Shown here: in pieces, positions 1 to 40,885 of the stretch | Layout of the letters: each line of letters opens with the position of its first letter | Numbering within the stretch: position 1 is the first letter of the stretch | DNA from: an uncultured Clostridium sp. | GTDB taxonomy: Bacteria > Bacillota > Clostridia > TANB77 > CAG-508 | Length of the DNA: 40,885 bases | Assembly: GCA_947571515.1 (NCBI GenBank) | Contig: CANOYI010000002.1 | Coordinates: 1 to 40,885, forward strand | Reading direction: 5' to 3' | Made by a program: the position numbers and the translations under genes | The notes under the pieces: model-generated | Told to the model about the DNA's origin: nothing | What the model saw: only the letters and a program-made list of their open reading frames with translations | Databases searched by the model: none

Positions 1-144
1 AAAAAAATTAAAAAATTTTTAAATTTTATCTTGACATTTTACCAGATGTCTTTCTATTTTTGGTATTTTACAATATTAATTTCTATATTATAACTGAACT
101 AACAGTAATTTCTCTTTACATAATATCACAATCTTTCTTATATT

Positions 145-645
145 TTATATATCTTTCTGCATAAAAACTAATAATTCTTGAATTCTTCTCAATTTATCTT
201 CATCATTTGTAGAAAATGAATTTTTTAAAGTTTCTATATCAAACATTGGTATTTCTATAAAACCCATTTTTTCATATAATTTTCTTGCAGAAACACTATT
301 TTTCCATGTATCTAATACTAACCTTTTATATCCTGATTTTTTTGCAAATTCGATTACTTTATTGATTAATATCTTTGCCACTCCCTTACCTCTATACTTT
401 TCATCTGTATAAACCCTTGCTATCTCTCCTGTAGTTTTATCAACTGGTTTCAAGCTTGCAGATGCAATAGCTTTATCATTATCATATATTAATAGAATTT
501 TTTCAAGTTTTTCTAAACCTGCTAATGCAGTAAGTCCTAGTTCTGCACGCCATGGAATTATTTTATTTTGAAATTGATCCAATTTTATACATAAATTTTT
601 AAAATCTAAATTATCATAATTAACTTCTTTTATTAAATACTCCAT
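145..645 (-). CDS. GNAT family N-acetyltransferase
   Basis: 166-aa ORF. The segment RVYTDEKYRGKGVAKILINKVIEFAKKSG matches the GNAT acetyl-CoA binding region. Confidence 0.8.
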   Translation of the reverse strand: MEYLIKEVNYDNLDFKNLCIKLDQFQNKIIPWRAELGLTALAGLEKLEKILLIYDNDKAIASASLKPVDKTTGEIARVYTDEKYRGKGVAKILINKVIEFAKKSGYKRLVLDTWKNSVSARKLYEKMGFIEIPMFDIETLKNSFSTNDEDKLRRIQELLVFMQKDI

Positions 646-787
646 TTTCTTACTCCTTTGCTATTTAATATATTTTATATTTATTTCATTGCGTTTGCAA
701 TACTTTCAATAAAATTTACATCTTCCATTTTATTAATCGCAAAACATTTCTTTCCTATATCTTTAAGTAATTCTTCACAATGGTATA

Positions 788-1126
788 TTAATACCAATAA
801 GCTAATTTCAAAAATGAATTAATTAATTTTGTTTGTTCTTCTAACTCTTCTCGTTTCGCCATATTATACTTTTCTCCATTCATATTTCTTGAACTCAAGG
901 TCCATAAAAATGCTTTTAGTTTGGGAAATCTCTCAACATTCTCGTTCATAAAGTATATCAAATCACATAGTCTTTTAAATAACTCACTTTGTTTTTTTTC
1001 TTCTTCCACATACTTATCAATATTTGCTATTAATTCTAGTGGCTTGGCGATTTCTAATCTATAATTGTTTTCATCAAATGAATTTATAAAATTTTGATAG
1101 CTTTCACAAAAAATCCTATACATCAT
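788..1126 (-). CDS. hypothetical helical protein, translationally coupled to the upstream NTase-fold gene
   Basis: 112-aa ORF overlapping the stop of ORF 1116..1622 by 11 nt. No recognisable catalytic motif and no HEPN Rx4-6H. Confidence 0.5.
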   Translation of the reverse strand: MMYRIFCESYQNFINSFDENNYRLEIAKPLELIANIDKYVEEEKKQSELFKRLCDLIYFMNENVERFPKLKAFLWTLSSRNMNGEKYNMAKREELEEQTKLINSFLKLAYWY

Positions 1127-1622
1127 ACTTCTCCCTAAATATTTTTAATTTTTTCTCAAATTCTGTCTTTTTATTTTTAAATAAATCTTCTCTATTCAAA
1201 ATCTCTTCTATAATATTATTTAACATCTTTTTATTACAGTTAGGTATTATTTGATTTAAGTCTTCTATATCTTTCCCTGCAAGTCTTATTATTTTACTTA
1301 CTGCAATATCTTCTTTCGAAAGAATATATACATTGATATATTTAAATTTTTCTAATTTTATTGCTCTTTCTTTATAAGTTGGAGATAATATTGTACTTTG
1401 ATACTCTAACATATCATAATCTCTTAATAGTACAAATACTTTTCCGTATTTTGCTGGATATCCTAAATCAACAAAATCTATATCTAGTGTTGCTCTTGTT
1501 GTATATTCCCCTAATATACATGCTCCTCCACCAATAATATAAATATCAAATGGCTCTAGTTTAAATAATTTTGTTACTTCTTCCATTTCGTGAAGTACTT
1601 CTATTAAATTATCTTTAATCAT
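1116..1622 (-). CDS. nucleotidyltransferase-fold protein (MNT/DUF6036-like)
   Basis: 168-aa ORF. An N-terminal IIGGGACILG ... DIDFVD pattern resembles the minimal nucleotidyltransferase fold. Preceded by a GGAGG-type RBS. Confidence 0.55.
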   Translation of the reverse strand: MIKDNLIEVLHEMEEVTKLFKLEPFDIYIIGGGACILGEYTTRATLDIDFVDLGYPAKYGKVFVLLRDYDMLEYQSTILSPTYKERAIKLEKFKYINVYILSKEDIAVSKIIRLAGKDIEDLNQIIPNCNKKMLNNIIEEILNREDLFKNKKTEFEKKLKIFREKYDV

Positions 1623-1937
1623 CCTTTTCCTCCCATAACCCGTATAGATATTTTACACTTTTTTTGCTCATTTATCAATCATTTCTTAAGAAAACTATTT
1701 TATTTTCTTTAAATTACTAAATTTTTTATGTAATTTGCCATATATTTCATCACTTTTATACTACTTTTTTAAAAATAGGTAATTACACTTTTAAAAAATG
1801 CCTATTTTTCAGTGTTTTTCACACATACCGTTTAACTTGCACCCTATGACTGACCCACAATTAATGGAATATCTTTGTCAGGTAAATATGTGGCTAGAAA
1901 AGTATCAGCCAAAAATTGAATTGTAAAAAATGATTAA

Positions 1938-1960
1938 GAGGTCACAATATTTGTGACCTC
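1938..1960 (-). terminator. stem-loop downstream of the 49-aa small ORF
   Basis: gaggtcacaa/ttgtgacctc is a 10-bp perfect stem with a 3-nt loop, about 12 nt after the stop at 1973. The T-tract is only moderate. Confidence 0.45.
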
Positions 1961-1972
1961 CGGTTCATTAGC

Positions 1973-2122
1973 TTAAAAAATTATCGCTAAAGCTCCCAAT
2001 TCTAAGAATACTGCTAAGTATGGATGTGTTTCCTTCAATACTCCATCTTTTTTTGTTGCTAATTCATATGCTACTAATGTAGCACACATCATTCCTAAAA
2101 TTTTTAAAATAATTTCTGCCAT
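1973..2122 (-). CDS. small hydrophobic protein, 49 aa (below the ORF-track cutoff)
   Basis: Hand translation: MAEIILKILGMMCATLVAYELATKKDGVLKETHPYLAVFLELGALAIIF. A strong AAGGAGG lies 7 nt upstream of the ATG, and two hydrophobic segments are present. Confidence 0.55.
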   Translation of the reverse strand: MAEIILKILGMMCATLVAYELATKKDGVLKETHPYLAVFLELGALAIIF

Positions 2123-2170
2123 TTTAATCCTCCTTTTGTTGACAATTTAATGCTTTTTTGATTAAAATAT

Positions 2171-2410
2171 TTAGTTTTTACTATTTATTATATTAAAACA
2201 TATTTTTATTAAAAATTCAACTGAATAATTTATTTTTTGTAACTCATTATAATATTCTATTCCCTTCTTTACATATGGAATCATATTATTAGGTAATTTA
2301 TCTAATTGATAAAATTTTAATTCATCACACTTATCTTTTTCCATAATAGTAATCTTGCCTTCATATTTTTTACTTCTCATAAATTTAATAATATAAGCAA
2401 TCGAAAGCAA
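2171..2410 (-). pseudogene. possible C-terminal remnant of a NUDIX hydrolase
   Basis: EGKITIMEKDKCDELKFYQLDKLPNNMIPYVKKGIEYY resembles the region downstream of a Nudix box. There is no Nudix box and no room for one, because the next gene ends at 2461. The annotated start lies inside a hairpin. Confidence 0.3.
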
Positions 2411-2460
2411 CTAATATTTACTGGTTACTTTCGATTGTTTTACCCATCATATTAACAACA

Positions 2461-2937
2461 TCAATTCAAAACTTCTTTTATAAACTGTTCCCGTGTGTAT
2501 AAGACACCTTTCCCTTTTTTCGTACATAAGAAAAATCCATGTATTTCTTGAACTTTATCTATTGGCAATTTTTTATTTACCAGAACTTCAAGAAATAATT
2601 CATGTTTTCCTTGGTACTTACGATAAAAGCATTTGTTTCTCTTTTCACTTTTGATGTACTCAGTGTCAGAGATGATGACAACTCCTTCAGGCTTCTTTAT
2701 GTCTAAATCATAGACACAGCCATGCCTTAAAGAAAAGCTAGACTTGCCCTCATTTATTCTAGCTTCGCACTCCTCTATTAGCTTATAATGCTGGCATTCT
2801 TGAAAGAGCAATGCTTCCTTTCTCTTTCTTTCTTCCTCTCTTTTTCTTTCATTATATTCTTCTATCGAACAAGTTTCTCCTGTAAAACAATCCTGATAAT
2901 ACTCTCCATTATAAAAGTCATGACATCTTAGTAGCAT
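2461..2937 (-). CDS. hypothetical Cys-rich protein
   Basis: 158-aa ORF with GGAGGA upstream. No family recognised. Confidence 0.55.
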   Translation of the reverse strand: MLLRCHDFYNGEYYQDCFTGETCSIEEYNERKREEERKRKEALLFQECQHYKLIEECEARINEGKSSFSLRHGCVYDLDIKKPEGVVIISDTEYIKSEKRNKCFYRKYQGKHELFLEVLVNKKLPIDKVQEIHGFFLCTKKGKGVLYTREQFIKEVLN

Positions 2938-3086
2938 TATTTTTTCCTCCTTCTGCGCATTGTGTTATGATGGGTAACTTTTGTTGTCTACTTTAATAGA
3001 CTTCAAACAAATATATTACATATTAACATATTAACATAGATTTTCTAGTATTTCAATAGAATAAATTTTCAAGTTTCGACTTTTTT

Positions 3087-3151
3087 GTTACTGGCCAGCC
3101 TACTTTTGTATTTTTTTAGTGAGAAAACAAATAATAAGGCTGATTAGTAAC
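3087..3151. repeat. 65-bp inverted-repeat mini-element flanked by an 8-bp direct repeat
   Basis: gttactggccagcc (3087-3100) pairs with ggctgattagtaac (3138-3151) at 11 of 14 positions. ACTTTTTT occurs directly on both sides, at 3079-3086 and 3152-3159. Confidence 0.4.
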
Positions 3152-3271
3152 ACTTTTTTCCAAGCATTTTAATAAATTTATAAATTTCACTAGACAATTT
3201 TCAACCTTTTGTGTTATCATATTAAAGAACAAAAGAAATCAACCGAATAGGTTTTAATGGAGGGAAAATAA

Positions 3272-3727
3272 ATGAACAAAACAAAAAAAATAATTTATAT
3301 TTTAATAATGCTAACTTTTTTATTAGGATTTCGTTTTTCTTATGCTGTTGATTTGGACATGACAGATGATTTAACAGATGGTCTTAACTTAAGCAACAGT
3401 TCTTCTTCTAGCACTACAACTACAAATTCTAATATAGATGACGAAGACAACTCTGATGCTGACACAGATACTAATACTGCTTCAAATTCAGACACTACTA
3501 ATTCTAGTACCAACACCAATTCTGCTTATACTTCAACCAATACTACTAATTCTACTGAAAGTTCTTATAATACAAGTTCATCTAACTCACCTACTACAGT
3601 AAACACTGTAAATTCAACTTCTGATTCTGGTTTAGACTTATCTAATATTCTTAATATATTATTAATCGTAATCGGCATATTATTAATATTATTATCTATT
3701 GCTATCTTAATTCGATTAAAAAAATAA
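3272..3727 (+). CDS. secreted, C-terminally membrane-anchored Ser/Thr/Asn/Asp-rich low-complexity protein
   Basis: N-terminal signal-like segment ending SYA, a long S/T/N/D-rich region, and a C-terminal TM ILNILLIVIGILLILLSIAILI followed by RLKK. GGAGGG RBS. Confidence 0.7.
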   Translation: MNKTKKIIYILIMLTFLLGFRFSYAVDLDMTDDLTDGLNLSNSSSSSTTTTNSNIDDEDNSDADTDTNTASNSDTTNSSTNTNSAYTSTNTTNSTESSYNTSSSNSPTTVNTVNSTSDSGLDLSNILNILLIVIGILLILLSIAILIRLKK

Positions 3728-3733
3728 ATTGTC

Positions 3734-3761
3734 AAAAACTCTCATTTTTGAGAGTTTTTTT
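3734..3761 (+). terminator. intrinsic terminator
   Basis: aaaactctca-tttt-tgagagtttt followed by a T-run, just after the stop at 3727. Confidence 0.8.
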
Positions 3762-3880
3762 GATGTTTTTGTACGTATATTTTTCTCCCTTTTTTTGAAT
3801 ACTATTCATAGTATTTAATTTTCATATTAACATATGAAAACTAATAAGCTTATTGAAATTTTGAATAGGAGGATAATTTT

Positions 3881-4330
3881 ATGTACAAAAAATTATTAAC
3901 AAGTGCTGTTCTTCTTGTAATTGGTATTTTTTCTTTCTCTGTTTGTTTTGCTAATAATGGTTTTCAAGATGCGGCAAATGGTGTTAGAGATGTAGTTGGT
4001 GGTGCTGAAAATGCGGTTGAAGATGCTGCTAAAGATATTTCAAATGCATCTAAAGATGCCACTGGAAAAATGGAACAAGGTGCTAACAATGTAGGGAATG
4101 CTGTTATGAATAATAATGATAATAACAGAAATGATAAAGATACTAGAACAGCTACTACAAACAATAATTACACAGCAACTAGAACAGCTGCAACAGATAA
4201 TACTTTTATGGGTATGAATGCAAATGCTTGGACTTGGCTTATTATGGGTATTGCTGCAATTGCAATTATAGCTTTAGTTTGGTATTATTCAATGCAACTT
4301 CGTTCTGCTGATGATAATCGAAGAGACTAA
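3881..4330 (+). CDS. secreted/membrane-anchored protein with an Ala/Asn-rich helical repeat region
   Basis: Signal peptide ending CFA, LEA/YtxH-like charged repeats (GVRDVVGGAENAVEDAAKDISNASKDATGK), and a C-terminal TM WTWLIMGIAAIAIIALVWYY. AGGAGGA RBS. Confidence 0.7.
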   Translation: MYKKLLTSAVLLVIGIFSFSVCFANNGFQDAANGVRDVVGGAENAVEDAAKDISNASKDATGKMEQGANNVGNAVMNNNDNNRNDKDTRTATTNNNYTATRTAATDNTFMGMNANAWTWLIMGIAAIAIIALVWYYSMQLRSADDNRRD

Positions 4331-4488
4331 TTTTAAAAAGCTTATTATATAAAGATTTTGAAGAAAAGATTTAAAGGATGTACCTCTGATATGTTTTTTC
4401 AAAAAATATTTATATTTTAAGCTTTTTTGTTTTGTTCTCTTAAAATATATGCTATAATAAATAAAATTTAAAAACGAGGTATCAATCA

Positions 4489-4962
4489 ATGAATACAAAA
4501 TTAATTGCTAAAAATCCAACTGCTCATCATAATTATCAAATAGAAGATAAAATGGAGGCTGGTATTGTTTTAACAGGAACGGAAATCAAATCGATTCGTG
4601 CTGGAAAAGTCAATTTAAAAGATAGCTATGCTTATATCAAAAATAGTGAAGTTTTTATTTCAGGTATGCATATTAGTCCTTATGAACATGGTAATATTTT
4701 TAATAAAGATCCTTTACGCAATCGAAAATTACTATTACATAAAAAAGAAATTAATAAACTAATTGGCTTAACCAAACAAAAGGGGTTTAGCCTTGTTCCT
4801 ATTAGTATCTATTTTTCAGGAAGCTTGGTTAAAGTAGACTTAGGCATAGGTAAAGGAAAAAAGCTTTATGATAAACGTCAAGATTTAGCTAAAAAAGATG
4901 CACAAAAACAAATTGCTATTAATATTAAAATGTGCAATAGGGACGTTTCTTTTCGCACATGA
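4489..4962 (+). CDS. smpB: SsrA-binding protein SmpB; last ~10 codons and stop supplied by repeat elements
   Basis: [27 protein letters not shown] and [17 protein letters not shown] are typical SmpB motifs. The tail [10 protein letters not shown] plus TGA falls inside hairpin 4931-4959 and repeat 4958-4989. Confidence 0.9.
4931..4959. repeat. GGGAC-loop hairpin (singlet REP-like unit)
   Basis: tgtgcaatagggacgtttcttttcgcaca is near-identical to 9890-9916 (gtgcagtggggacgtttctttttgcac). Confidence 0.6.
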
Positions 4963-5065
4963 TTTTGGGGACGGAGGAAAAAATCATGATAAATTTTTAA
5001 TTGTACAATTCAAATGTTAATCTAATACCTACTTCTCATGATTTTTTCCTCCGTCCCCCAAATCA
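4958..5065. repeat. REPIN-like inverted doublet of a ~30-bp palindromic unit (copy 1)
   Basis: catgattttggggacggaggaaaaaatcatga (4958-4989) and its inverted copy tcatgattttttcctccgtcccccaaatca (5036-5065) are separated by 46 bp. The same ends recur at 7206-7323. Confidence 0.75.
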
Positions 5066-5069
5066 GCAC

Positions 5070-5104
5070 AAAAAGGAGCAGAAGGAAACAACGCCAATTG
5101 CTCC
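5070..5104 (-). terminator. putative fba terminator
   Basis: On the minus strand, ggagca...tgctcc stem followed by TTTTT, 6 nt after the fba stop. The loop is fairly large. Confidence 0.55.
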
Positions 5105-5109
5105 TAAGT

Positions 5110-6039
5110 TTATATTTTATTGCTGGAACCAAAAACATCCATCATTTTATGTTTTACGGTTTCTGTGATTAATTCTCTTGCAGGTTTTAAATATTTTCTA
5201 GGGTCAAATGCATTTGGTTCTTCTGCAAATACTTTTCTAATTCCTGCTGTCATAGCTAATCGTAAGTCTGTGTCAACATTTATTTTTGATACGCCAGAGA
5301 TACTTGCTTCATGTAATATTTCATCTGGTACACCTTTTGCTCCTGGTATATCTCCCCCATATTGATTACACATCTCTACTAATTTTGGAATAACAGTAGA
5401 AGCACCATGTAATACAATTGGTGTATTTGGTATTCTTTCTTTGATTTCTTTTAAAATATCAAATCTTAGTTTTGCTTCTCCTTTGAATTTATAAGCTCCA
5501 TGGCTGGTTCCTATGGCGATTGCTAAAGAGTCACATCCTGTTCTTTCTACAAATTCTTGGGCTTGTGCTGGGTCTGTGTACATCGCATCAGAAGAATCTA
5601 CATTGACTTCATCTTCTATTCCTGCTAATTTTCCAAGTTCAGCTTCTACTACTACCCCTTTGCTGTGAGCATAGTCAACTACTTTTTTTGTTAATGCTAC
5701 ATTTTCTTCAAAATCATATTTTGAACCATCTATCATAACAGACGTAAATCCATTATCGATACACATTTTAGCTGTATCAAAATCTGGTCCATGATCTAAA
5801 TGAATAGCAATTGGAACTTCTGGATGCTCCTCTACTGCTGCTTCTACCATTTTCATTAAATAATTGATTCTTGCATATTTAATGGCACTAGATGAAGCTT
5901 GCAAAATGACTGGTGATTTGCTCTGAGCAGCTGCATCTACAATGGCTTGTATAATTTCCATATTATTGACATTGAATGCACCTATGGCAAATCCTTCTTT
6001 CATTGATTTTTCAAACATTTCCTTTGTTGTTACTAACAT
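5110..6039 (-). CDS. fba: class II fructose-1,6-bisphosphate aldolase
   Basis: 309 aa. IAIHLDHGPDF and AIGTSHGAYKF are zinc-site and active-site motifs of class II FBA. Confidence 0.92.
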   Translation of the reverse strand: MLVTTKEMFEKSMKEGFAIGAFNVNNMEIIQAIVDAAAQSKSPVILQASSSAIKYARINYLMKMVEAAVEEHPEVPIAIHLDHGPDFDTAKMCIDNGFTSVMIDGSKYDFEENVALTKKVVDYAHSKGVVVEAELGKLAGIEDEVNVDSSDAMYTDPAQAQEFVERTGCDSLAIAIGTSHGAYKFKGEAKLRFDILKEIKERIPNTPIVLHGASTVIPKLVEMCNQYGGDIPGAKGVPDEILHEASISGVSKINVDTDLRLAMTAGIRKVFAEEPNAFDPRKYLKPARELITETVKHKMMDVFGSSNKI

Positions 6040-6134
6040 ATTTATCTCCTCCTTTTTTGTTATTGTATTTCTATTTTTTCAATCTGTCAAGGTAAATTTA
6101 ATTTTAAGTTTCAATTTTAAATTTTCAATAGGTC

Positions 6135-6172
6135 AAAAAAGAGATAAGATATACTAATATACACTTATCTCT
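6135..6172 (-). terminator. intrinsic terminator after the DUF1540 gene
   Basis: On the minus strand, agagataag...cttatctct 9-bp stem followed by TTTTTT. Confidence 0.65.
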
Positions 6173-6178
6173 GATTTT

Positions 6179-6346
6179 TTATTCTTCTCCGTTTTCATAA
6201 CTTGCACACATAGATTCATCAGCAGTTTCTGTGTCCATATTGTCAATTGGTGCTACATGAATTGCCTCTAATGTACATTTTTCTTTTTCTTGATTATTAT
6301 ATTTACAGCTTTCTACTGTACAATGAATTTTTTGATTTGGTTCCAT
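6179..6346 (-). CDS. DUF1540-type small Cys-rich protein, 55 aa (below the ORF-track cutoff)
   Basis: Hand translation: MEPNQKIHCTVESCKYNNQEKEKCTLEAIHVAPIDNMDTETADESMCASYENGEE. Four-Cys pattern C-x4-C...C...C. AGGAGG lies 8 nt upstream. Confidence 0.7.
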   Translation of the reverse strand: MEPNQKIHCTVESCKYNNQEKEKCTLEAIHVAPIDNMDTETADESMCASYENGEE

Positions 6347-6414
6347 TTTTCGTACCTCCTAAATTTTTATAATTTTAGTATGTACATTTTTTATGAAAAT
6401 TATTTTGATAGCTG

Positions 6415-7128
6415 TCATTTATTTTTTTCTTCTAATTTCTTACAATTTTCTTTCGTTCTAATACATTTTTCTGGTGGTTCTTTAAAACTCAAATACCAAG
6501 TAATTCCATTTCTATTTTTTTCAATTTCTGCATTTCTTGCTTGTAATGCTTCAAAAGTCTTTGGAGGAGGAACAATCACTGGTTGACCTGGTATCCAGTT
6601 TGCTGCTGTAGATCCTTTACTACACTCAGCCATTTGTAAAGCTTGCACCGTTCTTATGATTTCTGGAATAAAACGTCCTACATTTAAAGGATAAATTAAA
6701 ATGGTTCTTACGATTCCCTTGTCATCGATAATAAAAACATTTCTTACTGTTTCTGTATTACTAATGTCATTGGCAATCATTCCATATTTTCGAGCTATTT
6801 GACCATTTCTGTCAGCAATAATGGGAAATGATACTTTAATTCCTGTTTTGCAATAAATATCATACATCCAAGCTAAATGAGAACTATTGCTATCAACACT
6901 TAAACCTAATAATTCGGTATTTAAGTTTTTAAAATATGTATGTGCCCTTGTAAAAGCTATCATTTCAGTCGTACACACTGGGGTGAAATCGCCTGGATGG
7001 GAGAATAACACTAACCATTTTCCTCGATAATCCTCTAATCTAATTTCTCCAAAAGTAGTATCTGCCTCAAAATCAGGTGCTTTTTGACCTATTTTTACAT
7101 TTCCATTTGTTAATAATTCATAATCCAT
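6415..7128 (-). CDS. peroxiredoxin (AhpC/TSA, Prx6-like)
   Basis: 237 aa with the FTPVCTTE peroxidatic Cys motif. Confidence 0.9.
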   Translation of the reverse strand: MDYELLTNGNVKIGQKAPDFEADTTFGEIRLEDYRGKWLVLFSHPGDFTPVCTTEMIAFTRAHTYFKNLNTELLGLSVDSNSSHLAWMYDIYCKTGIKVSFPIIADRNGQIARKYGMIANDISNTETVRNVFIIDDKGIVRTILIYPLNVGRFIPEIIRTVQALQMAECSKGSTAANWIPGQPVIVPPPKTFEALQARNAEIEKNRNGITWYLSFKEPPEKCIRTKENCKKLEEKNK

Positions 7129-7205
7129 AAAAATAAACTCCTTTCATAAATATTAATCAGACCTCTTTTGTTCTATTGTATGAGAAAAGTTTATTTTAAG
7201 TTACT

Positions 7206-7323
7206 ATCATGATTTTGGGGACGGAGGAAAAAATCATGATATGAATCAAATAAAATAATATAGATTAACATAGAAAAATATATGAAATAAATCATGATTT
7301 TTTCCTCCGTCCCCAAAATCATG
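7206..7323. repeat. REPIN-like inverted doublet (copy 2)
   Basis: atcatgattttggggacggaggaaaaaatcatgat (7206-7240) and atcatgattttttcctccgtccccaaaatcatg (7291-7323). The 50-bp interior is unrelated to that of copy 1. Confidence 0.75.
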
Positions 7324-7957
7324 GCTCTATCTCTCTAGCTTTTACAATAATTCTTTTTTCAGAATCAGTAGTACAGGTAATCAGTGTTACCTCACGTTTT
7401 CCATTAGTTTTTTGTGACAAACAGCTAATATCTTCTGGTTCCACCATATAGATATCATAAATTTTATATTCTACTTTTCCAACTGACGAATCTGAAATGA
7501 AAAGTTGATTTCCAATTTCTAGTTTTCTTAAATTATGAAACATATTTTTGTTTTGAAAATTATGTCCAGCCACACAAAAATTGCCTATTTGATTTGGGTC
7601 TGCTCCCCAAAATTTAGTAACTGATACATTTAAAGCGTTCTTAGAATACTGTTTCAATATATAGGTCTCTAAGTTAATTTTTGGAACTTGTAGTTTTGCT
7701 GCTACTGCATACCCTCTATATTCTTCAATAATCTCTTCTTTTGGATATTCTTTGGCTATTCCTGTTATGATTTGATTTGTTTCTTCCTGCGATGTACTTA
7801 TATTTTGTGTCTCATATAATGATTTCCTTGCAATTTGTTGTTTTTTTATTTGTATGTCTTTGTATTCTTCTATTGCAAACCAAAGCATAATACTAAAAAT
7901 GGCACTTACTATTACATAATTTAATATCTTTTTTGTTTTTCTCATCTTTCGTCTCAT
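7319..7957 (-). CDS. sortase (membrane-anchored transpeptidase)
   Basis: N-terminal TM, AGHN His motif and TLITCT catalytic Cys motif. The stop codon lies inside repeat 7291-7323. Confidence 0.85.
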   Translation of the reverse strand: MRRKMRKTKKILNYVIVSAIFSIMLWFAIEEYKDIQIKKQQIARKSLYETQNISTSQEETNQIITGIAKEYPKEEIIEEYRGYAVAAKLQVPKINLETYILKQYSKNALNVSVTKFWGADPNQIGNFCVAGHNFQNKNMFHNLRKLEIGNQLFISDSSVGKVEYKIYDIYMVEPEDISCLSQKTNGKREVTLITCTTDSEKRIIVKAREIEP

Positions 7958-8063
7958 TCCTCTCTTAGAGCAGTAATTTTGTATGTAATAAGATGTCTTG
8001 CCTAATATGGCAAAAACATCTTATTTGTTCTATTGTAGAAAAGTTCTACACAGCACTTTAATT

Positions 8064-9113
8064 TTATTTTTTCTTATTAAAATAAACATACGAACTAATT
8101 AAAGCTATTAAAACCACAATAACTGGGATATAAAGATTGCTACCTGTTTTTGGTAGTTTTTTTGGTGTCTCTTCTGGGTTCACTTCTTCTACTTCTGGTT
8201 CCTCTGGTGTAGTAGGCTCTGTTGTTTCTGGTACTACTGGTGTTACAGGTGTTGCCTCTGCCAATACAGTAAATGGAAAAGCTTTTTCTATAATAACTTG
8301 GTCAGAATTATCTCGATCGATTAATTTTAAAGTAATTGTATAATCTCCTGCCTGATTAAAAATTGCTTTTGTTTGTAATACTTGTAAAACGTCCTTTCCC
8401 CCTATTTTATAACCTTGTGCATCTCCCCAACCACTTTGAATGATATCATGTTCTAAACTAGCTTGGTCAGTTGCTAATAATTGAACAGTAGCTCCTGCTG
8501 GTGTTGTTGCTTCTGCAATTAATCTTGCGTGTTCATAATAACGCCCCATTGGAGAAGAATAAGAAAGTGTCATTGCCTTTTCTTCTTCTTTTATAATTTC
8601 TCCTGTGTGTTCTAATTTTAATGTGTAGTCTACATAGACTGGTTCAACTGTTACATTTTTAACAATTGGTGTTGTAATAGCATCAAATTGAGTCGTTCCA
8701 TCTGCATTTGCCAAATCATCTGCTGTAATTGTAAATTCAGTTGGGTTAGAAGTGGTAAGATCTGCTTTTGCACGGAAAGTTACACTCATATTTGTTTTTG
8801 GACTTGTACCATTTGCTGTATCATCATAAGCCACTTGAACTTTACTTGTTGTGTCATTTACTGTTGTATCACTTGCGGTTCCTCCTTCTGCTGATACATA
8901 GTCAAAAATGTTGTTGTCATAGGCTACATTAAATGTATATTTGCCTAAGTCTTGTCCAAATTGAACGGTTACTTTTACTTCTTCTCCTGGTCTTACAGTC
9001 GTTTTGTCTGTTTGCACATCAATCGTATCTAAAGCTGCTGCATAACTATTTCCAGTGAAAATAAGTACAGTTAAGAATGTTACGATAGCAAAAATGCTAA
9101 TAATTTTTTTCAT
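8064..9113 (-). CDS. LPXTG-anchored surface protein with a cohesin-like N-terminal domain and a Pro/Glu/Thr stalk
   Basis: Signal peptide ending SYAAA. RPGEEVKVTVQF...FNVAYDNNIFDYVSAEGG resembles a cohesin domain. LPKTGS plus a hydrophobic segment plus KKK forms the sorting signal. Adjacent to the sortase gene. Confidence 0.8.
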   Translation of the reverse strand: MKKIISIFAIVTFLTVLIFTGNSYAAALDTIDVQTDKTTVRPGEEVKVTVQFGQDLGKYTFNVAYDNNIFDYVSAEGGTASDTTVNDTTSKVQVAYDDTANGTSPKTNMSVTFRAKADLTTSNPTEFTITADDLANADGTTQFDAITTPIVKNVTVEPVYVDYTLKLEHTGEIIKEEEKAMTLSYSSPMGRYYEHARLIAEATTPAGATVQLLATDQASLEHDIIQSGWGDAQGYKIGGKDVLQVLQTKAIFNQAGDYTITLKLIDRDNSDQVIIEKAFPFTVLAEATPVTPVVPETTEPTTPEEPEVEEVNPEETPKKLPKTGSNLYIPVIVVLIALISSYVYFNKKK

Positions 9114-9249
9114 AAAAATTTTCCTCCTTTTTTGTTTTATATTTCTATTATGTCAATTTTTCTTTTAGATTATAAAAAAAACACAATAGAAATTTTTTCT
9201 ATTATGTTTTTTTCCTTTATTACATATAATAAATTTACGATTTTATCAA

Positions 9250-9825
9250 TTACATACTATTTTTACCACATAATTTTCTTTGCAACTCTCTTAGTTGTTC
9301 CACTCCTTCACTTTGTTCCTTCACAATCGAATCTGCCACCAATTTTAATCTTGGATCAATACGATATTGCAATAAATTTTCGCACATAGCAATAGCACCT
9401 TCATGATGTGGTATCATTTCATTCGTAAAATTTAAATTGATATTTGCACATCTAGGAGCATTTTTCATTCTTTCTATCATATTTTTTGTGATTTCCAAAT
9501 ATTTTTGCCTATAGTTATTTACTACTTGCGGTGTATTCGGAAATCCATAAGTAGTTTTCGCAATTTCCTCCATTTGCTTAATTCCTTCTGTTTGCATTTT
9601 TATAATGTTTTTGGCTATTTCTTGTAATGGTTGATATCTTGTATATTCCAATAGATTTTCAGACATATCAATAGCTGCTTGATGATGTGGTATCATACAT
9701 TCTATAAAATTGATAGTTACACTATTAGTTACATTTTGAGATAATATTTTTTCTGCCATCTGATTTAATATTTCATCATATCGACATAGATATCTCTTGG
9801 CTCTAACAATTTGAATATTTTGCAT
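9250..9825 (-). CDS. DUF305 family protein
   Basis: Two MIPHHxxAIxM motifs (MIPHHQAAIDM and MIPHHEGAIAM). Confidence 0.8.
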   Translation of the reverse strand: MQNIQIVRAKRYLCRYDEILNQMAEKILSQNVTNSVTINFIECMIPHHQAAIDMSENLLEYTRYQPLQEIAKNIIKMQTEGIKQMEEIAKTTYGFPNTPQVVNNYRQKYLEITKNMIERMKNAPRCANINLNFTNEMIPHHEGAIAMCENLLQYRIDPRLKLVADSIVKEQSEGVEQLRELQRKLCGKNSM

Positions 9826-9889
9826 TCGTTATCCTCTCCTTTTACTTTTTCTATATCATATATAATTTATCTAAAAAATGTGAATATGG

Positions 9890-9916
9890 GTGCAGTGGGG
9901 ACGTTTCTTTTTGCAC
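9890..9916. repeat. GGGGAC-loop hairpin (singlet REP-like unit)
   Basis: gtgcagtggggacgtttctttttgcac has gtgca/tgcac arms. Related to 4931-4959 and to 36305-36318. Confidence 0.55.
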
Positions 9917-9978
9917 ACTCATTGCACATTGGTATATATTTTCTAAATTTGGAAATACTTTTTTTAGGTGGTGATAAT

Positions 9979-10152
9979 ATGACAAGTAAAGAGCTTTTAT
10001 ACGTTGAAGACGCTTTAGGACATGAAAATTTCATGAAAACCTGTAGCAAAAGCACTTCATCGCAATTACAAGATGTTACTCTTTCTAATTATATAGGAGA
10101 ATTAGAGCAAAAACATACTCAAATTTTCAACAAATTTTTAAACTTATTATAA
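9979..10152 (+). CDS. small protein co-transcribed with the CotF-family gene
   Basis: The track ORF starts at 9811, but AGGTGGTGA precedes the internal ATG at 9979 (MTSKELLYVEDALGHENF...). The upstream part overlaps the divergent promoter region and a repeat. Confidence 0.55.
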   Translation: MTSKELLYVEDALGHENFMKTCSKSTSSQLQDVTLSNYIGELEQKHTQIFNKFLNLL

Positions 10153-10164
10153 AGGAGGTTTCCT

Positions 10165-10413
10165 ATGGAAGACAAAGATTTAATGGAAAAAGAATTATTA
10201 ATTATCAAAGGTGTTTGTGACTTATATCTTCACGGAACAATTGAATCGTCTACTGCTGAAGTTCATTGTGCCTTTAAAGAAGCCTTAAACGAATCCTTAG
10301 ATATTCAAAACAAAATCTACAATTTGATGGCTGAAAAAGGTTGGTACAAAATGGAAAATGCGGAACAAACTAAAATAGATAGTGCAAAACAAAAATTTAG
10401 TGCTAATAATTAA
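10165..10413 (+). CDS. spore coat protein F (CotF) family protein
   Basis: 82 aa. DKDLMEKELLIIKG...AEKGWYKME matches the Coat_F pattern. AAGGAGG RBS. Confidence 0.75.
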   Translation: MEDKDLMEKELLIIKGVCDLYLHGTIESSTAEVHCAFKEALNESLDIQNKIYNLMAEKGWYKMENAEQTKIDSAKQKFSANN

Positions 10414-10417
10414 CGTT

Positions 10418-10450
10418 AAAAGAGGGGGGCCTAGAGTAGGAACCCTCTTT
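10418..10450 (+). terminator. putative terminator of the cotF-like operon
   Basis: aaagaggg...ccctcttt stem 5 nt after the stop, followed by gctttgtt. Confidence 0.55.
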
Positions 10451-10453
10451 GCT

Positions 10454-10536
10454 TTGTTGTATAGGAGAAATCAAAGATTTTTACCTATACAACAAAAATA
10501 CATTCTACAGAAAATTGCTATGCAATTTTCTGTAGA
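10454..10536. repeat. two further adjacent perfect hairpins
   Basis: ttgttgtatagg/cctatacaacaa is a 12-bp stem at 10454-10495. tctacagaaaattgc/gcaattttctgtaga is a 15-bp stem with a 3-nt loop at 10504-10536. Confidence 0.6.
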
Positions 10537-10701
10537 CGAACAACTAAACAGGACTTGTAAGATATAATTTTAAATATGAAAAAGTTAAATCAAGCCCTTA
10601 TTGTTCTGTTCTGTTAAATAAAACTATGACACTACCTTGGCATTATCAATTCTAGTATAATAAACCGCTTCTCTATATCTTTCATTTTTTCCTTTCCTTA
10701 C

Positions 10702-11724
10702 TTATTTTTCTAAAATTGTGTAACTTCCTTGCGGAAAAACTAATTTTACTTCAGTTCCTTCGCCTTGGACGGAATTCAATTCAATGGCAACACCTAGCTT
10801 ATCACATAACTTCTTACACAAATACAAACCAATCCCTGTTGACTTTTTATTCAATAGCCTTCCATTAGTTCCTGTAAAACCTTTTTCAAAAACTCTCGTA
10901 ATTTCTCCCTTTTTAATACCTATGCCATTATCTTTTACCTGTAAAATCACATTCTCTTTCCCTGATTTGGCATATAGTTCAATTTCAGAATGGCTTTCTT
11001 CTTTTCGATATTTCACACTATTTTGTATCAGCTGATTTAAAATAAAAACAATCCATTTGCTATCGGTATTAACACTTACATCTAAATCATGTATATTGAT
11101 ACTTATTTTCTCTTGAATCAATATATTTTTATTTTTCTTAACACATTCATTTACGATTTCTTTTAAGTTGCTCTTTTTAATGTAATAATCCTTTTCTACG
11201 GTATTACTTCTTGCGTAAAAAAGAGCTTGTTCGGTATAATCTTCTATTTTATCTAATTCTTCATTAATGCTTTTGGTAATCGGATTTTTGTTATTTTCAA
11301 TCACCATTTTACTTGCAGCAATTGGGGTTTTAATTTCATGAATCCATAATTCAATATATTCCTTGTAATCCTCTTGCAAATATTTATACTCATTTACCTT
11401 CTCTAACATAGCTTTATCCGTCTGTTCTAATACTTTTTTTAATATTTTTCCTTCGATAAAATTAGGCGTTTTGATTAATTCATTAACTAAATATTTCTCT
11501 TCTAATCCATCTAGGTTATAAAACACATTTTGATAAAACTTTCTTTTAGAAAGATATTCAATTGTAATTCCTATCAAATAGAATAGTATCAGAATGATTG
11601 GAATATAGAATTTGATAAAGTTCCCAATGGGATAAATGGCTAAAAATACTTCGATTGTGAAGATAGCAAATAACAATAAACCGATTGTGACCAATTTATC
11701 CTTTAAAAAATCTTTTAATCCCAT
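10702..11724 (-). CDS. sensor histidine kinase (two N-terminal TMs, short loop; intramembrane-sensing type)
   Basis: H-box HEIKTPI, DNGIGI and STGIGLYL ATP-binding boxes. Confidence 0.85.
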   Translation of the reverse strand: MGLKDFLKDKLVTIGLLLFAIFTIEVFLAIYPIGNFIKFYIPIILILFYLIGITIEYLSKRKFYQNVFYNLDGLEEKYLVNELIKTPNFIEGKILKKVLEQTDKAMLEKVNEYKYLQEDYKEYIELWIHEIKTPIAASKMVIENNKNPITKSINEELDKIEDYTEQALFYARSNTVEKDYYIKKSNLKEIVNECVKKNKNILIQEKISINIHDLDVSVNTDSKWIVFILNQLIQNSVKYRKEESHSEIELYAKSGKENVILQVKDNGIGIKKGEITRVFEKGFTGTNGRLLNKKSTGIGLYLCKKLCDKLGVAIELNSVQGEGTEVKLVFPQGSYTILEK

Positions 11725-11869
11725 TTTCGATTCCTTTCTTATTTAATTTGAGAATATTAAGTTTCAGTATTTTTTATTGCAAAGTTATAATAAACTCATT
11801 CATATGATTAGTCCGACCAGTAAAGAATGGAATTTTACTATATATTATAACTTTTAAATTTAAATTCAA

Positions 11870-12548
11870 TTACAATAAAATATAGCCTTGTCCTCTTTTC
11901 GTCTGAATCAATTCTTTTAGGTCCAATTCTTCCAGCTTATTTCTTAACCTAGTAACATTAACAGTTAAAGTATTGTCATCTATAAAATTCTCACTGTCCC
12001 ATAGGCACTCCATAATCTCCTCCCTTGATACAATTCTGTCTTGATTTTGCACTAGATATTTTAAAATTCTAAATTCATTTTTCGTTAATTCAATTTCTTT
12101 ATCATCTTTTTCAATCGTACTTTTATCCGTATTTAAAACAAAATGTTTACCAACTATTTTATCTCCGAGCATTTACCCCTATATTAGTTCTCCTTAATAA
12201 GGCTGCTATTTTTGCCAGCAAGATTTGAAGGTTAAACGGCTTAGTAATGTAATGGTCTGCTCCATAGTTTAGACTTAATAGTTCATCTATTTCATTATCT
12301 CTACTGGTTACGATAATAATTGGCATATTCGATTGTTTTCTGATTACTTTGCATATATATTCTCCGTCTGCATTTGGTAAGTTGACATCCAATAATAATA
12401 AATTTGGATTCATTTTTACTATGTCTTGTATGGTATTATCAAATTTTTTTAACGTTTCTGCTTGATATCCATTGTTGTTTAAGAATGTTTCTAATTCGTT
12501 TCGTAATTTTTCATCATCTTCTACAATTAAAATTTTTTGCATTTTCAA
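11870..12548 (-). pseudogene. OmpR-family response regulator split by a frameshift
   Basis: The receiver domain ORF 12159..12548 (ILIVEDDEKL, LLLLDVNLP) and the winged-helix ORF 11870..12172 (LTKNEFRILKYL, RGQGYIL) overlap in different frames. Confidence 0.8.
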
Positions 12549-12630
12549 TCTCTTTCCTTTCTTAAGGCTTAAATGTGGTTGGAAAAAAATTGTAATTATT
12601 TTTCAACCTTAATTTCTCCTAGTTTACTGT

Positions 12631-12668
12631 ATTATCATAACACTAAATTACTAGGAAAAGCAAGTAAT
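12631..12668 (-). promoter_or_regulatory. conserved 38-bp upstream element (copy 1, upstream of the response regulator)
   Basis: attatcataacactaaattactaggaaaagcaagtaat matches 15170-15207 at 34 of 38 positions. The minus strand ends in TGATAAT. Confidence 0.45.
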
Positions 12669-12694
12669 GATCACTTGCTTTTCGAATTATAATC

Positions 12695-12914
12695 TATCTT
12701 ACTGTTACAATTCACAGCTATTTTATTTTATATACTTCTGCAATAGGAATCATATTTATTTTTTCGAAGTTCTGCGTAGGGATGCTACCCTAATAGAAGT
12801 GACCTTAAGCGAATGGAGCAATCTTTGATTGCGACAACAAAGAACAAGAAAAAATAAATATAATTTCCTATTGCAATAACTTTAAATTGTTTTAGCTGTG
12901 AATTGTAACATCTT
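12695..12914. repeat. ~65-bp imperfect inverted repeat enclosing an 80-nt GC-richer core
   Basis: Arms share tgttacaattcacagcta, tgcaataggaa and atatttattttttc with their complements. The core is 12768-12847. The right arm overlaps the stop of the SdpI-like gene. Confidence 0.7.
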
Positions 12915-13536
12915 ACTTTTTTATCAAACAATAAAACCCTTCTATCAAGATAGCGACCACTAGAACAATAATTACAGTAATAGTAGATATTGGTGGAAAC
13001 AAAATACTAACCAATAAAGCAATACCACTAATGACAAAAGTATATCCTAACATTCTAATCATTTTTCGATATGTTTTTTCATCTTTTGGCATAGGATGAA
13101 ATTTTCCCTTTGCTATTTCATAACTCATTTTAGGAAGGTAATTTCCTGTTAAAATCCATAAAATACCAAGCACAAGACATATACTTTTTCTGACATCTAC
13201 TGTACTTCCTAATGGTATTTCAATTAATATCGTTGATACTACAACACTTAATATTGGTATAAACCATTTTACAATCGTAATAAATCTTGGTCTTTTTGCT
13301 TCCTTTTCTTCTTTTCTATCTGTAATGATACAACAAAAAATTTGCAATGTCGTTAAAATAATTGGTATGCCAAATAAAGCGAAATTCTTGGAAGCATAAT
13401 TGTCTACTTCATTATTGATATTAAAGTGTATTGGCATTTGTTCTGGTAGTTGTTGATAAAATATAATTCCTAATAAAATAGGTAATAAGCATACGATACT
13501 TGTTATGATTAAAATTTTCCAATTTATATTTTTCAT
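12913..13536 (-). CDS. SdpI/YhfL-family membrane protein
   Basis: 207-aa polytopic membrane protein, overlapping by 4 nt the upstream ArsR/SdpR-type repressor gene. Confidence 0.7.
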   Translation of the reverse strand: MKNINWKILIITSIVCLLPILLGIIFYQQLPEQMPIHFNINNEVDNYASKNFALFGIPIILTTLQIFCCIITDRKEEKEAKRPRFITIVKWFIPILSVVVSTILIEIPLGSTVDVRKSICLVLGILWILTGNYLPKMSYEIAKGKFHPMPKDEKTYRKMIRMLGYTFVISGIALLVSILFPPISTITVIIVLVVAILIEGFYCLIKK

Positions 13537-13823
13537 TTTTTATCATTCCCTTCTTTATTCATAAATCTATAAATCCATGATAATACCTCTTCAAAAACAG
13601 ATGTATTTAATTCATAATAGATAAAGTTTTTGTACTTGTTCTCTATGATTAAATTAGCTTTTTTTAGCTGAGATAAATGATACGAGACAGTTGCTCCTGT
13701 AAGATTAAATTTTTCTGCAATTTCTCCTGCCGATTTCTTTTCAACTTTTAGCATTTCTAGTATGTCTCTTCTTACTGGATCTGCTATTGCTTTGAGCGTT
13801 TCTGACATTCCCATTTGTATCAC
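13533..13823 (-). CDS. ArsR/SdpR-family autorepressor
   Basis: VRRDILEML...SAGEIAEKFNLTGATVSYHLSQLKKANLI is an ArsR-type winged HTH. Confidence 0.85.
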   Translation of the reverse strand: MIQMGMSETLKAIADPVRRDILEMLKVEKKSAGEIAEKFNLTGATVSYHLSQLKKANLIIENKYKNFIYYELNTSVFEEVLSWIYRFMNKEGNDKK

Positions 13824-13835
13824 TTCCTTTTTGAG

Positions 13836-13916
13836 TATTTAGAAATATTTCTAAATAGATTATACCATCGCTTATTTCGATTGTCAATAACTATTTAGAT
13901 TTTTTTCTAAATAGTT
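13836..13916 (-). promoter_or_regulatory. consensus sigma-A promoter bracketed by two palindromic operators
   Basis: On the minus strand: TTGACA (13882-13887), 17 nt, TATAAT (13859-13864). A 22-bp perfect palindrome tatttagaaatatttctaaata lies at 13836-13857. aactatttaga-N6-tctaaatagtt lies at 13889-13916. Confidence 0.75.
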
Positions 13917-13918
13917 GT

Positions 13919-13959
13919 AAAAAAAAACGGGGGATGTTACTTATTCAAGTTTTATCCCC
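13919..13959 (-). terminator. intrinsic terminator
   Basis: On the minus strand, ggggat...atcccc stem followed by a run of 9 T. Confidence 0.6.
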
Positions 13960-13991
13960 TTTGGCTTACTAGTAAGACAAACATGGCTTTA

Positions 13992-14045
13992 GTGATATTA
14001 ATGTAACATATGGCACTATATCATTACATTCCTCATTAATATCAC
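13992..14045. repeat. 12-bp-stem hairpin with a 30-nt loop
   Basis: gtgatattaatg/cattaatatcac, with nested aatgtaa/ttacatt. Confidence 0.5.
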
Positions 14046-14074
14046 AATCAAAATCATCGATGTATGAAGTTAAT

Positions 14075-14260
14075 TCATTTAATAATATTCATAATATCGG
14101 AAACAATCAACTCTTCTGTTAGATGATATCTCTGATATAACTCTTGTAATGGAACTCGATCTGTAAATTCTTTCTTGGCTCCCAAATTTAAAACTTTCAT
14201 ATTAGAACTGCTATAAAATCTTGCTATTTTTTCGCCGAATCCTCCATCTAAAACGCCATT
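14075..14260 (-). pseudogene. C-terminal fragment of a DXS/transketolase-like protein
   Basis: Hand translation: NGVLDGGFGEKIARFYSSSNMKVLNLGAKKEFTDRVPLQELYQRYHLTEELIVSDIMNIIK*. No start codon and no upstream coding sequence, because the GT2 gene ends at 14304. Confidence 0.45.
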
Positions 14261-14303
14261 TCAGGTATTTTCCTTTTTATTATGTAATTTATTAATAAAT
14301 ATA

Positions 14304-15104
14304 TCATTTAAGAAACTCATCATAAGAATAGGATTTATCATTTTCTATCCAATCCATTAACTTCGATATCTTCAATAGATATTTTTCTTGTTCCATTCGA
14401 TTGATTAAAGATTGTTTTCTATCTTTGTATTTGTCTGCAAAATATAAATATTCTAGTATTTGCATCGTAAAATCTAGTGCTTTTCTTACCGTATAATGAT
14501 CTATCGTTGATGCATTCTCTTCTTTATAGTACACATATAAAATTTCATCAAAATACAATAGCGTCTTAGCCTTGCACATCAACTCCATAGTAAATGAAAT
14601 ATCTTCATGATAACTTTTCTCTTTATATCGTATCCCTTCTGCTAATTCTCTTTTAAAACATTTTAAAGTACAGCAAAAATAATTTGATTTATAAATCTGT
14701 TCTTCTAAAGTATTTTCCTTATTTTCTTCTATCACTTTTTCCTCTTGTCCTAAAATTTGTTTATATTTTACAAATATGATATCTTGATTAGTTATCTCTC
14801 TATCTAATTTTTCTAAAACATCATTTTTATATAAATAATCATCACTATCTAAAAGTATAATATATTTTCCTTTCGCAATATTGATTCCCTTATTTCTTGC
14901 TCCTCCAGCCCCTAATCTATTTGAATTTAATAATTTAACGTCATATTCCCTAATGATATCTACACTACTATCAGTACTACCATCATCGATTACGATAACT
15001 TCATAATTTTGTTTTTTTATACTTTGCGTAAATATACTATTTAAACATCTTCTAATATATTTTTCTTTATTGTAATTAGGAATTACAATTGAAAATTTGT
15101 ACAT
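14304..15104 (-). CDS. family 2 glycosyltransferase
   Basis: SIVIPNYNKEKYIRRCLNSI, DDGSTD and DSDD motifs. Confidence 0.85.
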   Translation of the reverse strand: MYKFSIVIPNYNKEKYIRRCLNSIFTQSIKKQNYEVIVIDDGSTDSSVDIIREYDVKLLNSNRLGAGGARNKGINIAKGKYIILLDSDDYLYKNDVLEKLDREITNQDIIFVKYKQILGQEEKVIEENKENTLEEQIYKSNYFCCTLKCFKRELAEGIRYKEKSYHEDISFTMELMCKAKTLLYFDEILYVYYKEENASTIDHYTVRKALDFTMQILEYLYFADKYKDRKQSLINRMEQEKYLLKISKLMDWIENDKSYSYDEFLK

Positions 15105-15169
15105 AATCTTCTCCTTCGCTTTTATTGTTATGGCTATGCTAAATCTATTAAACTTCTATTTGTTATAGC

Positions 15170-15207
15170 ATTATCATAACACTAAATCAGTAGGAATGGC
15201 AAGTAAT
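15170..15207 (-). promoter_or_regulatory. conserved 38-bp upstream element (copy 2, upstream of the GT2 gene)
   Basis: attatcataacactaaatcagtaggaatggcaagtaat, 66 nt upstream of the GT2 start. Confidence 0.45.
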
Positions 15208-15289
15208 TAATTCTATTTATATTATGTTTGGAAATAGTTAAACTCTTGATTTAAAATTTTTAGAGTTTACTTTTAAAGAATTTAAAAAT

Positions 15290-15400
15290 TTATTTATAAA
15301 TCTGTCCTCTGTTATCCGCCTTTGTCACTAAAATAATTTTATCTTGTTTTTCTATGAATTTCAGGGCTTTAGGTCTAATCTTTATCTTGTAAGTCATCAT
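15290..15400 (-). pseudogene. RelE/ParE-type toxin remnant with an apparent in-frame internal deletion (36 codons)
   Basis: Hand translation: MMTYKIKIRPKALKFIEKQDKIILVTKADNRGQIYK*. The N-terminal part (KALKFIEKQDK) and the C-terminal part (ILV..ADNRGQIYK) resemble the two ends of ~85-aa RelE/ParE toxins. The start overlaps the end of the upstream 98-aa ORF. Confidence 0.5.
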
Positions 15401-15671
15401 AAGTCAACCCCTCTCTTTTTAGTATTTCTTCAAAAGATACTGCATTTTTTAATTCTTTCTCTTTGGTATCTTTGCTTTCTAATAAATAATCTAAATACAT
15501 TACTTTTTCAGTGATATCCATATTTTCTATAAGAATAGTAGGTTCTCTTTTTAAAAGTTCGGAATCAATTGCTTTTTCCATTAAAGTTCTTATTGAATTT
15601 AGACATTCTATATTAAGTCTTGGTGTCATTTTAATCACATCTTTGATGGCTTGGATTTGTGCTTCTGACAT
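15375..15671 (-). CDS. putative antitoxin partner of the degraded RelE-like toxin
   Basis: 98-aa acidic protein. Its last 8 codons overlap the toxin-remnant start, giving typical TA coupling. Confidence 0.5.
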   Translation of the reverse strand: MSEAQIQAIKDVIKMTPRLNIECLNSIRTLMEKAIDSELLKREPTILIENMDITEKVMYLDYLLESKDTKEKELKNAVSFEEILKREGLTYDDLQDKD

Positions 15672-15776
15672 AATAATCAGCTCCTTTCTTGTTATTTTGT
15701 GTGTTTATTATAACAAGATTGGAAGAAAATTACAATAGTTGACTAAAAATATATGGAAATAGAAATATACATATCT

Positions 15777-15809
15777 AAAAACAAGTAGCCATTAACAATT
15801 AACTACTTG
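15777..15809 (-). terminator. nrdDG terminator
   Basis: On the minus strand, caagtag...ctacttg stem followed by TTTTT, 10 nt after the nrdG stop. Confidence 0.65.
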
Positions 15810-15818
15810 CTTAAATTT

Positions 15819-16319
15819 TTAGTCCACTAAAACAACCTTATTTTCTTTCAAACTCTTTTGAACATCAATCACTCTTTGATTCGAAGAGCCACAATACTTA
15901 AGTTTTAGGTCTCTTAAGCTATCTACATATTGACCATCCACTAGAACATCAATATACTTTAGAACCTCTTGATCTTTTAAATCTTTATCAAACAAAAAAC
16001 CTGACCACGACCATATTGTCTTATTCGGAAACTTTTCTTTAAAAGCCTTCGCTAGCTGAGTCGTTGCCTCTATATTTTTAGGATGCATTGGTTCCCCACC
16101 TAAAATAGACAATCCTGCTATATTTTCATTCTCGCATAATTCTAGCACTCTTTTAATCGTATCTTCTGTAAATTCTTTACCACCATTAAAATCATGTGTC
16201 TCTGGATTAAAACACTCTTTACAATTAAAACTACAACCTTGCATAAAAATTGATACCCTTACACCTGGTCCATTTGAAATATCCATCTTTCTAATTTTAT
16301 TATATCTCATCGATTTCAC
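15819..16319 (-). CDS. nrdG: anaerobic ribonucleoside-triphosphate reductase activating protein (radical SAM)
   Basis: GCSFNCKECFN CxxxCxxC motif, size, and position downstream of nrdD. Confidence 0.9.
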   Translation of the reverse strand: MKSMRYNKIRKMDISNGPGVRVSIFMQGCSFNCKECFNPETHDFNGGKEFTEDTIKRVLELCENENIAGLSILGGEPMHPKNIEATTQLAKAFKEKFPNKTIWSWSGFLFDKDLKDQEVLKYIDVLVDGQYVDSLRDLKLKYCGSSNQRVIDVQKSLKENKVVLVD

Positions 16320-16380
16320 CTCTTATTTCATAAATAATTATTTCTATAAAGTTTATTATATTTTTATGAAGTAACAAATC

Positions 16381-16496
16381 AGGGGAACCAGCAAATTAAT
16401 TACTTCCCCTTCAATACATTGTTAACTAAAAATAATAAATTTGAAAAAAGTGAATGAAAATTAGCTTGAACGAGCATTTTCAAATTTATTATTTTT
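16381..16496. repeat. two hairpins in the nrdD-nrdG spacer
   Basis: aggggaa/ttcccct at 16381-16410. A 20-bp AT-only stem aaaaataataaatttgaaaa/ttttcaaatttattattttt at 16428-16496 encloses aagtgaatgaaaattagcttgaacgagca. Confidence 0.6.
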
Positions 16497-16509
16497 CGCC
16501 TTAACACAT

Positions 16510-18696
16510 TTATTCATCATCTTTATTATCAATATGAAGAACCCTCTCCTTAATCTCCTGCGTCCTACCCTTATTCCAGAAATTACTTCCGATGTAGCCA
16601 CAAGTTCTCCTTGCCACATTCAAAGTATCATGATTTCGATTCCCACAATTTGGGCAATACCACTCTAAATCATCATCAATCAAAATCTCACCATCAAAAC
16701 CACACTCTTGACAATAATCAGACTTTGTGTTCAACTCGGCATACATGATATTATCATAAATAAATCGAATCACCTGTAAAACAGACTCCAAATTATTTTG
16801 TAGATTAGGTGTTTCAATATAGGAAATCGCACCACCTGGGCTCAATTGCTGGAATTCGCTTTCTAGCTTCAATTTAGAGAAGGCGTCAATTTCTTCAAAA
16901 ACTGGTACATGGTAAGAATTGGTAATATAATCTTTATCGGTAATGTCTTTAATCACACCAAATCTCTCCTTTAAGCATTTAGCAAATTTATAAGTAGTAG
17001 ACTCAATTGGTGTACCATAAACACTATAATCCATATTCTCTTTTTCTTTCCACTCTTTACACTTGTCATTCATTTTTTGCATTACTTGTAAACCAAACTC
17101 TTTTCCTTCGCCATTATCGGTATGACTATGACCTGTCATATATTTAACACACTCATATAAACCAGCATATCCTAAAGAAATGGTTGAATAGCCATCATGT
17201 AGCAATTTATGAATACTTTCCCCTTTTTCTAATCTTGCTAAAGCACCATGTTGCCATAAGATAGGAGCAATATCACTGGTTGCTTTTGCTAATCTTTGAT
17301 GTCTTGCTTGTAATGCTTTATGACACAATTCCAATCTTTCTTCATAAATTTTCCAGAAGGTATCTAAATCTCGGTCAGAAGATAAGGCAACATCTACTAA
17401 ATTAATCGTTACCACACCTTGATTAAATCTTCCATAATATTTGGATTCTCCGTCTTTAAAGTTTTTAGCTTTAGAAGGATTTCCTTCTGTTGTCCAAGGT
17501 GTCAAGAAAGAACGACATCCCATACAAGGATAACAATTGCCATTGCCATCTTTATCAATTTTTAGTTCCTTCATTTTCTTTTCAGAAATATAATCTGGAA
17601 CCATTCTTTTAGCTGTACATTTTGCTGCTAATTCGGTTAAATACCAATATTTACTACCTTCTTTTATATTATCTTCTTCTAACACATAAAGAAGTTTTGG
17701 AAAGGCTGGTGTAATATAAATTCCCTTTTCATTTTTAAAACCTAAAATTCTTTGATTTAGGAATTCTTCGATGATCATAGCCAATTCTTCTTTGTATTCT
17801 TCGGTTTCTCCTAAATACATACAAACGGATAAAAATGGTGCCTGTCCATTGGTATTAGTCATGGAATTGACTTGATAATTAAAGGTTTGTACACCATCTG
17901 CGATTTCTCTTTTGGTGTCTTGTTTGGCATACTTTTCACAAGTCTTTTTGTCTAATCCTCTTTCTTCATATCTTTTTCTGTATTTATTAAAACTATCTCT
18001 TACAAAAGGAGCTAAATGGCTTAATGTTACGGTTGCTCCACCATAACTAGAACTGGTTACCGCTAATATGATTTGTGTTGCAATCGTTGCAGCTGTAACA
18101 AATCGATGTGGTTTTTCTATCATAACACCATTGATAATGGTTCCGTTTTGTAACATATCATCTAAATTGATTAATTCACAGTTGTGCAGAGCATTTTGTG
18201 CAAAATAGTCAGCATCATGGAAATGAATAATTCCTTCATCATGTGCTTTTACGATATCTTCAGATAATAAAAATCTTCTGGTAATATCAGTACTGGTAAT
18301 TCCTGCTAGATAATCCCTTTGGGTCGTAACTACTTTTGCATTTTTGTTAGAATTTTCATTATTCCAATATTCGCTTTCCCCTTCAATTAATTCTTTAATG
18401 GATTGGTCAGTTGTATTGGCTTTTCTAACCAATTCTCTTGTATAACGATAGGTAATGTATTTTTTGGCTAATGGATATTTTCCAAATTCCATTAACTTCT
18501 CTTCTATGATGTCTTGTATATCTTCTACTAACATTCTTGGCTTATTTAATTCTTCAATATATTGAATCATTTCTTTGATTTGCTCTTTTGAAATTTTATC
18601 CTTTCTTACTACTTCATTGTTTGCTTTCTGTATGGCAACTCTTATTTTTTCTGGATCATAATCTACTATTGTTCCATCTCTTTTTATAATTTTCAT
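16510..18696 (-). CDS. nrdD: anaerobic ribonucleoside-triphosphate reductase
   Basis: 728 aa. N-terminal ATP-cone, C-terminal CQECG...CPNCG zinc ribbon, and RRTCGYIG glycyl-radical motif. Confidence 0.95.
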   Translation of the reverse strand: MKIIKRDGTIVDYDPEKIRVAIQKANNEVVRKDKISKEQIKEMIQYIEELNKPRMLVEDIQDIIEEKLMEFGKYPLAKKYITYRYTRELVRKANTTDQSIKELIEGESEYWNNENSNKNAKVVTTQRDYLAGITSTDITRRFLLSEDIVKAHDEGIIHFHDADYFAQNALHNCELINLDDMLQNGTIINGVMIEKPHRFVTAATIATQIILAVTSSSYGGATVTLSHLAPFVRDSFNKYRKRYEERGLDKKTCEKYAKQDTKREIADGVQTFNYQVNSMTNTNGQAPFLSVCMYLGETEEYKEELAMIIEEFLNQRILGFKNEKGIYITPAFPKLLYVLEEDNIKEGSKYWYLTELAAKCTAKRMVPDYISEKKMKELKIDKDGNGNCYPCMGCRSFLTPWTTEGNPSKAKNFKDGESKYYGRFNQGVVTINLVDVALSSDRDLDTFWKIYEERLELCHKALQARHQRLAKATSDIAPILWQHGALARLEKGESIHKLLHDGYSTISLGYAGLYECVKYMTGHSHTDNGEGKEFGLQVMQKMNDKCKEWKEKENMDYSVYGTPIESTTYKFAKCLKERFGVIKDITDKDYITNSYHVPVFEEIDAFSKLKLESEFQQLSPGGAISYIETPNLQNNLESVLQVIRFIYDNIMYAELNTKSDYCQECGFDGEILIDDDLEWYCPNCGNRNHDTLNVARRTCGYIGSNFWNKGRTQEIKERVLHIDNKDDE

Positions 18697-18745
18697 TTGC
18701 TTTTTCCCCTTTCGTTCTACTACTCCTTATCAACTTTATCAATTA

Positions 18746-18947
18746 TTTTCCAAATGTTCATGATAATATTTTGCAACACCGCGTAAGCGACTAGCTACTG
18801 CATACTGCCACTGTAACAAGCCAAGCTTTAACAGTGGACAGCAAAACGAGCGAAAGCAAGTGCGATTTAGAGCAACCAACGTTTCTTTAATTTAGGAAGG
18901 TTGCGACACACAAGGTGTAAAAAATATTATCATCAACATTTGGAAAA
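18746..18947 (+). repeat. apex-core element, copy 1 (27-bp locus-specific arms plus ~148-nt conserved core)
   Basis: Arms are ttttccaaatgttcatgataatatttt and aaaatattatcatcaacatttggaaaa. The core at 18771-18918 is near-identical to 28105-28253 and to the reverse complement of about 36933-37078. Confidence 0.8.
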
Positions 18948-18980
18948 CCAATTTGTAAATTTGATAAAAAAATTATATCA

Positions 18981-19016
18981 TAAAAAATAAAAGATTTTGT
19001 TGCAATTGCAACAAAA
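18981..19016 (-). terminator. terminator of the MATE-fusion gene
   Basis: Perfect palindrome ttttgttgcaattgcaacaaaa followed by a T-rich tract on the minus strand. Confidence 0.55.
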
Positions 19017-19095
19017 AAGGAATAGGATTTTTCTAATCTTACTCCTTCAAGGAAAATTGTTTTTATTTCATTTATATTACAATTGTGTTACAATT

Positions 19096-21102
19096 TTATA
19101 TTTTAATGATGTCACTTTTATTTTTGACCGTCTCGCAAATTAATTCAGCTGATTTATCAACTCCTAACGTGTCACTATTGATACAAATATCATAATTACT
19201 AGGATTATGCCAATCTTTTTCCGTGTAATATTTGTAGTGATTTGCTCTTAATTTATCAATTCTCTTAATTTCCTTCTCTGCTTTTGCCCTATCTAAGCCA
19301 TAAATTTCGGTTGCTCTTTTTACTCTATCTTCCATATTACTATATACAAATACTTTGATAACATTTTTTCTATCTCGTAAAATAAAATCAGCACATCTAC
19401 CAATAATGACACAAGATTCCTGATCTGCTACTTTTTTAATTAATTCTGATTCTTTAATAAATAACTCATCTGCATTGTTTAAACCAAAATAATAGCCATT
19501 ATTCAGCCCAGCTAAACTATTTCTTTTTTGTTCATTATTTTCAATATATTCTTCTGATAGTCCTGTTTCTTTTGCTATTTCTTCAATAAAATCTTTGTCA
19601 TAAAATTTAATTCCTAAGTTATCCGCAATTAACTTACCAATATATCTTCCACCTGAACCATATTCTCTTGAAACCGTAATGATAATTTGTTTTTCTAATT
19701 GATTATTGGTATGCGTATCATCTTTCAATGCTTGACTCTTGCTATTTCCTTGTTTTAAGTGTTTTAGTTCTAAAAACAATAAAATACTTGCTACTACAAA
19801 GGCCAATGCATCTGCCACTGGTCCTGCTGATAGAACTCCCATAATACCAAACGTGCTACCTAAGATAACTAGGGCTGGTATTAAGAATAGGATTTGTCTT
19901 GATAAGGATAAAATAGCACTTTTGATACTTTTTCCAATGGCTTGGAAGAAAATTCCTGATGGAATTTGTATTCCATTACAAATGCATAATAAAAGGTAAG
20001 TTCTAAACGCTAAACAAGCAAATTCCATATAATTTTCGTCACCACTACCAAAAATAGAGATTAATTTATCTGGTATCGTTTGGAATAATAAAAACGCAAA
20101 TGTACTAATTAAAACACTTAATCCTAATACAATTTTTAAAGCTGATTTTACTCTGTCAAATCTTCTAGCTCCATAGTTATAGCCAAATATTGGTTGTGTT
20201 CCTGCTGCAATACCTATGATGATACTATTCAAGATTTGACTGATTTTCATAACAATTCCTAATACGGTAATTGGTATTTCAGGACCAAATTTAGATTGAG
20301 CTCCATATTTACCTAGTAAATTATTTTCAAACGCCATAACAACTACAAAACTCATTTGCGTAATAAAACTACTAATTCCTAAAGCTGATACTTTTTTGGT
20401 TATGTTTAATTTTAATTGAAATGCTTCTTTGTTTAGTGTAATTGATTTGAATTTTTTAATATAACATGCATTTAAAACAAATGTAATAAATTGACTAAAT
20501 ATGGTTGCAATTGCTGCTCCCTCTACACCCATTTTAAAGATAAAGATAAAAATTGGGTCTAAAATGGTATTTAAAACAGCTCCTAATACCATCGTTGCCA
20601 TGGCATATTTAGGACTACCATCTGCTCTAATAATAGAGTTTAAAGCTGTTCCTATCATCATAAAAGGTAATCCAATGCTAATTATTTTTCCATATTGCAT
20701 GGCATATTCTCTTAAGTTATCGGTACAACCAAATAAATTTAATAGTTGTGGTAAAAAGCTTAAGCTAACAACACATAAAAGAACTGCTACGATTGCTGAT
20801 AATAAAATTCCATTTCCTACTCCTTTGGCTGCTTCCTCTTTTTTCCTTTCTCCTAATTTTAAACTCAAATAACTGGACGCTCCATCTCCTAGCATTAAGG
20901 AAAATGCTAAACAAATCATGACTAATGGAAAGACCACATTGGTTGCTCCATTCCCTAAATAGCCTACTCCTTGCCCAATAAAGATTTGGTCTACAATGTT
21001 ATAAAGTGAGTTTACTAATAATGAGATAATACAAGGAATTGAGAATTTTCTAATTAATTTTCCTATTCTTTCTGTTCCTAGTATGTTTTCTTCTTTTTCC
21101 AT
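19096..21102 (-). CDS. MATE efflux transporter fused to a C-terminal cytidylate-kinase-like (Cytidylate_kin2-type) domain
   Basis: 668 aa. About 450 aa are polytopic and MATE-like. A linker follows, then IIITVSREYGSGGRYIGKLIADNLGIKFYDKDFI, typical of the cytidylate kinase-like family. Confidence 0.8.
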   Translation of the reverse strand: MEKEENILGTERIGKLIRKFSIPCIISLLVNSLYNIVDQIFIGQGVGYLGNGATNVVFPLVMICLAFSLMLGDGASSYLSLKLGERKKEEAAKGVGNGILLSAIVAVLLCVVSLSFLPQLLNLFGCTDNLREYAMQYGKIISIGLPFMMIGTALNSIIRADGSPKYAMATMVLGAVLNTILDPIFIFIFKMGVEGAAIATIFSQFITFVLNACYIKKFKSITLNKEAFQLKLNITKKVSALGISSFITQMSFVVVMAFENNLLGKYGAQSKFGPEIPITVLGIVMKISQILNSIIIGIAAGTQPIFGYNYGARRFDRVKSALKIVLGLSVLISTFAFLLFQTIPDKLISIFGSGDENYMEFACLAFRTYLLLCICNGIQIPSGIFFQAIGKSIKSAILSLSRQILFLIPALVILGSTFGIMGVLSAGPVADALAFVVASILLFLELKHLKQGNSKSQALKDDTHTNNQLEKQIIITVSREYGSGGRYIGKLIADNLGIKFYDKDFIEEIAKETGLSEEYIENNEQKRNSLAGLNNGYYFGLNNADELFIKESELIKKVADQESCVIIGRCADFILRDRKNVIKVFVYSNMEDRVKRATEIYGLDRAKAEKEIKRIDKLRANHYKYYTEKDWHNPSNYDICINSDTLGVDKSAELICETVKNKSDIIKI

Positions 21103-21178
21103 ATTCTTCCTTCCTCCTTTTTCTTTTTGTGAATTGCTATAAGTTGGGTTAGACCAATAACAATTATTTTACTGGGAC

Positions 21179-21206
21179 ATAAAAAGACAACACAAATCTC
21201 GTGTTG
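21179..21206 (-). terminator. terminator-like hairpin inside the MATE leader
   Basis: On the minus strand, caacac-gagattt-gtgttg then TCTTTTT, about 45 nt downstream of the predicted promoter and about 75 nt upstream of the ATG. Confidence 0.4.
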
Positions 21207-21237
21207 GCTTTCTGCCTCGCTTTACAGCGTATATTTG

Positions 21238-21266
21238 ATTTTACCATAATTTGAAATGTTTGTCAA
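21238..21266 (-). promoter_or_regulatory. sigma-A promoter of the MATE-fusion gene
   Basis: On the minus strand: TTGACA, 17 nt, TAAAAT. Confidence 0.65.
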
Positions 21267-21437
21267 TTGTTGGTTTTGCAGATTTTATGTAGACATAGCA
21301 ATGTGATAATGTCTAAAGTATCAGACAAGTTAATAGACTACCAACTTTACAAAAAATTAATTTAACATTGGCTGTATTATTTAGAAGGGTAGTCGATACA
21401 TAGCATAGGATGGGTTTGGAATCTATTCAAAAAGAAT

Positions 21438-21779
21438 TTAACTAAATAATCGATTCAAAAAATTAAATATTTCTTTTTTATGAACTTCAAAAAATAAATT
21501 AGAATTTTGTTTTCCACTAATTATATATCTAATAAAAATAGTATTGTATTTTTCTGAAACTAAATAAATTATTCTATAATTTCCACAGATTCGCTCTCGA
21601 TAATGCTTGTCCGAAAGTTCGGGAACATATCTTCCAATATATGGAGCAACTTTAATCGAATCAATAGTAGAGTATATTTCATTTACAATTCTATTAGCAT
21701 AATTAGTGGAAATCTTTAAAGTAAACTTTGTAATATTTTCAATATTACTTTGAGCTTTATTTGATATTGAGATTTCCAT
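21438..21779 (-). CDS. ParE/RelE-family type II toxin
   Basis: 113 aa. PYIGRYVPELSDKHYRERICGNYRIIYLVSE resembles the ParE/RelE core. Overlaps the upstream small ORF by 23 nt. Confidence 0.7.
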   Translation of the reverse strand: MEISISNKAQSNIENITKFTLKISTNYANRIVNEIYSTIDSIKVAPYIGRYVPELSDKHYRERICGNYRIIYLVSEKYNTIFIRYIISGKQNSNLFFEVHKKEIFNFLNRLFS

Positions 21780-21948
21780 ATTCTTGCATCAGCCTTTCTT
21801 TTGATTCTTCAATAGTCATAACTCTACCATCTTTTATATCTTCTTCACTTTCTTTTAACGATATAAAGAAAACCAAATTATATATAAAATCGTATAGAGT
21901 GTTTTCTTGTGTGTTAACTTGGCTTAAAGTTTTTTTCATAAAATCCAT
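21757..21948 (-). CDS. putative antitoxin
   Basis: 63 aa. The SEEDIKDGRVMTIEESKERL pattern is common in ParD-like or RelB-like partners. Genetically coupled to the toxin gene. Confidence 0.55.
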   Translation of the reverse strand: MDFMKKTLSQVNTQENTLYDFIYNLVFFISLKESEEDIKDGRVMTIEESKERLMQEYGNLNIK

Positions 21949-21963
21949 TGATATAACCTCCTT

Positions 21964-22170
21964 TTAATTTTTGTTTTCAAGCATTTCTTTTAACGTTTCA
22001 TAATTAAAATGCTTATCAGTACCAGGAATAATAGTTGTTTCATCTTCACCATATCTTTTTATATATTCCATCATAAGTTTAAAAACCATTTCTGTTGGTT
22101 TTAAACCATCAAAATAATCATCAGGTACAGAATTAACAATATCTATCATTCGTTGTTTTACATCTGCCAT
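21964..22170 (-). CDS. hypothetical small protein
   Basis: 68-aa ORF with AGGAAGGAG upstream. Confidence 0.45.
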   Translation of the reverse strand: MADVKQRMIDIVNSVPDDYFDGLKPTEMVFKLMMEYIKRYGEDETTIIPGTDKHFNYETLKEMLENKN

Positions 22171-22216
22171 GTGTTTAACTCCTTCCTAAAATTTTCTAAT
22201 AATAGTATAGCACAAA

Positions 22217-22732
22217 TTAATTTAAAATACTATTATTTTTTTTAACCATTTTCACATCATTTTTATAAATACTCATGATACTTGTCGCCAATAAAATCAT
22301 ATCTCCCATTACAAGGAACCAACTTTGATAATAGAAGTAATACAAGCCATAAAAAATGCCTGTTGTAATGCCTGATATCCTTACTAACTTCATATTCGTT
22401 TGCCATAAGCAATACGTTCTAATAATAGAGCCAATTGTTGGTAAAAGCGAAATAGTTCCATTCCAAGTATAAATACAATTAATAATGATAATACTCTCAA
22501 ATAGCATAAGTACTAAAATATATATTTTTTTACTAATTTTTTCACTTTGTATAAAGATAAATGTTCTGATAAAATTCATAATACTTAAAAATGCACCTGT
22601 AATAGCACCAATGATAAAATCATAAACTGCTTCGAAAAAGCAACTTAATGCTTGCACTCCTAATGACTTTTTTCTATCTTTTATACATATACTTAAAACT
22701 AATGTTACAAAAACTAATATGCTAAATATCAT
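22217..22732 (-). CDS. YgjV-like inner membrane protein
   Basis: 171 aa with about five TM segments. The family call is tentative. Confidence 0.55.
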   Translation of the reverse strand: MIFSILVFVTLVLSICIKDRKKSLGVQALSCFFEAVYDFIIGAITGAFLSIMNFIRTFIFIQSEKISKKIYILVLMLFESIIIINCIYTWNGTISLLPTIGSIIRTYCLWQTNMKLVRISGITTGIFYGLYYFYYQSWFLVMGDMILLATSIMSIYKNDVKMVKKNNSILN

Positions 22733-22828
22733 TTTTTTACTCCGTTTTTTTCAACCTTATAAAAAAATATAACATATCCATCTTAACTTTGTCAAGAAAA
22801 ATGCTAGAAGCCATATTACTAGTAACTT

Positions 22829-23785
22829 TTATTGATTTTTCCAATCATCTGTATTTACATATTCTTTCTCATATTGTGTTAAATCTGGAACTGCTACCTC
22901 TTCATCTGTAACCACATCAAATTTGTATTGATATTCTTGTATCAAGTCACTTTCCATTTTTACAATATCAGTTTCTGGGAAAAAAGTTCTAACCGAGTTT
23001 CTATTAATCATTTTCAAAGGCAAACCTGTATCTTTATCAATCCAAGTTTCCCCATTTTGATTTTTTTCAAATCGATTTCTAAACACATAATATTCTCTAC
23101 CAATCTGATGGGTATCTGTATGAATTGACATAACAAATGCCCTTCCTAATTTTGCCACCATTGCTTCTATGCTATTATCAATTATATAAGAAACACTCTT
23201 TAAATTTAATTCTTGATTCATAAGCTTCACAAATTCTCCTGTTTCAATGGTTACTTTATTTTCCTTTGGAAGAAAGGTTATTGTTTCTTCTGCATCTTTA
23301 CTACTATATTTCACATGTTGTATCTCTTTTCCCGCATCCGAATAAATTTCCCACACCTCTTTACATTTTCCATCTTTATAATATGTTTTTGTTACAGAAA
23401 CATTGTTATCCATCGAAACCATATCTCTTGTTTCCCTATAAAAATTATTACTTTGTAGAGATTTTTTTGCCTTAGTATCTATGCTTTGTACGATTATAAA
23501 TTGTCGCATGTAAAGGATAAAACAAACCAATACAATGATTCCAAAAGCCATTAAGATTGCCTTTATTTTACTTTTTCTTCGGATTTTTTTTAAATAATCA
23601 ATTTCTCTTTTTTGATTATTTTCATTTTCCATTATATCTGTTTTTAATTCTTTTAATTTTTTTTGGCAAATTTCGCATTGTGATAAATGTTTTTCTACCA
23701 GTTTTTTCGATTCCTCATTTAATACATCATCTACATAACCTAATAATAAATCTTGTACAATTTCACATTCGGTTTTCTTTTCCAT
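22829..23785 (-). CDS. anti-sigma factor (zf-HC2 N-terminus, single TM, extracytoplasmic domain)
   Basis: CEIVQDLLLGYVDD...HLSQCEICQKK and a TM at about residues 76-93. Overlaps the sigma gene by 23 nt. Confidence 0.75.
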   Translation of the reverse strand: MEKKTECEIVQDLLLGYVDDVLNEESKKLVEKHLSQCEICQKKLKELKTDIMENENNQKREIDYLKKIRRKSKIKAILMAFGIIVLVCFILYMRQFIIVQSIDTKAKKSLQSNNFYRETRDMVSMDNNVSVTKTYYKDGKCKEVWEIYSDAGKEIQHVKYSSKDAEETITFLPKENKVTIETGEFVKLMNQELNLKSVSYIIDNSIEAMVAKLGRAFVMSIHTDTHQIGREYYVFRNRFEKNQNGETWIDKDTGLPLKMINRNSVRTFFPETDIVKMESDLIQEYQYKFDVVTDEEVAVPDLTQYEKEYVNTDDWKNQ

Positions 23786-24311
23786 TTTCCTCTACCTCCT
23801 TTATTTTTTGCTTAGCACGATAAAAGGTAACTCTTGCCCAATTGGGTGTTTTTCCCAAAATTTCTCCGATTTCTATAAAATTCAAATTTCCAACCATTCT
23901 TAAGTACATAACTTCTCTTGCTGGCTCATCTAATTTTTGCATATTTTTAAATAAACTTAGCTTTTCTTCCTTTTTACACACAATATCTTCTGTAGTTTGT
24001 ACTTCCTCTATTTCTTCTGTTAAATCTTCTATTGATATATTTCTGTTTCTTTTAGCTTTTTTTAACTCTTTATACCATAAATGTTTTGCAATTTGACACA
24101 ACCATACCGATATCTTACAATTCCCTTTAAATTTATAGATTTCTTTTACAGCTATCGCAAAAGTTTCTTGTGTTAGATCTTCTGCTATCTCTTCTTTACC
24201 TGTTAAGCAGAATAAATATTTATAGATTGTACTACTATATTGTTGATAAATTTCTTCTATATTCTGCATAACTTTTCCCTCCTTCACCTTATAAGAGATT
24301 ATTTTTTTCAT
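23763..24311 (-). CDS. ECF-type sigma-70 family factor
   Basis: Region 2 (AEDLTQETFAIA) and region 4 HTH (FIEIGEILGKTPNWARVTFYRAKQKI). Confidence 0.85.
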   Translation of the reverse strand: MKKIISYKVKEGKVMQNIEEIYQQYSSTIYKYLFCLTGKEEIAEDLTQETFAIAVKEIYKFKGNCKISVWLCQIAKHLWYKELKKAKRNRNISIEDLTEEIEEVQTTEDIVCKKEEKLSLFKNMQKLDEPAREVMYLRMVGNLNFIEIGEILGKTPNWARVTFYRAKQKIKEVEENGKENRM

Positions 24312-24391
24312 TTTATTACACTTTTTTGAAATTTTATCATATTTCTTTATATAAGAAAAGATTAGACTTTTAAATCTAATCTTCTATCTTC

Positions 24392-25573
24392 TTATTTTGT
24401 TACTAATTCACTTGTATATTGTTTTCCATCACTATTAAAATTAATATATAATTTTTTATTTAAATCTTTTTTACCTGCATCTAGTATCATTTTATAGCCA
24501 CCATCTTGTGTTGTTCCACCACCCAAATCTTGATAAATTTTTCCATCTCCATCTGTTATACTTAAGTAATTTTCTCTAGCTTTTGAAAATTCATTGTTTT
24601 TCATATCTTTTCCTGCTGATATCAAATTGTTGTATCCTTCTGATTTGAATTTTAATACCATACCTGCTTCTGTAAGTGTTATCTTTTCAATTTCTAAATC
24701 AGGTATTTCGTTTTGAAGTTTTAATTCTAAGGTTTGCCTTTCTTGAAATTTATCTGGTACGTCGATTTCAAAAATCCATTCTGCTTTACTTAATTGAAAA
24801 TCTTCAGCATTTGTTATCCTTTTTTCTGTTAAATCTACATCAAACATTGTGTATCCTAAATCAAACAATCTAATATATATTTTTTTACTCTTTGGAAAAC
24901 TATCTCTTGCTCTAATTGTAACATTGGTAGTAATTGTTCTATTTTCTTCATCGGCTTCAATATTTCCTAATCCACTACTATCTGAAAGTTGAGTTGAATA
25001 AATATCATTTTTATTATACTCTACTCCTAATTCTCTATAAATAAATGGTGTTATGGCATCATATTTTGCAGGTGAATCCATATGTATCCTTCCTGATATT
25101 TGATAAATATTCTTATTTTCATCATACACTGCATATCCAAATGTAAATTTTTCTGAATCTAAAACTACATCTTTATTAAATTTAAAACTAACATTAGCAT
25201 CAAAACAATCGTCTGTAAGTAATATTGAATCCACCTTTGCACTTATTCCATCTTGTGTTATATAATCCATATTTATCACTTGTGCATATCCTGATTCCTT
25301 TACTTCTTCCAAACTTCCTTTAGCTTCTTCAACTGGTCTATATTGATATTCTTTAAATTTAATATCCCATTGAATTTTTGCATAAATATTTTGTGCAAAA
25401 ATTCCAGTAATAATGGCAACTACAAAAATCGCTGCTATATTTAATATTTTGTATTTTTTACTTTTATTCTTTTTCATAGTATCTCCCTCCTTTATTTTAG
25501 AGATGATAGCCTGATAATTGTTATCTTGATTAAATTTTTCTTTTGCAAATTCTTCATATATCCCATTTTTCAT
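24392..25573 (-). CDS. single-pass membrane protein, probable anti-sigma/sensor partner of the sigma factor gene at 25575
   Basis: Cytoplasmic N-terminus, TM ILNIAAIFVVAIITGIFAQNIYA, large external domain. Starts 1 nt after the sigma gene stop. Confidence 0.55.
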   Translation of the reverse strand: MKNGIYEEFAKEKFNQDNNYQAIISKIKEGDTMKKNKSKKYKILNIAAIFVVAIITGIFAQNIYAKIQWDIKFKEYQYRPVEEAKGSLEEVKESGYAQVINMDYITQDGISAKVDSILLTDDCFDANVSFKFNKDVVLDSEKFTFGYAVYDENKNIYQISGRIHMDSPAKYDAITPFIYRELGVEYNKNDIYSTQLSDSSGLGNIEADEENRTITTNVTIRARDSFPKSKKIYIRLFDLGYTMFDVDLTEKRITNAEDFQLSKAEWIFEIDVPDKFQERQTLELKLQNEIPDLEIEKITLTEAGMVLKFKSEGYNNLISAGKDMKNNEFSKARENYLSITDGDGKIYQDLGGGTTQDGGYKMILDAGKKDLNKKLYINFNSDGKQYTSELVTK

Positions 25574-25574
25574 A

Positions 25575-26123
25575 CTACTTTACCTCCTTTCCAAATGTTT
25601 TATTTAATTCTTTTAAAGTTCGATAAATATAGTTTTTTATGGTTGATTCATTTATTTTTAGTTCTTCCGAAATCTCTGTTATTTTTAATCCCAAAGCATA
25701 ATATAAATAAAAAATCTTTGCTATCAAAACATTTTTATGATTTAAGTAATTCCATATTTCTTCTATATCTTCTTTCTTTATCATATCCATTTCTAAATTA
25801 ACATCAGATGGTATTTGTATTTGAATTTCTTCCCTATCCTTTGAAAAATAGATGATATTAGATTTTTCTTTATATTGATTTCTATAATATCTTTTTACTA
25901 TATTCTTGGCAATTCCTATGATATATGCTTTTTCTTCACTTACTTTAATGTTATTCTTAGTTTCCAATGTTTGATATAATTCCACATAAGTATCTTGCAA
26001 TAATTCATTTACATCATCTAAGTTTTGACATTTGCATATAATATATCGCAATACATCGTTATAAGTTTTGTTATAAATATCTTCAAAATTATTTTGTGTA
26101 ATTAGAGTACTCATTTTTTCCAC
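25575..26123 (-). CDS. sigma-70 family (ECF-like) factor
   Basis: Region 2-like LLQDTYVELY and region 4 HTH LKITEISEELKINESTIKNYIYRTLKEL. Confidence 0.75.
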   Translation of the reverse strand: MEKMSTLITQNNFEDIYNKTYNDVLRYIICKCQNLDDVNELLQDTYVELYQTLETKNNIKVSEEKAYIIGIAKNIVKRYYRNQYKEKSNIIYFSKDREEIQIQIPSDVNLEMDMIKKEDIEEIWNYLNHKNVLIAKIFYLYYALGLKITEISEELKINESTIKNYIYRTLKELNKTFGKEVK

Positions 26124-26277
26124 CTTTCACTTTATAAGTGTACTTTTTCATTAAAAAAGTTTCAAATTTTATAAAATTATAACAAAAATAACAGACTTTG
26201 TCTGCTATTGATAACTAAAGGTATTACTTATCTGTAAGCTCGCTTAATGCTCGCTCAGGCTAAGGGCATCCCTAAAA

Positions 26278-28023
26278 TCATGATTGCTTTAATCTTAGAT
26301 ATCCCAATTCCTCCCAAACATTATACGCTAAGTTTAGACGAAACACCAAAGTAGGTTTTGCACCAGCCCTATTTTTATCAACCACGCAAGCATAATACCT
26401 AACATCTGGGTCATCGAATTTTTTCAAATCAAAAAACTTGGTATCTACTTCATTCAAAGAATACTCATAATTTTGTAAGGTATCTCTATGAATTTGTTTG
26501 ATTAAGGCTAAGGTATCTAATACTTCCTTAACGGTTCTACTAACTGCTAAATCATTGACTGTCAAATTAACTGGCAAGGTATCTGTTTCTGCTAATTGTA
26601 AGGTAGCACATATATAGATTCCAAAATTTTGTGCGATATTAGAAAGAATGGTTGCTGTTTTCTTTAATTCTTCTCCAATTCCAATATTGGCTGTATCTGT
26701 TTTTAAAGTGTCATAAAATACATATTCTATTTTTTCTTTATAATAATAGTTCATAATAACTTTTTTCAATTCATCATTGGTATGATCTGTTATATTAATG
26801 AAATGGATAGAATTGTTGATTTGTTTATTTACCCAATTGGTAACACCAATGACATCTCTAAATTCTTTTGACACATCCAACAATCTTTTGGCAAAGTCTT
26901 TTTGTTTTTCTTTTTCTTCTTTTACCACAAATCCTTCTTCATCAGTTTTTACTTTTCTAGGGTCATCTGGTCTAAATTTAAATTCTAATAGCTCTCCTTC
27001 TGTTTTAGAAATTTCAATGCCATGTTGTTTTTGAATCTCTTTATTATTTAAGATGGTTGTAATTAAACACAATCTCATTTTTTCTTCTGACATTTCATTA
27101 GAGATGACTAATACTTTTTTATGGTGAACAAAGGCAGTATGTGCTGCAATATCAATCGTAAATCTACTTTTACCAGCATTGGATGGCATCGCAAATGCCA
27201 TTGTCTCTCCTTTTCGGATTCCTTTGAATACTTGTGTTAAAATTGGAAACGGTAATGGTAAACCATTAGTTAGATTGTTATCTCCTAACTGTAAAAAGCT
27301 TGTTAATCCTTCATTTAAGACTGCCCTTTTGAATTTTTCTGTATCATTAACTTGTATAACTGCACTTTCGACTTCCTCAACTGACATTTTATCATATAAT
27401 TCATATTCTTTGATTTCCATTACTTTTTCTTGAATATTTTGAATCGGTATGGCTAGATAATTTTTTCTTAATACAAATAATTTTTTCAAATTGATATAAA
27501 TTTCTTCCATATTGTAATTTTGGTCTCTTACTTCTTTTTTTAATTTACTTTTTAGGGCATATACTTTTTCATTATCTTTGGCAAAGTTAAATCCTCTTTT
27601 GGCTTGTTCTGTCGTATAGGCTCCCCCTTCTGTAAAAATGATACTTTTATAAATATTCAATAATTCTGGATCTTCAAAATAACATTCTTCATATACATAA
27701 AAATATTTTTTGATTAATCTTGGGTCTGCTAATAATAGTCCAATATATTGTCTTTCTAAGTCATCATCACTTAACTCATCTGGAAACATTCCTGTCATAT
27801 CTTCTTCATTTTCTTCTCCAGAAGCATTGTTAGCTACTTTCTTTTTTTCATTGGCAAGTAGTTCTTGTTTCTTTTGTCCTAACATTTCTATTTTCTTTAG
27901 CGAAGCAATATAATCTCCTCGTGATAAATCACTTTTAATCTCTTCAATCAATTGAAAATTTTCGTCTGTTACTGGTATGTTATTAATCAATTCATATAAC
28001 TTGTCGATTTTGTCTTCATTCAT
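26278..28023 (-). CDS. divergent DnaB-family helicase-like protein
   Basis: 581 aa. DnaB N-domain-like LERQYIGLLLADPRLIKKYF...YKSIIF and a RecA-type core with Walker A AMPSNAGKS. There is a ~90-aa acidic or coiled N-terminal extension. The canonical DnaB DYLQL-type Walker B was not seen. Confidence 0.65.
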   Translation of the reverse strand: MNEDKIDKLYELINNIPVTDENFQLIEEIKSDLSRGDYIASLKKIEMLGQKKQELLANEKKKVANNASGEENEEDMTGMFPDELSDDDLERQYIGLLLADPRLIKKYFYVYEECYFEDPELLNIYKSIIFTEGGAYTTEQAKRGFNFAKDNEKVYALKSKLKKEVRDQNYNMEEIYINLKKLFVLRKNYLAIPIQNIQEKVMEIKEYELYDKMSVEEVESAVIQVNDTEKFKRAVLNEGLTSFLQLGDNNLTNGLPLPFPILTQVFKGIRKGETMAFAMPSNAGKSRFTIDIAAHTAFVHHKKVLVISNEMSEEKMRLCLITTILNNKEIQKQHGIEISKTEGELLEFKFRPDDPRKVKTDEEGFVVKEEKEKQKDFAKRLLDVSKEFRDVIGVTNWVNKQINNSIHFINITDHTNDELKKVIMNYYYKEKIEYVFYDTLKTDTANIGIGEELKKTATILSNIAQNFGIYICATLQLAETDTLPVNLTVNDLAVSRTVKEVLDTLALIKQIHRDTLQNYEYSLNEVDTKFFDLKKFDDPDVRYYACVVDKNRAGAKPTLVFRLNLAYNVWEELGYLRLKQS

Positions 28024-28081
28024 TTACCGTTTCCTTCCTTTCCATCTTTTGTTTTTAGCGGATTTACGTTTAATCTATTCT

Positions 28082-28280
28082 ACTTAATTTATCTAATATT
28101 ATTTTTGCAACACCGCGTAAGCGACCAGCTGACGCATACTGCCACTGTAACAAGCAAAGCTTTAACAGTGGACAGCAAAACGAGCATTTGGCAAGTAGCG
28201 ATTTAGAGCAACCGTCCATCTTTAATTTATGAAGGTTGCGACACACAAGGTGTAAAAAAATAATATAAGATAAATTAAGT
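28082..28280 (+). repeat. apex-core element, copy 2
   Basis: Arms are acttaatttatctaatattattttt and aaaaaaataatataagataaattaagt (25 bp, 1 mismatch). The conserved core spans about 28105-28253. The right arm contains the DUF2207 stop codon. Confidence 0.8.
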
Positions 28281-30194
28281 TAATAAGGTTGGGTCTATCT
28301 TCCGCCACCGCCTCCGCCGTCCACCGTCCGGCCTCCGGCCACCGCCAGAAAATCCTCCTCCGCCTCCTGAGGCAGAAGAATAGGCACTTGACATAGAGCT
28401 ACTAATAGCATTTGAAAAGCTATTGGAAAAATCAGTATTCATCATCAAGTACATATATCCATAAGTATTTACGTCGAATTGTTCTGTCATATTTGGATAA
28501 ACAATTTTCAATTGTTTTAATACTTTATCAGCAATTCCAAATACAGTTGCATAAACTAAGAACTTTTCCCATATGACAAGTTCTGGAACTTCTCTTTTAT
28601 CTAGCATAGAAAAATCTTCCATGTATCTTTTTAGTCCTTTCCATTCTGCATTTTCATCGATCCCTTTTTGGGTTAATACATTCATTTTACCTGATAACAC
28701 ACAAAAAACAATTAGTTGTACTAATGTGGCTAAAATAAATGGTATCATACCGATTGGATTGATATTTGGTATGGATATTAATATCCCAAAAAGAATGGTT
28801 GAAAAAACAAGGAGTATAAATAATAATACTGCATAGGCTGTTATATCTGTCTTTTCTTGTTTTCCTTTTTGATCAGCTAATTCTTTTTCATATAAAGCCT
28901 GTTCTGTACTTTTATCGATTTTCTCTTTTAGCTTCATTACTTTACTTTGTGATTTTTTAATATATTTTTCTAATTCTTTAATCGTTATTTCACCATGATT
29001 TTGTTCACATGCCTTTTTCAAAAATTCAAAAATTGCCTTTTCATCTTTAAAAGCTTCTAATTTTTCTGAATTTTCCTCTAACATCTTTATTGTTATGATT
29101 TTGTCATTTACTTGAAAGTCTATCATTTTCTTTAAGTTCAAATCTAACAAAGTAGCAGAAAATACCCTTCCAATATGAGTACTACTATAAAAGCTTCCTA
29201 CTTGTTTCTCCAAAAGTGCTAACGCCTCCGCTGGTGTAGCATTTTCTCTTGGCATTTCTCTATAATATTTTATTTCTTGACTTGGCACCAATTTTTTACT
29301 TGTTTTAATTTTTTTGACATTTTTAATAATGGATTTAATTGAGAAAATGGTTAAGATAATAGCAACTAAATTAACTATTATGGTAGCTATTATTTTCATA
29401 TCTTCTTTCCTTTTTCTTCTTTCATTGGCTTGATTGGCCCATTTGGTTTCTTCCTGAAGTACTTGCTCTAATCTTTCTGTATTTTCTCCTCTACCTGCAT
29501 GCGTTATCATTTCTGTTGGAAATAAAGTTCTTACTTCTACATATCTTCCAGAACGAAATCTATGAATTGTAAATTCAATTTTATTGGTATCAGTGGCATA
29601 GATTTCTCCATTTAAGTCTTCCGTATGCCCCCAAACTTTGATATTTTCTTTACTATCAGCATTATAAGGCAACAAAATCGTTCCTGTTATTTTCTTAGCA
29701 TCTATTTCAAATTCCTGCCCTACAAACTGCCAATATAGTTCTGCATAATCTTGGTATTTGGCTATAGCATCTTCTACTTGATAGGAAATCTCATAGGTTC
29801 TTGTTGCTGAGCTATCTTCTAGTCCTACTCCCCAAGCAATCTCAAATTCTTTGTCATCATTTAATCCTCCAAAATATTTTCCTTTTGGCAAATGATAACT
29901 CCATTGATTTTGCTTGCTAAATGGCTGTTTCTTTGCATTGGTTACCTCTGTTACTTGTACATTGGTTATGTTAGAATATTTTGTTTTATCTGTCTTGAAT
30001 GTTTTATACAAAGTATTGGTATCCTCTATTTCGATATTCCATTTTTCGGTAACATTCATACTTCCATCTTGGTTGATTTGTGCTTGAAAGTCTAGTTGAT
30101 TTAGGAATAAGTCACTCGATGAAGCTTGTACTGGGTTAGTCATAAATAAGATACTGGCTATTCCTATTATCAAATAGGTTACAATTTTTTTCAC
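28275..30194 (-). CDS. DUF2207 domain membrane protein with a Gly-rich C-terminal tail
   Basis: 639 aa. Signal peptide, large external domain, TM cluster, and a SASGGGGGFSGGG tail encoded by a locally very GC-rich stretch. Confidence 0.8.
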   Translation of the reverse strand: MKKIVTYLIIGIASILFMTNPVQASSSDLFLNQLDFQAQINQDGSMNVTEKWNIEIEDTNTLYKTFKTDKTKYSNITNVQVTEVTNAKKQPFSKQNQWSYHLPKGKYFGGLNDDKEFEIAWGVGLEDSSATRTYEISYQVEDAIAKYQDYAELYWQFVGQEFEIDAKKITGTILLPYNADSKENIKVWGHTEDLNGEIYATDTNKIEFTIHRFRSGRYVEVRTLFPTEMITHAGRGENTERLEQVLQEETKWANQANERRKRKEDMKIIATIIVNLVAIILTIFSIKSIIKNVKKIKTSKKLVPSQEIKYYREMPRENATPAEALALLEKQVGSFYSSTHIGRVFSATLLDLNLKKMIDFQVNDKIITIKMLEENSEKLEAFKDEKAIFEFLKKACEQNHGEITIKELEKYIKKSQSKVMKLKEKIDKSTEQALYEKELADQKGKQEKTDITAYAVLLFILLVFSTILFGILISIPNINPIGMIPFILATLVQLIVFCVLSGKMNVLTQKGIDENAEWKGLKRYMEDFSMLDKREVPELVIWEKFLVYATVFGIADKVLKQLKIVYPNMTEQFDVNTYGYMYLMMNTDFSNSFSNAISSSMSSAYSSASGGGGGFSGGGRRPDGGRRRRWRKIDPTLLT

Positions 30195-30238
30195 TTTCTT
30201 CTCCCCTTTTTTGTCGTTCTTCCTAATTTTTTAATCGT

Positions 30239-30320
30239 GTTGATATATTAATATTTTGCAGTTCAAGACCAGTAGATAGACCCCAGCTATGTTTTGAACA
30301 AAAAATATTAATATATCAAC
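30239..30320. repeat. 19-bp perfect AT arms enclosing a 44-nt GC-richer core
   Basis: gttgatatattaatatttt/aaaatattaatatatcaac. The core gcagttcaagaccagtagatagaccccagctatgttttgaacaa has an inner gttcaa/ttgaac helix. Confidence 0.65.
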
Positions 30321-30339
30321 ATATTTATAACTTTTCTAT

Positions 30340-30377
30340 ATTATATACTTTTCCATTTTTTAAAGCAATAGATTTTT
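30340..30377 (-). promoter_or_regulatory. 38-bp promoter repeat, copy A (upstream of the DUF2207 gene)
   Basis: On the minus strand, aaaaatctaTTGCTTtaaaaaatggaaaagtaTATAAT with a 17-nt spacer. Identical to 31832-31869. Confidence 0.65.
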
Positions 30378-30380
30378 GAT

Positions 30381-31229
30381 TTAAAATATAGTCTCTATAA
30401 CCAATTCAATAAACAGTACACAAAAAATAATCCTTAGCAATGGTTCTACGATTTTATTAGCTTTTTTTATGGCTAATCCTGCTCCAATATAATTTCCTAA
30501 CATAGAACTGATTGTGGCAGGAATTGCTATCGCAAACATTATCTTTTTATCTAACAAGAATGTTATCATAGCAACTAGATTTAATAAACAATTTATAATT
30601 CTAGCATTTCCAGCAGCTTTCACTTGATCTATATGAAATATTTTGATAAATATCAAAATCAAAATAGAAGTTGTCCCAACACCTATTGTCCCTCCATATA
30701 AGCCAATTACTAATCCAATCAATAATGATACTACTAGTTTTTTTCTTGGTGATAAAGTTTCTAATAGCTTTATTGTTTCTCTTTCTTTTGTAACATTTTC
30801 TTTTTTAGATGTTCTATACTTTTTTATAATAGAAATAATAAAAAAAACTGAGATTAGAAAAATCAATGCATATCGCAAATAGACATCATTGATACATAAT
30901 ATCAATTTTGAGCCTACATAGGTTCCTAACATACATAGAATAGAAAACATAATTATTAATTTTAGTTCATACTGTTTGTTCTTTATATATCTTAGTGCAG
31001 ATACAAGCATTCCCCAAAATGCTACAAATTTATGGGTCCCTAATGCATAATGTACTGGCATACCTACAACTAAATAAGTTGGAAAGCTAATGATTGAACC
31101 ACTTCCAGCAATTGCATCTATGATACTAGCTATGAATATTAATGGACATATAATTAATAATTGATATATTTCTGCCATCTTTACCATCTCCCCATTGATT
31201 TTTCCATATCTATCATCCATTTTTTGCAT
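30381..31229 (-). CDS. TauE/SafE (TSUP) family anion exporter
   Basis: Polytopic membrane protein with two repeated 4-TM halves. The true start is probably an internal Met (about 31178-31187), which would avoid a 49-nt overlap with the GNAT gene. Confidence 0.75.
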   Translation of the reverse strand: MQKMDDRYGKINGEMVKMAEIYQLLIICPLIFIASIIDAIAGSGSIISFPTYLVVGMPVHYALGTHKFVAFWGMLVSALRYIKNKQYELKLIIMFSILCMLGTYVGSKLILCINDVYLRYALIFLISVFFIISIIKKYRTSKKENVTKERETIKLLETLSPRKKLVVSLLIGLVIGLYGGTIGVGTTSILILIFIKIFHIDQVKAAGNARIINCLLNLVAMITFLLDKKIMFAIAIPATISSMLGNYIGAGLAIKKANKIVEPLLRIIFCVLFIELVIETIF

Positions 31230-31792
31230 AGTCTATAATAAATTTTGTGATCACTAAAATGGAAGCCTTCATATATTAATTCTCCTACTCTATCATATAT
31301 AACAAAAGCCTTTGCGTGAGAAGAACTGACCAATGCTTTTTTTACTCCATTTTTCAATATAGCAGGTAATACATATTCATACATCATTTTAAATCCTATG
31401 CCTCTATACTCTTTTTGAATTACAAAAGCTTGTACAACAGCATATTCGTCTATATTTTCAATATCTTTTTTATAATTTATTTTTTCTAAAAACTCTCTTA
31501 TATATTGTTCACCTCTTATCATAAATACATGACCTATTATCTTGCCTTCAAGTTCTGCACAAAATACATTAATTTCTATCTCTTCTCCATTTTCTATTCT
31601 ATTGATTAATTCGTGATATTTTTTCTTGTCATGCTCATATTCATCCCAGTCATCATACATATTATTTTCTTTTTTATTTTTTACATGTAATTTTGTAGGC
31701 TCCAATATTTTTTCTAGGTTAGATTTTATTTTAGTAAGTTCATCTTTACTAGATATGGAATAAAATTTGATTTTTTCTTTTTCTATTTTCAT
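31181..31792 (-). CDS. GNAT family acetyltransferase
   Basis: VIQKEYRGIGFKMMYEYVLPAI is a GNAT motif A-like segment. The start is moved to 31792 (GGGGG RBS) because the -10 of the 38-bp promoter (31832-31837) lies at or after the track start at 31828. Confidence 0.7.
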   Translation of the reverse strand: MKIEKEKIKFYSISSKDELTKIKSNLEKILEPTKLHVKNKKENNMYDDWDEYEHDKKKYHELINRIENGEEIEINVFCAELEGKIIGHVFMIRGEQYIREFLEKINYKKDIENIDEYAVVQAFVIQKEYRGIGFKMMYEYVLPAILKNGVKKALVSSSHAKAFVIYDRVGELIYEGFHFSDHKIYYRLCKKWMIDMEKSMGRW

Positions 31793-31831
31793 AAATATTT
31801 CCCCCTGTATAATATATTTGCAATCCACTAC

Positions 31832-31869
31832 ATTATATACTTTTCCATTTTTTAAAGCAATAGATTTTT
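31832..31869 (-). promoter_or_regulatory. 38-bp promoter repeat, copy B (upstream of the GNAT-TauE genes)
   Basis: Identical 38-mer to 30340-30377, with TTGCTT, 17 nt, TATAAT on the minus strand. Confidence 0.65.
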
Positions 31870-31912
31870 TCAGAAAAATGTGTTATAATTCTTACATATA
31901 AGGAGGAAAATT

Positions 31913-33622
31913 ATGGCATTTGATGGAATTGTGACCAAAGCAATTGCTTCGGAATTGCAACAACTAGCAGGAGCAAGAATTGACAAAATTTTTCAACCTA
32001 ATAAAAACACCATTTTATTAGGTTTTTATTTAGATGGTTCTAATTATTTATTAAACCTATGTACTGACGCACAAAACTATCGTATTCATCTAACAACCCA
32101 TGCAAAACCCAATCCTAAAATAGCTCCTAACTTTTGTATGGTACTTCGCAAACACCTACTAGGATTGCATATCAAAAGCATTACAACTAACAACTTAGAA
32201 AGATTAGTTGTAATTGATTTCGAAGGATTTGACGATGTTGATGATATTATTTCTAAAAGGCTAATTGTAGAATTGATGGGAAAACACTGCAATATCATTT
32301 TATTAGATGAACAAAATAGAATCATTGATAGTTTAAGACATATTCATAAGGAAGATAGTTCTAGGGATATTGTCCCTCATGTTAAATACACCTATCCTAC
32401 TACTACAAAATATAACTTTTTAGATTGTTTTCGTTTTGAAGATTTTTATGAAAAAGTTTCATCTTCATCGAAGGATGCTATTTATAATGTTTTTAATGGA
32501 ATTAGCAAATCTTTTATAGAAGCTTCTTTAAAACATCTTGGTATTGATGTGTTAAATGAAGATACTTTGAAAAAGCTTTACGAGCATATGAAGGAAATGA
32601 TCAATCGAACAGATAGTGATTTATTAGACTTTGCATTAATAGAGACTAAAAAACGAGATTATTTTCTAATAGAAGCGGAAAACTCTTCCTCTCCTTTTCA
32701 TTTAAACTTTTTTATCGATGACTTTTATCATGAAAAGGAAACTTCTGAGGAATTTAAAATCTATCGTGATAGTATTTTAAAAATGATTTTAGACCTTTTA
32801 AAAAAATATAAAAAGCGACTTTTCAATATTAATGAGAAACTAAATGCTTGTGAAGATATGGAAAAATACCAAATATATGGCGAACTTATAACAGCAAATT
32901 TATATCAAATTCCAAATAAAAACGTAAAAGAAATCACACTTGACAATTATTATGACAATCAAAAAATTACAATTCCTTTAGATGATAGATATTCTCCTTC
33001 TGTTAATGCCAAGCATTTCTTTAAAAAATATCATAAATTAAAAAATGCTTTAGAAATTGTAACTTTGCAAAAAGAAGAAACTAGGAAGGAACTAACTTAT
33101 ATTGAAAGTATTGTATACGAATTAGAAAATTGTTCTACCATAGAAGAAGTATCCGAAATCTTTGAAGAAATTTCTGAAAATATAATTTTTAAGGAAAAAA
33201 CCGAACATCTTAAAAACAAGAAAAAAGCAAAAGTGAAAAAATCTTCTCTCACCAAAAATAAAAATGTTTCTTTTAATCCTTTAAAATATACCATTGATAA
33301 CTATACTCTATTAGTTGGAAGAAACAACAAAGAAAATGACTACTTAACCTTAAAATATGCTAAAAAAACAGACTTATGGTTTCACACCAAAGACATTCAT
33401 GGTAGCCATGCTATCTTGCAAATAAATTCAGGTCAGTTGCCAACTGATACAATTTTAACCCAATGTGCCAAAATCGTTGCCTATCATAGCAAAGCCAAAA
33501 ATTCTTCTAATGTACCAGTGGACATCTGCGAAGTGAAATATGTAAAAAAACCAAATGGTGCCAAACCTGGTATGGTAATTTATAGCAATAATAAGACTTT
33601 CTATGTGAATCCCAAAAAATGA
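31913..33622 (+). CDS. rqcH: ribosome quality control factor RqcH (NFACT / FbpA family)
   Basis: 569 aa. NFACT-N start MAFDGIVTKAIASEL, coiled-coil middle, and NFACT-R LWFHTKDIHGSHAIL. Confidence 0.85.
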   Translation: MAFDGIVTKAIASELQQLAGARIDKIFQPNKNTILLGFYLDGSNYLLNLCTDAQNYRIHLTTHAKPNPKIAPNFCMVLRKHLLGLHIKSITTNNLERLVVIDFEGFDDVDDIISKRLIVELMGKHCNIILLDEQNRIIDSLRHIHKEDSSRDIVPHVKYTYPTTTKYNFLDCFRFEDFYEKVSSSSKDAIYNVFNGISKSFIEASLKHLGIDVLNEDTLKKLYEHMKEMINRTDSDLLDFALIETKKRDYFLIEAENSSSPFHLNFFIDDFYHEKETSEEFKIYRDSILKMILDLLKKYKKRLFNINEKLNACEDMEKYQIYGELITANLYQIPNKNVKEITLDNYYDNQKITIPLDDRYSPSVNAKHFFKKYHKLKNALEIVTLQKEETRKELTYIESIVYELENCSTIEEVSEIFEEISENIIFKEKTEHLKNKKKAKVKKSSLTKNKNVSFNPLKYTIDNYTLLVGRNNKENDYLTLKYAKKTDLWFHTKDIHGSHAILQINSGQLPTDTILTQCAKIVAYHSKAKNSSNVPVDICEVKYVKKPNGAKPGMVIYSNNKTFYVNPKK

Positions 33623-33738
33623 GACAAGGGGGACAGGTTTCTTTTGTCTCATAAATCAAGTCGAAAAATGTCAAAAAATAAATGAACTAAAAAACGACAA
33701 AAAATATGAGACAGTTTAAACCTGTCCCCCTTGTCTCA
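33620..33738. repeat. REPIN-like inverted doublet, second family (gagacaaggggg type)
   Basis: tgagacaagggggacaggttt (33620-33640) pairs perfectly with aaacctgtcccccttgtctca (33718-33738). The first TGA is the rqcH stop codon. Confidence 0.75.
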
Positions 33739-33757
33739 CATTCTCTCTCATCTCGAT

Positions 33758-33786
33758 TTGCAAATTATGTAAAATTATAGTATAAT
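33758..33786 (+). promoter_or_regulatory. sigma-A promoter for ORF 33902
   Basis: TTGCAA, 17 nt, TATAAT. Confidence 0.6.
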
Positions 33787-33901
33787 TATGTTGATATAGT
33801 TAGTATTTTTATATCATTCCAGGTACTAATTAGTACTTGATTTTCCTTGGACTTTAGTACAAACAAATTGAACAGGCACCAAATTTAAGGAGGGAATTAT
33901 T

Positions 33902-34315
33902 ATGAATGTAAAAGATGTTAAAAAGTTACCATGGGTATCAATTGAAGACTGGTCAGATTTGCCAGCAACTGCGATAGCTGGTGGATACGGAGTAGCAGCC
34001 ATGCAATACAATGTATCAGAGGAAAACATAGATACATTTATTACAAGCATCTATTGTGAAATATCACGTAAGTTACAAATTTCTTATGATACATTAGAGT
34101 CCCTTTTGCGGGAAGAAAACAGAGCTTTTTACTCATTTAAAAGTCAACTTTTTTCCAAGTTTAGCAATTGGTGTAAAAACGATCCTAAATTACTAAGTTT
34201 AGAAAAAATGCTCCGAATCCCTGCTACTGACTCTGTTGAAACCTGTTTGGAAGTATTTAAAAAACTTTCTGATAGTGAAAAATCTGAATTTTTGCAAAAA
34301 ATCGAACAATACTAA
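33902..34315 (+). CDS. hypothetical protein
   Basis: 137-aa ORF with AAGGAGGG RBS. No family recognised. Confidence 0.6.
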   Translation: MNVKDVKKLPWVSIEDWSDLPATAIAGGYGVAAMQYNVSEENIDTFITSIYCEISRKLQISYDTLESLLREENRAFYSFKSQLFSKFSNWCKNDPKLLSLEKMLRIPATDSVETCLEVFKKLSDSEKSEFLQKIEQY

Positions 34316-34344
34316 CATCTTTAAGATTAAGAAAAATTTTTTCT

Positions 34345-34367
34345 TCCCCTCATATCTCATATGAGGG
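34345..34367 (+). terminator. putative terminator of ORF 33902
   Basis: cccctcata-tctca-tatgagggg 9-bp stem followed by gctttctt. Confidence 0.5.
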
Positions 34368-34377
34368 GGCTTTCTTA

Positions 34378-34449
34378 TTCGAATGTAAAAAAATCAACTA
34401 AAAAACGACAAAAAATATGAGACAGTTTAAACCTGTCCCCCTTGTCTCA
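34378..34449. repeat. partial second copy of the gagaca-type element (interior plus right end)
   Basis: aactaaaaaacgacaaaaaatatgagacagtttaaacctgtcccccttgtctca is identical to 33686-33738. It encodes the last 7 codons and the stop of the MFS-like gene. Confidence 0.7.
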
Positions 34450-35623
34450 TCATACTCCTTTGTAACTTTATTGAACTATTGGCAAATAAAATCAAGAACA
34501 CGACAAAAAGCATAATGATTATATTAGAATTCGTATAAGCCATTAAAATAAATATACTATTGCCTATTATTCTACCAATAACCAGATAAGTCTCAAATGT
34601 TAACCAATACTCAACTTTATATTCTTTTTTAATTTTCTCAATATTACATAAATTTGCTTGGTTACTATTGTTTACTAACTCCATCATTGTCTTTGATATC
34701 GTTTGAAATAAATTAAACAAAATGATAGTTATTGTATTACATTTAAAAATCATAAAACATAAAGATATTACTGTTAATGTTGTAGAAATTTTAATAGTCG
34801 GTATATACTGTTCTTTTTTGATAAACTTTGCAAATAAAATTCCTATTATAGAAGTAATAACACTAAATATCGATGTAAAAATCCCTAAACTAAAACTGTT
34901 AGAAAATACTTTTATAATATATATTGTAACGATATACGAAAAAGCACCTTCTGAATAAGTAATACCATTAAAAATCTCAGTTTTTCCTAATTGCTTAAAT
35001 CTCTTATCCTTTTTGGTAAGTTTAAAATACTCTTTAAAATTAACTTTATTACTCTGTGGAATGTTTGTATCTTTAAAAATAAAGGATAATATGATTCTTA
35101 ATACCACAATGATTAAAACAATCATCAAGCTTTTCAAAAATCCTGTGGCATAAATTAAACTTCCAAATAGTAACGGAAATAGAATCGATAAAACCGATTG
35201 TGTTGCTGTACAAGTACCTATGAATTTCGCTCTTTCTTCATTCTTAACGCCATCTGTTTCAAGCATATTATAAACAGAGTAATAAAAGCCTTCTTCTAGC
35301 CCATATAATAATCCAACTAAATAGATATAATCTATTATTTTATCTTTTAACAAGATAATCGTTAAAAAATATATAAAATCTAATAGCATTCCTATTCTCA
35401 TTAGATTAACTCTATGGCTTGACTTAGCTAAATTTCTGGTTAAAAACATTACACTATAAATAGAAACTACCGCAACTAATTTATAAATTCCTAATGGTAA
35501 GATATTATGTTCTGATACATCTAAAAAATATAATACCAAAAAACTATCAACAAAACTTGCTAATATTCGTTTTAGTATTCTTAAATTAAATAAGACTTTG
35601 TAATTATCAATTTGCATATCCAT
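34427..35623 (-). CDS. MFS-like polytopic membrane transporter
   Basis: 398 aa with about 10-12 TM segments. The family assignment is tentative. Confidence 0.65.
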   Translation of the reverse strand: MDMQIDNYKVLFNLRILKRILASFVDSFLVLYFLDVSEHNILPLGIYKLVAVVSIYSVMFLTRNLAKSSHRVNLMRIGMLLDFIYFLTIILLKDKIIDYIYLVGLLYGLEEGFYYSVYNMLETDGVKNEERAKFIGTCTATQSVLSILFPLLFGSLIYATGFLKSLMIVLIIVVLRIILSFIFKDTNIPQSNKVNFKEYFKLTKKDKRFKQLGKTEIFNGITYSEGAFSYIVTIYIIKVFSNSFSLGIFTSIFSVITSIIGILFAKFIKKEQYIPTIKISTTLTVISLCFMIFKCNTITIILFNLFQTISKTMMELVNNSNQANLCNIEKIKKEYKVEYWLTFETYLVIGRIIGNSIFILMAYTNSNIIIMLFVVFLILFANSSIKLQRSMMRQGGQV

Positions 35624-35674
35624 TGTTTCGTTTATTGCTCCTTTTATTTTATCATTTAATTTATTTTTACTTCA

Positions 35675-35703
35675 TTGACAAAGAAAGTAAAATATTGTAT
35701 ATT
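35675..35703 (+). promoter_or_regulatory. promoter of toxin mRNA 1
   Basis: TTGACA, 17 nt, TATATT. Confidence 0.7.
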
Positions 35704-35740
35704 GTACTTGCCTTTCTACAAAGGTAGAAAGGAGGTACAT

Positions 35741-35809
35741 ATGAACAACTTCTTGAAATTGCTAAAACTTTATTTGATTTACTTAATTGTAAAACATTTA
35801 AGTGATTAG
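35741..35809 (+). CDS. type I toxin-like 22-aa hydrophobic peptide (module 1)
   Basis: MNNFLKLLKLYLIYLIVKHLSD. AGGAGG lies 5 nt upstream and is partly buried in the 9-bp hairpin cctttctac/gtagaaagg (35711-35732). Confidence 0.65.
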   Translation: MNNFLKLLKLYLIYLIVKHLSD

Positions 35810-35814
35810 CAAAG

Positions 35815-35887
35815 AAAAAAGACTAGGTATGCTTGCGGCTCCTAGTCTTTTTTTATACATATTGAACAACTTCTTTCGCAATTGCTA
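35815..35887 (-). ncRNA. convergent antisense antitoxin RNA 1 (predicted ~70 nt)
   Basis: The minus-strand promoter is TTGACA (35916-35921), 17 nt, TAATAT (35893-35898). It shares the bidirectional terminator gactagg...cctagtc (35815-35854). Its 5' end is complementary to the toxin start region 35737-35762. Confidence 0.6.
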
Positions 35888-35972
35888 ACTATATATTAGC
35901 ACATATTTTATTCTATGTCAAATAATGGATTTTATTCGTACCATTCGTTTTATTTAATTAATTTTTACTTTG

Positions 35973-36001
35973 TTGACAAAAAAAGTAAAATATTGTATAT
36001 T
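35973..36001 (+). promoter_or_regulatory. promoter of toxin mRNA 2
   Basis: TTGACA, 17 nt, TATATT. Confidence 0.7.
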
Positions 36002-36038
36002 GTACTTACCTTTCTGCAAAGGTAGAAAGGAGGTTTTT

Positions 36039-36107
36039 ATGAAAAACTTACAAAAGCTACTAAAACTTTATTTGATTTACTTAATCGTAAAACATTTAAG
36101 TGAGTAG
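36039..36107 (+). CDS. type I toxin-like 22-aa hydrophobic peptide (module 2)
   Basis: MKNLQKLLKLYLIYLIVKHLSE. Same RBS-hairpin arrangement as module 1, with one G-U pair. Confidence 0.65.
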   Translation: MKNLQKLLKLYLIYLIVKHLSE

Positions 36108-36114
36108 CAAAAGG

Positions 36115-36186
36115 AAAAAGACTAGGAAAGATTTAGATGACTCCTAGTCTTTTTTACTTTATGAAAAACTTGCTTTGCAATTGCTA
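36115..36186 (-). ncRNA. convergent antisense antitoxin RNA 2 (predicted ~70 nt)
   Basis: The minus-strand promoter is TTGACA (36215-36220), 17 nt, TAATAT (36192-36197). It shares the bidirectional terminator gactagga...tcctagtc (36115-36155). Its 5' end is complementary to 36036-36049. Confidence 0.6.
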
Positions 36187-36280
36187 ACTATATATTAGCA
36201 CATATTTTATTCTATGTCAAATAATGGATTTTATTCACCAATATGAAACAAATAAGTCCTTCCCCTTGTCCTTGTTTCAC

Positions 36281-36318
36281 GTCCCCATTTAATCCTGGAA
36301 CCAGTGGGGACATTTTTT
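36281..36318. repeat. GGGGAC hairpin with T-run
   Basis: gtcccca/tggggac stem. cagtggggacatttttt resembles 9893-9912. Confidence 0.5.
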
Positions 36319-36790
36319 ACCAAAAAATTAAAAATGTCAAAGCTGTTGCTAATAGAACTTCTCCCTTTGTCAATTCCTTTGGTAAAATCTCTAATTCACC
36401 ACCTGGTTCCTTTTCCTTTACCGTATCTATCTTGTAATATGCGACATCATTCGCTCTAAAAAGAACTTCAAAAGGCTGTGTTTCGGTATTATCCTTGTTT
36501 TCTATTTCTACATAACTTTTTCCTACCAATACATCTCTTTTGGTATATAATTCAATCTTTAAATACTTGCCTTGTATCTTTCCAGTATCTTTTATCATTC
36601 CTCTAATTCTTCCATTGACATAAGTGGCATCTGCTTGATAGACCACAACTTGTGAATTTTGATCTTGCCTTTGTATGTCTTTATAAGTAGAATTGATTCC
36701 TACATAAATTAGAAAATCTGAAAGTACATATACCCCTACTAAGATCAATACCCATATTACAATTTTTACTCTTGTATCGAACTTTTCCAT
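36317..36790 (-). CDS. N-terminally membrane-anchored hypothetical protein
   Basis: 157 aa with TM VKIVIWVLILVGVYVLSDFLIYV followed by a beta-rich domain. Confidence 0.6.
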   Translation of the reverse strand: MEKFDTRVKIVIWVLILVGVYVLSDFLIYVGINSTYKDIQRQDQNSQVVVYQADATYVNGRIRGMIKDTGKIQGKYLKIELYTKRDVLVGKSYVEIENKDNTETQPFEVLFRANDVAYYKIDTVKEKEPGGELEILPKELTKGEVLLATALTFLIFW

Positions 36791-36884
36791 TTTATTTTCC
36801 TCATTTCTTCATTTTCTTAATCCATATTTTTCAAACTATCTGTATTATACCAGATTTTGCCTACTAATTCAACACTTCCTTTTA

Positions 36885-37125
36885 TTCAAGTTTCGACTTT
36901 TTGCAATTGAGGGGTTGTAATATATCATTTTTTTACACTTTGTGTGTCGCAACCTTCCTTTATTAAGAAAGGTTGGTTGCTCCAATGCTACTTGCTTTGC
37001 TCGTTTTGCTGTCCACTGTTAAAGCTTTGCTTGTTACAGTGGCAGTATGCAGTAGCTGGTCGCTTACGCAGTGTTGCAAAAATGATATATTACAACCCCT
37101 CAATTGCAAAAAGTCGAAACTTAAA
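36885..37125 (-). mobile_element. apex-core element, copy 3 (inverted orientation), 241 bp with ~48-bp terminal inverted repeats and a 9-bp flanking direct repeat
   Basis: A 45-bp perfect IR runs 36888-36932 and 37078-37122. TTCCTTTTA occurs at 36876-36884 and again at 37126-37134. The core is the reverse complement of copies 1 and 2. Confidence 0.75.
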
Positions 37126-37158
37126 TTCCTTTTAAGTTCATTTTTCAGAAACCAATAC

Positions 37159-40100
37159 TTACACTTCTATCTCTTTTCCCAAAAAAGTCGAATAAATAAA
37201 CACATGATTCACTTTTTTATGCAAAGCATTTTCTAAAGCCCTTTGGTACAATTCCAATTGTTTTTTATACTTATCTACTAACTCTTGTTCTGTTTGAACA
37301 AAATCTGTCTTGTAATCCACCAAAATCAGTTCATCTTGTCCATTGATATAATACAAATCAATCATTCCCTGTACCAATATGTTTTCTGGCACATCCTCTT
37401 GATAAACCTCTTTGGCTGGTATCGTAATATAAAACGGTTTTTCTTTCTGAATTTCTTTAGCTTGTTTTATATCTTGCCAGATTTTTGACTGTGTAAATTT
37501 TAGAACAGCAGTTGGATTAATATGATCTGCCTCTTTTGAAGTAATCATTTCTTTGTCCACCATATCATGAATTAATTCTTTTACCTTCTCTAAGGTATAT
37601 TCAATTTTTTCGTCTAATTTTTGCATACATAAATGTAATAGTGTTCCTTTCTGTGCTCCTGTAAGTTTAATTTCCTTCTCTTGCTTTGTAAATTTAGGAG
37701 CTGGAAAACTAACTTCAATTTGTTCTTCTTCTCTTTGTTTTATCTTCGTAACAGAAGATTTTGTAGGGATTTTAGTGGATAACTCATAAGCATAGGTATC
37801 CTTTAAGGTACTTGCTATTTTAGCTATTTCTTCCTCATCTATTTTATGTTCTTCCATCATCTCTAATAAATTGATATTTTCTTCTTCTCTTTTTTCGCAA
37901 AAATCTAGTACGTCCTTTTTCGTATAGGTCTTTAAGTCTACTATTGTCTCAACTTGTGACGGTTCATAAAAATACACTAACAAAATCCAATCGATATATT
38001 TGATATACTTTTTCACTAAAATGGGATTGATTTTTTGATTTTGTTTTTGATATCTCTCAATTTGCTGCAACAGCTTTTCTTTCTGTTTTTCAAAATCTTT
38101 TTTGATTCCTGTTATAATAAGTTTTTCTTTGGCTCTTGTCAAAGCAACATACAAGATTCTCATTTCTTCTGATAAGGTTTCTATAAAAGTTTGATTGCGA
38201 ATCGCTCTTTTGCTCAATGTATCATATTGTACTTGTTTTTCATAATCAATATATTTCACACCGAATGCCTAATTCTTGATGTAACAATATATTTTGATTT
38301 AAATCCATTAGATTAAATTGTTTTCCTGTGCTTGCTAAAAACACAACTGGAAATTCTAGCCCTTTACTTTTATGAATACTCATAATTCTAACAACATTAT
38401 CATTTTCTCCTATGATTTTAGCAGCTCCCATATCTCCACTGCTTAATCTTAGTTTTTCGATAAAATGAATAAAATTGTATAATCCTTTAAAACTTGCTGT
38501 TTCATACTGTTTGGCTCTTTCAAACAACATTCTTAAATTTGCTTGTCGCAATTGTCCATTTGGCATTAAACCTGCATAATGATAATATCCTGTATCAGAA
38601 TAAATTTTCCAAATCAACTCATCTAATGCTAAATATTCTTGTTCTTTTCGCCATTGTGCTAAACTTTTTAAAAAGTTTTCTATTTTATTTTTTAAATCCT
38701 TCTCTACAGAAAGCTTGGCTTTTTGTAAGCAAGCATAAAAGTTATCTTGTTTGTCTGCTAGACGAATTTGAATTAGTTCGTCATCAGTAAATTTGCCAAT
38801 ACTAGACCTCATAACCGTTACTAATGGAATGTCTTGGATTGGATTATCAATAATTTTTAGTAAACTGATTACAGTCTGAATTTCAATGGAATCCAAATAT
38901 TCTTGTGAACTGTCGGAAAATACAGGCATTTGCAAATTCAATATTTCTTGTTCATAGAGCGGTGCTACATTGCTAGTACTTCTTAATAAAATTACAATGT
39001 CTTTATATTGAAGAGCTCGATATTTCTCTTGTTTTTTGTCCCACACTTGAAATTTATTTTCTATTAATTTCTGTATTTTATTGGCTACAAATTTAGCTTC
39101 TAACTCTACATCTGCTATATTTTCTTCTTGCTGTTCTTTCCTTTCTTCTGTTGTTTCTGTTGGTTCTTCTGCTTCCACTACTGTTTCTATTGCTTCTTCG
39201 GTTTCCTCCTCAGCCACAGAATCGATGACATGAATTTCGATTTTTTCATCTTGATTAATTTTGGGGTAATTTGCTCCCAAATTCAAAAATTCCTCTTCGT
39301 TGTAATGAATGTCTCCCAATGTTTTGCTCATAATATCTGCAAAAATTAAATTAGTAAATTGTAAAATGTTTTGCTTACTTCTAAAGTTTTTGAATAACTG
39401 AATTTTCAAGTCTTGTTCTGGTTCTTTTGTTTCCTTTTTTTGATAGGTTTCGTATTTATGTAAAAACAGTTCTGGCATAGCTTGTCTAAATTTATAAATA
39501 CTTTGCTTGACATCTCCTACCATAAAAATATTGTTATTTCTAGATATAGCAGTTAATATATATTCTTGTACCAGATTACTATCTTGGTACTCATCAATAG
39601 CGATTTCTTCAAATTTGTTTTGATATTTTTTTGCTACTTCACTCGCATTTAATAGGATGTCTAAGGCAAAATGCTCGATATCACTAAAATCTACGATATT
39701 TTTTTCTCTCTTTCGTTTCGTAAATTCTTTTTCAAATGCTAAAATTAGATTTTGTAATTTTACCAAAATCGGATACATATCATAAATATCTTGATTGGCT
39801 TCTTGTGAATTACAAATTAGTATCTTGTCCAATACTTTGGCTAATTTCTTTTTTACTTCATCTCTGATTTCTTTTGCCTTATCTTTGCTTTCTGATTCCA
39901 CCTTTTGTCTTGGCCAAGTTACAAATTTTAGGTTTCCGAGCTATTTCATAAGCTTTGTCCCAATGATTTAAGCTGTTTTTTAATTCTTCTAGTTGCTGGA
40001 TGTCACTTCTAATGGTTTGATAAAATTTTTCTAGTTCTGGTTCCTTAGACAAATCTTGTTTTACTTTTTCTAACATAGTAATATCATCGATTAATTCTTC

Positions 40101-40769
40101 TTTGACTTCTTGCAATAAAATATTCCCCCAAGATGTTTGACTAAAATCTTCTTCTAGTTTCCCATCTAAATTAAACATTTCTATTTTTTCTGATAACCAT
40201 TTTTGCGGAAATGGATTGCTTTGTATGTAAGAATGTATTTTTAAAACTAAATCTTTTAGTGGTGTGTCATCTCTGTAACTGGTGTATACATTGATTAATT
40301 TCGTAAAATCGCTATCCTCTGTTTCATATTTTTCTTCAAAAATGTCTTCGATTACTTCTTGTTTTAATAATTCCATTTCTGTTGTGTCTGCAATCCTAAA
40401 ATTAGGTGATATACTTTCTAATTCGTAAAAATTGTTTCGTACTACTTCTAAACAGAAAGAGTCAATGGTACAAATGTTAGCTTTGTTTAATAAGGTTACT
40501 TGCCTTTGTAAGTTTTCGTCTTCTGGGGTTTCTTCTAGTTTTTGATAAATGGCATTTAAGACTCTTTCTCTCATTTCGGATGCTGCACTGTTGGTAAAGG
40601 TTACGACTAATAGTTTGTCAATGTCTACTTTGTCTTGTATGATTTTGTTGATAATTCTTTCTACTAATACGGCTGTTTTTCCGCTTCCAGCAGCTGCTGC
40701 TACTAATATGTTGCTTCCTTTTTCGTAGATGGCGTCTTGCTGTTCTGGTGTCCAGTTTACTTGGCTCAT
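37159..40769 (-). pseudogene. addA: ATP-dependent helicase/nuclease subunit A (AddA), interrupted by two frameshifts
   Basis: Three consecutive overlapping ORFs of 296, 551 and 366 aa. Together they contain AAAGSGKT, DEYQD, UvrD-type helicase motifs and the RecB nuclease motif LVDYKTD. Confidence 0.85.
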
Positions 40770-40885
40770 TTGTTACTCCTTTTATCTATGATATCAACAA
40801 CTTCCCCTATATACATTCTGTGCATAGGTTCTTCTTTATAAAATCGATCTACTTCACTTTGTGGAATACTGTTTGTATCAATATT
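40766..40885 (-). CDS. addB: 3' end of a gene translationally coupled to addA, probably addB (partial)
   Basis: The frame is open to the window edge (…IPQSEVDRFYKEEPMHRMYIGEVVDIIDKRSNK*). Its stop overlaps the addA ATG (ATGA). Called by synteny only. Confidence 0.45.
   Translation of the reverse strand, partial: NIDTNSIPQSEVDRFYKEEPMHRMYIGEVVDIIDKRSNK

Follow-up and report, generated by a model that had tools for sequence, protein, structure and literature searches.

The Correia elements of Neisseria, RUP and BOX of pneumococci, ERIC of enterobacteria and bcr1 of Bacillus cereus are all bacterial MITEs, a group in which some members are transcribed and processed. Here we describe a repeat that occurs four times in a 40,885-nt stretch of chromosomal DNA from an uncultured Clostridium (the window) and that resembles these MITEs in being small, non-coding, multi-copy and intergenic, in having terminal inverted repeats, duplications and presence/absence variation, and in folding as a unit into a long hairpin. 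Unlike in the known MITEs, its centre is the most conserved part, forms a covarying multi-helix structure and is common to units with unrelated termini; no parent insertion sequence is known, and the duplications measure 8-10 bp, as opposed to the TA of Correia elements and RUP. The four window copies probably belong to a MITE-like family of non-autonomous transposable elements with terminal inverted repeats, carried on the chromosomes of low-GC gut Clostridia that have not been cultured.

The original prediction placed three near-identical cores at 18771-18918 (+), 28105-28253 (+) and 36933-37078 (-), and all three were found as described. A 17-mer of the core matches the window three times with at most 3 mismatches, compared to 0.02 matches expected by chance. 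The three cores are ~90% identical in a nearly gapless alignment, with differences concentrated mostly in two hairpin loops as predicted, and each lies at the apex of a near-perfect palindrome. A covariance model revealed a fourth, diverged short-form copy that had been missed. The elements and their parts are located as follows, with class designations referring to the arms:

12696-12703 and 12910-12917: 8-bp duplication ATCTTACT of copy 4, abutting both outer arm ends
12704-12909, plus strand: copy 4, whole element of class C with inverted repeats and termini GTTACAATTCACAGC..GCTGTGAATTGTAAC
12767-12847, plus strand: copy 4 core, diverged short form (covariance model, 25.3 bits, E = 3e-5 over the whole window)
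18727-18967, plus strand: copy 1, whole element with arms at 18727-18772 and 18921-18967
18774-18920, plus strand: copy 1 core, long form (model R1, 62 bits)
28070-28293, plus strand: copy 2, whole element, class-D-like, with inverted-repeat arms
28108-28255, plus strand: copy 2 core, long form (model R1, 57.8 bits)
36876-36884, minus strand: copy 3 target-site duplication TAAAAGGAA, distal copy
36885-37125, minus strand: copy 3, whole element of class B with termini TTTAAGTTTCGAC..GTCGAAACTTGAA, arms and target-site duplications
36933-37076, minus strand: copy 3 core, long form with P1 ACACU/AGUGU (model R1, 58.9 bits)
37126-37134, minus strand: copy 3 target-site duplication TAAAAGGAA, proximal copy

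In copy 1, the inner arms (18746-18772 and 18921-18947) are 27 nt long and 96% complementary, the outer ~20 nt are ~80% complementary, and the full extent of 18727-18967 is reached when mismatches are allowed. This copy resides in the nrdD 5′UTR, antisense to nrdD. Copy 2 has 25-nt arms (28082-28106 and 28256-28280; 96% complementary), the right one of which contains the stop codon of a DUF2207 gene (28275-28277); the orthologous site in a relative, L044, is also filled. The 49-nt arms of copy 3 (36884-36932 and 37078-37126) are 98% complementary, and as RNA this copy is predicted to fold into a 47-bp stem plus the core at -118 kcal/mol (z = -16.6). The predicted bracketing of each core by near-perfect inverted repeats thus holds. 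The arms are not completely different at each locus, as had been proposed, since the inner ~12 nt (..ATATTATTTTT / AAAAAAATAATAT..) are common to all of them, along with further inner-arm homology, and arm classes are shared. Neighbouring genes in the window are housekeeping genes only, and the copies are spaced ~9 kb apart.

The core measures ~95 nt (short form) in most lineages and ~148 nt in the lineage of the window, where a hairpin, P3, is added. Its central module is a junction of P1, P2′, P4 and P5 linked by the invariant joining strands GCGUAAGCGA, GUGCGA and GACACACAA. In copy 1, P1 pairs 18776-18780 with 18914-18918, and P4 is accompanied by the two internal hairpins anticipated by the original prediction, P3 (CCACTGT..ACAGTGG) and P5 (GCAACC..GGTTGC). 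The copy 4 core contains GUUCU/AGAAC as P1 and a short P5, GCAAUC..GAUUGC. A compensatory change in P1 had also been noted, with ACACC/GGTGT in copies 1 and 2 versus ACACT/AGTGT in copy 3, and it generalizes: double changes occur at all five pairs of this closing helix among 37 relatives, with at least 11 compensatory variants. Across the 37 short-form copies, 92.9% of cells are paired versus ~30% when the partners are slid, 12 of 21 pairs change on both sides, and the covariation score is 0.331 versus 0.146 after shuffling, with 0 of 500 shuffles reaching 0.331. P3 carries compensatory changes in L104 and L094. There are thus many more copies than the three first noticed, and much more covariation than the single pair.

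A hint as to the strand comes from 31 G-U cells versus 10 A-C cells, with 21 of 21 one-sided P2′ changes being G-U compatible, an asymmetry that derives mostly from P2′, a helix without double compensations, and that a C-to-T mutation bias at unpaired positions could mimic. The same bases could alternatively pair as UG/CA with a tandem G-A, extending P5. An open reading frame covers the 5′ 80 nt of the core. Coding potential was rejected, as many copies carry 1-nt indels that break this frame and codon periodicity is absent.

In agreement with the original failure to match the core to any RNA family, Rfam 15 gives no match at the gathering threshold in the window, and a search up to E = 10 on copy 3 and six short-form loci returned nothing relevant beyond generic long-hairpin microRNA-precursor matches. 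The core and whole elements have no similarity to phages or plasmids apart from chance Borreliella matches, a scan of viral contigs gave none, and the literature, queried both for the topic and for exact sequence strings, yielded no description of the elements. Judged from its sequence and covariation, the core is a putative uncatalogued structured RNA, distinct from Rfam families. If it functions as such, it would constitute an RNA class, widespread in mammalian-gut Clostridia, that is dispersed by transposition; nature would here offer an example of a folded RNA module spread by a mobile element. Of the earlier reading as a structured RNA with a free outer stem, the core portion survives (covariation, an optional hairpin, joining strands and no Rfam counterpart); the arms do not behave as a freely drifting RNA stem, being class-specific repeats with target-site duplications outside them and with mismatches that show no G-U bias.

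Exact-seed searches identified 46 copies in ~9 MAGs, ~20 of them in one MAG; gut metagenomes (human, shrew, marmot and others) contributed 63 more loci, and covariance model R1 detects 105 copies in related genomes and gut metagenomes. Units are non-coding and intergenic, including in 5′UTRs and at gene ends. Their size (200-330 bp, below the ~600 bp of MITEs), lack of coding content, terminal inverted repeats, duplications, dispersed copies and insertion polymorphism all conform to MITEs. The arms span 25-80 bp, are 85-100% complementary in nearly all copies and fall into a few classes, each common to many loci: B (TTYAAGTTTCGAC..), C (GTTACWGTTCAG..), D (YAATRCTGTCAACTTAAGG..) and G/A (..GGGGACG..). 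Class D ends are also given as YAATRCTGTCAAC, and class G ends as TGATTTTGGGGACGG.

More than 20 copies from classes B, C and D carry perfect direct duplications of 8-10 bp outside the arm ends. They include, for class B, window copy 3 (TAAAAGGAA), L006, L011, L017, L025, L048 and L095; for class C, window copy 4, L015, L032, L033, L039, L042, L060 and L075; and for class D, where the duplications measure 9-10 bp, L028, L002 and L020. No duplication is recognizable at window copies 1 and 2. The duplications adjoin the end of complementarity, at which the terminal bases differ (TT..AA, GT..AC, CA..TG or AG..CT), and classes B, C and D lack any common terminal bases. The mid-arms of classes B and C differ between hosts, while the terminal ~12-14 nt stay conserved. 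Compensated substitutions are distributed all along the arms, both between classes and in the orthologous pair of copy 2 and L044, which contains one compensated double substitution. Mismatches in the arms comprise 44 G:T, 36 A:C and 92 other combinations.

These data bear on whether each copy is a chromosomal gene in its own right, encoding a small structured RNA, with a long closing stem free to evolve by compensatory change and with ordinary duplication rather than transposition as the source of the copies. Such genes would account for the strong covariation and conserved joining strands, for a core richer in GC than the 26-31% GC genome, and for the compensated double substitution in the copy 2/L044 arms. 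They would not account for target-site duplications, presence and absence as a block, ~20 copies per genome or the recurrence of arm classes at unrelated loci, and the lack of G-U preference among arm mismatches, the decay of copy 1 orthologs in close relatives and an orientation that is random with respect to adjacent genes (metagenome set, 18 to 17; the 27:9 antisense excess of the first data set disappeared there) also argue against them. We consider this explanation extremely unlikely.

Comparison between relatives reveals that the whole unit, including the arms, is what moves, and that insertion duplicates 8-10 bp of target. Arms and core together are filled in L026 and empty in L036, and at the copy 1 site L112 and L113 are empty, with the complete unit including its arms absent. 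The unit is present or absent as a block and decays by internal deletion: the copy 1 orthologs L110 and L111 carry a 110-nt internal deletion, L118 retains remnants only, and L004 contains an element remnant. Since copy 1 orthologs are decaying in close relatives, this locus is not under host selection. The original prediction had contrasted its own proposals with a conventional MITE whose core and arms are always gained and lost together, and it is largely the latter pattern that we observe.

Its second proposal was a unit that targets the tips of existing palindromes. In that case, only the core, with at most the ~12-nt inner repeat, would be mobile, inserting into terminators or other repeats, and the arms would belong to the host or target. 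This would explain how the same core comes to lie within arm classes of unrelated termini, why a class-D repeat is nested in class-A arms, and why, in the outermost 7 nt of the copy 1 palindrome, the end of the element pairs with host nucleotides that the empty site has too. It would also predict palindromes that have the same outer arms and no core, of which the window contains three (no strand assigned):

3087-3151: core-less class-C mini element, an inverted repeat, GTTACTGGCCAGCC..GGCTGATTAGTAAC
4960-5065: core-less class-G palindrome, TGATTTTGGGGACGGAGG..CCTCCGTCCCCCAAATCA, one arm kept
7208-7323: second core-less class-G palindrome, other arm kept, AAAATAATATAGATTAA..

The mini element is inserted in a class-B remnant (3066-3086), is flanked by an 8-bp duplication (ACTTTTTT, 3079-3086 and 3152-3159) and keeps one inner-arm copy (AGTGAGAAA). 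Another core-less palindrome with the same outer arms lies at 2894-2946 of L042, and the site in L013 that is orthologous to 4960-5065 holds a complete element with core. The original prediction had proposed a search for palindromes without the core in related strains. Those found look like deletion products, not virgin targets, because core-proximal arm sequence is retained: the class-C and class-G examples each keep one copy (AGTGAGAAA, TAATCTAATA and AAAATAATATAGATTAA), the left arm being kept in one class-G palindrome and the right arm in the other, and the class-C junctions show microhomology. Core-only mobility is further contradicted by the position of the duplications, which flank the outer arm ends and not the core, by the lack of any duplication or junction signature at the core-arm boundary, and by the absence of the arms too from the empty sites in L036 and L112. 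We therefore judge it distinctly unlikely. A weaker form of tip-targeting persists in the nesting of class D within other palindromic repeats, recognizable in class-A and class-G arms and partly in B and C; no convincing internal duplications or junctions of the class-D unit were found within A-, G- and C-type arms.

The inconsistent orientation of the core, pointed out in the original prediction, is real. L070 and L073 have identical flanks, and the inner 136 nt of one match the reverse complement of the other at 99% identity; L055, L067, L097 and L099 contrast in the same way with L070 and L092 at this locus, and L026 versus L036 provides a second inversion case. Recombination between the arms of a unit inverts the core, which explains its non-constant orientation.

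Invertible elements are common in gut bacteria. The hosts here are gut bacteria, and inversion polymorphisms at two fixed loci (the L070/L073 group and L026/L036) are clean, which raises the question of a switch in which the arms are inversion sites, flipping of the core turns a promoter or sense RNA on or off, and mobility is secondary. A promoter-like TTGCAA-16-TATCAT does point inward in both copy 3 arms, but such sites are class-specific rather than universal. As in gut invertons, inverted repeats flank the segment, inversion between them takes place, and both orientations occur at the same locus in different samples. In contrast to invertons, we found no dedicated invertase or conserved recombination sites, the repeats are very long and more diverse than one site-specific invertase could serve, the units move and occur in many copies, and the invertible part lacks a conserved promoter. 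No recombinase gene was found near any copy among ORFs within 3 kb of ~120 copies, and homologous recombination between inverted repeats of 25-80 bp predicts inversion anyway. A switch is quite improbable as the primary function.

Two further roles were tried and rejected. A general outward promoter composed of core TTGCGA and arm TAATAT is not borne out: copy 1 has it only with an 18-nt spacer, and GC-richer relatives do not conserve it. A terminator role is at odds with the missing U-tract after the arms, the location of only 5 of 86 sites between convergent genes, and the random orientation.

In the favoured MITE-like family, transposases would recognize the arms as element ends, each class having a cognate transposase of its own. 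Because the same core occurs in units with unrelated termini, which presumably use different transposases, repeated nesting or exchange is required; how one conserved centre came to occupy such arm classes is the puzzle the family poses. Classes A and G would owe their origin to nesting of the basic class-D element within other palindromic repeats, B and C probably likewise, and gene conversion between copies would then have kept the cores alike. The core would act in single-stranded, folded form, an RNA of polarity GCGUAAGCGA...GACACACAA being the most likely candidate; such an RNA might originate from a -10-like box in the inner arm that ends ~7 nt before P1, or be freed from read-through transcripts when the long double-stranded arms are cleaved. 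Since individual copies decay while the family keeps its fold, selection appears to act at the level of the family and not per locus, and the core would be needed for the spread or retention of the family rather than by any single host locus.

More radically, the core may be the heart of a new kind of mobile element: a folded RNA or ssDNA module, possibly a self-cleaving or protein-recruiting RNA, that is needed for propagation and hitch-hikes in unrelated palindromic repeats, its mobility set by structure and not by end sequence. We regard this as unlikely. A related explanation, in which the core is a cis-acting ssDNA structure and a structure-specific enzyme excises or copies the hairpin at the base of its stem such that termini of any sequence work, is in our estimation very improbable. 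It is consistent with duplications that directly follow the last complementary position in classes whose terminal bases are unrelated, with complementarity maintained over whole arms, and with core conservation at the family rather than the locus level. The conserved terminal ~12-14 nt of classes B and C next to diverged mid-arms are instead a signature of sequence-specific end recognition, no replication-orientation bias was seen in the wider set, and no candidate enzyme was found; we know of no such excision or copying mechanism in bacteria.

Mobilization by transposases that act on the repeats is what we infer; neither the window nor ~120 loci yielded a transposase or an autonomous element whose ends match, and clustering all ORFs within 3 kb of ~120 copies for a linked protein gene gave orthologous neighbours only. 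Insertion sequences are usually lost from MAG assemblies. Compensated substitutions along whole arms are not demanded by pure transposase binding.

Other mobile systems share individual features with these elements. REP/REPIN sequences, mobilized by RAYT, are likewise palindromic, multi-copy, intergenic and hairpin-forming. They have conserved ends, a variable middle, no target duplication and a RAYT gene, whereas the elements here have a conserved centre, class-specific ends, duplications and no associated gene, and we rejected membership accordingly. The omega RNAs of IscB/TnpB, the IS110 bridge RNA, HEARO and IS605-orfB motifs also represent conserved non-coding folds on transposable elements; these RNAs lie at the end of elements lacking long inverted repeats and adjoin the nuclease or recombinase gene that depends on them, while here no protein gene and no Rfam match are present. 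Derivation from IS200/IS605, which have subterminal hairpins, lack terminal inverted repeats and a target duplication, and insert 3′ of a fixed tetra- or pentanucleotide, is incompatible with long repeats and varied 8-10-bp duplications. Integron attC sites, which have R''/R' core sites (RYYYAAC / GTTRRRY) and come in cassette arrays, were dismissed on the basis of the misfitting left end (GTTACTG..), the spacing of copies ~9 kb apart among housekeeping genes and the absence of an integrase, and single-strand origins and oriT-like nick sites were rejected on anatomy.

Hairpins in 5′UTRs and at gene ends, such as the nrdD leader and the DUF2207 stop codon, together with flipping, probably affect expression as well as assembly and annotation, and hairpins of 200-330 bp should be masked or modelled in RNA-motif searches.

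The arm ends have partial counterparts among described insertion sequences. End consensuses are -AATR--------WTW---- for the IS4 subgroup, with repeats of 10-13 bp, CAT-------AA--TAA--- for IS231 and YT-AA-YTT for ISPepr1 (PMC2266710, Table 1). The first of these accommodates class-D ends (YAATRCTGTCAACTTAAGG; 9-10-bp duplication), the IS231 consensus does so in part, and class-B ends fit that of ISPepr1, the matches in both cases being to short degenerate strings only. The IS4 family duplicates ~9-12 bp, with which the lengths seen here are compatible. As MIC231 illustrates, IS ends of this type can carry non-transposase cargo; its cargo consists of genes, in contrast to the non-coding structured module carried here.

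Three near-identical cores, each closed by a near-perfect inverted repeat, were described in the original prediction, and their alignment is indeed nearly gap-free, with differences concentrated in two hairpin loops as claimed. The window holds three occurrences of a core 17-mer, where chance would give 0.02. The inverted repeats measure 27, 25 and 49 nt around cores 1, 2 and 3, respectively, and the predicted double change in the closing helix is present (ACACC/GGTGT versus ACACT/AGTGT). A covariance model of the kind suggested there, built from core copies (R1), recovers 105 copies and also detects a diverged fourth one in the window, which the original prediction did not list. The window itself is chromosomal, with a GC content of 26-31% and housekeeping genes that include nrdD, a MatE-cytidylate kinase fusion, addAB-like helicases, smpB, and fructose-bisphosphate aldolase. 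The elements are as follows:

18727-18967, plus strand: copy 1, arms traced to these limits once mismatches are allowed; core 18771-18918
28070-28293, plus strand: copy 2; core 28105-28253
36885-37125, minus strand: copy 3; core 36933-37078; duplication TAAAAGGAA at 36876-36884 and 37126-37134
12704-12909, plus strand: copy 4, with class-C ends and a new closing-helix variant (GUUCU/AGAAC); short-form core 12767-12847 (R1, 25 bits, E = 3e-5); 8-bp duplication ATCTTACT at 12696-12703 and 12910-12917

An exact core 22-mer retrieved 46 copies from ~9 MAGs labelled “uncultured Clostridium/Clostridia”, one of which alone holds ~20, and a gapped pattern from the core 3′ half added 63 further loci from human, shrew, marmot, and other gut metagenomes. 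Phage, plasmid, and viral collections contained nothing similar to the element, and exact-string searches of the accessible literature found no occurrence of the core sequence.

The majority of metagenome copies carry a short core of ~95 nt. Its closing helix P1 is followed by GCGUAAGCGA, by helix P2′ (CCAA/UUGG) around the P4 hairpin, by GUGCGA, by P5 (GCAAC..GUUGC, with a variable extension), and by GACACACAA before the 3′ strand of P1. In the window’s lineage an additional 55-nt hairpin, P3 (CCACUGU..ACAGUGG), lies within the 5′ strand of P2′. Among 37 distinct short forms, 92.9% of paired cells can pair, versus ~30% with partners slid by 1-3 columns, and 12 of the 21 pairs have changed on both sides; shuffles give a covariation score of 0.146, and none of 500 attained the 0.331 of the real alignment. 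For P1, at least 11 compensatory variants occur: ACACC/GGUGU, AUACC/GGUAU, AUGCC/GGCAU, CACCC/GGGUG, AAUAC/GUAUU, AAUGC/GCAUU, GCUCU/AGAGC, AAUCU/AGAUU, ACCAC/GUGGU, AAUGU/ACAUU, and the GUUCU/AGAAC of copy 4. P4 has either GC..GC or AC..GU, and either tandem G-A or Watson-Crick pairs, the sixth pair of P5 is C-G or U-A, and P3 shows three compensatory changes in loci L104 and L094. In P2′, the 21 one-sided changes are without exception C-to-U or A-to-G, keeping G-U on the strand as written, and G-U cells outnumber A-C cells 31 to 10 overall. These counts hint weakly that the written strand may be the one that folds, weakly because P2′ lacks double compensation and faces a rival pairing. The core region is non-coding and matched no Rfam family at any threshold tried, in keeping with the earlier failure to recognize it as a known RNA. 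A structured RNA with a freely varying outer stem, one of the two readings first proposed, is thus borne out by the covarying fold of the core but not by the arms, whose mismatches (44 G:T, 36 A:C, and 92 others) show no strand-specific wobble preference.

Aligning copies with their flanks reveals that the arms fall into classes that recur at unrelated loci within one genome and across hosts: class B (TTYAAGTTTCGACTTTTTGC..; copy 3), class C (GTTACWGTTCAG..; copy 4), class D (YAATRCTGTCAACTTAAGG..; copies 1 and 2 are D-like), and class G/A, with ..GGGGACG.. ends. The arms are therefore not completely different at each locus, as had been supposed; classes are common to many loci, and the inner ~12-30 nt are homologous in all of them. 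Perfect direct repeats of 8-10 bp adjoin the outer arm ends in more than 20 copies, while the flanks of copies 1 and 2 contain no recognizable duplication. Judged from these alignments, the arms belong to a mobile unit as its terminal inverted repeats and are not locus-specific sequence. Class C conservation across hosts is 0.77 in the terminal 12 nt, 0.73 in the inner 12 nt, and 0.56 in mid-arm, a pattern that sequence-specific end recognition together with core-proximal constraint would give. Cores are mosaic relative to arms: class-B arms carry three P5 variants and occur with or without P3 (L095 versus L052), which points to recombination or gene conversion among copies.

Orthologous comparison shows that the whole unit, arms included, is polymorphic between genomes (L026 filled, L036 empty). 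Sites orthologous to copy 1 were located through orthologs of the neighboring MatE gene. In an 85%-identical lineage (L112/L113) the site is an empty 114-nt intergenic region (..TATCAAA|AGATGAAAAAACG..), a 91% lineage (L110/L111) keeps the element but has lost 110 nt from its interior and mutated the GCGTAAGCGA strand, which is otherwise invariant, and an 86% lineage (L118) retains only scraps. Copy 1 is thus an old insertion that has stayed whole in the window, whereas its nearest relatives show it in decay. It lies in the nrdD 5′UTR, a few bases downstream of a promoter-like TTGCAA-17-TATGAT(ATAAT) at 19005-18972 on the minus strand, which overlaps the MatE terminator hairpin (19016-18995), so that the mRNA of nrdD, the essential anaerobic ribonucleotide reductase, would carry a ~240-nt perfect hairpin. 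The right arm of copy 2 contains the last codons and stop of a DUF2207 membrane-protein gene (28275-30194, minus strand; overlap 28275-28293), whose present C-terminus appears to have been supplied by the insertion.

The core flips between its arms by arm recombination. Loci L070 (7395-7650) and L073 (6197-6452) have identical flanks and a 136-nt interior that matches, at 99% identity, only after reverse complementation; L026 (5909, plus; 5860-6110) and L036 (2744, minus; 2690-2960) have collinear flanks and opposite cores. Both polymorphisms are clean, and the paired loci come from different samples. Orientation relative to neighboring genes is random in the wider set (18 antisense versus 17 sense), where the antisense bias of earlier data (27:9) is lost. 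Flipping and random orientation explain the inconstant orientation originally noted and uphold its use as an argument against a cis-regulatory leader. A terminator role is likewise disfavored by the random orientation, the lack of a U-tract after the arms, and the few sites between convergent genes.

The second original reading held that the core targets the tips of existing palindromes; in that form it does not stand up. The window has three core-less palindromes:

3087-3151: 64-bp class-C mini element with its own duplication ACTTTTTT
4960-5065: class-G palindrome keeping the left core-proximal arm
7208-7323: class-G palindrome keeping the right core-proximal arm

Each has outer arms as in full elements and one core-proximal arm copy; class-C minis show short microhomologies at the junction, and the site orthologous to 4960-5065 holds a complete element in L013. 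These features contradict insertion of the core into pre-existing palindromes and mark the core-less forms, on alignment, as probable deletion products. A further deletion remnant, with its junction at a TTGCAA repeat, is present in L004. One class-A palindrome (L042, 2894-2946) is apparently virgin, and a class-D repeat is recognizable within class-A arms, so it is plausible that composite classes originated by nesting of the basic unit in other palindromic repeats; a search for the internal duplication that would prove nesting found none. The 64-bp mini is inserted in a truncated class-B element, at its left end (TTTCAAGTTTCGACTTTTTT, 3066-3086), and repeats pile up in this intergenic spot (3066-3159). 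The two class-G palindromes belong to a ‘GGGGACG’ family that recurs in many loci and has ends TGATTTTGGGGACGGAGG..CA (the motif occurs six times in the window versus 0.29 expected); a hairpin, TGTGCAATAGGGACGTTTCTTTTCGCACA (4932-4960), is separate from the class-G palindrome it adjoins.

The element is thus a non-coding unit, present in multiple copies and delimited by inverted repeats, that inserts with 8-10-bp duplications, varies between relatives, decays by deletion, and carries a conserved covarying fold across many gut Clostridia. Functionally and by membership it is a MITE (a non-autonomous terminal-inverted-repeat transposable element), showing every defining feature except a known parent insertion sequence, and the family is built around an uncatalogued structured module. 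Unlike in Correia, RUP, ERIC, and bcr1, the centre rather than the ends is conserved, forms a junction of several helices whose joining strands are invariant, and is common to units with unrelated termini. It is not a REPIN, an IS200/IS605 derivative, an attC site, or a classical inverton, each of which has defining features that were sought and are absent.

Class-specific transposases would recognize the element ends, though none was found in the window and ~120 loci. IS3-family ends start with TG and end with CA, as do class-G ends. The ends of classes D and B are similar to published consensus strings for the ends of the IS4 family (PMC2266710). The core may act as an RNA folded in the polarity written above. 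It could be transcribed from a -10-like box whose end, by inspection of aligned copies, lies ~7 nt ahead of P1 in the majority of classes, or be freed from read-through transcripts when the 25-80-bp duplex arms are cleaved; the whole of copy 3 has a predicted fold of -118 kcal/mol (z = -16.6). Single copies decay, yet hosts and arm classes of all kinds retain the fold, which argues that selection acts on the family, and the core may help the element to spread or persist. We consider it unlikely that mobility is determined by the core itself, or that the core is a novel RNA, catalytic or protein-recruiting, carried as a hitch-hiker by several repeat families.

Other palindromes were also noted. 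One of like architecture (30229-30330; arms GTTGATATATTAATATTTT / AAAATATTAATATATCAAC) has a different 42-nt GC-richer centre, GCAGTTCAAGACCAGTAGATAGACCCCAGCTATGTTTTGAAC, and is conserved at the orthologous L044 site (89% identity) and not found elsewhere. A palindromic repeat, TGAGACAAGGGGGACAGGTTTCTTTTGTCTCA .. TGAGACAG..CCTGTCCCCCTTGTCTCA, occupies 33620-33738, with a second, partial copy 0.7 kb away (34387-34449) and relatives in L038 and L005. In L009 (4600-4950), orthologous to the site of the L010 copy, a different element with arms TTTTGGGCATGGCTGGGTGCTACACATGTATTTTTATA surrounds a ~130-nt centre unrelated to the core; this core is therefore not the only distinct centre to be carried by a long palindrome. 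Nextera adapter sequence (CTGTCTCTTATACACATCT / AGATGTGTATAAGAGACAG) directly adjoins elements in metagenome contigs L078 (~2450-2508) and L086 (1-40), an assembly or trimming artefact at hairpins. An AddA/UvrD-type helicase-nuclease at 37159-40769 spans three consecutive overlapping ORFs (39879-40769, 38246-39901, and 37159-38259), reflecting either frameshifts in a pseudogene or assembly errors.

Follow-up and report, generated by a model that had tools for sequence, protein, structure and literature searches.

Tandem cassettes encoding a 22-residue peptide under predicted par-type antisense RNA control point to a putative new type I toxin family in uncultured gut Clostridia

The window, by which we mean the whole stretch of 40,885 nucleotides of uncultured Clostridium sp. 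DNA that was analysed, contains two adjacent cassettes of ~300 bp, each consisting of a gene for a 22-residue peptide and a predicted convergent antisense RNA. They form direct repeats with a spacing of 298-299 nt, with 87% identity between positions 35654-35820 and 35952-36118 and 82% between 35811-35937 and 36110-36236. An earlier note, made from the sequence alone, had described a tandem of ~298-bp modules with the layout of the par/Fst loci, and a check of the sequence found every element of both modules in its place.

On the plus strand, module 1 begins with a putative toxin promoter, TTGACA-17-TATATT (35675-35703; 11/12 in a promoter scan), followed by a 5' stem-loop (35706-35736) indicated by folding and by compensatory changes in the family. 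The core arms of this stem-loop, cctttctac and gtagaaagg (35711-35719 and 35724-35732), cover the AAGG of AAGGAGG, and an optional outer helix in the fold pairs 35706-35709 with 35733-35736, so that the GGAGG Shine-Dalgarno sequence at 35731-35735 is predicted to be sequestered. The ORF, also on the plus strand, starts with ATG, has 22 codons plus a stop (35741-35809; MNNFLKLLKLYLIYLIVKHLSD) and is conserved at the codon level. Its translation start lies in the first copy of a repeat (35737-35765, plus strand, -4 to +25 relative to the start codon), with which the antisense 5' tail is predicted to pair at -31.8 to -32.5 kcal/mol; the stretch acatatgaacaacttctt at 35737-35754 recurs at 35857-35875 with one extra T. 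A bidirectional intrinsic terminator (35814-35855; arms 35815-35827 and 35841-35853), identified by folding and family comparison, combines an A-run, the stem agactagg/cctagtct and a T-run. Beyond it lies the downstream repeat copy (35857-35888, plus strand), which co-varies with the first and would be the template for the antisense 5' tail. On the minus strand, a TTGACA-17-TAATAT promoter with an extended -10 TG (35921 to 35893) would drive an antitoxin RNA of ~75 nt (35812-35886, minus strand), whose ends are predicted from the promoter and the terminator.

Module 2 has the same arrangement: on the plus strand, a toxin promoter TTGACA-17-TATATT (35973-36001; promoter scan), a predicted 5' stem-loop over the Shine-Dalgarno sequence (36009-36030) and an ORF of 22 codons plus stop (36039-36107; MKNLQKLLKLYLIYLIVKHLSE), supported by the family comparison; a bidirectional terminator (36113-36156; arms 36115-36127 and 36142-36154), again from folding and the family; and, on the plus strand, the downstream repeat copy (36158-36187), in which tttatgaaaaactt at 36158-36171 equals 36036-36049. 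The promoter scan places the minus-strand TTGACA-17-TAATAT promoter with TG at 36220 to 36192, and the antisense RNA of ~75 nt is predicted to span 36110-36185 on the same strand. The syntenic loci L018, L019 and L031 encode exactly the same peptide as module 2. In both modules, a perfect terminator stem of 12-13 bp stands between the A-run and the T-run.

The two modules diverge almost solely within three patches of RNA-RNA contact. The translation start is 65% identical between them, the terminator loop 36% and the downstream repeat 69%, against 86% for the short 3' stem together with the T-run and 92-100% for the remaining segments. The earlier note had expected cognate pairs to interact better than swapped ones, and the predicted full-length binding energies in the window bear this out, with -44.1 and -47.0 kcal/mol for the cognate pairs and -11.7 and -9.8 kcal/mol for the swapped ones. 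Taken by itself, the 5' contact of antisense 2 has a predicted energy of -18.7 with mRNA 1 and of -15.2 with its own mRNA 2; since it slightly favours mRNA 1, some cross-talk between the two modules may occur. Both terminator loops include a YUNR motif (CUUG in loop 1, UUUA in loop 2), of which ~0.6-0.8 are expected by chance at such a loop size; as a U-turn in the loop of the toxin RNA terminator, this motif is not found in every par homologue (PMC7472228).

AT-rich DNA is rich in short ORFs and promoter-like hexamers, which favours the reading that the ORF is spurious and the repeats are a non-coding element (REP- or MITE-like, a leader-peptide attenuator or a terminator cassette). The scanned region contains 29 promoter-like sites against 22.9 +/- 4.7 in shuffled sequences, which is no excess, so that the promoters by themselves are weak proof. 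The two 11/12 sites, which are the top scores of the 4-kb scan, nevertheless belong to the modules, the minus-strand promoters of both modules score 10/12 each with TG, and the predicted toxin mRNAs fold much better than their shuffles (z = -6.8 and -6.3). The decisive argument against chance is the recurrence of the full layout at 42 independent loci. A scan with a degenerate peptide pattern found the complete cassette at these loci in 39 species-representative genomes, all of them from uncultured gut Clostridia, in many gene neighbourhoods and frequently in tandem (as in L010, L020, L027, L028, L033 and L034). Five other pattern matches (L012, L022, L041 and the viral L051 and L052), without the Shine-Dalgarno sequence, the ORF or the rest of the architecture, were discarded as false positives.

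The elements that the earlier note had proposed from the window alone are those that the family retains. Convergent promoters occur throughout: of the 42 distinct family modules, 39 have a toxin promoter with a score of 10/12 or more, and all have an antisense promoter scoring 10-12 of 12. The terminator described as bidirectional in both modules is kept, with the stem GACTAGG/CCTAGTC, in nearly all members. The hairpin said to bury the Shine-Dalgarno sequence appears in the predicted fold of essentially every module. Of 39 distinct sequences, 34-36 are predicted to form its closing CC/GG pairs, and compensatory changes are seen at two positions of the stem (U-A to C-G; A-U or G-U to G-C). These hairpin results come from folding each sequence anchored on its Shine-Dalgarno sequence, a procedure that superseded a MAFFT and RNAalifold analysis in which the 5' arm was misaligned and no 5' helix emerged. 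The proposed co-variation of each toxin with its own downstream repeat also holds family-wide: the translation-start region and the repeat change together, duplexes of the antisense 5' tail with the translation start have a mean predicted energy of -24.5 kcal/mol when cognate and -11.1 when non-cognate, and the cognate antisense RNA ranks first for 31 of the 39 toxins.

The ORF itself, claimed to have 22 codons, keeps that length in every one of 39 distinct sequences. Its length, Shine-Dalgarno spacing and stop position are fixed at all loci, a GGAGG-type sequence lying 5-12 nt upstream in all 39, and ATG, TTG and GTG interchange as start codons (22, 10 and 5 cases, with 2 others). In the core (codons 6-20), variation affects each of the 15 third positions and none of the second positions, and pairwise codon differences amount to 3455 synonymous against 908 non-synonymous. 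This pattern supports the view that the ORF behaves like a translated gene and speaks against a spurious one. The cassette also lacks terminal inverted repeats and target-site duplications, and an attenuator is ruled out because the downstream neighbour varies among loci and the convergent promoter faces the ORF. We consider a non-coding element extremely improbable. With 48 different flanking-gene clusters around 43 loci (the 42 related ones and the window), the cassette is independent of its neighbours. The loci are chromosomal, and neither the module DNA nor the peptide (tblastn) had a relevant match in the plasmid and phage collections, which leaves carriage by mobile elements unsupported.

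In at least 39 species, the peptide core, LKLYLIYLIVKHL, hardly changes while its synonymous sites do. This near-invariance is partly due to ascertainment because the collecting pattern fixed K6, K9, Y11, Y14, K18 and H19, together with T at the second position of hydrophobic codons. The peptide is more invariant than a usual type I toxin, which could point to a specific, non-toxic role. It is cationic, contains many Tyr and Lys residues and combines an amphipathic N-terminal half (as a cationic helix, muH 0.53-0.63) with an apolar core of 8 residues. A canonical transmembrane segment is absent: at most 8 consecutive residues are neither charged nor polar, and Lys6, Lys9 and Lys18 interrupt the helix, whereas the apolar run reaches 15 residues in Fst and 16 in IbsC. 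Position 2 is K or R in 35 of 39 sequences and position 3 is D or E in 30 of 39, most members beginning MK[D/E]L, as does Fst of pAD1; the window peptides have N-N (module 1) and K-N (module 2) at these positions. The C-terminus is merely K-H-L-x-[D/E]. The earlier note had called the peptide unusually short; 22 residues are indeed few, but not without precedent, as IbsC has 19 and ShoB 26 (PMC8309996).

A relationship of this peptide to the Fst/Ldr toxins is suggested by an RNA-level architecture that is the same as in par (PMC7472228). Fst-like sequences are reported from Clostridiales (PMC2887945), related modules of the same layout in L034 and L027 encode a 30-residue peptide, and most members, though not window module 1, carry charged residues 2-3, two charged N-terminal residues being needed for Fst toxicity (PMC7472228). 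The signature of Fst/Ldr toxins is, however, a hydrophobic transmembrane helix containing a P/D/S/T-XXX-G(C) motif (PMC7472228), and the new peptides have neither the long apolar helix nor a PXXXG-type motif: Pro and internal Gly are absent from all 29 aligned peptides (Gly occurs only at position 21 in some), as are the conserved Trp and the charged C-terminal tail from the family. The earlier note had not recognised the peptide, and neither did our searches: Pfam-A and NCBIfam gave no toxin-family match, including to Fst models, at E <= 10 for 29 peptides; Rfam, antitoxin families included, gave none over the locus at gathering thresholds and only chance-level matches at E <= 10; and a PDB sequence search with the peptide, a protein homology search with a 44-aa TTG-extended ORF and a full-text literature search for peptide fragments gave no match. 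By any sequence test, the peptide is not a member of Fst/Ldr, and common descent with these toxins seems decidedly unlikely.

What the earlier note had put forward was the par/Fst layout and not kinship with Fst, and the 42-locus comparison supports it. The predicted regulatory layout has the defining features of par-like type I loci (PMC7472228), represented by par of Enterococcus faecalis pAD1 (Fst, RNA I/RNA II) and its chromosomal homologues parEF0409, SprA1/SprA1AS and Lpt. Common to par and the new cassette are convergent promoters, a shared bidirectional intrinsic terminator that yields complementary 3' stem-loops, a direct repeat transcribed both ways so that the antisense 5' end pairs with the toxin initiation region, and a 5' stem-loop sequestering the Shine-Dalgarno sequence (PMC7472228). 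They also share small RNAs (~150 and ~75 nt predicted here) and interaction sites that show little conservation among paralogs and would thereby confer specificity. Apart from the features of the peptide, which has 22 residues against ~30-35 in Fst-type toxins, the new cassette differs in having one interrupted repeat instead of the clearly separate DRa and DRb, and in its hosts, uncultured gut Clostridia, with no plasmid copy found. The separate 5' upstream helix of par is also absent from the predicted folds; as the Shine-Dalgarno hairpin begins at, or at most ~4 nt from, the predicted +1, it could stand in for that helix.

Each ~298-bp repeat is thus probably a self-contained, type I toxin-antitoxin-like unit under RNA control of the par type, which would work as follows. 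A sigma-A-type promoter would produce an mRNA of ~150 nt, the first nucleotides of which would fold into the hairpin that buries the Shine-Dalgarno sequence, hold translation low and probably shield the 5' end. The convergent promoter, of equal or greater strength, would produce the antisense RNA of ~75 nt. As both RNAs would end at the same bidirectional terminator, the 3' ~45 nt of the antisense RNA would be perfectly complementary to the terminator hairpin of the mRNA, the likely site of first contact via the loops. The antisense 5' tail would then block initiation by pairing with the start codon and the codons that follow it on the mRNA, to which it is complementary. If the antisense RNA fell, the 22-residue peptide would be made and, by analogy with other type I toxins, would hit the membrane and arrest growth. 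As the two modules diverge almost exclusively in the three contact patches, the specificity of each antisense RNA should largely be for its own mRNA.

We infer toxicity from this control system, and it is here that another interpretation has to be weighed, namely that the cassette is an antisense-tuned small-protein gene whose product is non-toxic, either a conserved small membrane or regulatory peptide with a specific partner or an amphipathic peptide that is exported and targets other cells, as phenol-soluble modulins or PepA1 do. A near-invariant core in 39 species is atypical for type I toxins, which are generally poorly conserved in sequence (PMC8309996); the cationic amphipathic N-terminal helix in place of a canonical transmembrane stretch and the chromosomal location, with no plasmid or phage copies in the collections searched, point in the same direction. 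By contrast, three layers of repression with very strong convergent promoters are hallmarks of type I systems, as are tandem amplification, a recognised trait of such loci (PMC2887945), insulated paralogs and many unrelated neighbourhoods (PMC7472228, PMC2887945), and genes for export or modification were not found linked to the cassette. A non-toxic product is therefore rather unlikely in our opinion, and we read the cassette as a putative new toxin family under par-type RNA control. Within the wider question of how the peptide works, it is possible, if tentative, that it defines a separate family of toxins or small proteins, unrelated to Fst and working through a specific conserved partner instead of generic membrane insertion, as suggested by the near-invariant core with synonymous turnover and the lack of an apolar stretch of transmembrane length.

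Two other groups of type I systems invite comparison. The ibs/sib loci of Escherichia coli also have very short toxins and tandem or multiple intergenic copies, and their paralogous antisense RNAs tell their own mRNA apart via short variable recognition domains (PMC8309996, PMC2887945). Unlike the new cassette, however, Sib RNAs overlap the whole ORF as full antisense RNAs, without the use of a direct repeat, Ibs peptides are uniformly hydrophobic and the hosts are Gram-negative. The Clostridioides difficile modules CD2517.1-RCd8, CD0956.2-RCd10 and others come from the same host class, Clostridia, and likewise have convergent, overlapping toxin and antitoxin genes, the former missed by annotation (PMC6563280). 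Their toxins differ in having 34-59 residues, an N-terminal transmembrane domain and a Lys-rich tail, with no sequence similarity to the new peptide; their antisense overlap is long, suggesting mRNA degradation, and they lie in prophages or beside CRISPR arrays.

The cassettes reveal a family that is widespread and unannotated in uncultured gut Clostridia, with no record found among proteins, RNAs or the literature; ORFs of 22 codons escape gene callers. To our knowledge, type I modules have been characterised in Clostridia only in C. difficile. The ~40 naturally varied cognate pairs, together with tandem paralogs that differ almost only in their contact patches, constitute a ready data set for the study of RNA-RNA specificity, and the mode of action of such a short, cationic, Tyr/Lys-rich and near-invariant peptide is worth testing. 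The par regulatory design would thus reach a peptide without the Fst signature and, if the peptide does act via a specific partner, par-type RNA control would be a portable regulatory chassis joined to an unrelated effector.

The two tandem modules observed in the window are real, and most likely represent a pair of par-type type I toxin-antitoxin cassettes, each combining a 22-codon ORF (the candidate toxin) with a convergent predicted antisense RNA (the candidate antitoxin). Sequence reading and a repeat finder confirmed two direct repeats in the region 35400-36500 (35654-35820 and 35952-36118, 87% identity; 35811-35937 and 36110-36236, 82% identity), with a period of 298-299 nt. All module elements claimed in the earlier note, from repeats and promoters to the copies of the start sequence, were found in place. 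In module 1, a plus-strand promoter detected by promoter scan (TTGACA-17-TATATT, 35675-35703) precedes a 5' hairpin (cctttctac/gtagaaagg, 35711-35732) within which lies the AAGG of the Shine-Dalgarno sequence, the plus-strand ORF MNNFLKLLKLYLIYLIVKHLSD (35741-35809) and terminator arms comprising A-run, stem and T-run (35815-35827 and 35841-35853); a minus-strand promoter (TTGACA-17-TAATAT with TG, 35921->35893) faces them, and the translation-start sequence (35737-35754) has a downstream copy (35857-35875). Module 2 repeats this order, with the same plus-strand promoter at 35973-36001 (promoter scan), the hairpin at 36009-36030, the ORF MKNLQKLLKLYLIYLIVKHLSE at 36039-36107 on the plus strand, the same kind of terminator arms at 36115-36127 and 36142-36154, the same minus-strand promoter with TG at 36220->36192, and the start sequence and its copy at 36036-36049 and 36158-36171. 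Promoter-like sites in the surrounding 4 kb were not in excess of shuffles (29 vs 22.9 ± 4.7), so that hexamers alone are weak proof in DNA of 26-32% GC; the two plus-strand module promoters were the top-scoring among these 29 sites and the two minus-strand ones scored 10/12, with TG. The predicted toxin mRNAs fold far more stably than shuffles (z = -6.8 and -6.3); the values for the predicted antisense RNAs are z = -3.2 and -3.5.

A degenerate DNA pattern for K-phi-phi-K-phi-Y-phi-phi-Y-phi-phi-phi-K-H, scanned against species-representative genomes, matched 45 loci, of which 42, from 39 genomes, are genuine relatives. All 39 are assemblies of uncultured Clostridia, Clostridium sp. or Eubacteriales, and the isolate names of several indicate human, mouse or rabbit samples. 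The other three genome matches and both viral matches (L051, L052), devoid of Shine-Dalgarno sequence and ORF, were discarded as chance. Contigs with the flanking 157-aa gene had the same sequence as the window and were therefore uninformative, and no copies of the cassette were found in plasmid and phage collections.

Every genuine locus (42) has a GGAGG-type Shine-Dalgarno sequence followed by an ORF of exactly 22 codons, with the consensus MK[E/D/N]L[L/I]K[L/V]LKLYLIYLIVKHLx[D/E]. The 39 distinct ORF sequences start with ATG (22), TTG (10), GTG (5) or other codons (2); in their core (codons 6-20) third positions vary at 15/15 and second positions at none, and pairwise codon differences are 3455 synonymous vs 908 non-synonymous, part of this core invariance being ascertainment because the search pattern fixed K6, K9, Y11, Y14, K18, H19 and a T at the second position of hydrophobic codons. 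Four features do not stem from the pattern: the Shine-Dalgarno sequence, an ORF whose length and stop position stay constant, start codons that interchange, and a nearly unchanging selection from F, L, I, M and V. The peptide has a net charge of +2 to +3, an amphipathic N-terminal half in which K2, K6 and K9 share a helical face (muH 0.53-0.63, residues 1-11), and an apolar LYLIYLIV core followed by K-H. In these respects it is closer to membrane-active peptides of the cationic amphipathic kind than to a simple transmembrane anchor, and its mode of action is inferred. By eye, Val7 encoded by GTG tends to occur together with His19 encoded by CAC across the family's ORFs, and Leu7 codons with CAT, an association that hints at an intramolecular helix within the coding region; TTGCTAA (35760-35766) is paired with TTAGCAA (35806-35812) in the predicted fold of module 1.

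The family also shares the rest of the cassette. A terminator occurs in every module, usually with a GACTAGG/CCTAGTC stem and a variable loop, followed in all modules by a copy of the module's own translation-start sequence and a minus-strand TTGACA-17-TATAAT-like promoter. Antisense promoters score 10-12/12 in 42/42 distinct modules, most with the extended -10 TG, and toxin promoters at least 10/12 in 39 of the 42. Per-sequence folding predicts, in essentially all modules, a 5' hairpin pairing at least AAAGG of the Shine-Dalgarno sequence. In a column-wise comparison of 39 distinct sequences, with the 3' arm as anchor, 34-36 had the closing C-G pairs and two stem positions showed compensatory double changes (U-A in 29 vs C-G in 8; A-U or G-U in 19 vs G-C in 7). 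Start regions matched by RNAduplex, each against each, with antisense 5' tails gave a mean of -24.5 kcal/mol (sd 4.0) for cognate and -11.1 kcal/mol (sd 4.4) for non-cognate pairs, the own antisense ranking first for 31/39 toxins. The cognate co-variation claimed for the window thus extends to the family: start region and downstream repeat evolve in concert, as expected if complementarity is selected. The terminator stem is near-invariant across species around a hypervariable loop (in the window, 35820-35848 and 36120-36149); since a stem serving termination alone could co-vary freely, its sequence itself may be the recognition target of some factor.

Segment-wise, the differences between modules 1 and 2 are concentrated in three RNA-RNA contact patches, namely the translation-start region (65% identity), the terminator loop (36%) and the downstream repeat (69%); identity is 93% in the toxin promoter and 5' hairpin, 92% in the rest of the ORF and 86% in the 3' stem and T-run. 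Against 65-93% in most segments and 36% in the loop, the antisense leader and promoter (35879-35937 and 36178-36236) are 100% identical (59/59). This stretch includes, at the predicted antisense transcription start, the palindrome GCAATTGC, replaced by GACGTC in another subfamily, which might be an operator or dimerisation site. Predicted full-length binding separates cognate from swapped pairs of toxin mRNAs (T1, T2) and antisense RNAs (A1, A2), at -44.1 (T1-A1) and -47.0 (T2-A2) vs -11.7 (T1-A2) and -9.8 kcal/mol (T2-A1), in line with the specificity anticipated earlier. In the predicted 5' contact alone each mRNA also prefers its own antisense (T1-A1 -31.8, T2-A2 -15.2, T1-A2 -18.7, T2-A1 -8.3 kcal/mol), and A2 could in this model touch mRNA 1 as well. 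The syntenic relatives L018, L019 and L031 have a single module, of module-2 type, placed as in the window between the MFS-transporter gene and the 154/157-aa gene, implying that the extra module is peculiar to the lineage of the window. Loci L013 and L035 have start regions similar to the NN-type one of this extra module, which suggests an older lineage with flanks homogenised with module 2 and not a fresh divergence from it.

The 43 loci (42 related plus the window) are surrounded by 48 distinct flanking-protein clusters, indicating an autonomous cassette without ties to a downstream gene; the window's neighbours are ordinary chromosomal genes (RqcH/NFACT protein, MFS transporter, AddA). A profile search revealed tandem copies in L010 (2), L020 (2), L028 (3) and L033 (2), and L034 and L027 have three copies, among them more divergent 22-24-aa peptides and a 30-aa relative, MTLLKILLKIMAIVVDLIVLVLELIEHLHK. 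Modules for this 30-aa peptide have the same layout and lie in tandem beside the 22-aa module (L034, 7373-7634 and 7710-7960; L027, 5605-5735). In one of them the ATG is shifted off the reading frame by a single base in a stretch of seven T, which may point to slippage at this tract or to decay of the copy. The window also has, between its 157-aa and AddA-like genes, a 243-bp element (36884-37126) bounded by 49-nt inverted repeats, 98% complementary and 145 nt apart. This element, without Rfam match, resembles a MITE, or perhaps an invertible segment; its arm motif flanks a shorter element adjoining the module in L031 (1239-1424) and is also found in L001 and L002. The AddA-type helicase-nuclease (minus strand, 37159-40769) has its consecutive UvrD and PD-(D/E)XK domains spread over three overlapping ORFs (37159-38259, 38246-39901, 39879-40769), implying two frameshifts and hence a pseudogene or assembly errors.

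In par-like loci, by definition, the promoters converge, the terminator works in both directions, a 5' stem-loop covers the Shine-Dalgarno sequence, and direct repeats read in both directions sequester the initiation region; an upstream helix and, in a subset, a U-turn motif in a loop are further features (PMC7472228). The modules have the first four of these, and the same cassette recurs in 42 related loci, supporting the par/Fst-architecture reading. Of the other two features, no separate upstream helix was found, and the Shine-Dalgarno hairpin, which begins at or within about 4 nt of the predicted +1, could play its part; U-turn-type motifs occur in the terminator loops (CUUG in loop 1, UUUA in loop 2), where chance alone would give about 0.6-0.8 in loops this large. 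By contrast, none of the four features of the Fst/Ldr toxin signature (transmembrane helix, PXXXG-type motif, conserved Trp, charged C-terminal tail; PMC7472228) is present in the 22-aa peptide. Its shortness, presented earlier as unusual, stands out in a par-like locus but is not exceptional for a type I toxin, given the lengths of IbsC (19 aa) and ShoB (26 aa) (PMC8309996). The peptide had no match in Pfam, NCBIfam or PDB, nor the locus in Rfam families, and a full-text literature search for peptide fragments found no paper. In Clostridiales, earlier surveys recorded only few sequences of Fst or TxpA type (PMC2887945), and the clostridial systems that have been characterised, those of C. difficile, differ markedly (PMC6563280). 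We consider it highly probable that the RNA architecture of the modules is real, and their toxin-antitoxin function likely. They most likely belong to a previously undescribed family, found widely among uncultured gut Clostridia, whose peptide is not recognisably Fst.
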